DNA of 64,000 bases from contig OZ024760.1 in NCBI GenBank assembly GCA_964016885.1, positions 8,370,001 through 8,434,000 of the forward strand, read 5' to 3'. Positions within the stretch are counted from its first letter, which is position 1; every line of letters begins with the position of its first letter. The DNA is from Eledone cirrhosa. Lineage: Eukaryota. Under the pieces are notes generated by a model. That model saw only the letters and a list, made by a program, of their open reading frames with translations, did no database searches and was not told the DNA's origin. Positions 1 through 64,000 of the stretch are shown here, one piece after another. Both the position numbers and the translations under genes were made by a program.

Positions 1-142
1 TATCGAATCTATGAGAGTTTGATATTATTTACTTTGAGAACAATACCTTATCATCGGTAAGAACAGCTGCTTATTGCCGGCTTGAACAGAAAGGTGAGAG
101 CATTCTGGCCAGATACAGCCAGTTTAAATACTAAAGGGTTAA
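1..142 (-). mobile_element. piggyBac-type MITE, partial copy cut by the window edge
   Basis: Ends ...taaagggTTAA; internal sequence matches the complete copies at 27580-27785 and 35539-35755. Confidence 0.7.
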
Positions 143-233
143 AGATAGGAGCCCCAGTCCTATCACATTGCTACAGGTCACATCTATGTAGATTTAACTG
201 GATTCCTACATAGTTGCATCTCATAGATTTTCT

Positions 234-558
234 GTTAGAGCATTGGCCTTGCAATCGAAAGGTTGTGAGTTCAATTCTCAGACTGGGTGATGTGTTGTTT
301 CCTTGAGCAAGACACTTTATTTCACATTGCTCCAGTTTACTCAACTGTATAAATGAGATGATAGGGACTGGGGTCCCTATCATTCCACTGCAAAGTGGTT
401 GTGGAGGTGCCACGGCAAAAAAGCACCCAGCACTCACTGTAAATGAGGTTGGTGTTAGGAAGGGCATCCAGCTGTAGAAATCAAGCCAGTATCAGTTTCC
501 GTCCCACCCTTGCAAGCAGGGAAAAGTGGACATAAAATGATGATGATGATGATGATGA
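234..558 (+). mobile_element. SINE family A (tRNA head, CORE-like domain, hairpin, RTE-type tail, (TGA)n)
   Basis: B-box gagttcaattc; CORE-like ccttgagcaagacactt...ctgtataaatgag; tail cccacccttgcaagcagggaaaag followed by (tga)n; more than 10 near-identical copies in the window. Confidence 0.85.
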
Positions 559-949
559 TATATATACACACACATAAACACATGTATGTGTGTGTGTGTA
601 TATATATATAGAGAGAGGGGGGGGGTATAGGCCAGAAGATTGTTATCTCCAGTCTTACTTCCTTCTCTTCCTATTACTCCTGTATTAAGATGGTGGTGGT
701 GGTGGTGGTGGTGGCAGTGGGGTGTCTCCAGAGTCCCCCCACTAATCTACCTATCTCCACTTGTCTATCTATCCAACTATTTAGCTATCTCTACCTGTCC
801 AGTCGCCACTGTCTGTCCATCTGTCCAGCCAGCCAGCCACCTTCCTAACTATATATCTTATAGATTCTCCCCAGATAACACATGTAATTACACCAATGAT
901 TAAGGACAGAAACCAAACTGTTATAAACAGGTCACAGCTATCCTACTTT

Positions 950-1503
950 ATACCACCACCACCACCACCACCATCACTGCTACCACCACCATTGCTACCA
1001 CCACCACCACCACCACCTCCAGTACCACCACCACCATAACCACCAACACTACCACTACCACCACTACCACCAACACCATTACCACCACCACCACCACCAC
1101 CACCACCACTTCCAGTACCACCACCATCACCACCACCACCACCATCACTGCTACCACCACCACCACCACCACTGCTACCACCACCACCACCATCACCACC
1201 AACACTACCACTACCACCACTACCATCACCACCACCACCACCACCACCTCCAGTACCACCACCACTACCATCACCACCACCGCTACCACCACCAACACCA
1301 TTACCACCACCACCACCACCACCTCCAGTACCACCACCACCACCACCACCACCATTACCACCACTATCACCACCACCACCACCGCTACCACCACCACCAC
1401 CATTACCACCACTATCACCACCAACACTACCACTACCACCACTACCATCACCACCACCGCTACCACCACCACCACTACCATCACCACCACCACCACCACC
1501 TCC
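950..1503. repeat. Degenerate (CAC/ACC)n trinucleotide array
   Basis: Seen directly; it produces the spurious poly-Val ORF. Confidence 0.95.
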
Positions 1504-1534
1504 ACAAGTACAAGTGTTATGGTGGTGTTTAATT

Positions 1535-1855
1535 GTATGTGAGTGAGTGTGTGTCTGTGTGTGTAGTTATGTATGTATATATATGAGTGTGTGCATGTGT
1601 GTGTATGTATATATATGTCTGTGTGTGTGGTAGTTATGTATGTATATATCTATATGTGTGTGTAGTTATTTATGTATATATCTATTTTTACGAGTGTGTG
1701 TGTGTAGTTATGTATGTATGTGTGCGTGTGTGTGTGTGTAATTATGTATGTATATATATATATATATATATATCTTTCTATCTATCTGTGTGTGTGTGTA
1801 ATGTATGTATATATCTATCTATGTGTGTGTGTAGTTATGTATGTATGTAATTATG

Positions 1856-1892
<37 letters not shown>

Positions 1893-2033
1893 TTCTATCT
1901 ATCTGTGTGTGTGTGTGTAATGTATGTATATATCTATATGTGTGTGTAGTTATGTATGTATAGGTGTGTGTGTGTGTGTAGTTATGTATGTGTATATCTA
2001 TTTTAATGTGTGTGTGTGTGCATGTGTGTGTGT
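1535..2033. repeat. Compound (TG)/(TA)/(TATG) microsatellite
   Basis: Seen directly. Confidence 0.9.
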
Positions 2034-2440
2034 ACTATGCAACAGTAACTTTAGGAAGCCAACCTGTGACTTGATCACCTGTCAATCAGGTGATTACACA
2101 AGCCAGGTAGATTTCTTTCTCTCCAGAAAACAAGATAGGTAGAGGGTTATAAATCCCCCGTTTCCTCTCCAGAAAAGTGAGGAATCCACAATCTAATATA
2201 GATTGTGGATTGATGGCTTCGGAGGAAGATAAGGAACTGAAAACAGTCTGGAGGGGGACGATGTGAAAGATTACAAACCCATCAAACAGTTGGAAGTTTA
2301 ACCCTTTAGCATTTAAACCGGCTGTATCTGGCCAGAATTATCTCACCCTTTTCTGTCCAAACCAACTGTAACCAACCACTCATACTGACGATCAAATTCG
2401 CTATCTTCAACTCGGTATTCATGCCAACCACTAACTACGG

Positions 2441-2487
<47 letters not shown>

Positions 2488-2490
<3 letters not shown>

Positions 2491-2820
2491 TCATCATTTT
2501 ACGTCCGCTTTTCCCTGCTTGCAAGGGTGGGACGGGAACTGATTCTGGCTTGATTTCTACAGCTGGATGCCCTTCCTAACACCAACCTCATTTACAGTGA
2601 GTGCTGGGTGCTTTTTTTGCCGTGGCACCTCCACGAGCACTTTGCAGTGGAATGATATGGACCCCAGTCCCTATCATCTCATTTCTACAGCTGAGTAAAC
2701 TGGAGCAATGTGAAATAAAGTGTCTTGCTCAAAGAAACAACACATTACCCGGTCTGAGAATTGAATTCACAACCTTTCGATTGCAGGGCCAATGCTCTAA
2801 CCATTAAGCCATGTACCTCC
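2488..2820 (-). mobile_element. SINE family A, full-length copy
   Basis: Reverse complement of the consensus from the ggagg.. head to the (tga)n tail; flanked by (TA)n. Confidence 0.85.
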
Positions 2821-3224
2821 ATCTATATATATATATATAGGATTAAAATACTGGAGCGTGTTGGAGTTAAACACCCTCTTCGTATTATAGAAATGACAGT
2901 AAAAGGTATAGCTCAATGGTCGGGTCATCGGCGACTAAACCGGCAACCCCACCAAGTTTACTTGGTGAGGGGGGTGATTTTGGACACCCTGCAGGATAGA
3001 TAAAAAAGAAAACCCAACAAAGGGCGGAAGAACTCATAAGAGTCAACGGTCATCCAAAAATGTGTAAATATATATATACATGTATGTATGTATGCATGTG
3101 TATGTATATGCGCGGGGACATAGAAATAATCCGGCTAGATACCCGATCGCGCAGTTAAACCACTAGTAATGAAGGACCCCTAGCCTTTGTCAGGGCATTC
3201 TTCTAGGAGAAGGCAACAGTGAGA

Positions 3225-3590
3225 TCTGGGCACTGTGTGCTGAGGATCTGCGAAGATTGGAAAGAAATGTACCCTCCATGCTTCACTGGATGTGCAATAG
3301 CAATATACATGAATGGCAAAGTATACAAGCACTGCATGAGAAATTAAGCATAAAAGGGATCAGTTGTTGCATGCAGGAGAGGAGATTGCGTTGGTATGGA
3401 CATGTGATGCGTAGGAAGGGTGACAGCTGTATAAGGTGCAGAGCACTCAAAGTCGATGGAGCATGGTGTGGGCAGGCCAAGGAAGACTTGGGATGAGGTA
3501 ATAAAAGCTGACCTCGCACAATTATGCCTCTCAAAGGAAATGACACAGGACTATGACCCCTGGCGCTATGTAGTTTTACAGAAGACCTGC
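3225..3590 (+). mobile_element. RTE-clade LINE, decayed 3' fragment
   Basis: Translation ..MLHWMC..ERRLRWYGHVMR.. is the typical RTE ORF C-terminus. Confidence 0.8.
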
Positions 3591-3721
3591 CCTTTATTAT
3601 TCTCAGGATGAGGCTTATACCTAGTATCTAATACCTTCCTCCACCTTCTTTCCTCTCATTCACCTCCCCTTCTACCCTGTCCTCATTTTCCCCCAAGCTT
3701 CCTCCCTCTTTCCTAATCCCA

Positions 3722-4270
3722 AGACAAAAGGTGCCCAGTCCACACTATAAAGTGGTCATGTAGGTGTCACAACAAAAAGGTGCCCAGTGCACACTGTAAA
3801 GTGGTCGTGTAGGTGTCACGACAAAAAGTGCCCAGTTCACACTGTAAAGTGGTCGTGTAGGTGTCACAACAAAAAGTGCCCAGTGCACACTGTAAAGTGG
3901 TCGTGTAGGTGTCACAAAAAAAAGTGCCCAGTTCACACTGTAAAGTGGTCATGTAGGTGTCACAACAAAAAGTGCCCAATTCACACTGTAAGTGGTCGTA
4001 TAGGTGTCACAACAAAAAGGTGCCCAGTGCACACTGTAAAGTGGTCGTGTAGGTGTCACGACAAAAAGGTGCCCAGTGCACACTGTAAAGTGGTCGTGTA
4101 GGTGTCAAGACAAAAAGTGCCCAGTGCACACTGTAAAGTGGTCGTGTAGGTGACACGACAAAAGGCACCCAGCAAACACTGTAAATGTGGTTAGCAGTAG
4201 GAAGGGCACCCAGCTGTAGAAACCAAGCCAAAATCTTCCCCAGGTGAGCTAAACGAGGGTCAATCCATCC
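3722..4270 (+). repeat. SINE-derived ~48-bp minisatellite (~9 units) running into a SINE tail
   Basis: Unit gtgcccagtgcacactgtaaagtggtcgtgtaggtgtcacgacaaaaa, followed by the aggaagggcacccagctgtagaaa SINE motif. Confidence 0.9.
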
Positions 4271-4344
4271 TACCCATGAATGATGGACGCTAATCAACAA
4301 GGTTGGTGATATATTTATGTGTGTATATATATATCAAGTGTGAT

Positions 4345-4607
4345 ATCATCATCATCATCATTCTACGTCCGCTTTTCCCTGCTTGCAAGGGTGGGACGGG
4401 TCTTATTCAGCACAGCATCTCTCCACTCGTCACGGTCCCTCGTCATCTCCACCGTGAGCTTCAATGATCTGAGGTCTGTTCTCACCACCTCCGCCCATGT
4501 TTTTCGTGGTCTACCTCTACCACGTCTTCCTTCAACTGGCATTTCCTGGCACTTCTTCACCCATCGGTCATCTTCCATGCGCATCACATGTCCATACCAC
4601 CTCAGTC
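4345..4607 (-). mobile_element. RTE LINE 3' end, well preserved, with (TGA)n tail
   Basis: RLRWYGHVMRMEDDRWVKKC..GRRGRGRPRKTW..KTRPTLASREKRT* followed by tgatga; the last ~45 nt match the SINE A tail. Confidence 0.9.
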
Positions 4608-4698
4608 TCCATATATGTGTATATATATTACATATATGGTATGTGTATATGCATACAAATACATATATGTGTATCGGCATAATCATGATTTGTGCATG

Positions 4699-4731
<33 letters not shown>

Positions 4732-4739
4732 TATACTGG

Positions 4740-4972
4740 TACCACAAAACATCCAGCCCATACTGTAAAGTGATCGTGTAGGTGTCACGACAAACAGCAC
4801 CCAGTCCACACTGTCAATGTGGTTGGCGTTAGGAAGGGCATCCAGCCGTAGAAAACCAGCCAGAAACACCCCTATATGAGCGAGACACGGTCACCCGACC
4901 CAACTTACCTCTAAATGGGACAAACCCGACTAACCCATGCTAGCGTGGAAGATATACGATGATGATGATGAT
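4740..4972 (+). mobile_element. 5'-truncated SINE of the alternative-tail subfamily
   Basis: ggttggcgttaggaagggcatccagccgtagaaa ... aacccatgctagcgtggaa followed by (tga)n. Confidence 0.75.
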
Positions 4973-5242
4973 GATATATATTTATATATATATATACACA
5001 CACACACAAACACACAGACACATACATAATGTACAGAGTGATTGTGGTGGTTTTAAATGGCAAAATATAGTCAACAGTGAATCCTTTATCAGAAGCAAAA
5101 TGATGAGAGATGGGGGACATGGGGTGGGTGGGAGGAGGGGGGGGTCATCTATTTTGGAGGAGAGAGAGAGAGAGTGATGAGAGAGATATCAGCTGCTGTG
5201 GAGGATGAGGAAAGACAGAGAGTGGGTGAATGGTGGTGGGGG

Positions 5243-5442
5243 NNNNNNNNNNNNNNNNNNNNNNNNNNNNNNNNNNNNNNNNNNNNNNNNNNNNNNNNNN
5301 NNNNNNNNNNNNNNNNNNNNNNNNNNNNNNNNNNNNNNNNNNNNNNNNNNNNNNNNNNNNNNNNNNNNNNNNNNNNNNNNNNNNNNNNNNNNNNNNNNNN
5401 NNNNNNNNNNNNNNNNNNNNNNNNNNNNNNNNNNNNNNNNNN
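5243..5442. other. Assembly gap (200 N)
   Basis: N run within GA-rich low-complexity sequence. Confidence 1.
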
Positions 5443-6042
5443 TAAGTGAGAGAGATGAGGGAAGGAGAGATAATAGTTCTGGGGGAGGAGGCAGAGGAGG
5501 AGAGAGAGAGAGTGAGAGGGAGTGTAAGTGAGAGAGATGAGGGAAGGAGAGATAATAGTTCTGGGGGAGAAGGATGGGGGGGTGAGAGTATGTGGGGGGG
5601 GGGTAACAATTGTTCTGGGGGGGCGATGGGGGAGTGGTGAATAGAGGGGGGGGCTGTTCTTGAGGAGGGGGGTGAAAGAGGGGAGGGTGATGATTGGAGG
5701 GGGGGGGGGGGCTGAAAGAGGGAGAGGGGAAGGAAGAGAGGGGGATGGGGGTGAAAGAAGAGGGAAGGTAAAATATCAGCTGTTCTGGAGGTGAACGAAC
5801 TCTCAATGAGAACCATTTTCCAATATTGATTTTTGCTGCTAGTTCTATCAAATACGGCTATTGACAAAACCTGTATGATTAATGGTGATGGTGGTGATGA
5901 TGATGTTATATACATCTAGTTAAAGATGGTAAATATATACAGTGTAAGATATAGAGCCAATAATATATATTGTAACATGTTAACATCTATAGCGAATGAT
6001 GTATATCACATATTATATACATTGTAACATCTACATCCCCAC

Positions 6043-6450
6043 ATCATCATCATCATCATCATCATCACCGTTTTACGTCCGTTCTTCCACGCTAGCATGG
6101 GTTAGACGGGTTGTCCTGTGGTGGGCAGTGTCTGGTTGGCTGGCCTTTTGTCTTGCTCATACGGGAACTGATTCTGGCTTGATTTCTACAGCTGGATGCC
6201 CTTCCTAACACCAACCTCATTTACAGTGAGTGCTGGGTGCTTTTTTGCCGTGGCACCTCCATGACCCACTTTGCAGTGGAATGATAGGGACCCCAGTCCC
6301 TATCATCTCATTTCTACAGCTGAGTAAACTGGAGCAATGTGAAATAAAGTGTCTTGCTCAAGGGAAACAACACATCACCCGGTCTGAGAATTGAACTCAC
6401 AACCTTTCGATTGCAAGGCCAATGCTCTAACCACTAAGCCATGTGCCTCC
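6043..6450 (-). mobile_element. SINE family A copy carrying the alternative tail
   Basis: Head and body match family A; the 3' end is the aacccgtctaacccatgctagcgtggaag type. Confidence 0.8.
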
Positions 6451-6636
6451 ATATATATATATATATACACACACACACAGGTAATATTCTGTTATAAAGA
6501 ATACCATTATAATGAATTATTCAGTATAACAAACATTTTTTCAATCCTCAGCCACAGTGCTGATGTGTTATGGCGATCACGTTATAAAGAATTTTTCGCT
6601 ACAACAAAAATTTTTTTATACCCTGTAAATTATAAC

Positions 6637-6730
<94 letters not shown>

Positions 6731-6823
6731 TGTCAACATGAATGGACCTGTTATTTTTATCTAAAGACATTTTTTCCAATTCCACCCCGACCGTCCCCTC
6801 AATCTATTTTATTTCTCATTCTT

Positions 6824-6859
6824 TCTTCTGATGAAGGACCAGCGTCCGAAACGTTAAGA
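6824..6859 (+). ncRNA. Minimal hammerhead ribozyme motif in a Penelope-like terminal-repeat fragment (~6730-6950)
   Basis: TCTT CTGATGA A GGAC-cagc-GTCC GAAA CG TT AAGA: both core boxes, 4-bp stem II, 4-bp stem I, palindromic AACGTT at stem III. Confidence 0.65.
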
Positions 6860-6974
6860 CCCTCTTCCTGCTATATCAAGCGTTAACCTAATATATCCCT
6901 TCCATATACTGTACCGATTGTGTTGTTATTTCTGTTTACTTTTTACATACATATATATGCACACATAATTAAAT

Positions 6975-7200
6975 AAATAAATATATATTATTATACTTTG
7001 GGACGTCATGCAGCCAACAAAAACACACGCACCTGTTGGTTTTCACCTCAATTTATTATAAATTTCCAGTTGATTGGTTGGTTGGTTCGATAACTGGAAG
7101 ATTGTTTATATACTGTCAAAGCTCTTTCGTCAGTGACTGGGTTTTTATTTTGTGTTCCTCCTTTGTTCAGTCCTACATCATCTTGTTTTTGTATGTAGGA
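6975..7200 (-). mobile_element. Penelope-like terminal-repeat fragment with HHR stem II deleted
   Basis: Homologous to 15335-15550, but reads gtcaCTGACGAAAGAGCTTTGAC with no stem II. Confidence 0.6.
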
Positions 7201-7283
7201 CAGAACAAAGTATAACAATATCTGTTTCAACATATTTTCAGATAAGAAATCTTGCAAAACAAATTCTAAAACGAAGTATAATA

Positions 7284-7624
7284 TCATCATCATCATCATT
7301 TTACGTCCACTTTTCCCTGCTTGCAAGGGTGGGACGGGAACTGATTCTGGCTTGATTTCTACAGCTGGATGCCCTTCCTAACACCAACCTCATTTACAGT
7401 GAGTGTTGGGTGCTTTTTTTTGTCGTGGCACCTACACAACCACTTTGCAGTGGAATGATAGGGACCCCAGTCCCTATCATCTCATTTCTACAGCTGAGTA
7501 AACTGGAGCAATGTGAAATAAAGTGTCTTGCTCAAGGAAACAACACATCACCCAGTCTGAGAAATTGAACTCACAACCTTTCAATTATAAGGCCAATGCT
7601 CTAACCACTAAGCCATGTGCCTCC
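7284..7624 (-). mobile_element. SINE family A, full-length copy
   Basis: Matches the consensus end to end. Confidence 0.85.
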
Positions 7625-7639
7625 ATTATCAATATCAAC

Positions 7640-7830
7640 CCACAAACATAGGACCACCACAACAAAGGTAAACTGGACCAGGAGGAATCGAAATTCCTGA
7701 GTTAAAATCAATACAGGACCTGGGTGTTGACATGAGCAATGATGCATCCTTTCATGTTCACATCACTAAAATGATGGCAATGTGCAGATGACTGACGAAT
7801 TGGATGGGTAAAGACTCCCTTCAGTCATGA
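7640..7830 (+). mobile_element. CR1/L2-like LINE fragment
   Basis: Translation DLGVDMSNDASFHVHI resembles the post-RT 'DLGV..D..L.F..HI' motif. Confidence 0.5.
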
Positions 7831-7884
7831 ATGAACCATGGGATTTGCACCTAGAAAGTTTTCTTCCGAGACAACTAGTGCGGG

Positions 7885-8137
7885 TAATGTTGTTTATCGA
7901 AGACCTGACCTGCAAACACCCATGGAAACCAAGATCCCCCACGCCACACCACCGCCAATGTTGTCCAAGGAAAAACCAATGTCTGATAAAGATTGGCACC
8001 AGTAACGTCACAGCACATTTCTACAGTTGAGTGAACTGGCACAACATAAAATAAAGTGTCTTGCTCAAGAACACAATGCACCACCCAGTCCAAGAATCGA
8101 ACTCACAACCTCACAATTGCAAGTTTAATACTCTAAC
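7885..8137 (-). mobile_element. Older CORE-like SINE subfamily (related copies at 21935-22131, 45075-45170, 45575-45875, 55484-55598)
   Basis: Shares the tRNA head and the cttgagcaagacactttattt..ccagttcactcaactgtagaaatg domain, but has a different 3' part. Confidence 0.7.
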
Positions 8138-8224
8138 CAGACACACATTCATACAGATGTAATCTCTTTTACTGATTAGAAATATTGTGAGGAGGTGTTA
8201 ATTATACAAGTCAATGACCTCTTT

Positions 8225-9045
8225 CATCATTACCACCACCACCACTGCCATCACAACCATCATTATCATCATCATCACCACCACCACCACTGCCATCACA
8301 ACCATCATTATCATCATCATCACCACCACCACCGCTGCCATCACAACCATCATTATCATCATCATCACCACCACCACCACTGCCATCACAACCATCATTA
8401 TCATCATCAACATCACCACCACCACCACCACTACCAGCATCAACATCACAACCAGCATCAACATCACCACCACCACCACCATCCCCACTACCAGCATCAA
8501 CATCACCACCACCACTACCACCACCACCACCATCAACATCATCACTACCACCACCACCACTACCAGCATCAACATCACCACTACCAGCATCATCACTACC
8601 ACCACCACCACTACCAGCATCAACATCACCACTACCAGCATCATCACCACCACCACTACCACCACCACCACCACCACTACCACCACCACCACTACCAGCA
8701 TCAACATCACAACCAGCATCATCACCACCACCACCACCACCACCACTACCACCACCACCACTACCAGCATCAACATCACAACCAGCATCATCACCACCAC
8801 CACCACCACCACCACCACTACCAGCATCAACATCACAACCAGCACCATCACCACCATCACCATCACCATCAACATCATCACTACCATCACCATCCTTATC
8901 ATCAACAACTACAAAAACTAGAACCTGTCATTACATCACTGTCACCATCGTTACTTTCATAACCACCCCTACCACCATCATCACCACCATCACCATCATC
9001 ACCACCAATACCACCAGTACCACCACCACCATCATCATCATCACA
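8225..9045. repeat. Degenerate (CAC/CAT)n array
   Basis: Seen directly; source of the His/Thr/Val homopolymer ORFs. Confidence 0.95.
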
Positions 9046-9358
9046 ATTAATTTCTATTTTAATCGTTACCAAAAGAGAAGGAGTAGAAAGAAAGAGAGAG
9101 AGACAGAGAGAGAAAGAGATGGAGAGACAGAGAGAGATAAAGATAGAGAGTAAGAGAAAGGTGGAAAAAAGCACAGAAAAAGAAAGTGGGGGTGGAAATA
9201 TAGAGAGAGGTGGAGGGGGGGGGGGGGGGGTTTAGCTTCTGTTACATAGGTGATCTAATTAAAAGTGGAGGGGGCTGCTCCCAGAACATAGAAGTTAGAA
9301 TAGGGACAGTATAGAAAAAGTTCTGGAAGCAACTACCTCGGTTAACATCAAAAGGTTT

Positions 9359-9702
9359 CATCATCATCATCATCTTCATTTTACGTCCACTTTTTCCCTG
9401 CTTGCAAGGGTGGGACGGGAACTGATTCTGGCTTGATTTCTACAGCTGGATGCCCTTCCTAACACCAACCTCATTTACAGTGAGTGCTGGGTGCTTTTTT
9501 TCCGTGGCACCTCCACGTCCACTTTGCAGTGGAATGATAGGGACCCCAGTCCCTATCATCTCATTTCTACAGCTGAGTAAACTGGAGCAAACTGAAATAA
9601 AGTGTCTTGCTCAAGGACACAACACATCACCTGGTCTGAGAATTGAACTCACAACCTGTCGATTGCAAGGCCAATGCTCTAACCACTAAGCCATCTGCCT
9701 CC
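9359..9702 (-). mobile_element. SINE family A, full-length copy
   Basis: Matches the consensus. Confidence 0.85.
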
Positions 9703-9779
9703 ACTTTTTCTCTCTATAAACGAAAGGCCAGCTCCATGATGACTATGACGTGTAATGCTACATGGTAATGAAACATAAG

Positions 9780-10515
9780 CAGTAAGTAGAAGGGCTATGC
9801 GCACACTGGAAAGAAATGAAGTGAGCATGCTTCAAAGGATGTGCAATGTTAATATGAGAGAATGGCAGAGCTTGGATTAGTCATGAGAAAAGCTGGATGT
9901 AAGAGGAATTAACACTTTAGCATTTAAACTGGCCATATCAGACCAGAATTCTCTCACTTCATTCTGTTTAAACTGGCTGTAACCAGCCACTCATATTGAT
10001 GTTAAGGTATTGTGCTCAAAATAAATAATTGTTTCTACTTTTGGCACAAGGCCAGCAGTTACCCAGTGCATTACTGGTACTTTATTTTATCGACCCCGTA
10101 AGGATGAGAGTCCAAGTTAACCTCGGCCAAAATAAATAATATCAAAATCTCATAGATTCGATATTAACTGTGATAATTATATGAGGTAAAACCTTTACCA
10201 TGAAAATATAATAGTAAATTTTGAGTAATGTAAATGCTAAAAGGGTTAAATGTAGTGTACAAGAGAGAAAACTGCACTGGTATGGACATGTGATGAACAT
10301 GGATGTTGATAGCTGGCTGAAGAAGCACCAAGAAGTTCCAGTGGAAGGAAGCCACAGTAGAGGAAGGCCAAGCAAGACCTGGGCAGAGGTGGTGAGAGCT
10401 GCTCTCAAATGACTGAAACTCACAATGATGAAAGATCACAGCATGTGGAGAAGAGATACTGTGCTGAAAAGGACCTGTCCAACCCATGTGGAAAAATGAA
10501 CGTAAAAATGATGAT
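9780..10515 (+). mobile_element. RTE LINE 3' fragment interrupted by a MITE
   Basis: KLDVRGI|KCSVQERKLHWYGHVM..GRPSKTWAEVV reads through once 9913-10249 is removed. Confidence 0.8.
9909..10249 (+). mobile_element. piggyBac-type MITE with TTAA duplication, containing a Nin-like SINE fragment (10030-10127)
   Basis: TTAA-cactttagcattta ... taaatgctaaaaggg-TTAA; the inner SINE is flanked by caaaataaataat direct repeats. Confidence 0.8.
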
Positions 10516-10540
10516 GTTGTCTGAGTGAAGCGTGCTCAAG

Positions 10541-11375
10541 ATGTTAGGTGCATTTGAACACTCTACCAAGTGCTGGGGGGACCACATGTTAGGTACATTT
10601 GAACACTCTACCAAGTGCTGGGGGGACCACATGTTAGGTACATTTGAACACTCTACCAAGTGCTGGGGGGACCACATGTTAGGTGCATTTGAACACTCTA
10701 CCAAGTGCTGGGGGGACCACATGTTAGGCACATTTGAACACTCTACCAAGTGCTGGGGGGGACCACATGTTAGGTACATTTGAACACTCTACCAAGTGCT
10801 GGGGGGACCACATGATAGGTACATTTGAACACTCTACCAAGTGCTGGGGGGGACCACATGTTAGGCACATTTGAACACTCTACCAAGTGCTGGGGGGACC
10901 ACATGATAGGTACATTTGAACACTCTACCAAGTGCTGGGGGGACCACATGTTAGGTACATTTGAACACTCTACCAAGTGCTGGGGGGACCATATGTTAGG
11001 TACATTTGAACACTCTACCAAGTGCTGGGGGGGACCACATGTTAGGTACATTTGAACACTCTACCAAGTGCTGGGGGGACCACATGTTAGGTACATTTGA
11101 ACACTCTACCAAATGCTGGGGGGGGACCACATGTTAGGTACATTTGAACACTCTACCAAGTGCTGGGGGGACCACATGTTAGGTACATTTGAACACTCTA
11201 CCAAGTGCTGGGGGGACCACATGATAGGTACATTTGAACACTCTACCAAGTGCTGGGGGGGACCACATGATAGGTACATTTGAACACTCTACCAAGTGCT
11301 GGGGGGACCACATGATAGGTACATTTGAACACTCTACCAAGTGCTGGGGGGACCACATGATAGGTACATTTGAAC
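10541..11375. repeat. 45-bp minisatellite, ~18 units
   Basis: Unit atgttaggtacatttgaacactctaccaagtgctggggggaccac, with variable G-run length. Confidence 0.95.
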
Positions 11376-11969
11376 TTTAAAATATATTAAAAAACATAAC
11401 ATTCTTTTTTATATTGTTTCAATAAAATAAATTCATTAACAAAAAAAAATAGAATAACTGAAACTGCAAAGGGAAATTAAGTGGGGGAGTTACATGGGTT
11501 GCCATTTCTTTAGAAGGGAGAGTTAGTCATCCATGACTGGATTTATGGATGGACGGGTGTACAGTTAGGAGGGCAATATGTTTGGAGTGGTGAAGACTCC
11601 ACAGTGAAGTACAGTCTACCTAGCAATAAGTAGGCACCACAGTCCCACAAGCTGTTACCAGGTAGCCCGACCCCCTTCCACTAGCACTCTCCAACAGTTA
11701 TTCTCAACATCACAACTTCAACCCCACCGTGCATTCTCCCTCATTCTTAGTAGGACCCGTCAATCATGCCAAGGATATGACAGCCTTCCTAGTTTTGGTG
11801 ATCTATACGATAAACACACCCAGTACACTCTGTGAAGTGCCAGCAGGTGAAATCTTGCCAAACGAAGGGCAGGGAGGACCCTCAGTTGTGTCAAAGATAT
11901 GACACCCTCTCCTGTGCACGCAGTGGAACATTGATGTTACATAAACGAGACACAGATCCCTGTGATAAT

Positions 11970-13245
11970 ATATATTTGGTTGGGCAGAAAGTTCTGACTG
12001 TTTTTCAAAAGGAGGTATTTTGGCAGAATTTCTGGCAATGTCAAAGGTTGTGCATGCACACACATATATATATAAGATATGCACCATGTACAATTCTTAT
12101 TTTCTGTTACGCCATCAAATGAGAAGCAACATAGCCACGAATAAATTATTTGGATAGATCTGTTTACTTTATGATTTCAAATCTAGCTTAAGTGCAGCAG
12201 CATCAAGTTGGCGCTTATGTAATGCATTTAGGTCACACACCATGTCTGAACACAGTGCCAGGAACTGGTTCATATGCTTCTATTCTGGTGATTACAGCCT
12301 TAAAGATCAACCTCGCGTAGGATGTCCATTCAGCTTCGATAAACTGCATGAGCTGGTGGAAGTCAACCCACGCCAGACATAATATCATGTCAACCCTCCC
12401 AAGTGTTTGGAGCATCGAAAACAACCGTCCATGCAATAGGCATGGTGCCCAGTTTCCAAACTGGACCAATGGGTGCCCCCACAATCTGGCTGACAGTAAT
12501 CATGAATGTCTGGCAGCAGCTGCGACTTCTCTGCTCTCCTACCATTGCACAACCAACCCGTTACGTTCTATTGTCACTGGTGATGAAAAATGGTGTCACT
12601 ACATGAATAATTGTTTCTACTTTTTGGCACAAGGCCAGCAATTATCCCAGTGTATTACTGGTACTTTATTTTATCGACCCTGTAAGGATGAAAGGCAAAG
12701 TTAACCTCGGTGGGATTTGAACTCAGTCCGTAAAAGGACGTAACTGTGCTGCAAAGCATGGCGTCCGACATGTCAAGTGATCATGGGTTGCTAACGAGAG
12801 TGTACCACAATGGCAAGCAAAGGCTGGCCCCCCACCCTCATAAGGCTCTACTGAGCATCTAGTGGGACTGGAAAGGTGTCATCCACTACAAGCTGCTCCC
12901 ACCTCTGACAACTATTGCCAACAACTTGACAGATTAGCAGTGAAAATCACAAGGTGTGCCCACACCATGATCCCATTTGACTCCTTCATGATAATACTTG
13001 GCCACATATATCAAGGATGGCCTGTGAGAAGCTGCTGGAGCTAGGTTGGGAGGTTCTACCCCCACCCGCTGTATTTTCCCAACATCACACCTACAGACTA
13101 TCACCTTTTCCTCTCAACGAGCAATGCATTGCAGTCAAAGACCTTCACCAATGAAGACCAGTTAAATCAGTGGCTGACGGAATTCTGCAGGGATGGAATC
13201 ATGTGTCACAGCAGATGGTAATTGCAAATAATGGTTATTATTTTA
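11970..13245 (+). mobile_element. Decayed mariner (Tc1/mariner) transposon
   Basis: Frameshifted motifs IVTGDEKWCHY, LHDN and WEVLPHPLYFPNITPTDYHLF (compare HPPYSPDLAPSDYHLF); interrupted by a SINE at 12606-12772. Confidence 0.85.
12606..12772 (-). mobile_element. SINE family B (tRNA head plus Nin-like domain)
   Basis: Minus strand reads gaggttaactttgcctttcatccttacagggtcgataaaataaagtaccag ... aagtagaaacaattatt. Confidence 0.8.
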
Positions 13246-13248
13246 AAT

Positions 13249-13624
13249 GTCCCACAACATCCAGGCCGAAACAAATGAGATCGTGTAGGTGTCACGACAA
13301 AAAAACACACAGTCCACGCTGTAAATGTGGCCGTGTAGGCAACACGGTAAAAACCTCCCAGCCCCACACTGTAAATGTGGTTGGTGTTAGGAAGGGCATC
13401 CAGCTGTAGAAAACCCGCCAGACAGTCCACGCTGTAATGTGGCCGTGTAGGCAACACGGTAAAAACCTCCCAGCCCCACACTGTAAATGTGGTTGGTGTT
13501 AGGAAGGGCATCCAACTGTAGAAAACCCGCCAGACAGTCCTATGCGAGCAAGACAACCACTCTTGCCTCAAGTGGGAAAACCCCCGTCCAAACCCATGCA
13601 AGCGTGGAACACGGTCGCTAAACC

Positions 13625-13662
<38 letters not shown>
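13249..13662 (+). mobile_element. Young SINE-tail element with an internal duplication; near-identical to 53513-53911
   Basis: About 400 bp almost identical at both loci, with a (tga)n tail. Confidence 0.85.
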
Positions 13663-13689
13663 TAAAATTTTCATAAATTTTTCAGTTTT

Positions 13690-14105
13690 CATGCCAACCC
13701 TTACCTATGGTCATGAATCTTGTGTAATGACCAAAAGAATATGATCGCGAATACAAGCGGCCGAAATGGGATTCCTCCGAAGGGTCTTTGGAGTAATGTT
13801 ACTTAATAAAGTACGTAGCTCAGAGATCAAAGAGCCACCCCACGTAGAGCTGCTATTTCTCCGAATTGAGAGATCACAGCTCCGATACTATGGACATGTG
13901 GTTAGACTGTCTAAGGAAAGAATCACTGGACAGATTTTACGGGCAAAAGAAACACGTAGGAGACCCAGGGGTAGACCCCAAGCAAGATGGTTGGATAACA
14001 TCGATGAATTTGGCTGGTCACGTTTGGGGAACCAGTGGGATCAGTTGGAGACGGTTGCTTCTGACACAACGAGCTGTTTGAGGACATTGTCCCCACGACC
14101 CCCTT
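13690..14105 (+). mobile_element. RTE LINE 3' fragment (second family)
   Basis: LTYGHES..IQAAEMGFLRRV..IERSQLRYYGHV..RPRGRPQARWLD. Confidence 0.85.
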
Positions 14106-14139
14106 AGGAGGAGGGGGACAGGAAGAAATTTTCCTAAAA

Positions 14140-14322
14140 GGTTCCCAGTCCACACTGTAAAAGTAGTTGGTGTTAGGAAGGGCATCCAGTTGTAGAAAAC
14201 CTGCCAGAAACAGTTCTGTATGAGCGAGACATGGTCACCCGACCTATCATGCCTCAAGTGAGACAACTCCCGTCTAACCCATGCTAGCGTGGAATATGGA
14301 CGTTAAACGATGATGATGATGA
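14140..14322 (+). mobile_element. 5'-truncated SINE, alternative tail
   Basis: gttggtgttaggaagggcatccag ... ctaacccatgctagcgtgg followed by (tga)n. Confidence 0.75.
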
Positions 14323-14368
14323 TATATATATATATATATAAATGTATGTGTGCCTGTGTATGTATGTA

Positions 14369-14409
<41 letters not shown>

Positions 14410-14496
14410 GTGCGTGTGTGCGTGTGTGTGTGTGTGCGTGTCTGTGTGTCTATAGCAGAGAGAAGCAGGAAGTGAGCTAAAGGAGAGAGAACATAC

Positions 14497-14820
14497 CTGC
14501 AATAAGTAATTTGATCCGTGTTGCCAGTATAGTTCCATAGTCATTCTTTACGTAGCAATCATAAATGCCTTCATCATTTCGTTTCTTTCCCTTTTTCCGT
14601 CGATTCAAAACTTGCCGAAAAAACAAAGTGTGATTCTGTAAGATGGAAATTCTACCTCGTGGTATGATTGTATTCTCATTCTTCTTCCATGTGACAGACC
14701 TCGTATGGACTGTTGAGGACACAGAACAATTTAGAGTCAGTGGACTATTTGACTGTGCTATCACTGTGTAAGGTTCTTTAATGATTTCAATAGCAGGTTC
14801 TATTTTATAACTCAGACCAT
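14497..14820 (-). CDS. Internal coding exon: Ig domain of a protogenin/DCC/neogenin-like cell-surface receptor
   Basis: Acceptor is pyrimidine-rich, tttactgtag|ATGG at 14820; donor is GCAG|gtatgt at 14497; 324 bp, phase 1-1. Peptide EP....PLTLNC..VTWKKN..RISILQNHTL..RRKKGKKRNDEGIYDCYVKNDYGTILA has the Ig Cys-Trp-Cys core and resembles protogenin Ig1 as I recall it. Other exons were not located. Confidence 0.85.
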
Positions 14821-15389
14821 CTACAGTAAAGAGAAGCAGAAATAAAAAAGAAAGGTTATATGAATGGACACACATAATAAAAAAAATTACACAAATAGGA
14901 AATAAGGTGGAAGAAGAGAGAATTAATTGAACATACAAAGTAAAGAAAAAGGTGAAAAGAACACGGCGAGGGAAAACCCATCACAACTCCACCAACATGC
15001 CAAAATAGAACATAGGGGCACATTAGAGAGCATAGAGATAAAAATGTTATCCACACACAGAAAAGATGCAACGTTCAGACAAATCACAGAGGCAACAAAT
15101 ATAAACAAACTCCAACCAAAATTAGACAGAAAACACGAGTGGAATAGCAACATCACAACTAGTAATTAAGGACAACATGAAGACATACAGACACACACAA
15201 AAACCAAACTAACAAAACAAATTAGACACACATAGAACAAACAAGCAAGTAGTGACAAGTAAATAAACACATAAATAAAAAACACACACACACTCACACG
15301 GATGTAACACATGCACAAACTAAACACACAACTCACAAAAACAAGATGGTTTAGGACAGAACAAAGGAGAGACACATAATAAAAACCTA

Positions 15390-15432
15390 GTCACTGAGGA
15401 GGTCACAGAATGAGTGACGAAAGAGCTTTGAC
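15390..15432 (+). ncRNA. Hammerhead ribozyme motif in a Penelope-like fragment (15335-15550)
   Basis: GTCA CTGAGGA G GTCAC-agaatga-GTGAC GAAA GAGC TT TGAC: both core boxes, 5-bp stem II, stem I GTCA/TGAC; the fragment ends in (TA)n. Confidence 0.65.
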
Positions 15433-15543
15433 AATATATAAACAACCTTCCGATTAACAAATCAACCGGAAACTTATAATAAATTGAAGTGAAAACCAAC
15501 AGGTGCCTGTGTTTTTATTGGCAGCATGACCCTCCCAAAGTAT

Positions 15544-16063
<520 letters not shown>

Positions 16064-16218
16064 CAAATGGGTGAATACAATAAATGTAATCTGAGTTTTT
16101 CAAATATTATTAATAATATTCGATTCGCTTCCAATTATGCAAGCAGCCTCTTTAAAGTCATGTCAGTAGAATGAGTCGATCATTCTTGTTCTTGTTTTGG
16201 CATATAAACAGGACGGCA

Positions 16219-16257
16219 GGCACTAATGTTTCTGGGTGATTACCCTTCATCAGTGCC
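16219..16257 (-). ncRNA. Hammerhead-like motif with a non-canonical cleavage junction
   Basis: Minus strand reads GGCA CTGATGA A GGGT-aatc-ACCC A GAAA CATTAG TGCC. Confidence 0.5.
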
Positions 16258-16426
16258 ATATATTGCTTATCTACCAACTGTCAGAGCTAGTGAAAATATA
16301 TGATATCTTCTAGAATATACAGTGACTGATTGGCCTGATTTGCATATTAGCTGACTACCTGATCAGCCAGGTCTGTATATTAGCAGATAGGCCAGACAGT
16401 TTCATGTATACAAGCGATAATTTACA

Positions 16427-18030
16427 CTGCCATGACAAAAAGCATCTAGTCCACCCTGTAAGGTGGTAGTGCTGGTGCCATGTCAAAGAGCATCTAGTCC
16501 ACCCTGTAAGGTAATAGTGCTGGTGCCATGTCAAAGAGCATCTAGTCCACTCTGTAAGGTAATAGTGCTGGTGCCATGACAAAGAGCATCTAGTCCACCC
16601 TGTAAGGTGGTAGTGCTGGTGCCATGTCAAAGAGCATCTAGTCCACCCTGTAAGGTAATAGTGCTGGTGCCATGTCAAAGAGCATCTAGTCCACTCTGTA
16701 AGGTAATAGTGCAGGTGCCATGACAAAGAGCATCTAGTCCACCCTGTAAGGTGGTAGTGCTGGTGCCATGACAAAGAGCATCTAGTCCACCCTGTAAGGT
16801 GGTAGTGCTGGTGCCATGACAAAGAGCATCTAGTCCACCCTGTAAGGTGGTAGTGCTGGTGCCATGTCAAAGAGCATCTAGTCCACCCTGTAAGGTAATA
16901 GTGCTGGTGCCATGACGAAGAGCATCTAGTCCACCCTGTAAGGTAATAGTGCAGGTGCCATGTCAAAGAGCATCTAGTCCACCCTGTAAGGTAATAGTGC
17001 TGGTGCCATGTCAAAGAGCATCTAGTCCACCCTGTAAGGTAATAGTGCTGGTGCCATGTCAAAGAGCATCTAGTCCACCCTGTAAGGTGGTAGTGCTGGT
17101 GCCATGACAAAGAGCATCTAGTCCACCCTGTAAGGTAATAGTGCTGGTGCCATGTCAAAGAGCATCTAGTCCACCCTGTAAGGTAATAGTGCTGGTGCCA
17201 TGACGAAGAGCATCTAGTCCACCCTGTAAGGTGGTAGTGCTGGTGCCATGACAAAGAGCATCTAGTCCACCCTGTAAGGTAATAGTGCAGGTGCCATGAC
17301 AAAGAGCATCTAGTCCACCCTGTAAGGTAATAGTGCAGGTGCCATGACAAAGAGCATCTAGTCCACCCTGTAAGGTGGTAGTGCTGGTGCCATGACAAAG
17401 AGCATCTAGTCCACCCTGTAAGGTAATAGTGCTGGTGCCATGACAAAAAGCATCTAGTCCACTCTGTAAGGTGGTAGTGCTGGTGCCATGACGAAGAGCA
17501 TCTAGTCCACCCTGTAAGGTGGTAGTGCTGGTGCCATGACAAAGAGCATCTAGTCCACCCTGTAAGGTAATAGTGCAGGTGCCATGACAAAGAGCATCTA
17601 GTCCACCCTGTAAGGTAATAGTGCAGGTGCCATGACAAAGAGCATCTAGTCCACCCTGTAAGGTGGTAGTGCTGGTGCCATGACAAAAAGCATCTAGTCC
17701 ACTCTGTAAGGTGGTAGTGCTGGTGCCATGACGAAGAGCATCTAGTCCACCCTGTAAGGTGGTAGTGCTGGTGCCATGACAAAGAGCATCTAGTCCACCC
17801 TGTAAGGTAATAGTGCAGGTGCCATGACAAAGAGCATCTAGTCCACCCTGTAAGGTAATAGTGCAGGTGCCATGACAAAGAGCATCTAGTCCACCCTGTA
17901 AGGTAATAGTGCTGGTGCCATGTCAAAGAGCATCTAGTCCACCCTGTAAGGTGGTAGTGCTGGTGCTACAACAAAGAGCATCGAGTTCACCCTGTAAGGT
18001 GGTAGTTCTGGAGCCATGATAAAATGCTGC
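16427..18030. repeat. 48-bp minisatellite, ~33 units, homologous to the SINE internal unit
   Basis: Unit gtgccatgacaaagagcatctagtccaccctgtaaggt(a/g)(a/g)tagtgctg; a 240-bp higher-order period is visible at 17461 and 17701. Confidence 0.95.
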
Positions 18031-18116
18031 CAGTATATGCTGTGGTCACTTTACATTGCTCTAATTAACTTGGTGAGAAAAAAACAAAAAACCCAGCACC
18101 ATCATCTGCTGGGGTT

Positions 18117-19880
18117 TAACCCAGTGACAGGGTGACAGGTCAGATGTAACCCAGTGACAGGTCAGATGTAACCCAGTGACAGGGTGACAGGTCAGATGTA
18201 ACCCAGTGGCTGGGTGATAGGTCAGATGTAACCCAGTGGCAGAGTGATAGGTCAGATGTAACCCAGTGACAGGTCAGATGTAACCCAGTGACAGGGTGAC
18301 AGGTCAGATGTAACCCAGTGACAGGGTGACAGGTCAGATGTAACCCAGTGACAGGTCAGATGTAACCCAGTGGCAGGGTGATAGGTCAGATGTAACCCAG
18401 TGACAGGTCAGATGTAACCCAGTGACAGGGTGACAGGTCAGATGTAACCCAGTGGCTGGGTGATAGGTCAGATGTAACCCAGTGGCAGAGTGATAGGTCA
18501 GATGTAACCCAGTGACAGGTCAGATGTAACCCAGTGACAGGTCAGATGTAACCCAGTGACAGGGTGACAGGTCAGATGTAACCCAGTGACAGGGTGACAG
18601 GTCAGATGTAACCCAGTGACAGGGTGACAGGTCAGATGTAACCCAGTGGCAGAGTGATAGGTCAGATGTAACCCAGTGGCAGAGTGATAGGTCAGATGTA
18701 ACCCAGTGACAGGTCAGATGTAACCCAGTGACAGGGTGACAGGTCAGATGTAACCCAGTGACAGGGTGACAGGTCAGATGTAACCCAGTGACAGAGTGAT
18801 AGGTCAGATGTAACCCAGTGACAGGGTGACAGGTCAGATGTAACCCAGTGACAGAGTGATAGGTCAGATGTAACCCAGTGGCAGGGTGATAGGTCAGATG
18901 TAACCCAGTGACAGGTCAGATGTAACCCAGTGACAGGGTGATAGGTCAGATGTAATCCAGTGGCAGGGTGACAGGTCAGATGTAACCCAGTGACAGAGTG
19001 ATAGGTCAGATGTAACCCAGTGGCAGGGTGATAGGTCAGATGTAACCCAGTGACAGGTCAGATGTAACCCAGTGACAGAGTGATAGGTCAGATGTAACCC
19101 AGTGACAGGTCAGATGTAACCCAGTGACAGAGTGATAGGTCAGATGTAACCCAGTGACAGGTCAGATGTAACCCAGTGACAGAGTGATAGGTCAGATGTA
19201 ACCCAGTGACAGGTCAGATGTAACCCAGTGACAGGGTGATAGGTCAGATGTAACCCAGTGGCAGGGTGATAGGTCAGATGTAACCCAGTGACAGGGTGAT
19301 AGGTCAGATGTAACCCAGTGACAGGGTGATAGGTCAGATGTAACCCAGTGACAGGGTGATAGGTCAGATGTAACCCAGTGATAGGTCAGATGTAACCCAG
19401 TGACAGGGTGATAGGTCAGATGTAACCCAGTGACAGGTCAGATGTAACCCAGTGACAGGGTGATAGGTCAGATGTAACCCAGTGACAGGTCAGATGTAAC
19501 CCAGTGACAGGGTGATAGGTCAGATGTTACCCAGTGACAGGGTGATAGGTCAGATGTAACCCAGTGGCAGGGTGATAGGTCAGATGTAACCCAGTGGCAG
19601 AGTGATAGGTCAGATGTAACCCAGTGACAGGGTGATAGGTCAGATGTAACCCAGTGACAGGGTGACAGGTCAGATGTAACCCAGTGACAGGGTGATAGGT
19701 CAGATGTTACCCAGTGACAGGGTGATAGGTCAGATGTAACCCAGTGACAGGGTGATAGGTCAGATGTAACCCAGTGACAGGGTGACAGGTCAGATGTAAC
19801 CCAGTGACAGGGTGATAGGTCAGATGTTACCCAGTGACAGGGTGATAGGTCAGATGTAACCCAGTGACAAGAGTGACAAC
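18117..19880. repeat. Minisatellite of mixed 30-bp and 21-bp units
   Basis: aggtcagatgtaacccagtgacagggtgat, interspersed with units lacking 9 bp. Confidence 0.95.
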
Positions 19881-19886
19881 TGAGAT

Positions 19887-20657
19887 TTAACACTTTAGCA
19901 TTCAAACTGCCATATCAGGCCAGACGTCTCTCCGCCTCTTTCTGTTCAAACCAGCTGTAACCGACTTCTCATACTAATGTTAAAGTATTGTTCTCAAAAT
20001 AAATAATATCAAAATCTCATAGATTCGATATTATCTGGGATAAATATGCGAGTTAAAGCCTTTACTGTGAAAATACAATAGCATATATAGAATAATGTAA
20101 ATGTTATGTGAGGTAAAGCCTTTACTGTGAAAATACAATAGTAAATATAGAGTAATGTCAATGTTATGTGAGGTAAAGCCTTTACTGTGAAAATACAATA
20201 GTAAATATAGAGTAATGTAAATGTTATGTGAGGTAAAGCCTTTACTGTGAAAATACAATAGTAAATATAGAGTAATGTAAATGTTATGTGAGGTAAAGCC
20301 TTTATTGTGAAAATACAATAGTAAATATAGAGTATTGTAAATGTTATGTGAGCTAAAGCCTTTACTGTGAAAATACAATAGTAAATATAGAGTAATGTAA
20401 ATGTTATGTGAGGTAAAGCCTTTACTCTTTACTGTGAAAATACAATAGTATATATAGAGTAATGTAAATGTTATGTGAGGTAAAGCCTTTACCATGAAAA
20501 TACAATAGTATATATAGAGTAACGTAATTGTTATGTGAGGTAAAGCCTTTACCATGAAAATACAATAGTATATATAGAGTAACGTAATTGTTATGTGAGG
20601 TAAAGCCTTTACTGTGAAAATACAATAGTAAATATAGAGTAAATGCTAAAAAGTTAA
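19887..20657 (+). mobile_element. piggyBac-type MITE with an internal 60-bp segment amplified ~10 times
   Basis: TTAA-cactttagcatt ... aatgctaaaaag-TTAA; unit tatgtgaggtaaagcctttactgtgaaaatacaatagtaaatatagagtaatgtaaatgt. Confidence 0.85.
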
Positions 20658-20909
20658 CCCTCTGACTGTATTGACTGACAACAGACACATTCCTTTTCAG
20701 ACAAGCTCACAAGTTCCAATTGAAAAGGAAGGCGAGGGTGAAGGAGATGCTCTCCTCCACATTTACCAAAAGATGGGTGTAGGGAAAATGTTAAGAGTGA
20801 ATGGGAGAGGGGCACACACACACCTGATGGTCATGGCAATTGTAGACCTATGTGGTTCCTCAAATAGACTTGGGTACTCAGCTCTCTATAACAGGACTGA
20901 ATAAGTAAT

Positions 20910-21900
20910 ACCCAACATGTATACAATATATACTATGTATACAATATATATACCATAAATACCCTATTATATATACTATATATACAATAAATACCCTATT
21001 ATATATACTATATATACAATAAATACCCTACATATATACTATATATACCATAAATACCCTACATATATTATATATACCATAAATACCCTACATATATACT
21101 ATAAATACCCTACATATACTATATATACCATAAATACCCTACATGTATACTATATATACCATATATACTTTACATATATACTATATATACCCTACATATA
21201 TACTACATATATACCATATATATCATAAATACCATACATATATACTATATATACCATAAATACCCAACATATATAATATATATACTATAATTACCCAACA
21301 TATATACGATATATACTATAAATAACCTACATATATACCATATATACCCTACATATTTACTATATATACCATAAATTCCATACATATATACCATATATAC
21401 TATAAATACCCTACATATATACCATATATACTATAAATACCCTACATATATACCATATATACTATAAATACCCTACATATATACCATATATACTATATAT
21501 ACCATAAATACCCAACATGTATACTATATATACCATAAATACCCTACATATATACCATATATACTATAAATACCCTACATATATACTATATATACTATAA
21601 ATACCCTACATATATACTATATATACTATAAATACCCTACATATATACCATATATACTATAAATACCCTACATATATACTATATATACCATAAATACCCT
21701 ACATATATACTATATATACTATAAATACCCTACATATATACTATATATACTATAAATACCCTACATATATACTATATATACCATAAATACTATATATACC
21801 ATAAATACCCTACATATATACTATATATACTATAAATACCCTACATATATACTATATATACCATAAATACCCTACATATATACTATATATACCATATATA
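20910..21900. repeat. AT-rich degenerate ~30-bp minisatellite
   Basis: Recurring ataaataccctacatatatactatatatacc. Confidence 0.9.
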
Positions 21901-22137
21901 GGTAAAGACAGTGACAAATGTTTTGCACCTAACCCAGGCAAGGTCTGTGGAAGACCAGCAGTCATCCATGTCACCAATGTTGTCCAAGGGACACTCATTT
22001 CTACAGTTGAGTGAACTGGAACAACATGAAATAAAGTGTCTTGCTCAAGGACAACACTCGGTCCTAGAATCGAACTCATAACCTCCCCCATTGTAAGCCC
22101 AGATGCTCTAACCACTAAGCCATGCGCCTTCACTACA

Positions 22138-22705
22138 CTATGAATACCCAACACGTATACTATGAATGCTATGAATACCCAACACGTATACTATGAATGC
22201 TATGAATACCCACTATGAATACGTATACTATGAATATGTATACTATGAATACCCACTATGAATATGTATACTATGAATACCCTCTATGAATATGTATACT
22301 ATGAATACCCACTATGAATATGTATACTATGAATATGTATACTATGAATATGTATACTATGAATATGTATACTATGAATATGTATACTATGAATACCCAA
22401 CATGTATACTATATATACCTATACCATATATACCCAACATGTATACTATAGATACCCAACATGTATACTATAGATACCCAACATGTATACTATAGATACC
22501 CAACATGTATACTATATATACCCAACATGTATACTATATATACCCATACCATATATACCCATACCATATATACCCATACCATATATACCCAACATGTATA
22601 CTATACTATGTACACTATACTATACTATATATACTATGTTTACTATGTATACTACACTATATATACTATACTATACTATATATACTATGTATACTCTATA
22701 CACTA
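22138..22705. repeat. AT-rich repeat tract (tatgaatatgtatac and tacccaacatgtatac variants)
   Basis: Seen directly. Confidence 0.85.
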
Positions 22706-22709
22706 TGTT

Positions 22710-22900
22710 ATTCTTCCTCATGTTTATGTATACCTGTCTTTGTATTGTCTCCATCCCATACCAGTGTGGTAAATTAAATTGTTATTTTCATTGTTATTGT
22801 GCATTTTTACTCCATCTTATGAAACCCCACTGTCCGTTCTTTGTATTGTCCCCTACATGTCGGCCCTTGAGGCCAATAAATGAAATCATTATTATTATTA
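22710..22900 (+). mobile_element. Probable L1/Tx1-type LINE 3' UTR
   Basis: Ends tttgtattgtcccc..gcccttgaggccAATAAA..(att)n, similar to the ends at 38155 (-) and 62810 (+). Confidence 0.5.
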
Positions 22901-23456
22901 TTTACTATGCCAATGAAAGAAAAGCAATATTGTTTTAATTGACTGAATAATATACTTGAATTTTATTTCCTGGGAAGAGAGAGAAATATATAGAGAGAGA
23001 AAGAGAGTGGGAGAGTGAGAGATAGTTAGTTAGAGAGTGGGAGGGAGTTGGAGACAAAGAGGGGGAGGGAGTTGGAGACAAAGATGGAGAGGGAGTTGGA
23101 GAGAGGGAGAGGAAGAGGCAGTTGGAGAGAGGGAGAGGAAGAGGCAGTTGGAGAGAGGGGAAGAGCGAGTGGGAGAGGTAGTTGGAGTCAGAAGTGGGTC
23201 AATGAGAGTGATAGAGAGAAGGAAATGGGTCATAGAGAGGTGAAGAAGGGGAGGAATATGTGGAACGGAGGATGAAAGAAGGAAATAAAACGATGAGAAA
23301 TGTATTATTGGTATGGAGAGAGAGGGAGGGAGGAACGGAGAGAGAGGGGAAGGGAGAGAATGGGGGAGGGAGAGAGATGCAAGGTGGAGAAGGATGATGA
23401 CAGAGTATTAAAGAAAGGTTGAGAAATAGCATATATATATATGTACGTGTGTGTGC

Positions 23457-23509
<53 letters not shown>

Positions 23510-23528
23510 ATATATATATAATATATGT

Positions 23529-23566
<38 letters not shown>

Positions 23567-23729
23567 CAAGGAGGGCAGCGAGTGGGGTGGAAGAAAGTGG
23601 AGTGTGAGTGGAAAATAATAAGTAGGCGATGATGGAAAGAGAAGAGAAAAGATAGATGGAAGGATGGGGAAGTGAGAAAGAGGTCAAGAGAGAGAAAGAA
23701 GGTGAGAAGTGTGTATGAAATGGAAATGA

Positions 23730-24290
23730 TATTAAAGTAAGATAGAGAGGGGGTAATAGAGAAAGTGAGAGGAGAGAGGGGGTAATAGAGAAAGTGAGAG
23801 GAGAGAGGGGGTAATAGAGAAAGTGAGAGGAGAGAGGAAGATAGAGAGAGGGTGATAGAGAAAGTAAGATAGAGAGAGGGTGATAGAGAAAGTAAGAGGA
23901 GAGGGGCGATGGAGAGAGAAGGGACGATAGAGAAAGTAAGAGAAGAGAGTGGGCGATGGAGAAAGTAAGAGAAGAGAGGGTGATAGAGAGAGATGGACGA
24001 TAGAGAAAGTAAGAGAAGAGAGGGGGCGATGGAGAAAGTAAGAGAAGAGAGGGGGCGATGGAGAAAGTAAGAGAAGAGAGGGGGCGATGGACAAAGTAAG
24101 AGAAGAGAGGGGGCGATGGAGAAAGGAAGAGAAGAGAGGGGGCGATGGAGAAAGTAAGAGAAGAGAGGGGGCGATGGAGAGAGAAGGGACGATAGAGAAA
24201 GTAAGAGAAGAGAGGGGGCGATGGAGAGAGAAGGGACGATAGAGAAAGTAAGAGAAGAGAGGGGGCGATGGAGAAAGTAAGCTGGAGAAG
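23730..24290. repeat. GA-rich ~30-bp minisatellite
   Basis: Unit gatggagaaagtaagagaagagagggggc and variants. Confidence 0.9.
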
Positions 24291-24591
24291 GGGGAAACAG
24301 AGAAAGGGACAAGAGGCCATAGTGAAAGAGAGAGAGATAGCTAAACAGGGGATTCTTTAATGCTATATAATTGTAAGAAAGTTTAAAGGGAGAGAGAGAG
24401 AGAGAGATATGATGAAGTGGGAAGGTGTAATGTCCTAGTTTCTTTCTCTGTAAATAATTAGATCCTGTGAGAGAAGGTGGTAGAAGGTAACACAAAATAA
24501 CAGCAGCAATAGCAATAATAACAATATTATTATTATTCATCATATATATATATATATATACACCTTCAACGCGCGCGCACACACACATATT

Positions 24592-24623
<32 letters not shown>

Positions 24624-24681
24624 TATATATATATAAATAAATACACACACACACACACATTTATATAAATACACACGTACA

Positions 24682-24725
<44 letters not shown>

Positions 24726-24847
24726 TTTATATAAATACGTACATATATTTGTGTGTATATATATATATACACACACACACATATATATATAAATACACAC
24801 ACACACACATACATTTATATAAATACACACGTTCATATATTTGTGTG

Positions 24848-24879
<32 letters not shown>

Positions 24880-24972
24880 TTTATATAAATACACACGTTC
24901 ACATATTTGTGTGTGTGTATATATATATATACACACACACATTTATATAAATACACACACGTACATATATTT

Positions 24973-25012
<40 letters not shown>

Positions 25013-25071
25013 GTATGCATGTGTGCGTGTATATAACGGTTAATAACTAATCCGCACCTTCACCGTATTCT

Positions 25072-25106
<35 letters not shown>

Positions 25107-25282
25107 TATTGGGAGAGGAGGGGGGGGCTGCGTGTATAATTGTAAATGTATATAATCCAGATAATTGATAAATACAGAAAAAAAAAAAGATAGGTTTAGT
25201 TCGTAACGTTAGCGTTGAGCAGAATGTAGGTCGCCTGTCTAAATATATCCGAGAGTTTGGTGTAGTGGGAGATAATATATAG

Positions 25283-25319
<37 letters not shown>

Positions 25320-25651
25320 GAGAGAGCGAGGGGGGGGGGGGCATTGAGAACAAGATGGGATGATAATATAAATGTATAAAGTATTTAAATCGAGAGAAAA
25401 AGACAAAGAATTGAATGAACGTATATAAGTAGTAGTAGTGGTAGTAGTATATGGACAGTGCCCCAGCATGGACTCAGTTATGGTGGCCACTAACGCAATC
25501 TAAGATAGAATCCCATTACCTTTCTTCTCCCACATGTCAAAGACAAATGCAAAACCACAACAGCATACAGATACACGTATGTACTGTATATTATAAACAT
25601 ACACACACAATATCACCACATTCCATACTACAGAAAACATGTAAACATCAC

Positions 25652-25690
<39 letters not shown>

Positions 25691-25734
25691 CACTCAATCA
25701 TACATAAACAAGCACAACATACTATAAGTACACT

Positions 25735-25796
<62 letters not shown>

Positions 25797-26332
25797 ACAC
25801 ATCTCACTCATAACATACATGCACACCACATACATACACATAGCACAGCATACATACATACATACACAGCATACACCACACCACATACATACATACACAA
25901 CAGCAGTAAAAGCAAAACATTGAATCCTGGTGACTAAAATATAATGGAATTGTTGAAATGGATAGTAAGAGGGGAAATAAGTGGAGGAGGAGGAGAGAGA
26001 GAGAGATAAGATAGAAACACAGAGAGAGGGGAGAGATAAGATAGAAACACTGAGAGAGGTGGAAAGAGATAAAATAGAACCATAAAGAGGTGGGGGGAAA
26101 AGAAAGAATCAATGAAAGGACGAGGCACACATATTGTACACACACACATATACATACTATATTGTATATATATATGTACTATACTATATTGTATATATAG
26201 ATATAAATATATATATACTATATTGTATATAGATATACATTCATACGCATCCAAGTTGGTGCTTCAACATGGCTTTAACGTTGACTAAAACATGTTTTGT
26301 CCATGGAAATAGCATTAAGAAAAATAAGACTA

Positions 26333-26368
<36 letters not shown>

Positions 26369-26664
26369 GTCTTATTTTTCTGTGTGTATATATATAATAC
26401 ACACACATGTGTAATACTTCTACTAATATATGTAAACTTTACTAGGGTAAATAAATGTTAAAAATTGTATTTATCAGGGCTAAAGTTAGTAGTTAATAAT
26501 GGTTATTTGGTAGAAGGAAGAATAACGACAAATTATTTCCATTGGGATCCCTAAATAGAAGAAGGAAAAATAGAGAAAGCTAAGCTATATAGAGTGAGCT
26601 TAAGGAGTTGGAGTAGGGAGTATAAAAGAGTGTGTGTATGTACTGGACAAATTGCCTTGTTTAA

Positions 26665-26838
26665 GTTACCAGCAGCCATCAACATCACCGCCATTTTTGT
26701 TCATCTCCGCCATTACACTATTTCTGTTTGTTGGGTAGCTCGGTTTGGCTTACTTAGATTTTTGGTAGACAGTGTATATAACACACACGCGCGCGCACAT
26801 ATTTCATACATACAGAGCAATCGAAAGACTCGGTGAGT
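26665..26838 (+). promoter_or_regulatory. Candidate promoter or non-coding first exon
   Basis: YY1-like CCGCCATTTT and CCGCCATT in apparently unique sequence, a CGCGCGC element, and a consensus donor CG|GTGAGT at 26832/26833. Confidence 0.35.
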
Positions 26839-27579
26839 GAGTGAAGATGCAAGTAATCCATATTAGCATGCCAACATTTTAGGTAACAAAGGCTGTAATT
26901 CACTTTTAAAACAAGTTTATGTATAATATGAAATCCTGGACTGCACAGATATATAATAAATAAATAATATATGATAGTAATTTTATTATTACATTAGCTA
27001 TTGTGACCCCCACCCCCTCCATTACACACACACACACACACACAACGGTTGGAAAGGAATGAAGAGTTATCAAATAGGGCACAGTACACTGTGCTTGGTC
27101 TGATATTTATTTTATCAACCCCAGCGTGATTTTTAACTAAGAACGTATAGGGATTGAAAAGACTTTCCAAAATATTTCGTTTTAGTTCGGCATTAGGCTA
27201 CAAGCTACAAATTCGTAGGGAATGGGAGGGATTATAATCGATAAAATCCAAACTCCCCATCCCTAAATATTACATCCTCACGCCATTTCATCTCAAGAAC
27301 GTAAAGGGGTATTGTAATAAAACACCGCAATTGCATTGTGGAATAGTCAATTAAAACAAACACAAAAACTGTTATATTCACTCATTTATTTTGTGGTGCC
27401 TAAATTTTCGCCGCACTCTCTGCGACCTGGTTGCTGAAAGATGAATATATAAACCGTTTTTTTTTGTTTTTTGTTTGTTTTTGTGTGTTTTATAAATAAA
27501 TAGCTAAAATAATTCTTCCACGATGAGATTGAAATGACAAAAATGAAATTTACAGCTCACAAGTGGATGTTGTTACAGC

Positions 27580-27785
27580 TTAACCTTTTAGCATTTCAAC
27601 TGGCTAGAATTCTCTCACCTCTTTCTGTTCAAACCGGCCGTAACTTGCTTCTCATACTGATGTTAAGGTATTGTTCTCAAAATTAATAATATAAAAATCT
27701 CATAGATTCGATATTATGTGAGATAAAGTTTTTACCGCGAAAATACAATAGAATATAGCGAGTGATATAAATGTCAACGGGTTAA
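27580..27785 (+). mobile_element. piggyBac-type MITE, uninterrupted ~200-bp copy
   Basis: TTAA-ccttttagcattt ... aaatgtcaacggg-TTAA. Confidence 0.8.
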
Positions 27786-28171
27786 ACCTATGAAGGTTTA
27801 GCAGGCTTCCTACGAGAATTCATTTTATAGGTTTCTCGGGTATTTTAATGATAGGCACTCCAACTATCCATGACCTCTTGATTATGAGTACAACAGTCCA
27901 ACCATTAGGCCACACATCTTCACCATAATGTAACTGCTTCAGTTTGCTCTCCATTTAACACTTAAACATTTACATTACTCTATGTTTACTACTGTATTTT
28001 CACGGTAAATGCTTTATCTCCCATAATATCGAATCTAAAGATGATGCTTCTTAAGGTCTCCAAAACTGGTAGGTCCCAGGGAGAAAGGTACCGTCAGAAC
28101 AAAAATCTGATCCAGTTGCTTGATACAGAGTGGACTGCTGAAAGCTCCTGAGGATTTGGTGGTGATGTTAA

Positions 28172-28762
28172 ACCAAGTGACAGATTAAGTCTACCACCTA
28201 AGGGTCAGATGACAGATCAAGTCTACCACTCAAGGGTCAGACGACAGATCAAGCCTACCACCCAAGGGTTAGGTGACAGGTTAAGCCTACCACTCGAGGG
28301 TCAGGTGACAGACAGATCAAGCCTACCTCCCAAGGACCATGTGATGAAGTAAGTCTCCCACCTAAGGGTCAGGTGACAGATCAAGTCTTCCACCCAAGGG
28401 CCATGTGATGAAGTAAGTCTACCACCCAAGGGTCTGGTGACAGATCAAGTCTACTACCCAAGGACCATGTGATGAAGTAAGTCTGTCACCCAAGGGTCTG
28501 GTGACAGATCAAGTCTTCCACCCAAGGGCCATGTGATGAAGTAAGTCTGTCACCCAAGAGTCTGGTGACAGATCAAGTCTACTACCCAAGGGCCATGTGA
28601 TGAAGTAAGTCTGTCACCCAAGAGTCTGGTGACAGATCAAGTCTACTACTCAAGGGCCATGTGATGAAGTAAGTCTACCACCCAAGGGTCTGGTGACAGA
28701 TCAAGTCTACTACCCAAGGACCATGTGATGAAGTAAGTCTGTCACCCAAGAGTCTGGTGATA
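28172..28762. repeat. 32-bp minisatellite grading into a 64-bp A/B dimer
   Basis: acccaagggtctggtgacagatcaagtctact alternates with acccaaggaccatgtgatgaagtaagtctgtc. Confidence 0.9.
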
Positions 28763-29176
28763 GATAGTCTAGACTTAAAACCAATATGAATGAAAAAGAC
28801 CAACACAATTTGAGTGGAATCTCTTGTTATTTAACCTTTTATATTCTCTCTAACCTTGACCATCGCTGACGAACTGGCAGAGTCGTTACAGCATTCCGAT
28901 ATTATGTGGTGTGAGTTCAAATCCCACTGTGGTTAATTTTGTTTGTAAGAAGAGACGAGAAATTCAATAGGCTTCATATTGCAATAAAAAATATGTCACT
29001 CTATGGCAACAACAAACGTTTGAAGGTGATCATCCTTGCTAAGGGTTAGCCTTACAGGACACGTGACAAACTTCTACACATTTCCCTTTCGCCTAAATCC
29101 CCACCCCCGTCACAAAACCCCTGGCTTTCATTTCCTCCTATATTTTTAGCCTTGTTTTTTTCCTCTTCCTCTACTT

Positions 29177-29466
29177 CAGAGGTTCTCAAAGTGGGCTCTA
29201 CTGTCGGGGGGGGGGGGGCAGTGGAGATGATATAATAGTATATTGAATATCAAATGAAACATATATAAATATAGTAAAATAAAAAATATATAATATATAT
29301 ACATAGTATATATCATTATTTATTATATAACAATGAACGATTTTATTTATCATACATTAGTTACAATTTGCGAGTAGGTACGTCTCTCTGGAAATAGGGT
29401 TGGGAGCGCTGAAGGTATTACGTGGTCGTGAGGTGGGCAGGGACCCAAAACGTTTGAGAGTCTCTG
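29177..29466 (+). mobile_element. hAT-type MITE
   Basis: TIR CAGAGGTTCTCAAA / tttgagagtctctg; perfect 8-bp TSD ctctactt. Confidence 0.9.
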
Positions 29467-30069
29467 CTCTACTTCCTTCTACATACATTTCACCCAGTCA
29501 CTTTCATCCTTCCTCAACACTTGACCCAACCATCTCCTTCACAACATTCATTACTAGCTCTATTCCCCTCACCCAGTCACTTTCATCCTTCCTCAACACT
29601 TGACCCAACCATCTCCTTCACAACATTCATTACTAGCTCTATTCCCCTCACCCAACCATTTCATTCAATTTCTCTTCCCATCATACATCACTGACTATTT
29701 CTGTCACTCACTTACTATCATCCTTCCTCAATACTTAACCAAACCATCACATTCCATTTCTCATAATATTTATCACAGGTTCTAAGCATCCTGTGTTTAT
29801 CCATTTTAGAATAGATAACCATATTGTTGTGTCATAGAAGGTGACTTAAAGAGTTGGCACCAGGAAAGGAATCCAACCACAAAACAATGCCTCAAAAGAC
29901 CTCATGACAACTACAACATATTATTATCAGGCAGAAGCAGCCTATTTTTGCTGCTGTTATTGTTTAAAACTGTCATGGTTATGATGAAATAACATTTAAG
30001 AAGTGCTCGCCCAGCTTATCACCACCACCTGGCCTTTGGTTGCCTTTAACACTTTCGTTACCATATTTC

Positions 30070-30895
30070 TAATGAAAGATGCTACCTTCTTTTCTTTGTC
30101 CACTTATTCCTGAGAGGGTCGTGTGGGCAGTCCTCAAACACTCCCTCCCGAGGATCCTGTCAGAAGCAACCATCTCCAACTTTTCCAGCTGGATTCCCAA
30201 GCGTGACCAGTCAAGCTCATGGATGTTATCCAACCATCTTGCTCTGGGTCTACCCCTGGGTTTCCTACCTGTTGGTTTCGCCCATAAAATCTGTCCAGCG
30301 ATTCTTTCCTCAGACATTCTAAACACATGGCTATAGTATTGGAGCTGTGATCTCTCAATTCGGAGAAGTAGTGGCTCTACCTGGAGTGACTCTCTGATAT
30401 CCGAGCTACAAATCTGTCCAGCGATTCTTTTCTCAGACATTCTAAACACATGGCTATAGTATTGGAGCTGTGATCTCTCAATTCGGAGAAGTAGTGGCTC
30501 TACCTGGAGTGACTCTCTGATATCCGAGCTACAAATCTGTCCAGCGATTCTTTTCTCAGACATTCTAAACACATGGCTATAGTATTGGAGCTGTGATCTC
30601 TCAATTCGGAGAAGTAGTGGCTCTACCTGGAGTGACTCTCTGATATCCGAGCTACAAATCTGTCCAGCGATTCTTTCCTCAGACATTCTAAACACATGGC
30701 TATAGTATTGGAGCTGTGATCTCTCAATTCGGAGAAGTAGTGGCTCTACCTGGAGTGACTCTCTGATATCCGAGCTACAAATCTGTCCAGCGATTCTTTC
30801 CTCAGACATTCTAAACACATGGCTATAGTATCAGAGCTGTGATCTCTCAATTCGGAGAAGTAGCAGCTCTACCTGGAGTGACTCTCTGATCTCCG
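30070..30895 (-). mobile_element. RTE LINE 3' end with a 123-bp segment in ~5 tandem copies
   Basis: Same family as 13690-14105; in-frame 41-aa repeat DIRESLQVEPLLLRIERSQLQYYSHVFRMSEERIAGQICSS. Confidence 0.9.
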
Positions 30896-30929
30896 AAAAA
30901 AAAAAAGATGCTACCTATAATTTTGAAAA

Positions 30930-31465
30930 TACGGAGGAATCAGAGAACAATACCAAACAGCTAGGTGCCAGACAAGTAGACTCCACAAGAAGGGAATCAG
31001 GAAGTAACAAGTTCACACATGTTTTACGCCATGAGGACCAAAGGTGTGAGTGAGCTGTATCAGGGAAATCAAGATGTTGGGGAGGAAATGGGTCGAAAAT
31101 AACAGTGGCATGCTTGCCCTCATTGACGAAGCATGGAAGAGCCATTATAAGAGACTGTTGAATGTAGAGAACGTTTGAGACATCTGGTGGTGTTGGACCG
31201 CTGACAGCAAAGTTCTCGTCATCGCTGGCGGCTCACCTTACTAAGGTGTCAGTGATGCCCGTGAGGGTGCCTTGTTATTTCAGCGCTTTAGCCTCGCCAT
31301 CACCCATGGCAATGCTGCAAGCGCGTTGGCTTGCCTGAAAGTGTGTAGTTAACCCCTAAGGTGTGAGGTGCGGCCGATTGTCACACTTGGTGGTGAATTG
31401 CTCCGCCTCTGCCCCCTATTTTTTCTTTCCTCTCTTTATCATTTTTTGTTCAATAAATTATATTA
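30930..31465 (+). mobile_element. CRE-like LINE (restriction-like endonuclease), 3' fragment
   Basis: FETSGGVG ... REGALLFQRFSLAITHGNAASALA (frameshifted), then a 3' UTR with AATAAA. Confidence 0.65.
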
Positions 31466-31554
31466 TTATATTTTTTTTACACATTGTATTTATCATATAT
31501 GTAGAGAATGCAAAGGAAAAAGATTGATTTCTCCATGTAAAGCAAATTGAGAGA

Positions 31555-31785
31555 CCAGTGATCCAAGTTAGCAGCAATTAAGACTATAAAGATGGATAAA
31601 GAAGCTGGACTATCAGAGATAGTTGCTGAGATAGTTGCTGAGATGGTGGACCACACATTAACCACGTGTATTGTAGACCAAGTAATATATGATATCAACT
31701 GCTACAAGGGCAAGGAAAATGCACTAGACAGGAAAAACTATAGAGACATCGAACTGTTACAAAGTATTAGAGATATTTATGAGTA
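31555..31785 (+). mobile_element. RTE LINE internal fragment
   Basis: AGLSEIVAEM..CYKGKENALDRKNYRDIELL (pre-RT 'KG...NYR.I.LL' motif). Confidence 0.7.
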
Positions 31786-32216
31786 AAATTATTCAATTTT
31801 ATATAATTATTAATGAAACTCTAGGAATTGCATGTAGTTCTAGATTAAAAGACAAACAAAATGAGAAAACTAAGTCTTGTAAGCGACCTCGTTAGCAGGA
31901 AAGAGAGAGAAAAATAAACGAACCAGCTCTACTTGTGAAAATGTAAACAAATCACAAATTATCTGACTATATTCAAAATCAGAAAGAAAAAAAAAACATC
32001 ACATCGGACTTTAATAGTCTACAAAATAATATTTATTACACAATATAATTTTTATTGGCGAAATTTATCAAAGAAAAACGAAAATTCTGACTTCACTCTC
32101 CACATGTTATTAAAACAGCGAGAATACGACGATTCTATTCTAATTTGGGGTTATAGTAGAATTATGTAGCTCAATTTAGTGCATTTTTCGTAGAAATATG
32201 TTTATTTAATTATTTG

Positions 32217-32770
32217 GTGTAGGAGTCACGACAAAAGCCACCCACCCCACACTGTAAAGTGGTCATGTAAGAGTCACAACAAAAAGCACCCACCCCATAC
32301 TGTAAAGTGGTCGTGTAGGAGTCACAACAAAAGCCACCCACCCCACACTGTAAAGTGGTCATGTAAGAGTCACAACAAAAAGCACCCATCCCACACTGTA
32401 AAGTGGTCATGTAGGAGTCACAACAAAAACACCCAGCCCACACTGTAAAGTGGTCATGTAGGAGTCACGACAAAAACACCCAGCCCACACTGTAAAGTGG
32501 TCGTGTAGGAGTCACGACAAAAACACCCAGCCCACACTGTAAAGTGGTCGTGTAGGAGTCACGACAAAAACACCCGGTCCACACTGTAAAGTGGCCGTGT
32601 AGGAGTCACGACAAAAACACCCAGCACACACTATAAATGTGGTTGGCGTTATGAAGGGCATCCAGCTGTAGAAATCTAACCAGAAACAGTTCTGTATGAG
32701 CAGGACGCAATCACTGCCTCAAATGGGACAGCCCGTCTAACCCATGCTAGCGTTGAAGGTGGACGTTAAT
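32217..32770 (+). repeat. SINE with its ~47-bp internal unit amplified ~9 times
   Basis: Unit gagtcacgacaaaaacacccagcccacactgtaaagtggtcgtgtag, followed by the SINE tail. Confidence 0.9.
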
Positions 32771-32779
32771 CGGCGATTT

Positions 32780-33510
32780 GATTTGGGACTCACATTGACA
32801 CATTGGATGTGGGATAGTTTGATTGAGGGGCTTGTTGACTTGGGACTCATATTAACACAGAGGCGTGGGGTACTTTGAGGACTTTGTTGGTTTGGGACTC
32901 ACACTGACACACTGGATGTGGGGTACATTGATTGAGGGGCTTGCCGACTTGAGACTCACACAGACACACTGATGTGGGGTACATTGACTGAGGGGCTTGT
33001 CGACTTGAGACTCACACTGACACACTGGATGTGGGGTACATTGACTGAGGGGCTTGCCGACTTGAGACTCACACTGACACACTGGATGTGGGGTACATTG
33101 ACTGAGGGGCTTGTCGACTTGAGACTCACACAGACACACTGATGTGGGGTACATTGACTGAGGGGCTTGTCGACTTGGGACTCACACAGACACACTGATG
33201 TGGGGTACATTGACTGAGGGGCTTGTCGACTTGGGACTCACACTGACACACTGGTGTGGGGTACATTGACTGAGGGGCTTGTCAACTTGGGACTCACATT
33301 GACACACTGGTGTGGGGTACATTGACTGAGGGGCTTGCCGACTTGAGACTCACACAGACACACTGATGTGGGGTACATTGACTGAGGGGCTTGTCGACTT
33401 GGGACTCACACTGACACACTGATGTGGGAGTATTTTGAGTGAGGGGCTTGTCGACTTGGGTCTCACATTGAGACACTGATTGTGGGAGTATTTTGAGTGA
33501 GGGGCTTGTT
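32780..33510. repeat. 56-57-bp minisatellite, ~13 units
   Basis: Unit gggtacattgactgaggggcttgtcgacttgagactcacacagacacactgatgtg; edge units are degenerate. Confidence 0.9.
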
Positions 33511-34615
33511 AATCTGATGGTAGAGAGGAAGTTTAATGTTGTTGGAGACAACCAGACTAATTATATGCAGATCTACAATAGGTGACGCAGTGACATCAAA
33601 ACTGACCTGAGTGATATGGTGACCTTGGTGACACAGTGACATCAACTGTGACCTGGGTGACACAGTGACATCAACCATGACATCAACTGTAACCTGGGTG
33701 ACAAGGTGTCAGCAATCAAAGGCATTAATGAAAGGATGATACATATATGAAAAATGAAGATGTTGACATCAAAGTTTGTATTCCACAATAAAGGTCTAGA
33801 TGTCACAAAAGAAGTTGTTGGTTATGGTTAGGGTGTTGTGGTTATGGTACATTGGTGACACTAAATAAAAACAAATGCTACCCTTCTGGACTCCAGATGT
33901 CAAAGTAACACCATGAAACTCAAGAAGAACCAGTTGAAGAGGTGGACATGGAACATAAAAGATAATTATTTTCATGCCAGAAACCATACTTATGATGTAA
34001 TCAAAGATGGCTTAAGTAAAAGCCTGGGAGACTAAGCTAGGGAGCTTCAGAGAGATTTCCATGGCACAAACAAACATATATATATAAATGAGTCTCAAAC
34101 ACTCTTTACTACTGAAGCAATGACAAAAGAAGTTCTCAGCGCATCTGAGTCCAGAAGTGCACCATTTGCAAAGTGACGAAAGAGCTTTGACGTTTAAAGA
34201 AGAAGAGTTCCACAACAAAGAGAGATAAGGGGCGAGTGTGTACGCTCTATTGTATAAGCATGTAAGAAATACAATGGATGAAATGGAACATGCACAGCCC
34301 GAGTTGTATTCCTCTAATATACCCTATGTCAAAGTAAGTAGAGGAAGAAGAAACAGGAAACCACTAAAATTAATCAAAGAGTGTGATGGAATGACACTCA
34401 TCTACCAATGACAGACCAAATACTTCTCTACACTGACAGACGTATCAACAGATGATGTAGAGCAGAGGTTCTCAAAGTGGGTGCTACACCCCCACCTCCA
34501 GGGGGGGGGGGGGTAGAGATGATATAATAGTATATTAAATATCAAATGATACATATTATATATAAATATAGTAAAATAAAAAAACATATAATATTTATTT
34601 ATACATAGTATATAC

Positions 34616-34945
34616 CAGGTTCACAATCTTTTATCCGAAATTCCAAAAACCGAACATTTTCTTCCGGGATGTCGTCTGCATACCAAAGCACGCGTTTGGC
34701 ACCAAACTTGACCCGAAACGACCCACAGTCATCCCAGGTCACACAGTTGTGTCTCAGTGTTCCTACCAGTCAGACGTATGTCACCTCTGCTGCTCACGGG
34801 AATTGCTGAACACCCTACTAGTGAGCCACCCTGTCCCTGTAATGTTTTATCTAAAAAGCTTTAAAAATCTACGCTAAAAATCTTCCATTTCGAAATCCAA
34901 AAAGTATCTGATCCCAAGGTTTTCAGATAAGAGATAGTGAATCTG
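34616..34945. mobile_element. pogo/Tigger-like MITE nested in the hAT MITE
   Basis: Imperfect TIRs CAGgtTTCACaATCTtTTATCcGAAA and CAGATTCACTATCTCTTATCTGAAA in TA context. Confidence 0.7.
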
Positions 34946-34966
34946 TATTATATTATTTATTATATA

Positions 34967-35165
34967 TGAGGGTGGTGGGTTGGCTGTATCGGTAGAGGGT
35001 CGGACGCCATGCTTTGGCGCAAAGAGTTACGGCTCTTTATGATCTGAGTTCAAATCCCGCCGAGGTTAACTTTGCCTTTCATCTTTACAGGGTCGATAAA
35101 ATAAAGTACCAGTAATACACTGGAATAATTGCTGGCCTTGTGCCAAAAGTATAAACAATTATTAT
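34967..35165 (+). mobile_element. SINE family B, full-length copy nested in the hAT MITE
   Basis: A-box tggctgtatcgg, B-box gagttcaaatccc, Nin-like domain, aaacaattatt end. Confidence 0.85.
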
Positions 35166-35538
35166 GATTGTTGGCAACAAAGACATGTCTTTAGACACAC
35201 AATGTCACAACAAGGATAAATTAACGATTTTATTTATTATATACTATTTACAATTTGCATGTAGGCAGGTCTTTCTGGAAATAGGGGTGGAGGGCACTTG
35301 GGGTATTATGTGGTCGGAAGGAGGACAGTGGCTCCAAAGGTTTGAGAACCTCTGATGTAGAGCAAACAAAATAGTGGTGTCCAGTAGCAACCATTTGATA
35401 ATGATGAGGCAGTGAGAGAGACATTATTTTAGTAGTGGTGAAGGGGACAGTGAAGGAGATGATAAATAACACGTCTACAGGAATTCATGAAGTCCCAGTT
35501 GCGATATAATATCCTTCATTGGATGTTGTATGTACATC

Positions 35539-35755
35539 TTAAATCCTTTATCATTTACATTACTCTATAGATACTATTGTATTTTCATGGTAAATGCTTT
35601 ACCTCACATAATATTGAATTTATGAGATTTTGATACCATTTATTTTGAGAACAATACCTTAATGTTGGTATGAGCGGTCAGTTACAACCAGTTTAAACAG
35701 AAAGAGGTGGGAGAATTCTGGCTGGATATATCTGGTTTAAATGCTAAAGGGTTAA
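35539..35755 (-). mobile_element. piggyBac-type MITE
   Basis: TTAA at both ends; inverted termini cctttatcatttac and taaatgctaaaggg. Confidence 0.8.
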
Positions 35756-35987
35756 CACTGTCAGGACCAAACACTGTCAGGACCAAGATAGTAAGAGCAG
35801 AGGACTGTGGGCTAAGGCCATTATCTGCCTGATATACAAGAAGTAAACCAGACTGAGTGTACAAACTGTAGAGAAATTTCATTACTGCAATACATTGCTA
35901 AAATCCATGAGAGGATCCTGAAATATCTCAGATTTGTTGTGGAAGAGAAACTTGATGGATATGTCAATATTTATAAAACAAACTTTG

Positions 35988-36034
35988 TATTTTATCTGAT
36001 GAGAGCGTACCCTTAAAATATATATAATAGAATA
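35988..36034 (+). ncRNA. Hammerhead motif with a mutated GAAA box, in a Penelope-like fragment (35958-36160)
   Basis: TATTTTAT CTGATGA GAG-cgtacc-CTT AAAA TATATA TA ATAGAATA; homologous to 56279-56344. Confidence 0.55.
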
Positions 36035-36181
36035 AATATGGTTTTATAAATATAGTTTCCATTTATTAATATCATTGATATTATACTCCAGAAAACTTGT
36101 CGAGTGCTTCGAATCAGTTATAAATATATATATTTGTTGAATTACCAACAAATTAAATATCCCTTTTGCTTATGTGTGTGT

Positions 36182-36237
<56 letters not shown>

Positions 36238-36574
36238 GTGCGTGTGTGTGTGTGTGTGTGTTGTTAGAACAGAATGTAGTGTAGATATCAATATCTCATC
36301 GAAGCAAAGTGAAATGTCTTTGTGATAACATATCCAGTATTCAAAGAACTAAGGCACTAAACTTTTCATCACACACACACACACATATTTGATCCTTGAG
36401 TATAAAATGTCCGATTTCCTTGTGCACTTTCAATTTTGAAATCGGACATTTCATACTTAATGACCTGATATATCTTGATCCTTCAGTATTTCTTTCTCTA
36501 CACATACACAAAATAAATAAATAAATAAATAAATTGTGTGTGTGAGGACTTTAAAACTCCCCCATATAAGCCAC

Positions 36575-36806
36575 TACACACACGAGGAACATACACACAC
36601 ACACATGAGGAAGATACACACACACACAAGGAAAATATACACACAAAAACACAAGGAGGATACACACATACACAAACACGAAGATACACACAAGGAAGAT
36701 AAATACACAAACACAAACACGAACATATACACACAAGGAAGATAAATACACAAACACGAATATATACACACACAAACACGAACATATACACACACAAAGA
36801 AGATAA

Positions 36807-36838
<32 letters not shown>

Positions 36839-37610
36839 GAACATATACACACATACACAAAGATAAATACACACACACACAAACACGAACATATACACAC
36901 AAAGATAAATACACACAAACACGAACATATACACACACACACACAAAGAAGATAAATACACACACAAACACGAACATAAACACACACACACAAACAAACA
37001 CGAACATATACACACACACAAACACGAACATATACACACACACAAACACGAACATATACACACACACAAATACGAATATATACACACACAAAGAAGATAA
37101 ATACACACACAAACACGAACATATACACACACAAACACGAACATATACACACAAACACGAACATATACACACAAACACGAACATATACACACACAAACAC
37201 GAACATATACACACACACAAAGAAGATAAATACACACACAAACACGAACATATACACACACACAAACACGAACATATACACACACAAACACGAACATATA
37301 CACACACACAAAGAAGATAAATACACACACAAACACGAACATATACACACACACAAACACGAACATATACACACACACAAAGAAGATAAATACACACACA
37401 AACACGAACATATACACACACACACAAACACGAACATATACACACACACAAAGATATACACACACACACAAAGAAGATAAATACACACACAAACACGAAC
37501 ATATACACACACACAAAGAAGATAAATACACAAACATGAACATATATATATACACACATATACACGACTATATATATTCACACTTATACACACAAGGAAG
37601 ATACACTGTG
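36575..37610. repeat. Compound CA-based minisatellite (aaacacgaacatata and aaagaagataaata blocks)
   Basis: Seen directly. Confidence 0.9.
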
Positions 37611-38154
37611 TTCTCAACATTTTAAGTGCAAAAGCACCAACAGATTACAAGAGCTTTCTCTCTCTCTCTCTCATTCACTGCTGGTGGGTGTATATAGGTC
37701 ATTTTACATTTATAAATACATACACACATTGTATAAATCATGTAATGTGTGTAAGTTGTTGGATTGTTTTTACTCATTAGGGGTACCACATGTTGGAGCA
37801 CAGCTTTTCTATATGTGTGTATGTGTTTATTTATGTACGTATATATGTTTGCATATGTGTGTGTATATGTTTGTGTGTGTGTGTGTGTGTGTGTTTCTGT
37901 TTGTATGTGTGTGTGTGTATTTCTGTTTGTATGTATGTTATATATATATATATGTATGTGTGTTTATGTGAGTATGTTTGTATGTGTTTGTAAGTGTGTA
38001 CATGTTTGTAAGTGTGTATAAGTTTGTACGTGTATATATATGTATATAATATGTAAGAATGTGTGTGTGTGTGTGTGTGTGTGCATGCCCTAGCATGGCC
38101 TCAGCCGGATGGCTGTAACAGGTAAAAGAGTATATGTATGTATACATAGATATG

Positions 38155-38669
38155 TTTCTTTATTAGCCACAGGGGCACAAAAGAAGGGGACAAATACAAA
38201 GAGGGAAGTTTACATACAATAAAAACGTGTAAAATGTTATCACAAATGCAATTTAAAAGTTAGTCGATTTTCCCCAATAGGGGAGAGAGTTCATATGGGT
38301 AACACATACCCCCGAAAAAATGTGCAACCCTCATCTCCAGGAGTACGAAGAGTTTGTACTCCTTTCCTCTCCTCCTCCTTTTCCTCAACCTACAGGCTGA
38401 TATAGAGGGAAGGCCCATTCACTCGGGCCATTCTCGCCACTTTCACCCACCTTTCATAAAACTTGCTGGGGTACAGCACCTCTCTCTCCATCCTGATTCT
38501 TCTTCCAAAGTGGTATTTGAAAAAAAGAATCAGTTGTTGGCCGGAGAGAAAGGTGTCTGACCTCAGCCCTTTCAACGTTGTCCACCATACAACCTCTTTC
38601 GCCATAGCTATCACACAAAGGAAAACCGCCTCTCCTTCGTTTAAGTAGCATTCTGACTGCATCACGTTC
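38155..38669 (-). mobile_element. L1/Tx1-like LINE 3' end
   Basis: ORF end FLCVIAMAKEVVWWT..FFKYHF..RIRMER..FYERW, then a 3' UTR ending gtggctAATAAA. Confidence 0.6.
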
Positions 38670-38999
38670 CTATTTCTTTCTCCAAATGAATCTATCTATC
38701 CTTGTACATGTATCTGTCTATTTATCTGAACGTGATGCAGTCAGAATGCTACTTCGTATATTTCGAGAATGTTAATGCGGTTTAATGTGATATAGGACGT
38801 TATGGATTAAAACGCAAATTAACACCTGCCATGATGATGATTGTGGTGGTGGTGGTGGTAGTTTGCAATTTAGACACACAAGGATAGCAATTTTGAGGGG
38901 AGGGGAAGTTGAACAAAACAACTTCAGTACTTGCTCGGTACTTTATTTATACTATAAGGCAAAGTTGACCTCAGAATCTAAAGAAACGGGAATAGTTTC

Positions 39000-39195
39000 A
39001 GTAGAGTGTCGCACACCATGCTTTGCAGCATAGAATTACGGTCTGAGTTCAAATCTCGCTGAGGTTAACTTTGCCTTTCATCTTTACAGGGTCGATAAAA
39101 TAAAGCACCAGTAATACACTGGGGATCAATTTAATCGACTTTCCCCTTCCCTTCAAATTGTTGGGTCTTGTGCCTAAAGTAGAAACAATTATTTA
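39000..39195 (+). mobile_element. SINE family B copy (an older inverted copy lies at ~38860-38980)
   Basis: Nin-like domain and tail. Confidence 0.75.
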
Positions 39196-39814
39196 TTATT
39201 CAATGATTATATAACGATTCTATTTATGGTTTCTAATTTAGCCGAAACAAACAGCTCTAACAGCTCAACCAACACACCACCACCCTCAATATAATTGCTA
39301 CAGGACTATCAAATATAGGATAGTGGACACCAGGGCCAAACGTAGAAATGGGTTGGTTGACGATAATTTAGATAGAGTAATGAAAAGTATGTGAGATCTA
39401 CATTTACTATAAAATAACATTAATTGACAACTGTCAATCCTGGTTGACCAACACTTGGCGCGCCAGCCATGACAATCCAGTCTTTTGACAGTAGTAGTAG
39501 TAGTAGTACAAGAGTGTAAACTAATTTCCTCGCCCTAGTTCTTTCTGGTGTGTAATGTAGGTGTGTATATATACATTTCTTATGTATATGTATATATACA
39601 CACACACACACACACAATTGTTGACAAATCTTTATTACGTATAATTTAATTGGGGCAAGTCAAACTTTCCAGTTGGTGTCTTCCTGTTTCTTCTACAACA
39701 ACTACAACGGTACGCGATGGGGCCCACCCACGGCCCCGGCGGACAGAATGGAGTAGGCGTTTCCTGGGAGGACGGCAAGGGAGACGCGCTGGAAAGATTA
39801 AACCTTGTGCATAT

Positions 39815-39887
39815 CGACCATGATGGGACTTGAACCCACAATGTTCGGCTCCGGAGGCCGACGCCTTATCCATTAGGCCGTACAACA
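39815..39887 (-). pseudogene. tRNA-Arg(CCG) pseudogene or tRNA-derived head
   Basis: Minus strand: GGCCTAATGGATAAGGCG TCGGC-CT CCG GA-GCCGA ACATT GTGGG-TTCAAGT-CCCAT CATGGTCG. D, anticodon and T arms are intact, but the 5' acceptor strand TGTTGTA does not pair with CATGGTC. Confidence 0.8.
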
Positions 39888-40271
39888 TTAACTCGATTTT
39901 AGAAGTCCTGTGTGTGTATGTGTGAGTGTGTATGTTTGTGTGTGTGTGTATGTGTATGTTTGTGTGTGTGTGTGAGTGTGTATGTTAGTGTGTGTGTGTA
40001 TGTGTATGTAAGTGTTTGCGTGTTCGCTGACATTCATATAAATGTTTCTTTTTCCAATTTTCGCAGTTAAAGTACAAACCACCTAGTGTAAGAACCGTGT
40101 GTGTATATTTATATATACACTCACATACATGCATTAAAATGTGTGTGTTAATGTGCCTGGCTGCCGTAAACGTGGGGGGTAGAGGGTGTGTGTGTGAGTG
40201 TGCCTGGTTGTCGTAAACGTGTGAGAGAGAGAGCGTGTGTGTGTGTGAACTAGCTTCTGTAAACAACATGA

Positions 40272-40312
<41 letters not shown>

Positions 40313-40645
40313 TGTGAACTAGCTGCTGTAAACAACATGAGGGAGAGTGTGTGTGTGTGTGTGTGTGATACTAACTGTTGTAAACAACGTGAGGGAGAGA
40401 ATTTGTGTGTGTGTGTATGTGTGTGTACTAGCTGCTGTAAACAATAATATAAGTGCTGCTTTAAGGTTTTATATCACAGCAGTTAATCTGTTAGCCTTTG
40501 CACGTGGCTTCATATAAATATACATACACATATATACACCAAGTAAACCACACATTATACAACATATACGCGCGCACACGTACACACACATATATACACA
40601 TATATATATAATATAAGATCAAAAGATGGTTAAAAGAGTTCCATG

Positions 40646-40716
40646 TATTTTATTATGCGCATTTCAAAAAGAAATATCACCATGGGATGTTATTTGCGTT
40701 CTCATCAGATAAAATA
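40646..40716 (-). ncRNA. Type-I hammerhead ribozyme with intact core
   Basis: Minus strand: TATTTTAT CTGATGA [long imperfect stem II, loop CCAT] GAAA TGCGCA TA^ ATAAAATA; perfect 8-bp stem I, palindromic stem III. Confidence 0.8.
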
Positions 40717-40764
40717 GGGAGACATGATATGAAGCTTTAAAAAACACTTGCGAGCAGTGAAGTG

Positions 40765-41720
40765 TTAAATCTACATAGATCCATGGAGGAATTCTCTCCA
40801 GCGGTCTCTGTCCTTCATCGTCGCTGTGCCATATCTCCCGGAGACCAGTGTCTGTCCTTAGGGTATCAACATATGTCAACCTAGGTCTCCTCCCGCTTCC
40901 CGTGTGTCAGTGTAGGGGCTCCCACGGGAGCTCTGAGTGCGGTGTCAACTCTGAATGTCGAGGAGCATATACAGCTCACTTCAGTCTCCTCCGTGTCACT
41001 TTCAAGCTGACTTTGATGAGGCTCCCGTACAGCTCTCAGTTCTTCATCCTCAACAACTTCGTGAAGCTCCCCTCCCCCATCGGAGTGAGTCTCTTGGTCA
41101 GTGCCCAAGTCCCAGACCCATACAGATTTTCAGGTCTTTATAAAGTACGACTTCCACACGGACACACCGCCCAGGTTTTGCTCTTCTTCTCCACCACATC
41201 AGCCTCTGTGTTCCTATCTTTTTCTCCCAGATACAGGAAGTCCTCAACCAACTCTTGTGGCTTCCCTCTCACATTCATGTTCACCACCAGATACTTAGTC
41301 TTACTCTCATTCATTCTCAGCCCCATTCTCATCGACACAGTCTCCACCTCTCGCATCAACTTCTCTGCCTCCTTCACTGTGTTTGTCACCAGAGCTATGG
41401 TGTCAGCAAATTCAGTATGTGATATCTTTTTAGCCTTAACGCTCCTGCTCTGAGCCAGTGTTACAGTGAAGCCCAAGTCCTGGTGTTTCTCCGGTGCAAG
41501 GCGCATACAATAGTCCCTGGAGCACTCTAGCCAGTATCTCAAAGAACTCCATCATCCTGTCTGATGTGATTACTTGGGCTCTGGCGTTGGTGTAAATCAT
41601 TGATATGAAGTCCATTATCTTCTTGGGGATTCCATAAGCCAGTTGGATTTTCATTAGGCAGTATCAGTCCACAAAATCAAAGGCCTTCCTGAAGTCAATG
41701 AAAACCATGACAACAGGAAG
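40765..41720 (-). mobile_element. Decayed RTE-like LINE, RT domain to 3' end
   Basis: FIDFRKAFD, YGIPKKI, VLQG, EFADTIALV, GLRMNESKTKY, FLYLG, RPRLTYVDTL. Confidence 0.85.
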
Positions 41721-42635
41721 ACTCTTTTGAGTAAAGAGAGCAGTGAAGATCTCTGCTGGTACTTCGATGACAGCACCAACTGAAACGGGAGACTGTTGAA
41801 GGACACCCTGCTGGAGGCAAACCTGGTGGCAACCAACCTAAGGTTTAGAAAGAGAAGCCGGGGAAGATGTGGACCTACATCTCTGATATGCACTTGATCA
41901 AGTTCCAGATTGGCAGAATAGTGTTCTGAACACAGAACCATACAATTATTTCAGCACACTGGGCAGTGACCGCCAGTGAGGTACGGGAGAGTTTAAGAAA
42001 GAGTAAAGCTAAGCCCCGGAGAGCTATCTATGACTAGGAAGCTTTCAAGGAAGATGTTAACCCCTTAATGTTCAAACCAGCCAAAACCGGCCAGAATTCT
42101 CTACCTCTTTCTCTTGAGACTGGCTGTAACTGGTCGCTCAAACTGATGTTAAGGTATTGTTCTCAAAATAAATATTTTCAAAATCTCATAGATTCGATAT
42201 TATGTGAGATAATTATGCGAGATAAAGCCTTTACCATGAAAATATAATTGTTTCTACTTTAGGCACACATCCAGTGCATTACTGGTACTTTATTTTATCG
42301 ACCCCGTAAGGATGAAAGGCAAAGTCAACCTCGGCGGGATTTGAACTCAGATCGTAAAGGCACGTAACTATGCTGGAAAGCATGGCGTCCGACCCTCTAC
42401 CGATACTGCCAATCCAAAATATAATAGTACATATAGAGTAATGTGAATGTTAAAGGGTTTTAAGTTACAGGAGAGGTACACAGAAGAAGTGAGGAACAGG
42501 TTCCGTGTTCTATGTGGAGAAGCAGAGGAGAGAGAGAATGTGGGGATTGGGGAGAGTGTGATGAGGAGGTACGAGTATTTCACCACTGCAGTGGCAGAAA
42601 GAAGTGAGACCCTGGTGTTGAGGAGAGACAACAAC
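41721..42635 (+). mobile_element. Oppositely oriented LINE segment (endonuclease end and linker), interrupted by a MITE plus SINE
   Basis: NLVATNLRFRK..LD..GSD..EAFKEDV|KLQERYTEEVRNRFRVL reads across the TTAA insertion. Confidence 0.65.
42057..42463 (+). mobile_element. piggyBac-type MITE containing SINE B (42249-42416, minus strand)
   Basis: TTAA ends; the SINE is flanked by an aaaatataat TSD. Confidence 0.8.
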
Positions 42636-42771
42636 TCTGTAGATCCCCAAAAGTGTGTGCAGTCAGAGAACACCCCGAGAGTTGCCAAGGACCAGTTCCA
42701 TGCTGATCCTACAAAGGTGCTATGTGTGTGTGAGGGCACAGAATTTACCAGCAAAAAGGGGCAGTCATATG

Positions 42772-43450
42772 TTGTAGTAGTAGTAGTAGTAGTGGTGCTG
42801 GTGCTGGTAGTAATAGTGGTAGTAGCAGTAGTAACAGCAATAGTAGTGGTGGTGGTAGCAGTAGTAATAGTGGTGGTGGTGGCAGTAGTGGTTGTGGTAG
42901 TAGTGGTGGTGGTGGTAGTAGTAGTAGTAGTGGTGATGGTAGTAGTAGCAGTAGTAGTGGTGGTGGTAGTAGTAGCAGTAGTAGTGGTGGTGGTAGTAGT
43001 GGTGGTGGTAGTAATAGTAGTGGTAGTAGCAGTAGTAGCAATAGTAGTGGTGGTAGTAATAGTACAATAGTAGTGGTAGTAGTAGTGGTGGTGGTAGTAG
43101 TAATAGTAGTAGTGGTGGTAGTAGTAATAGTAATGGTAGTAGCAGTAGTAGTGGTGGTAGTAATAGTACAATAGTAGTGGTGGTAGTAGTGGTGGTAGTA
43201 GTAATAGTAGTAGTGGTGGTAGTAGCAGTAGTAGTAGTGGTGGTGGTAATAGTACAATAGTAGTGGTGGTAGTAGTAGCAGTAGTAGTGGTGGTAGTAGT
43301 AATAGTAGTGGTAGTAGCAGTAGTAGCAATAGTAGTAGTGGTAGTAGCAGTAGTAGTGGTGGTAGTAATAGTACAATAGTAGTAGTGGTAGTAGCAGTAG
43401 TAGTGGTGGTAGTAACAGTACAGTAGTAGTGGTGGTAGTAGTGGTAGTGG
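42772..43450. repeat. (GTA/GTG)n trinucleotide mosaic
   Basis: Seen directly. Confidence 0.95.
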
Positions 43451-43689
43451 TTGGAACCAGTCCAAGTGGTTCAGTTGGCCAGTAACTAACCTTAAAATAA
43501 AAGCAAAACAAAATACTAACAACAATGGTTTCTGATTCAGGCACAAGGCCAACAATTTGAGAGGAGGGAGGGGTAGTTGATCGAATCGACCCCAGTGTGT
43601 TACTGGTACTTCATCAACTCGGTAAAGAGGAAAGGCAAAGCTAACCCCAATAGGACAATGATAAACCTCACACCACATCTTCAATGTGT

Positions 43690-44730
43690 GTAGTATGGCA
43701 CAGTGTGGCACAGTGTTGTGTTGTGTGGAGTGGCATGGTGTAGTGTGGTGTGGTGTAGTGTGGTGTAGTGTGGTGTGGTCTGGTGTGGTGTAGTGTAGTC
43801 TGGTGTAGTGTAGTCTGGTGTGGTGTAGTGTAGTGTAGTCTGGTGTGGTGTAGTGTAGTGTAGTCTAGTGTGGTGTAGTGTGGTGTGGTGTAGTGTAGTC
43901 TGGTTTGGTGTAGTGTAGTGTAGTCTGGTGAGGTGTAGTGTAGTCTGGTGAGGTGTACTGTAGTCTGGTGTGGTGTAGTCTGGTGAGGTGTAGTGTAGTC
44001 TGGTGTGGTGTAGTGTAGTCTGATGTGGTGTAGTGTAGTGTAGTGTAGTGTAGTGTAGTGTAGTCTGGTGTGGTGTAGTGTAGTGTGGTGTGGTATGGCG
44101 TGGTGTGGTGCAGTGTAGTCTGGTGTGGTATGGCATGGTGTGGTGCAGTGTAGTGTGGTGTGGTGTAGTGGAGTCTGGTGTGGTGTGGTGTAGTGTAGTT
44201 TGGTGTGGTATGGTGTGGTGTGGTGTAGTGTAGTCTGGTGTGGTATGGCATGGTGTGGTGCAGTGTAGTGTGGTGTGGTGTAGTGGAGTGTGGTGTGGTG
44301 TAGTGTAGTTTGGTGTGGTATGGTGTGGTGTGGTGTAGTGTAGTCTGGTGTAGTGTAGTATAGTGTGGTGTACTGTGGTGTGGTGTGGTGTGGTGTAGTG
44401 TAGTGTGTGGAGTGGCATGGTGTAGCGTAGTGTAGTCTGGTGAGGTGTACTGCAGTGAAGTGGCATGGTGAAGTGTAGTCTAGTGTGGTCGGGTCTTGTG
44501 TGGTGTAGTGTAATGATGTGGTGTGGTGTAGTGTAGTGTACTGTGGTGTAGTGTAGTGTACTGTGGTGTGGTGTAGTGTAGTGTAGTGTACTGTGGTGTG
44601 GTGTGGTGTAGTGTAGTGTACTGTTGTGTGGTGTAGTGAAGTGTAGTGTGGTGTAGTGAAGTGTTGTGTGGTGTGGTGTGGTGAAGTGTTGTGTGGCGAA
44701 GCATGGCATAGTGTTGTGTAGTGCAGTGGT
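43690..44730. repeat. Pentanucleotide mosaic (GTGTA/GTGTG/GTCTG)n
   Basis: Seen directly. Confidence 0.95.
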
Positions 44731-45197
44731 ATGCTAAATTGAGTAGAACATACTAATTATGAAAATATCTAAGTTACCTATTAGGTGGTTGATCAAAGGT
44801 GCTAGAAACAGCAGTGAAATCTCCCTCAATCAACAGTAGCTTGTCACAAACCTCCTCCTCCTCCTCCACCTCCACCACCCATTCTGCTCCCTTGGTCATC
44901 AATGGGACTTCAATGAGTTCAATGGACAGCCAATGGGCTGTCCATTGAACTCAGTCAGAATTCAATGTGAGAACCAATCTTATTGTCAATATGTTCCATA
45001 TTTCAGATTTTATAATTCATGTTGCTATGACAACTGCTGACAAGAAACCTGCCTCAACTGGACTGGACCAAGCACCACTCAAGAACACAACACACATCCC
45101 AATCAAAGAATCGAACCCATGACCTTATAAGCATGTATCTAACACCCTTACCACCAGGCCATGGACTTCCAACTATATATATATGTATAAAGCACAT

Positions 45198-45548
45198 GGA
45201 GGCACATGGCTTAGTGGTTAGAGCATTGGCCTTGCAATCAAAAGAGTGTGAGTTCAATTCTCAGACCGGGTGATGTGTTGTTTCCTTGAGCAAGACACTT
45301 TATTTCACATTGCTCCAGTTTACTCAGCTGTAGAAATGAGATGATAGGGACTGGGGTCCCTATCATTCCACTGTAAAGTGGACGTGTAGGTGCCACGGAA
45401 AAAAACCACCCAGCACTCACTGTAAATGAGGTTGGTGTTAGGAAGGGCATCCAGCTGTAGAAATCAAGCCAGAATCAGTTCCCGTCCCACCCTTGCAAGC
45501 AGGGAAAAGCAGACGTAAAATGAAATGATGATGATGATGATGATGATG
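45198..45548 (+). mobile_element. SINE family A, full-length reference copy
   Basis: ggaggcacatggcttagtggttagagc (A box) ... gagttcaattc (B box) ... (tga)n. Confidence 0.9.
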
Positions 45549-46178
45549 AAGAGTAAAAAAAAAAAAACCTTCAGTCATTAATGACCATGGGTTTTGCCCC
45601 TAGAAAGCTCCCTTCTGAGACACAAAATTGGACAAGGTGGTTCTGTGGAAGTCCAGTGGTTGCCCATGCAAACCAGTCTCCTCTCTTCATGTCACCGATA
45701 ATGTTCAATATAGCTCGGCACCAGGAACATCGCAACACATTTCTATGAGTAATTGAACTGGAGCAACAGGAAATTGCATTGCTCAAGGACATGGCACACT
45801 GCCTGGTCAAAGAATTGAACTCACAACCTCAGGATTGTGAATTCAATGCTCTAACCACTAAGCCGCATGCCTTCACATGTAAAAATATATCAAATATCTA
45901 CTTTTCCATATTTGCATGGGTTGAACAGGTCATTTGCAGTACAGCCTCTCTCCATTCACAGCGTTCCTTTTGTCATCTCCTGTGTAGTTCAGTGTAGATC
46001 AGCCCTAACCCCCTCTACCCAGCTTGTTATTGATCTTCCTTTGCCGGGGCTCTCTTTCACAGGCATCTCCTGATTGTCATACAACATTACACTTCACGTG
46101 CAGACATACAATCTACATTTTGTTATCAACAGAGGTAATAGGTCCCTAAACATTTTCCAACCTGTTTTTATTCTAGCT

Positions 46179-46544
46179 CAGTGATTCCTAATGTGGGGCA
46201 CACACCTCACAGAGACACAATTTGAATATTTAAGAGGGGCCATTTGAAAATGATGTTAATGAGAAAAACCTCAGGTTTTACTTTATTACTTTTACACCAA
46301 GGCAACTTTGGTGCACATTACTGTCAGAAACTCCTGTCCCACCTCCTCTTCCACATGTTATTGTGTATCTGGCACCACCTATATCAAGGTAACTTTGGTG
46401 CACATTACTGTCAGAAACTCCTGTCTCACCTCCTCCATATGCTATTGTGCATTTGGCACCACTTATACACTTTGCAGTTGATCATTGCTGTTTTCATGTC
46501 AAAGGGGGACATAACAATGGTGCACAAAAGGTTGGAAACCACTG
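46179..46544 (+). mobile_element. hAT-type MITE, second family, with an internal ~90-bp duplication
   Basis: Imperfect TIR cagtgattcctaa / ttggaaaccactg; 8-bp TSD ttctagct. Confidence 0.85.
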
Positions 46545-47019
46545 TTCTAGCTACCATGCTTTCATGACAACCCCTTCTTGAGATTGGAAAGGGTTTATTT
46601 CACTGCTGCTCTAACTACCAACCATTCCTGTGTATCTGCCACATACAAAGACTATATTCTGTGAGCCAACCCTACTACACTTCTTGTGTACTCATACCTT
46701 AGACTTCCTACCCACCCCTTTTCTACATATTGAACCAAACCACTTCCTTGATAAAATTCACTTTGGTTAGGTTTACTCTGAGCCTTTTGACTCAATTGTT
46801 TCAACTGTCTAAAAAAAATGTTGAGTTCTTTTACTGATTTCGTTTTAAGACACATAGAATTTCCCACAGACAGCCAGTCTTAAACTCCTCTGGAAAACTA
46901 TAATAAACAGGTGTGGGCTGAGAACTGAGCCCTGATGAATACATACCTCCACATTGAATTCCTCACTAAAAAGAGGACATTTTTAGTGCTCCTCCCTGGC
47001 ACAAAACCAAATTACATCT

Positions 47020-47844
47020 GCTTTCATTTATCTCTTTCTCTAAATAGTTCTAACATTCTTTCCACCACTTCATCCATCAGTTTTATGCCCCTGTAGTTGC
47101 TCCTTTCTCGAGCATCAAGTTTTTCCTCGCAACAATTAACAATTATACTGCTACAGCAGTCATTGGGTATGACACCATCATGTATAACCTGATTGATTAT
47201 GCTATTATCTAACTCGACTTTTACTTCCCCAGATGATTTCAGCATCTCAACTATTTCTGATGGTCCAGACCTTCTGTTGAGTTGACTGGAGGTAGTATTG
47301 ATGGTAGTCCCTTTTCTTCTTACTCATTCTCCACATTCATCAACCTCTCATAGTAGTATTTCCAGGCTTCTTTCTTTTAAGCATCAATAAGGTTAAGTTA
47401 GCCGGTATGGTTTCAAACACACTTCTCTTCAATGACATCTCAATTCACACTGATTCATTGCTTCACAATGTGGAAAACTTCACAACATAGATCCATACAT
47501 TGTAGCACATTAGCAAACCTCTACCTTTTTGCTCTTCTCTCTACTAAGTAAACCTGTCACCTTACTTCTCTTTTAACTACTTGATATTGCTCTTGCTGTC
47601 TCCATTTTTCCAATCTTTCCATGCTTGTCAAAGTATTAATAGTGTTTTACAGTAGTATTCCACACCAAGTCACCTTTTGTCTGGCTGGTACCTCACTCCA
47701 GCCACAGATCTCATCAGTAACCTACAACAGGTTGTCCCATAGAAACTTCCAGTTGTCCTCTATGACATGTGCCTCTATTCTCCACTCTCCTCATCATACA
47801 TGTGGATTAGAACTTTTCCAAATTTATATTTACAGAAAGGCCCT
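47020..47844 (-). mobile_element. Decayed RTE LINE internal fragment
   Basis: GPSEIVEML..IPND..SIIV..ERSNYRGIKLM. Confidence 0.75.
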
Positions 47845-48725
47845 TTAACCCTTTAACCATTTACATTACTCTATATATACTATTGTATTTTCACAGTAAA
47901 CACTTTACCTCACATAATATTCACATTACTCTATATATACTATTGTATTTTCACAGTAAACACTTTACCTCACATAATATTCACATTACTCTATATATAC
48001 TATTGTATTTTCACAGTAAACACTTTACCTCACATAATATTCACATTACTCTATATATACTATTGTATTTTCACAGTAAACACTTTACCTCACATAATAT
48101 TCACATTACTCTATATATACTATTGTATTTTCACAGTAAACGCTTTACCTCACATAATATTCAATTTACGGGATTTTAATAAAGTACCAGTAATGTACTG
48201 GGTTATTGCTGGCCTTGTACCAAAAGTAGAAACAATTATTTATTTTGAAAACAATACCTTAACATAAGTATGGGCAGCTGGTTATGGCCAGTTTGAATAG
48301 AAAGAGGTGAGAGAATTCTGGCTGGATATCATCATCATTTCATCATTTCATTTTACGTCCGCTTTTCCCTGCTTGCAAGAGTGGGACGGGAACTGAATCT
48401 GGCTTGATGCCCTTCCTAACACCAACCTCATTTATAGTGAGTGTTGGGTGCTTTTTTGCCGTGGCACCTCCACGACCAGTTTACAGTGGAATGATAGGGA
48501 CTGAGGTGTTGTTTCCTTGAGCAAGACACTTTATTTCACATTGCTCCAGTTTACTCAGTCCCTATCATCCCATTTCTACAGCTGAGTAAACTGGAGCAAT
48601 GTGAAATAAAGTGTCTTGCTCAAGGAAACAACACATCACCCGGTCTGAGAATTGAACTCACAACCTTTCGATTGCAAGGCCAATGCTCTAACCACTAAGC
48701 CATGTGGGCCAATTTAAATGCTAAT
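47845..48725 (-). mobile_element. piggyBac-type MITE with five 60-bp repeats, a SINE B fragment and a SINE A insertion
   Basis: TTAA-ccctttaaccatttac start; near-perfect 60-bp units at ~47863-48162; SINE A at 48328-48706. Confidence 0.8.
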
Positions 48726-49147
48726 GGCCCTTTAACTTCCATATCCCCCCAACCCTTTCTCCAGATTGTGATGCGTTTCTGGGAAAAGACTTAGTATTCA
48801 TAACTATCTGACTATACCCTTTTTCTCGTGAGGATAAAATCAATTTGGCTTGCATACTCACATGATTAGCAAGTGATCAATGGTTTAACCCTTTAGAATT
48901 TAAATCAGCTGTATCCGGCCACTCATACTGATGTTAAGGTATTGTTCTCAAAATAAATAATATCAAAATCTTATAGATTTAATATTATGTGAGATACTTA
49001 TGTCAGGTAAAGCAGTTACCACAAAAATATAATAGTATAAACAGAGTCTGAATTCCGACAAGACTCGACCCCTCTTCATCACTTGAGTCACATCCATAGC
49101 CACCATACTTTGTCATCTCCTATTGAAATTATCTGTAAAATATCTTT

Positions 49148-52100
49148 GGTGCTGGTGGCTGTGGTGGTGGTGGTGGTAGTGGTGGCTGTGGTGGTGGTGA
49201 TGGTGGTGGTGGTGGCTGTGGTGGTGGTGGTGGTGGTGGTGGTAGTGGTGGCTGTGGTGGTGGTGGTGATGGTGGTGGTGGTGGTGGCTGTGGTGGTGGT
49301 GGTGGTGGTAGTGGTGGTGGTGGTGGTGGTAGTGGTGGCTGTGGTGGTGGTGGTGATGGTAGTGGTGGTGGTGGTGGTAGTGGTGGCTGTGGTGGTGGTG
49401 ATGGTAGTGGTGGTGGTGGTGGTAGTGGTGGCTGTGGTGGTGGTGATGGTGGTGGTGGTGGTGGTGGCTGTGGTGGTGGTGGTGGTGGTAGTGGTGGTGG
49501 TGGTGGTGGTAGTGGTGGCTGTGGTGGTGGTGGTGATGGTAGTGGTGGCTGTGGTGGTGGTGGTGATGGTAGTGGTGGCTGTGATGGTGGTGATGGTAGT
49601 GGTGACTGTGGTGATGGTAGTGGTGGTGGTGGTGGTAGTGGTGGCTGTGGTGGTGGTGGTGGTAGTGGTGGTGGTGGTGATGGTAGTGGTGGCTGTGATG
49701 GTGGTGATGGTAGTGGTGACTGTGGTGGTGGTGATGGTAGTGGTGACTGTGGTGATGGTAGTGGTGGCTGTGGTGGTGGTGATGGTAGTGGTGGCTGTGA
49801 TGGTGGTGGTGGTAGTGGTGGCTGTGGTGGTGGTGATGGTAGTGGTGGCTGTGGTGGTGGTGATGGTAGTGGTGACTGTGGTGATGGTAGTGGTGGCTGT
49901 GGTGGTGGTGATGGTAGTGGTGGCTGTGATGGTGGTGGTGGTAGTGGTGGCTGTGGTGGTGGTGATGGTAGTGGTGGTGGTGATGGTAGTGGTGGCTGTG
50001 GTGGTGGTGATGGTAGTGGTGGCTGTGGTGGTGGTGGTGATGGTAGTGGTGGCTGTGGTGGTGGTGATGGTAGTGGTGGTGGTGGTGGTAGTGGTGGCTG
50101 TGGTGGTGGTGATGGTAGTGGTGGCTGTGGTGGTGGTGATGGTAGTGGTGGTGGTGGTGGTAGTGGTGGCTGTGGTGGTGGTGATGGTAGTGGTGGTGGT
50201 GATGGTAGTGGTGGCTGTGGTGGTGGTGATGGTAGTGGTGGCTGTGGTGGTGGTGATGGTAGTGGTGGCTGTGGTGGTGGTGGTGATGGTAGTGGTGGCT
50301 GTGGTGGTGGTGGTGGTGGTAGTGGTGGCTGTGGTGGTGATGGTAGTGGTGGTGGTGATGGTAGTGGTGGTTGTGGTGGTGGTGATGGTAGTGGTGGTGG
50401 TGGTGGTGATGGTAGTGGTGGTGGTGGTGGTAGTGGTGGCTGTGGTGGTGGTGATGGTAGTGGTGGTGGTGGTGGTAGTGGTGGCTGTGGTGGTGGTGAT
50501 GGTAGTGGTGGTGGTGATGGTAGTGGTGGCTGTGGTGGTGGTGGTGGTGGTGGTGGCTGTGGTGGTGGTGGTGGTGGTAGTGGTGGCTGTGGTGGTGGTG
50601 ATGGTAGTGGTGGTGGTGATGGTAGTGGTGGCTGTGGTGGTGGTGATGGTAGTGGTGGCTGTGGTGGTGGTGGTGGTGGTAGTGGTGGCTGTGGTGGTGG
50701 TGATGGTAGTGGTGGTGGTGATGGTAGTGGTGGCTGTGGTGGTGGTGATGGTAGTGGTGGCTGTGGTGGTGGTGATGGTAGTGGTGGTTGTGGTGGTAGT
50801 GGTGGCTGTGGTGGTGGTGATGGTAGTGGTGGTGGTGATGGTAGTGGTGGCTGTGGTGGTGGTGGTGATGGTAGTGGTGGCTGTGGTGGTGGTGGTGGTG
50901 GTAGTGGTGGCTGTGGTGGTGGTGATGGTAGTGGTGGTGGTGATGGTAGTGGTGGCTGTGGTGGTGGTGATGGTAGTGGTGGCTGTGGTGGTGGTGATGG
51001 TAGTGGTGGCTGTGGTGGTGGTGGTGATGGTAGTGGTGGCTGTGGTGGTGGTGATGGTAGTGGTGGCTGTGGTGGTGGTGGTGATGGTAATGGTGGCTGT
51101 GGTGGTGGTGGTGATGGTAGTGGTGGCTGTGATGGTGGTGGTGATGGTAGTGGTGGTGGTGATGGTAGTGGTGGCTGTGGTGGTGGTGATGGTAGTGGTG
51201 GCTGTGGTGGTGGTGATGGTAGTGGTGGTGGTGATGGTAGTGGTGGCTGTGGTGGTGGTGATGGTAGTGGCGGCTGTGGTGGTGGTGATGGTAGTGGTGG
51301 CTGTGGTGGTGGTGGTGATGGTAATGGTAATGGTGGCTGTGGTGGTGGTGGTGATGGTAGTGGTGGCTGTGGTGGTGGTGATGGTAGTGGTGGTGGTGAT
51401 GGTAGTGGTGGCTGTGGTGGTGGTGGTGATGGTAGTGGTGGCTGTGGTGGTGGTGATGGTAGTGGTGGCTGTGGTGGTGGTGGTGATGGTAATGGTGGCT
51501 GTGGTGGTGGTGGTGATGGTAGTGGTGGCTGTGGTGGTGGTGATGGTAGTGGTGGTGGTGATGGTAGTGGTGGCTGTGGTGGTGGTGGTGATGGTAGTGG
51601 TGGCTGTGGTGGTGGTGATGGTAGTGGTGGTGTGGTGATGGTAATGGTGGCTGTGGTGGTGGTGGTGATGGTAGTGGTGGCTGTGATGGTGGTGGTGATG
51701 GTAGTGGTGGCTGTGATGGTAGTGGTGGCTGTGGTGGTGGTGATGGTAGTGGTGGCTGTGATGGTGGTGATGGTAGTGGTGGCTGTGATGGTGGTGGTGA
51801 TGGTAGTGGTGGCTGTGGTGGTGGTGATGGTAGTGGTGGCTGTGGTGGTGGCTGTGGTGGTGGTACTGATGGTAGTGGTGGCTGTGATGGTGGTGGTGAT
51901 GGTAGTGGTGGCTGTGATGGCGGTGATGGTAGTGGTGGCTGTGGTGGTGGTGATGGTAGTGGTGGCTGTGATGGCGGTGATGGTAGTGGTGGCTGTGGTG
52001 GTGGTGATGGTAGTGGTGGCTGTGGTGGTGGTGATGGTAGTGGTGGCTGTGGTGGTGGTGGTGATGGTAGTGGTGGCTGTGATGGCGGTGATGGTAGTGG

Positions 52101-52352
52101 TGGCTGTGGTGGTGGTGATGGTAGTGGTGGCTGTGATGGTGGTGTTAGTGGTAGTGGTGGCTGTGGTGGTGGTGATGGTAGTGGTGGCTGTGGTGGTGGT
52201 GATGGTAGTGGTGGCTGTGGTGGTGGTGGTGATGGTAGTGGTGGCTGTGATGGTGGTGATGGTAGTGGTGGCTGTGGTGGCTGTGATGGTGGTGATGGTA
52301 GTGGTGGCTGTGGTGGCTGTGATGGTGGTGGTGGTGGTGGTGTTAGTGGTAG
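49148..52352. repeat. 3.2-kb (GGT)n-based mosaic array
   Basis: Recurring gtgatggtagtggtggctgtggtggtg; source of the 851-aa and 1099-aa homopolymeric ORFs. Confidence 0.97.
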
Positions 52353-52691
52353 TCAACTGTTTTTCTTTTCTCCTGATTGAGGTCCATATGTGGAAATAAC
52401 TGTTACACACACACACAGACACACACACATTTTTAACCCTTTAGCATTTACATTACTCTCATCATCATCATCACCACCATTTTACGTCCGTTCTTCCACG
52501 CTTAGCATGGGTTAGACGGGTTGTCCTGTTGTGGGCAGTGTCTGGTCGGCTGACACTGGATATAATCTACCGGTTTTTTACCACTATATCAAGGGTTGGA
52601 CGGGTCGGGTCCTATTCAGCACAGCATTCTATGTCATATACAAAATTGGGTTAAATCCATATTTTCATTAAATATGAATTTAACCTAATTT

Positions 52692-53120
<429 letters not shown>

Positions 53121-53169
53121 TATATATAAATAGATATATATATATATATATATATATATAGATGTTGTT

Positions 53170-53402
53170 TACTCGAGAGAAGGCTACGTTGGTACGGTCA
53201 CGTGATGCGCATGAAAGACGACAGCTGTATAACAAAGTGCAGGGCAATAAAGATAGACGGTAGCCACGGAGTAGGCAGACCCAGAAAAACATGGGACGAG
53301 CTGATAAATTCCGACCTCACACGCTTACACCTCTCCAAGACAATGTCACTGGACCGAGACCTTTGGCGGTACTCAGTAATAGAGAAGACCCGCCTTACCT
53401 AA
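53170..53402 (+). mobile_element. RTE LINE 3' fragment
   Basis: RLRWYGHVMRMKDDSCITKC..GRPRKTWDELI..EKTRLT*. Confidence 0.85.
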
Positions 53403-53512
53403 ATACAAAGTAAAAACCTACTACAGTCAGTAGGCATCTCTATCAAAACACACCCCCCGTCCCACCACCTCCACCCCACCCACACCGCCCCTTTCAATGT
53501 AAAGTTATGTTG

Positions 53513-53911
53513 GTCCCACAACATCCAGGCCGAAACAAATGAGATCGTGTAGGTGTCACGACAAAAAACACACAGTCCACGCTGTAAATGTGGCCGTGTA
53601 GGCAACACGGTAAAAACCTCCCAGCCCCACACTGTAAATGTGGTTGGTGTTAGGAAGGGCATCCAGCTGTAGAAAACCCGCCAGACAGTCCACGCTGTAA
53701 TGTGGCCGTGTAGGCAACACGGTAAAAACCTCCCAGCCCCACACTGTAAATGTGGTTGGTGTTAGGAAGGGCATCCAACTGTAGAAAACCCGCCAGACAG
53801 TCCTATGCGAGCAAGACAACCACTCTTGCCTCAAGTGGAAAAACCCCCGTCCAAACCCATGCAAGCGTGGAACACGGACGCTAAACCTGATGATGATGAT
53901 GATGATGATGA
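53513..53911 (+). mobile_element. Young SINE-tail element, twin of 13249-13662
   Basis: Near-identical sequence, including the internal duplication. Confidence 0.85.
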
Positions 53912-53934
53912 TATATATATATATATATATATAT

Positions 53935-54128
53935 ATAGGAACGAGTAGGACCCCGACGGCTGAGCTCAAGCCGTTTCGACGGCTAATTCTGGACCAGAAT
54001 TAGACGTCGAAACGGCTTGAGCTCAGCCGTCGGGGTCCTACTCGTTCCTATTACCCACTCTACTACCCTAAGTATTGAGTACTTTGGTGCGTTATGGTCC
54101 ACCTGGTTCCTTACCACATTTCCTTCGT
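53935..54128 (+). mobile_element. TA-flanked palindromic element carrying the 3' half of a GUC hammerhead (copy 1)
   Basis: 58-bp arms around base 53993 with one mismatch; each arm contains GAAA CGGCT-tgagctc-AGCCG TC^GGGGTC; a ~77-bp tail is shared with copy 2. Confidence 0.75.
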
Positions 54129-54145
54129 TATATATATATATATAT

Positions 54146-54418
54146 GATGTGTTGTTTCCTTGAGCAAGACACTTTATTTCACATTGCTCCAGTTTACTCA
54201 GCTGTAGAAATGAGATGATAGGGACTGAGGTCCCTAAAATTCCACTGCAAAGTGGTCGTGGAGGTGCCACGGCAAAAAAGCACCCAGCACTCACTGTAAA
54301 TGAGGTTGGTGTTAGGAAGGGCATCCAGCTGTAGAAATCAAGCCAGAATCAGTTCCCGCCCCACCCTTGCAAGCAGGGAAAAGTGGACGTAAAATGAAAT
54401 GATGATGAATGATGATGA
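54146..54418 (+). mobile_element. 5'-truncated SINE A
   Basis: Begins in the CORE-like domain and ends in (tga)n. Confidence 0.85.
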
Positions 54419-54437
54419 TATATATATACACACACAT

Positions 54438-54482
54438 AGGGCTTTCCTGATGATTTCCTTTGAATGAAATAGTTCTAGTCCT
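54438..54482 (+). ncRNA. Hammerhead-like motif; an inverted partial copy lies at 55020-55063
   Basis: agggctttc CTGATGA tTTC-cttt-GAAt GAAA tagttc tagtcct; stems are weak. Confidence 0.4.
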
Positions 54483-54593
54483 GTAGAAGCCATTTCTATA
54501 TTAAATCTTGTATATACTCTACTGTATTGAGCACCTTACTAACTGTGGTTACTCCTCATTGAACCTGATACGCACAAACACAAGTGTGTGAGC

Positions 54594-54624
<31 letters not shown>

Positions 54625-54644
54625 CGTGCGTGAGTGAGTGAGTG

Positions 54645-54712
<68 letters not shown>

Positions 54713-55061
54713 TGCGTGTGAGTGTGTGTGTGTGTGTTTATGTGCCATAAGATAGCAAGTCAACAGAGAACAATAAAATAAGTCCCTGACATGGAAAATA
54801 TAAACCTTGATAATAATCAACTAAAACCCAATTAAGGAAGTGCTCCAGCATAGCTTAGTCTCACTTCGACACACAGACATAAAGGTGTTCTGGCATAGCT
54901 GCAGTCTCAATGTATATATATACATACATACACTCACATATACATACATACATACATATGTACATACACACACAACATTATATATATATATACATATATA
55001 TATAGTTTTAATATAGATGAGATTCTACAGGACTAGAACTGTTTCATTCTTTAGAAATCAT

Positions 55062-55093
<32 letters not shown>

Positions 55094-55098
<5 letters not shown>

Positions 55099-55313
55099 AA
55101 CCAGTAAGACCCCGACGGCTGAGCTCAAGCCGTTTCGACGGCCGACGGCTAATTCTGGACTAAAAAAATATTTTTTAGTCCAGAATTAGCCGTCGAAACG
55201 GCTTGAGCTCAGCCGTCGGGGTCTTACTGGTTCCTATTGCCCACTCTACTACCCCAAGTATTGAGTACTTTGGTGCGTTATGGTCCACCTGGTTCCTTAC
55301 CACATTTCCTTCG

Positions 55314-55314
<1 letters not shown>
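55094..55314 (+). mobile_element. TA-flanked palindromic element carrying a half hammerhead (copy 2)
   Basis: Palindrome 55094-55237 with a longer centre (ctggactaaaaaa-ata-ttttttagtccag) and the same tail as copy 1. Confidence 0.75.
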
Positions 55315-55380
<66 letters not shown>

Positions 55381-55699
55381 AACGATCGACTTTCGTCAAA
55401 TCGGACCGAGGGAACAATGTTTCCGTTGGTCTTTCCAATTGCTAATACTATCTATCGGTCGCAACTCCAGGTAGAAGGAGCGACGTGAAATAAAGTGTCT
55501 TGCTCAAGGACATAATGCATCGCCTGGTCCAGGAATCGAACTCACAACCTTACGATTGCGAATCCAATTCTCTAACCACTCAGCCACACGCCTTCACTTA
55601 TATATATAATATATAAGTGAAGGCGTGTGGCTGATATATATATAATATATAATATATATATAATATATAAGATCAAAAGATGGTTAAAGGAGTTCCATG

Positions 55700-55770
55700 T
55701 ATTTTATTATGCGCATTTCAAAAATAAACATCATCATGCAATAATATTTGTGTTTTCATCAGATAAAACA
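55700..55770 (-). ncRNA. Type-I hammerhead ribozyme with intact core (paralogue of 40646-40716)
   Basis: Minus strand: TGTTTTAT CTGATGA [stem II, loop GCAT] GAAA TGCGCA TA^ ATAAAATA. Confidence 0.8.
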
Positions 55771-56051
55771 GGAGAACCATCTTTTGATCTTATATATTAT
55801 GTATACTCCAGTCCTACAAACTGTAGAGTGCTTCTTATCCGATATCTGCATTGCTTTATTGTACTACAATAAAACTCACCTCCTACATATATATTTAAAT
55901 ATATATATATATATATATACATGGAAAGTTATATTTAAATTGTTGGGTTACAACTAGTAAATATTTATAACTGATATAAAAGCACTCGACAAGTATTTGG
56001 AGTATATTTACGATATTAAATAAATGGAAACTATATTTATAAAACCATATT

Positions 56052-56117
56052 TATTTCATTATATATATTTCAGGGATATCATATTAACAATATGCTATGC
56101 CTTCCTCAGACAAAATA
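56052..56117 (-). ncRNA. Hammerhead ribozyme in the left arm of the inverted repeat
   Basis: Minus strand: TATTTTGT CTGAGGA aggcatagcatatt-gtt-aatatgatatccct GAAA TATATA TA^ ATGAAATA. Confidence 0.75.
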
Positions 56118-56278
56118 CAATATAAAATAAACAGTTTTATAGATAAATAGATTTGACATACCGTACAACATCGACTTGTATTTGAAAAGTTGAACTGCCA
56201 ATTCAACTTTTCAAATACAAGTCGATGTTGTACGGTATGTCAAATCTATTTATCTATAAAACTGTTTATTTTATATTG

Positions 56279-56344
56279 TATTTTGTCTGAGGAAGGCATA
56301 CCATATTTTTAATATGATATCCCTGAAATATATATAATGAAATA
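56279..56344 (+). ncRNA. Hammerhead ribozyme in the right arm of the inverted repeat
   Basis: TATTTTGT CTGAGGA aggcataccatatt-ttt-aatatgatatccct GAAA TATATA TA^ ATGAAATA. Confidence 0.75.
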
Positions 56345-56731
56345 AATATGGTTTTATAAATATAGTTTCCATTTATTCAATATCGTATATATATATATAT
56401 ATATATATTATTGTTAAGAGGCAGCGATGGTGACGCTTATTCATTGTTTTCGCCAACAACCCCCCCCCCCCCATGTACATATGGATGTAAATGGAAATTG
56501 CCTTATTACTGGCACTAGAATCGAAACTGGGTCACCACCCACCACCTACCACCTACCACCAGCCGACCCACCCACCATCCTTATATCCAGCCATCCCAGT
56601 TCCAATCTAGCCCACTATTGATTATTTTCCTTCAAGCATGCACCAGGTCCACTCACTCCGCCACTCAGTTATAGAGCAATAAAAAAAAAAAAAAAAAAAA
56701 ATCTAGAATTTTTACTGTGTTTATATAGGTT

Positions 56732-57000
56732 ACCGCCGCCGCCGCGCCACTGCGACGACCACCACCACCACCGCCACTGCGACCACCACCACCACCACTA
56801 CCGCCGCTGCTGCTGCTGCTGCGACCACCACCACCGCCGCCGCCGCTGCGACCACCACCACCACCACCACCACCACCGCCGCCACTGCGACCACCACCAC
56901 CACCACCACCACCACCACCGCCACTGCGACCACCACCACCACCACCGCCACTGTGACCACCACCACCACCACCACCACCACTGCGACCACCACCACCATC
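56732..57000. repeat. (CAC/CGC)n mosaic
   Basis: Seen directly. Confidence 0.9.
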
Positions 57001-57144
57001 CCATCGTCCTAATTTCTCTCACTTCTTTCCAACACTTATTAATAGCATTAAAAAAAAAAGACAAAGAAAACCAAGAAAAAGAAGGCCACCAATGAATGCC
57101 AGCCACCATCTCCATCTCTCTACATCAATGAATTTTATTAAGTG

Positions 57145-57545
57145 CGTGGGTGGTGGGACAACATGCTTTGCAAGTATATAGTTACGGCCCTTTACGTTCT
57201 GAGCTCAAATTCCGCCGTTGTTAACTTTGTCTTTCATCCTTGTGGGGTTAATAAAATAAAGCCCCCCCCCCCCCCGTAAGGCATCCCCCTCTCCTCCCCT
57301 CCCCTCCCCTAAAATTCTTGGCCTTGTACCAAAATCCATTAACAGTATTATTGGTGAACTGGCAGTAGAGTGTTGGACAACATGCTTTATGGCATTTAGT
57401 TACGTCCCTTTACGTTCTGCGTTCACATCCAGCCAAGGTTAGCTTTTTGTCTTTCATCTTTACGAGGGTCGATAAAATAAAGTACCAGTAATGTACTGGG
57501 TGGGTAATTGCTGGCCTTGTGCCAAAAGTAGAAACATTTATTATT
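57145..57545 (+). mobile_element. Two tandem diverged SINE B copies
   Basis: The head plus Nin-like domain occurs twice. Confidence 0.7.
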
Positions 57546-57651
57546 ACAGGATAAATAATCTAGTTTTAGAACCATTGAGCAAGTGACAAATTTTAATTAT
57601 ATTTTCATGGTAAAAGCTTTACCTCACATAATATTGAATCTATGAGATATA

Positions 57652-57915
57652 ATCATCATCATCATCATCACCGTTTTACGTCCGTTCTTCCACGCTAGCA
57701 TGGGTTAGACGGGTTGTCCTGTTGTGGGCAGTGTCTGGTCGGCTGACCATGCCTTGCTCATACAGGAACTGATTTGGCTTGATTCCTACAGCTGGATGCC
57801 CTTCCTAACACCAACCTCATTTACAGTGAGTGCTGGGTGCTTTTTCGTGGTGCCTACACGTCCACTTTACAGTGTGGGCTGGGTGCTTTTTTGCCGTGGC
57901 ACCTCCACGACCACC
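57652..57915 (-). mobile_element. SINE 3' part with two copies of the ~48-bp unit
   Basis: Alternative tail; duplicated gctgggtgctttt..gtgg..cct unit. Confidence 0.75.
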
Positions 57916-58032
57916 TTGCGGTGGGGGGTGTGGGGGCATATTGTCTATATGCTTCAGCTTGTACCCATGGGAGGTCGGGTACTCTGTATTACTGCGTGAC
58001 GCCAGAAGTCACGGTCGTGTGTCATTATTGAA

Positions 58033-58215
58033 TGGATTGGCAGTATCGGTAGAGGGTCGGACGCCATGCTTTCCAGCATAGTTACGTCCCTTTACCATCT
58101 GAGTTCAAATCCCGCCGAGGTTGACTTTGCCTTTCATCCTTACGGGGTCGATAAAATAAAGTACCAGTAATGCCCTGGTAATTGCTGGCCTTGTGCCTAA
58201 AGTAGAAACAATTAT
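58033..58215 (+). mobile_element. SINE B copy (another at 58583-58785)
   Basis: Near-consensus head, Nin-like domain and tail. Confidence 0.85.
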
Positions 58216-58819
58216 TGAATATATTTGATATTATTTAGTTTGAGAACAATACCTTAACATAAGTATGAGCAGCCAGTTTGAACAGTGAGCGGTGAGAGAA
58301 TTCTGGCAGGTTAAAGTTAACAGCTCCAACACATTTTTAACTATAAGAAATAGTTGGGCTGTATATGACGATCTTCCTTAAAGTTTCCACCTTCCAAATT
58401 CATTCACAAAGCATTGGTTGGCCCAAGACTCGAGAAGACACTTGCTTCAGATGCCATACAGTGTGGGATGGAACCCCAAAACCACGTAGTTATGAAATCA
58501 ACTTCTTAACCCTGCCAGACAAACCTGTGTCGAATCTATAGTCTATAGTTTAGTATATATTATTATTATTATAAAATCAAATAGGGCGGTGGATTGGCAG
58601 TATCGGTAGAGGGTTGGACGCCATGCTTTCCAGCATAGTTACGTCCCTTTACGATCTGAGTTCAAATCCTGCCGAGGTTGACTTTGCCTTTCATCCTTAC
58701 GGGGTCGATAAAATAAAGTACCAGTGTTGCAAATAAAGTACCAGTAATGCACTGAGATAATTGCCTAAAGTAGAAACAATTATTATAAAATCAAAGATAA
58801 ATTTCATGTTGATATGGTG

Positions 58820-59120
58820 GCCCCTCTGAGGAAGAAGCCCTGCGAGGTGGGGTGGCTGTTGCAGCGGATGTCACTGGCCATTGTCTACGGGAATGCTTTT
58901 GCGGTCTTGTCTGTGTGGTGCAGCCCCTTTACTGCCGCGCCCTAGGCCCAGAGCCCAATCCCCTTCACCATTCCTCTATGACACTAGAGCCCTTGCCATT
59001 CTCTGCCTTTTCCATTTTTTCTTCTTTATATTTTCTTACTTTACATTCTATTCTTTCTTCTTAATCTAAATTTTCTTTTTCTATTAAACTGTATTTACAT
59101 GATATATTCCATAAATAAAT
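58820..59120 (+). mobile_element. Second CRE-like LINE 3' end
   Basis: PCEVGWLLQRMSLAIVYGNAFAVLS motif followed by a T-rich 3' UTR. Confidence 0.6.
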
Positions 59121-60072
59121 ATATATGAATATGATTGAGTAAATATCCCATTTAAGCTAGTAAAATGCTATCTAACTGTTATGTATGTATAGTCCGTCCC
59201 CCCATAACTCCTGATAGAGTTGTAGGGGTGCCATATTGACAGTTGTAGGGGTGCCATATTGGCATTTTAAGCATGGCAGAGCCCATCCCTCTCCAGGCCA
59301 GGGTACAGCAGATTTCTTCCAGAGAAAGATAGAAGGTGAGAGAGGAAAATGAGAAAGATATAGAAGAAGAATCCACTAGACTGGCACTTGTTTTTTTATC
59401 AACCTCAAAAGGATGGAAGGCAAAGTTGACACCTAACAATAGGGGCTCCAAATTTTATAAGTATATACTAGTTAAGCTAGAAGATATATTGGCCTTTAAA
59501 CCTTTTGGGGTCAAAAGTGTACATTTTATTACAAGAGAATTTACTCACTGAAAATATTTATGGGTCACAACTGTTGGGGACATGATCCCTAATGAAAAAA
59601 GAAAAATCAGCAGCAAGGGTAATGGATGGAAGGAAGAGTAAAGAAAAACTACCTCTCACTTCTACACTAACAATGAGGATGTCACCAATATTTAAGGGGT
59701 CATTTCATTCCCACACACATACACACATGCGAGTGTGTATAAAAACATATATATGCATGTGTGCATATATATATATATATATATACACACACATGTATAT
59801 TTACATATACATACATATATACATATAGATACATATATATATATATATATATATATAAATATATTAATATACATACATATACATATATACATATACATAT
59901 AAATATATTAATATACATACATACACATATACATACATACATATATATATTCATATATACACATATATTCATATATACATGTATATAAATAAATATATAT
60001 ATATATTCATGTGTATAAATATATATATATATATATACATGTGTATAAATATGTATATGTATATACATGTAT

Positions 60073-60297
60073 ATCATCATCATCATCATCATCATCGTTT
60101 AATATCTATCTTCCACGCTAGCATGGGTTTAGACAGGAATTGTCCCACTTGAGGCAAGATTGGTCGGGTGACCATGTCTCGCTCGTATAGGACTGTCTGG
60201 CAGGCTTTCTACGGCTGGATGCCCTTCCTAACACCAACCACGTTTACAGTGTGGACTGGGAGGTTTTTACTGTGTTACCTACACGGCCACATTACAG
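60073..60297 (-). mobile_element. 5'-truncated SINE, alternative tail
   Basis: Related to the 13249 and 14140 types. Confidence 0.75.
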
Positions 60298-60379
60298 CTT
60301 GGCAGAGTTTAATGAGAAAGGACAGCAATGTGTTCAGCTATGGCGGAACCACATCTAGCCAAGCTTTGTAACTGACACT

Positions 60380-61380
60380 CTAGAGAACACAAGATGAAGT
60401 TATTGATGAGAGACCACATCATGTCAGGTGACTTCAATGGACATGTTGGACAGTACCAAGATGGATTCACTAGAGTTCATGGCGGATATATGGTTATGGC
60501 TCAAGAAATAAAGAAGGAGTGAGGCTCCTGGAATTCTGTGATGCAAATGAACTAACCATTTGTAACAATAATTTCAGCCATATTGATTTCTCACTAGTAA
60601 GACAATGAAACATAAACCGTGGAGAAAAATGTAAGTTAGTTATTAGTGACATCAGAATAAATACAAGACAGAAGATACACAGGAAAATGTAGAGCCGGGG
60701 GGTTTGGAAACTAAAGGGCCCTTCTGTTAAACATCAGTTTCAAAAGGCTCAACAGGATGCATATAATGAGAAAAAAACTAGTTAAATACATATGACGTGG
60801 AGGACAATTGGAAATTCTTATGTGAAAACTTACTACAGACTACTGAAACAACTTGCCAGACAGAGGGTGACCAGAGGGTGACCTGGTGGTGGAATAGCAA
60901 TGGATAGAGCTATTAAGGCCAAGAAACAGGTGTGGAAAGACTGAAAAAATGGGGGCATTAGAGACCAGTACCAGGTAGCTATGTGAGAAGCTAAACAACA
61001 AGTATACATAGCATATAAAGAGGCTGAAAGAGGTTTGTCAATGTCCTGAGATGCGAGGATATCCACATTACAAGGCAAACTGTCAGTGTAAATCAGGATT
61101 GGGGAAAAGTGTGCTCAAAATGACACCGGTGCACAAAGAAACAGGCCTGGAAATGTTACTATGAAAGTCTGATGAATGTGAAGAGTGTGTGGAGGGAGAC
61201 TGCCACCAAATGACCCAACAGGAACCAGCTGTTGAAATTGACAGGTACAGGGTCAAAGCAATCAAGGCGATGAAGAATGGTAAAGCTGCAGGATTGTCTG
61301 AGATAGTCGCTGAGATGCAGAAGGCATCAGAGAGAAGTAGGAGTTGAACTAGTCACTGACAGTATCAGGTAATACAGGTC
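60380..61380 (+). mobile_element. Heavily decayed RTE LINE (AP endonuclease to pre-RT region)
   Basis: GDFNGHVG, GYGSRNKEGVRLLEFCDANELTICN, AIKAMKNGKAAG..EIVAEM. Confidence 0.8.
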
Positions 61381-61388
61381 AGGCCCAT

Positions 61389-61999
61389 ACGTCCGCTTTT
61401 CCCTGCTTGCAAGGGTGGGATGGGGACTGATTCTGGCTTGATTTCTACAGCTGGATGCCCTTCCTAACACCAACCTCATTTACAGTGAGTGCTGGGTGCT
61501 TTTTTGCCGTGGCACCTACACTATCCACTTTTACAGTGTGGGCTGGGTGCTTTTTTGCCGTGGCGCCTACACTATCCACTTTTACAGTGATTGCTGGGTG
61601 CTTTTTTGCCGTGGCGCCTACACTATCCACTTTTACAGTGATTGCTGGGTGCTGTTTTGCCGTGGCACCTACACTATCCACTTTTACAGTGATTGCTGGG
61701 TGCTGTTTTGCCGTGGCGCCTACACTATCCACTTTTACAGTGATTGCTGGGTGCTGTTTTGCCGTGGCGCCTACACTATCCACTTTTACAGTGATTGCTG
61801 GGTGCTGTTTTGCCGTGGCACCTACACTATCCACTTTTACAGTGATTGCTGGGTGCTGTTTTGCCGTGGCGCCTACACTATCCACTTTTACAGTGATTGC
61901 TGGGTGCTGTTTTGCCGTGGCGCCTACACTATCCACTTTTACAGTGGAATGATAGGGACCCCAGTCCCTATCATCTCATTTCTACAGCTGAGTAAACTG
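61389..61999 (-). mobile_element. SINE A with a 51-bp internal unit amplified ~9 times
   Basis: The array at 61491-61945 sits between the SINE hairpin and the aggaagggcatcc motif. Confidence 0.9.
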
Positions 62000-62901
62000 T
62001 GTAAGGAAGGTATCCTGAAATTGGAGACGTGAAGCGAGTGGACTCGGCTAAAGGTACTCAATAACCAAATAGTAGCAATGAACTAGACGACTAATTCAAT
62101 TAACCATCCAAGTTATCTACTGCCGAATTTGAACCACTAACGCAATAAATGCATCGGAGCATATGACCTGACTTCCAATACATCGGAGCATATGACCCAT
62201 TCATTACACACATATACAAATACACCATTGCAAGTGGCAAATCTTTATATATACACACCCTGTATTGTAAATATTTATATAGTGTGTGCGAGTTTTGAAT
62301 GTGTTGGTGTCATGTGCACTCTATTGTTTGTAGGTGTCGGTGTATATTAATTATATACCCTATGCTGTAAATATAGAAATAATGAGAATCTAACATTCCT
62401 TCAAACCAACTACACACACACACACACACACACCTATTTAAGCATATACCTACCATTGACCGCATTATATATATATTGTGAACGAGGAAACCACTCACGC
62501 AAATTCAGCTTCGAATAATTATATATATATACATATATATATATACACACTCACACTATATATATTTTTTTCTTATGTACGTATAAACGAGTTTTTATTA
62601 CAAGTTTGTAAACAGAAAAAAAAATGTCACATGAACAGATTCGATCAGAAATTAAAGATAGTGAAAACACTATGGACACACATACACCCCTCTCACATAT
62701 ATATAATATAGAGATTCTTATATACACGCATGTCATGTGTGTGGCGCTATCTATCTATATTGTCCCTATATTGTCCCCTTTTCTTGTGCGCCCTTGTGGC
62801 TAATAAAGAAATATATCTATCGAGAGAGATGTGTGTGTGTGTCTGTATGTATGAATGAATGTTTATATATCTATATATGTAAGTGTGTGTGTATGCATGT
62901 T

Positions 62902-62946
<45 letters not shown>

Positions 62947-63689
62947 CGGAGTTTTGTGGCCATGTTGAATCAGCACCGACCACATTTTCTCTAAAATTCA
63001 GACAGGGGAATTACTAAGAAAAATAGACATCATCAACATTTTTACGTCCACTTTTCCATGTTAGCATGGGTTGGACGGGATGTTTTGAGGATGCCCTTCT
63101 TGACGCCAACACTTATGGTAGCTTCTTACGACACAAATTACATATATATATATATATTATTGAGAGAGAGAGATACTTATATATATATATATACACATAC
63201 ACTCAAAAACATACAAGCAGACATACGCGCGCAAACACTAAAATTTATACTACCCCAAACACAAACGTACAGACACACACACACAGCGATATGGTGAAGG
63301 GGAGAGGAGTGAAGGGGAGGAAGGAGTAATACAACAGAGGGGAGGGGGTAATACAAGGAAAGGGGGAAAGTAATACAACAGAAAGAAAGGATAAGGAGGG
63401 GTAATGGAAGGGGAGGGGAGGAGTGAGTAATACAACCGAAGGGAAGGAAGAGGAGGGGTATTACAAGGAAAAAGGGAGTAATAAGATTGAAGGAAGGGAG
63501 GGATGAGAAGGGGTAATACAAGGGAAAGGAAGGAGTGAGATATAAAATAGAAGGGAGGGGTAATACAAGGGAAGGGGGAGTGTAATACAACAGAGAAGAG
63601 GGATGAGGATGGTAATACAACAGGGGGAGGGACGAGGAAGGGTAATACAGGGGAGGGAGAGAGTAATACAACATAGGGGAGGATGAGGA

Positions 63690-63775
63690 GGGGGGGACGT
63701 TCTCCGCCATCTTGCTTAGCTTCTAGTTGTTTGTGGTTATAAGACTAATCACTGTTCAGTCCGCCCCACGATTAA
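63690..63775. promoter_or_regulatory. Candidate promoter or gene start
   Basis: YY1-like CCGCCATCTTG (minus strand CAAGATGGCGG) and GC box CCGCCCC in apparently unique sequence. Confidence 0.3.
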
Positions 63776-63805
63776 CACAACGTAACATACATATATATAT
63801 ATGTA

Positions 63806-63857
<52 letters not shown>

Positions 63858-64000
63858 ATGTATGTACACTTAGATAACCTCCATGTAGTTCCATGTAGTG
63901 TTTTAAAATAGCCTTTGAGGTGAAGGTAATGACAAAGTGTTATTATTCGTGTTGACTTTTGTCATGTTGCATGACTACTGTTAAAAGAAAACTATCTGCT

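Follow-up and report, generated by a model that had tools for sequence, protein, structure and literature searches.

Palindromic stubs in (TA)n repeats of Eledone cirrhosa as probable head-to-head joins of two cDNAs from a candidate Penelope-like element

Introduction

Penelope-like elements (PLEs) of the Hydra clade include an octopus member, Hydra-1_Obim, and a start site inside the pLTR is described for Penelope and Chlamys-3 (Craig et al., 2021, PMC8557442, the latter in section 10); the portions of that paper used here also name the origin of the tandem and inverted ends of PLEs as an open question. For head-to-head PLE palindromes, self-priming on an antisense template is a printed hypothesis, as set out in the relevant part of Arkhipova et al. 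(2013, PMC3846280). Poseidon of Anolis (PAc) cuts and extends both target strands in vitro (Frangieh et al., 2024, PMC11167929). Its reverse transcriptase (RT) starts at two internal sites, which lie downstream of the hammerhead in the 5' part of its RNA and bound the tail. Among PLE hammerheads, the excerpts consulted of Cervera and de la Pena (2014, PMC4209133) describe variants with a U3-A8 core and with a base left unpaired at the 5' end of stem II.

Here we analysed two palindromes in a 64,000-nt stretch of DNA (the window) and their relatives in the same genome. Judged from their sequence, they are stubs of an EN+ Penelope-like element that has Hydra-clade motifs and targets (TA)n. The element is new within a known clade; inverted arms, tails and pLTR promoters were already known. 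In the openly accessible literature that was searched, we found no description of PLE stubs that are marked by a cap or resemble strong-stop products.

Results

Two palindromic copies in the window

Copy 1 is a 111-nt palindrome (53938-54048) with one mismatch, followed by a one-sided 80-nt tail that ends at 54128; its predicted fold reaches -110 kcal/mol (z = -21.7). Copy 2 comprises a palindrome at 55097-55234, centred on an A/T run, and a tail up to 55314. Both sit in (TA)n. Element positions are numbered with the A of TTTAGTCC as +1.

53912-53937, unstranded: (TA)n target left of copy 1; more runs at 54129-54146, 55067-55096 and 55315-55378
53938-53994, minus strand: tail-less arm of copy 1, element +58 back to +2, with its outer end abutting (TA)n
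53994-54048, plus strand: tail-bearing arm of copy 1, +4 to +58, sharing one C with the tail-less arm; CCTACTC subfamily
54009-54036, plus strand: hammerhead-like 3' half of copy 1 (GAAA, stem III, GTC ending at 54031, 3' strand of stem I), assigned from sequence and the three-way fold of a long relative
54049-54128, plus strand: 80-nt tail of copy 1, +59 to +138, running on into the 5' leader and ORF in full-length copies
55097-55164, minus strand: tail-less arm of copy 2, extending to -3; CTTACTG subfamily; 7 nt are duplicated in tandem at 55137-55143
55165-55173, unstranded: junction insert of copy 2, an A/T run; the same type of filler occurs in other copies
55174-55234, plus strand: tail-bearing arm of copy 2, -3 to +58; the putative RNA start (+1) is the A at 55177
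55235-55314, plus strand: 80-nt tail of copy 2

The original prediction read the right halves as the 3' half of a PLE hammerhead, and we agree as far as a hammerhead-like motif: the GAAA box, stem III, GTC and GGGGT are found in the right half of both copies, and neither carries a 5' catalytic box. The differing centres and the extra 7 nt in the left arm of copy 2 were also as described, the former as the A/T run and the latter as the duplication. Substitutions that had been taken as copy-specific and mirrored within each copy are instead subfamily markers. When 72 of the 78 short palindromes sampled below were compared (those with a complete left arm; six were left out), common subfamily variants were mirrored in 105 of 110 cases and rare variants in 6 of 88. 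A fixed A/C mismatch between the arms, apparent in the first 30 loci, was discarded as query ascertainment, C being present in 99 of 100 unbiased matches.

Rfam returned no hammerhead at gathering score in the window, and its only matches there were two tRNA-like ones at 39823-39879 and 48637-48709 (minus), probably SINE heads. Elsewhere in the window, a minimal hammerhead motif (CTGATGA...CCGAAAC) of another PLE-type repeat lies at 6828-6866. A long G/T-rich tandem array with 9-, 12- and 15-nt spacing occupies about 50000-52200, and an inverted related array lies at 56746-57003.

The parent element

Genome searches with arm plus tail recovered near-identical copies on many contigs; an exact pattern for tail-bearing ends matched 15,996 times genome-wide and a second pattern, for short palindromes, 10,369 times. 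Upstream of the same terminus, long relatives carry a 3' UTR and then an ORF with RT and an endonuclease of GIY-YIG type at the C terminus. In an intact element (G000:C1:11226-11232 kb), the ORF encodes 719 aa with YRDD and YIG motifs, the ATG lies 231 nt downstream of the stub edge, and the tail is the next stretch of the leader, contiguous with the ORF. The protein has RWR (in place of RWK), DKT, a CxCX5C linker, CNLC, CKH and a C-terminal EN. Its atlas neighbours are cnidarian and ctenophore proteins of about 700 aa, followed by further ones with RVT_1 and GIY-YIG; Pfam gave a sub-threshold RVT_1 alone (E 0.063; nothing at 0.01), and a PDB search of the ORF gave no significant match.

A TA run follows the tail in 94 of the 98 sampled loci, and other PLE features are present as well: a partial tandem pLTR (L132/L137, L097), an inverted 5'-truncated copy (78/98) and the one-sided tail. 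A hairpin MITE was rejected on the one-sided tail, the variable centres and the continuity with an RT ORF. The protein motifs, matched to the clade description in the consulted part of PMC8557442, point to membership of the Hydra clade.

A further PLE ORF, at L031 1543-4039, combines Hydra-like motifs with an insert rich in asparagine that precedes the endonuclease. This insert resembles the N-rich inserts of rotifer Penelopes.

Census of junctions

The census comprised 98 of the first 100 tail-bearing matches, all from the first 42 Mb of contig C1. The remaining two are tandem units inside L097 and were not given entries of their own; the search pattern required a tail-bearing arm reaching +10. 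It yielded 78 short inverted, 4 short one-armed and 16 long loci. The outer ends are fixed and lie 80 nt apart, at +58 for the tail-less and +138 for the tail-bearing arm, both just before TAT in the template. Copy 1 is typical in both respects: the outer end of its tail-less arm is common to 56 of 72 arms in the sampled loci, and the tail terminates at the same position in 82 of 98.

The inner ends are also confined. Among the short tail-bearing ends (82/98), 81 stop at -5 or downstream. The tail-bearing arm starts between -5 and +9 in 77 of the 78 short palindromes, and the tail-less arm ends between -6 and +8 in 69 of them, although the junction parser over-extends several arms, which several of the negative end positions reflect. 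The majority of arms stop short of +1 through trimming, and some extend as far as -4. The axes had been expected to cluster at the stem II loop. They do cluster, but in the 3' strand of stem II, mostly from -4 to +8 around the A of TTTAGTCC, whereas the loop lies at about -8 to -5 in folded long relatives.

According to the parser, the longer arm is the tail-less one in 18 of the 78 palindromes and the tail-bearing one in 40, with 20 equal or ambiguous; the sampling pattern is biased towards longer tail-bearing arms. By eye, the tail-less arm is at least 4 nt longer in L046, L056, L058, L082 and L113; it is 1-2 nt longer in copy 1 of the window and more than 1 kb longer in L063/L134, L103 and L132. 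One-armed stubs end at the same site, directly against (TA)n, in 711 matches (duplicates included).

At five places, two arms that both start from the edge face away from each other, with a TA run or 1-2 kb of other DNA between them; these may be twin products whose resolution involved no direct join:

G000:C1:172998110-172998154
C2:39779541-39779602
C1:158783479-158785732
C1:333914110-333915135
C2:211215-213443

The flanks of L002, L018, L029 and L046 hold older subfamilies of the same terminus, also palindromic and nested in the same TA runs; insertions of these subfamilies pile into one another's microsatellites.

The inner edge and an extra G

The arms share a sharp inner edge at TTAGTC/TCAGTC, with TATTTAAA at -29; from their consensus sequences, we take these to be initiator-like and TATA-like, respectively. 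In one set of junctions, the base before +1 that is found in neither template was G in 43, A in 3 and C in 2 (n = 48). In a second set (n = 42), it was G in 22, A in 1 and C in 19; one subfamily has C in the template. Part of the G counts in both sets can be put down to slippage on the adjacent TTCGACG, whose products make up about 9 of 100 rows. Among 34 loci in which both arms extend to +1 and two bases separate them, 26 have the complementary C at the end of one or both arms, 6 of these at both (p = 1e-4 against uniform). The cleanest test of the extra G is given by one-armed stubs on (TA)n, which have no partner arm: G precedes +1 in 14 of 84, against 3.1% G in these repeats, and the other 70 have T (54), C (12) or A (4). 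By eye, G occurs before +2 in about 16 of 100 rows and before +1 in about 15, and before +4/+5 in only 1. The similar counts at +1 and +2 would reflect either a heterogeneous start or an RT that adds C at any run-off end.

An extra terminal G is the signature of a reverse-transcribed cap in other retroelements. We infer from these sequence features that the edge is a transcription start and that the extra G is likely a reverse-transcribed cap. Contig sets, which cannot show RNA ends and whose depth is no copy number, have a roughly tenfold step in depth at +1 in two runs of one study. A splice acceptor at the edge was rejected, given that the arms include bases upstream of the AG and that the edge of a second family lacks an AG.

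At L097 (G000:C1:27009525-27010170), a short palindrome is followed by 257-nt tandem units that run from the edge to just past the ATG. The array is retrozyme-like, contains the 3' half of the hammerhead only, and its units restart at the same edge.

The hammerhead motif in long relatives

Non-palindromic relatives were expected to carry CTGAnGA. Long copies do carry a 5' half upstream of the 5' strand of stem II, but it reads ACCCC-(T/C)TGA(G/T/A)AA-G, that is, with a (T/C)TGAnAA box: the A8 form has 5,303 matches and G8 31, of which 10 are CTGAnGA. The core is U3·A8 in 75 and a mismatched C3·A8 in 25 of the first 100 matches. Assessed as a candidate type I hammerhead, the long form is predicted to form a three-way junction of stems I-III in which the boxes stay unpaired, no better than shuffled sequences (z = 0.41). 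A canonical hammerhead is thus absent from the pLTR of family 1 (A8), and the box of family 2 is canonical.

The 5' catalytic box lies at -43 and predicted cleavage at +41, within the arms. The absence of the box from the stubs is likely due to its position upstream of the putative RNA start, which would have kept it from ever being copied, and not to erasure. With the start site inside stem II, the front of the RNA would carry half a hammerhead, and a whole one would be present in the 3' repeat alone.

A second family as control

A stub of a second family lies nearby in the window:

55920-56393, unstranded: palindromic stub of the second family, with 195-nt arms, an intact CTGAGGA box in both arms and the tail on the left; arm start at 56194

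This family also has Hydra-clade motifs, its protein is 41% identical to that of the first over 396 aa, and its relatives L145, L148 and L150 have an intact-looking ORF. Among its 78 palindromes, the arms of the 50 listed end at the A of TTTC-ACTG (TCACT initiator-like). That edge is 90 nt upstream of the intact CTGAGGA box, and no pairing is predicted there. Lacking a hairpin and lying away from the box, it indicates that the edge follows the initiator-like site and not the ribozyme. In this family, a minority of loci (about 4 of 30) are short stubs, and the extra G is mostly ambiguous.

Short inverted arms around a minus-strand CTGATGA...GAAA, at 55655-55805 of the window, are probably a stub of a third PLE family; a related motif lies at 40708 (minus).

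Discussion

Taken as sequence evidence, these junctions make it probable that two cDNAs, primed on opposite target strands, each ran off the capped 5' end of the mRNA and were joined head to head. Both 3' ends of a cut (TA)n would prime in the leader of the element's mRNA at two RT start sites, and the resulting cDNAs of 58 and 138 nt would extend to the cap. Their ends would then be trimmed and joined through microhomology or end joining, with filler. The outer ends at +58 and +138 would be the counterparts of the two RT start sites seen in vitro for the anole PLE. Long copies could arise if priming took place at the 3' repeat or if the run-off cDNA jumped there. L132 is longer than unit length, and both L132 and the 257-nt units of L097 are what such a jump, made from the 5' end of the RNA, would produce; these forms would equally follow from read-through transcription or from priming at a 3' tail.

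Of the other explanations, the one that survives best keeps the join of two cDNAs unchanged. It takes the stop at +1 as real but not as a capped start: a processing site or a strong RT pause, where terminal-transferase activity added the C. In its favour, G is seen before +2 and not only before +1, and a predicted hairpin has its base at the edge of family 1, which also follows a pyrimidine tract that ends in AG. Against this, an initiator-like edge is found in two families whose proteins are 41% identical, one of them lacking structure at the edge; a TATA-like box lies at -29; G precedes +4/+5 in just 1 of 100 rows; predicted hammerhead cleavage falls inside the arms; and the arms keep bases upstream of the AG that splicing would remove. 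We consider this account unlikely.

The original prediction proposed that a tail-primed cDNA folded back on stem II, or on itself, and was copied into the mirror arm, erasing the 5' box, a route that resembles the self-priming proposed in PMC3846280. One part of it stands, namely that the palindromes were most likely built at insertion. The sharing of subfamily variants between arms also agrees with it, as do the six mirrored rare variants, the 14 of 78 junctions that have neither insert nor overlap, and the native hairpin just upstream of the edge. However, arms reaching -4 should then be separated by the native 4-nt loop, and none of the 78 junctions has it. A tail-less arm that is longer than the tail-primed arm cannot be a copy of that cDNA, and many copies have such an arm, three of them by kilobases. 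The extra C is also found at the inner end of tail-less arms, and on both arms; one-armed stubs end where the paired arms do; and family 2 lacks a hairpin. As a general route, snap-back is already contradicted, and its overall standing is poor.

We give no better prospects to later reduction or copying, whether by centre deletions in long palindromes or by a MITE- or SINE-like family amplified from a few masters. Palindrome centres are unstable, long palindromes exist (L015, 804 nt) and some junction types recur, but deletion would not halt at one site in two families or add a G, the same junction types occur across different subfamilies, the tail is at one end only and the edge is common to one-armed stubs. 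Later centre deletions could blur small arm asymmetries, not create a fixed edge. A fold-back artefact of library or assembly is barely credible: palindromes in (TA)n are artefact-prone and our appraisal rests on the assembly and contigs, but there are 82 rare one-arm differences across the 72 copies, the ends are fixed and element-specific, the tail is one-sided, and two weaker points agree, namely the +1 depth step in two contig sets and a fold-back contig of 60 nt, from the same arm, in a run belonging to a different study (contigs only; study P1 may be the source).

The head-to-head join of two cDNAs allows a broader and tentative proposal, about which we are somewhat doubtful: PLEs might be disguised LTR elements. 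A dimeric RT would prime twice in the leader, on both target strands; the cDNAs would run off the cap in the manner of a strong-stop product; an obligatory jump to the 3' repeat would rebuild the promoter; and failed jumps would leave thousands of cap-marked stubs that map the start. The hammerhead would be split, so that only the 3' copy could cleave.

Ten thousand young junctions form a natural experiment that favours two sense-templated cDNAs, and they tie the two start sites found in vitro to a genomic structure. With the intact 719-aa protein, products of 58 and 138 nt and a cap-derived C are predicted. Such stubs are liable to be filed as MITEs.

Comparison with known systems

In L1 twin priming, two primers on opposite target strands give non-overlapping inverted segments. 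The minus-strand strong-stop of LTR elements is a short cDNA made off the capped 5' end that then jumps to the terminal repeat; it is tRNA-primed and not integrated. Unlike in either, both cDNAs here would copy the same stretch and integrate.

The closest match is the Hydra clade as described in the consulted portions of Craig et al. (2021, PMC8557442), which has in common with our element a single ORF with RW(R), DKT, CxCX5C, and CxxC and CxH around conserved E and N, as well as (TA)n targeting, an inverted 5'-truncated copy and a one-sided tail. Compared by description, tails are 30-40 nt there and 80 nt here; canonical hammerheads were observed in families of that clade, whereas the core here is U3·A8/C3·A8; and about two thirds of the pattern-sampled ends here are fixed-length stubs. 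PLE hammerheads in the excerpts of Cervera and de la Pena (2014, PMC4209133) have the same U3-A8 core and unpaired stem II base; in our putative ribozyme, by contrast, stem II is long and would contain the start site, and stem III has 5 bp.

The Penelope of Adineta vaga, in the part of Arkhipova et al. (2013, PMC3846280) used here, has the same head-to-head palindromic junctions and optional tail, and its pLTR likewise holds TATA plus an initiator-like TCACT motif. There, the junctions are attributed to self-priming with an antisense template; those here fit two sense-templated cDNAs. PAc (Frangieh et al., 2024, PMC11167929) likewise has an AT-rich target, extension of both strands and two start sites; inverted joins and run-off at the start of the RNA are not discussed in that paper. 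Its start sites lie in the ORF and have no homology to the target, whereas those of the Eledone element would lie in the leader, with TAT in common with the target.
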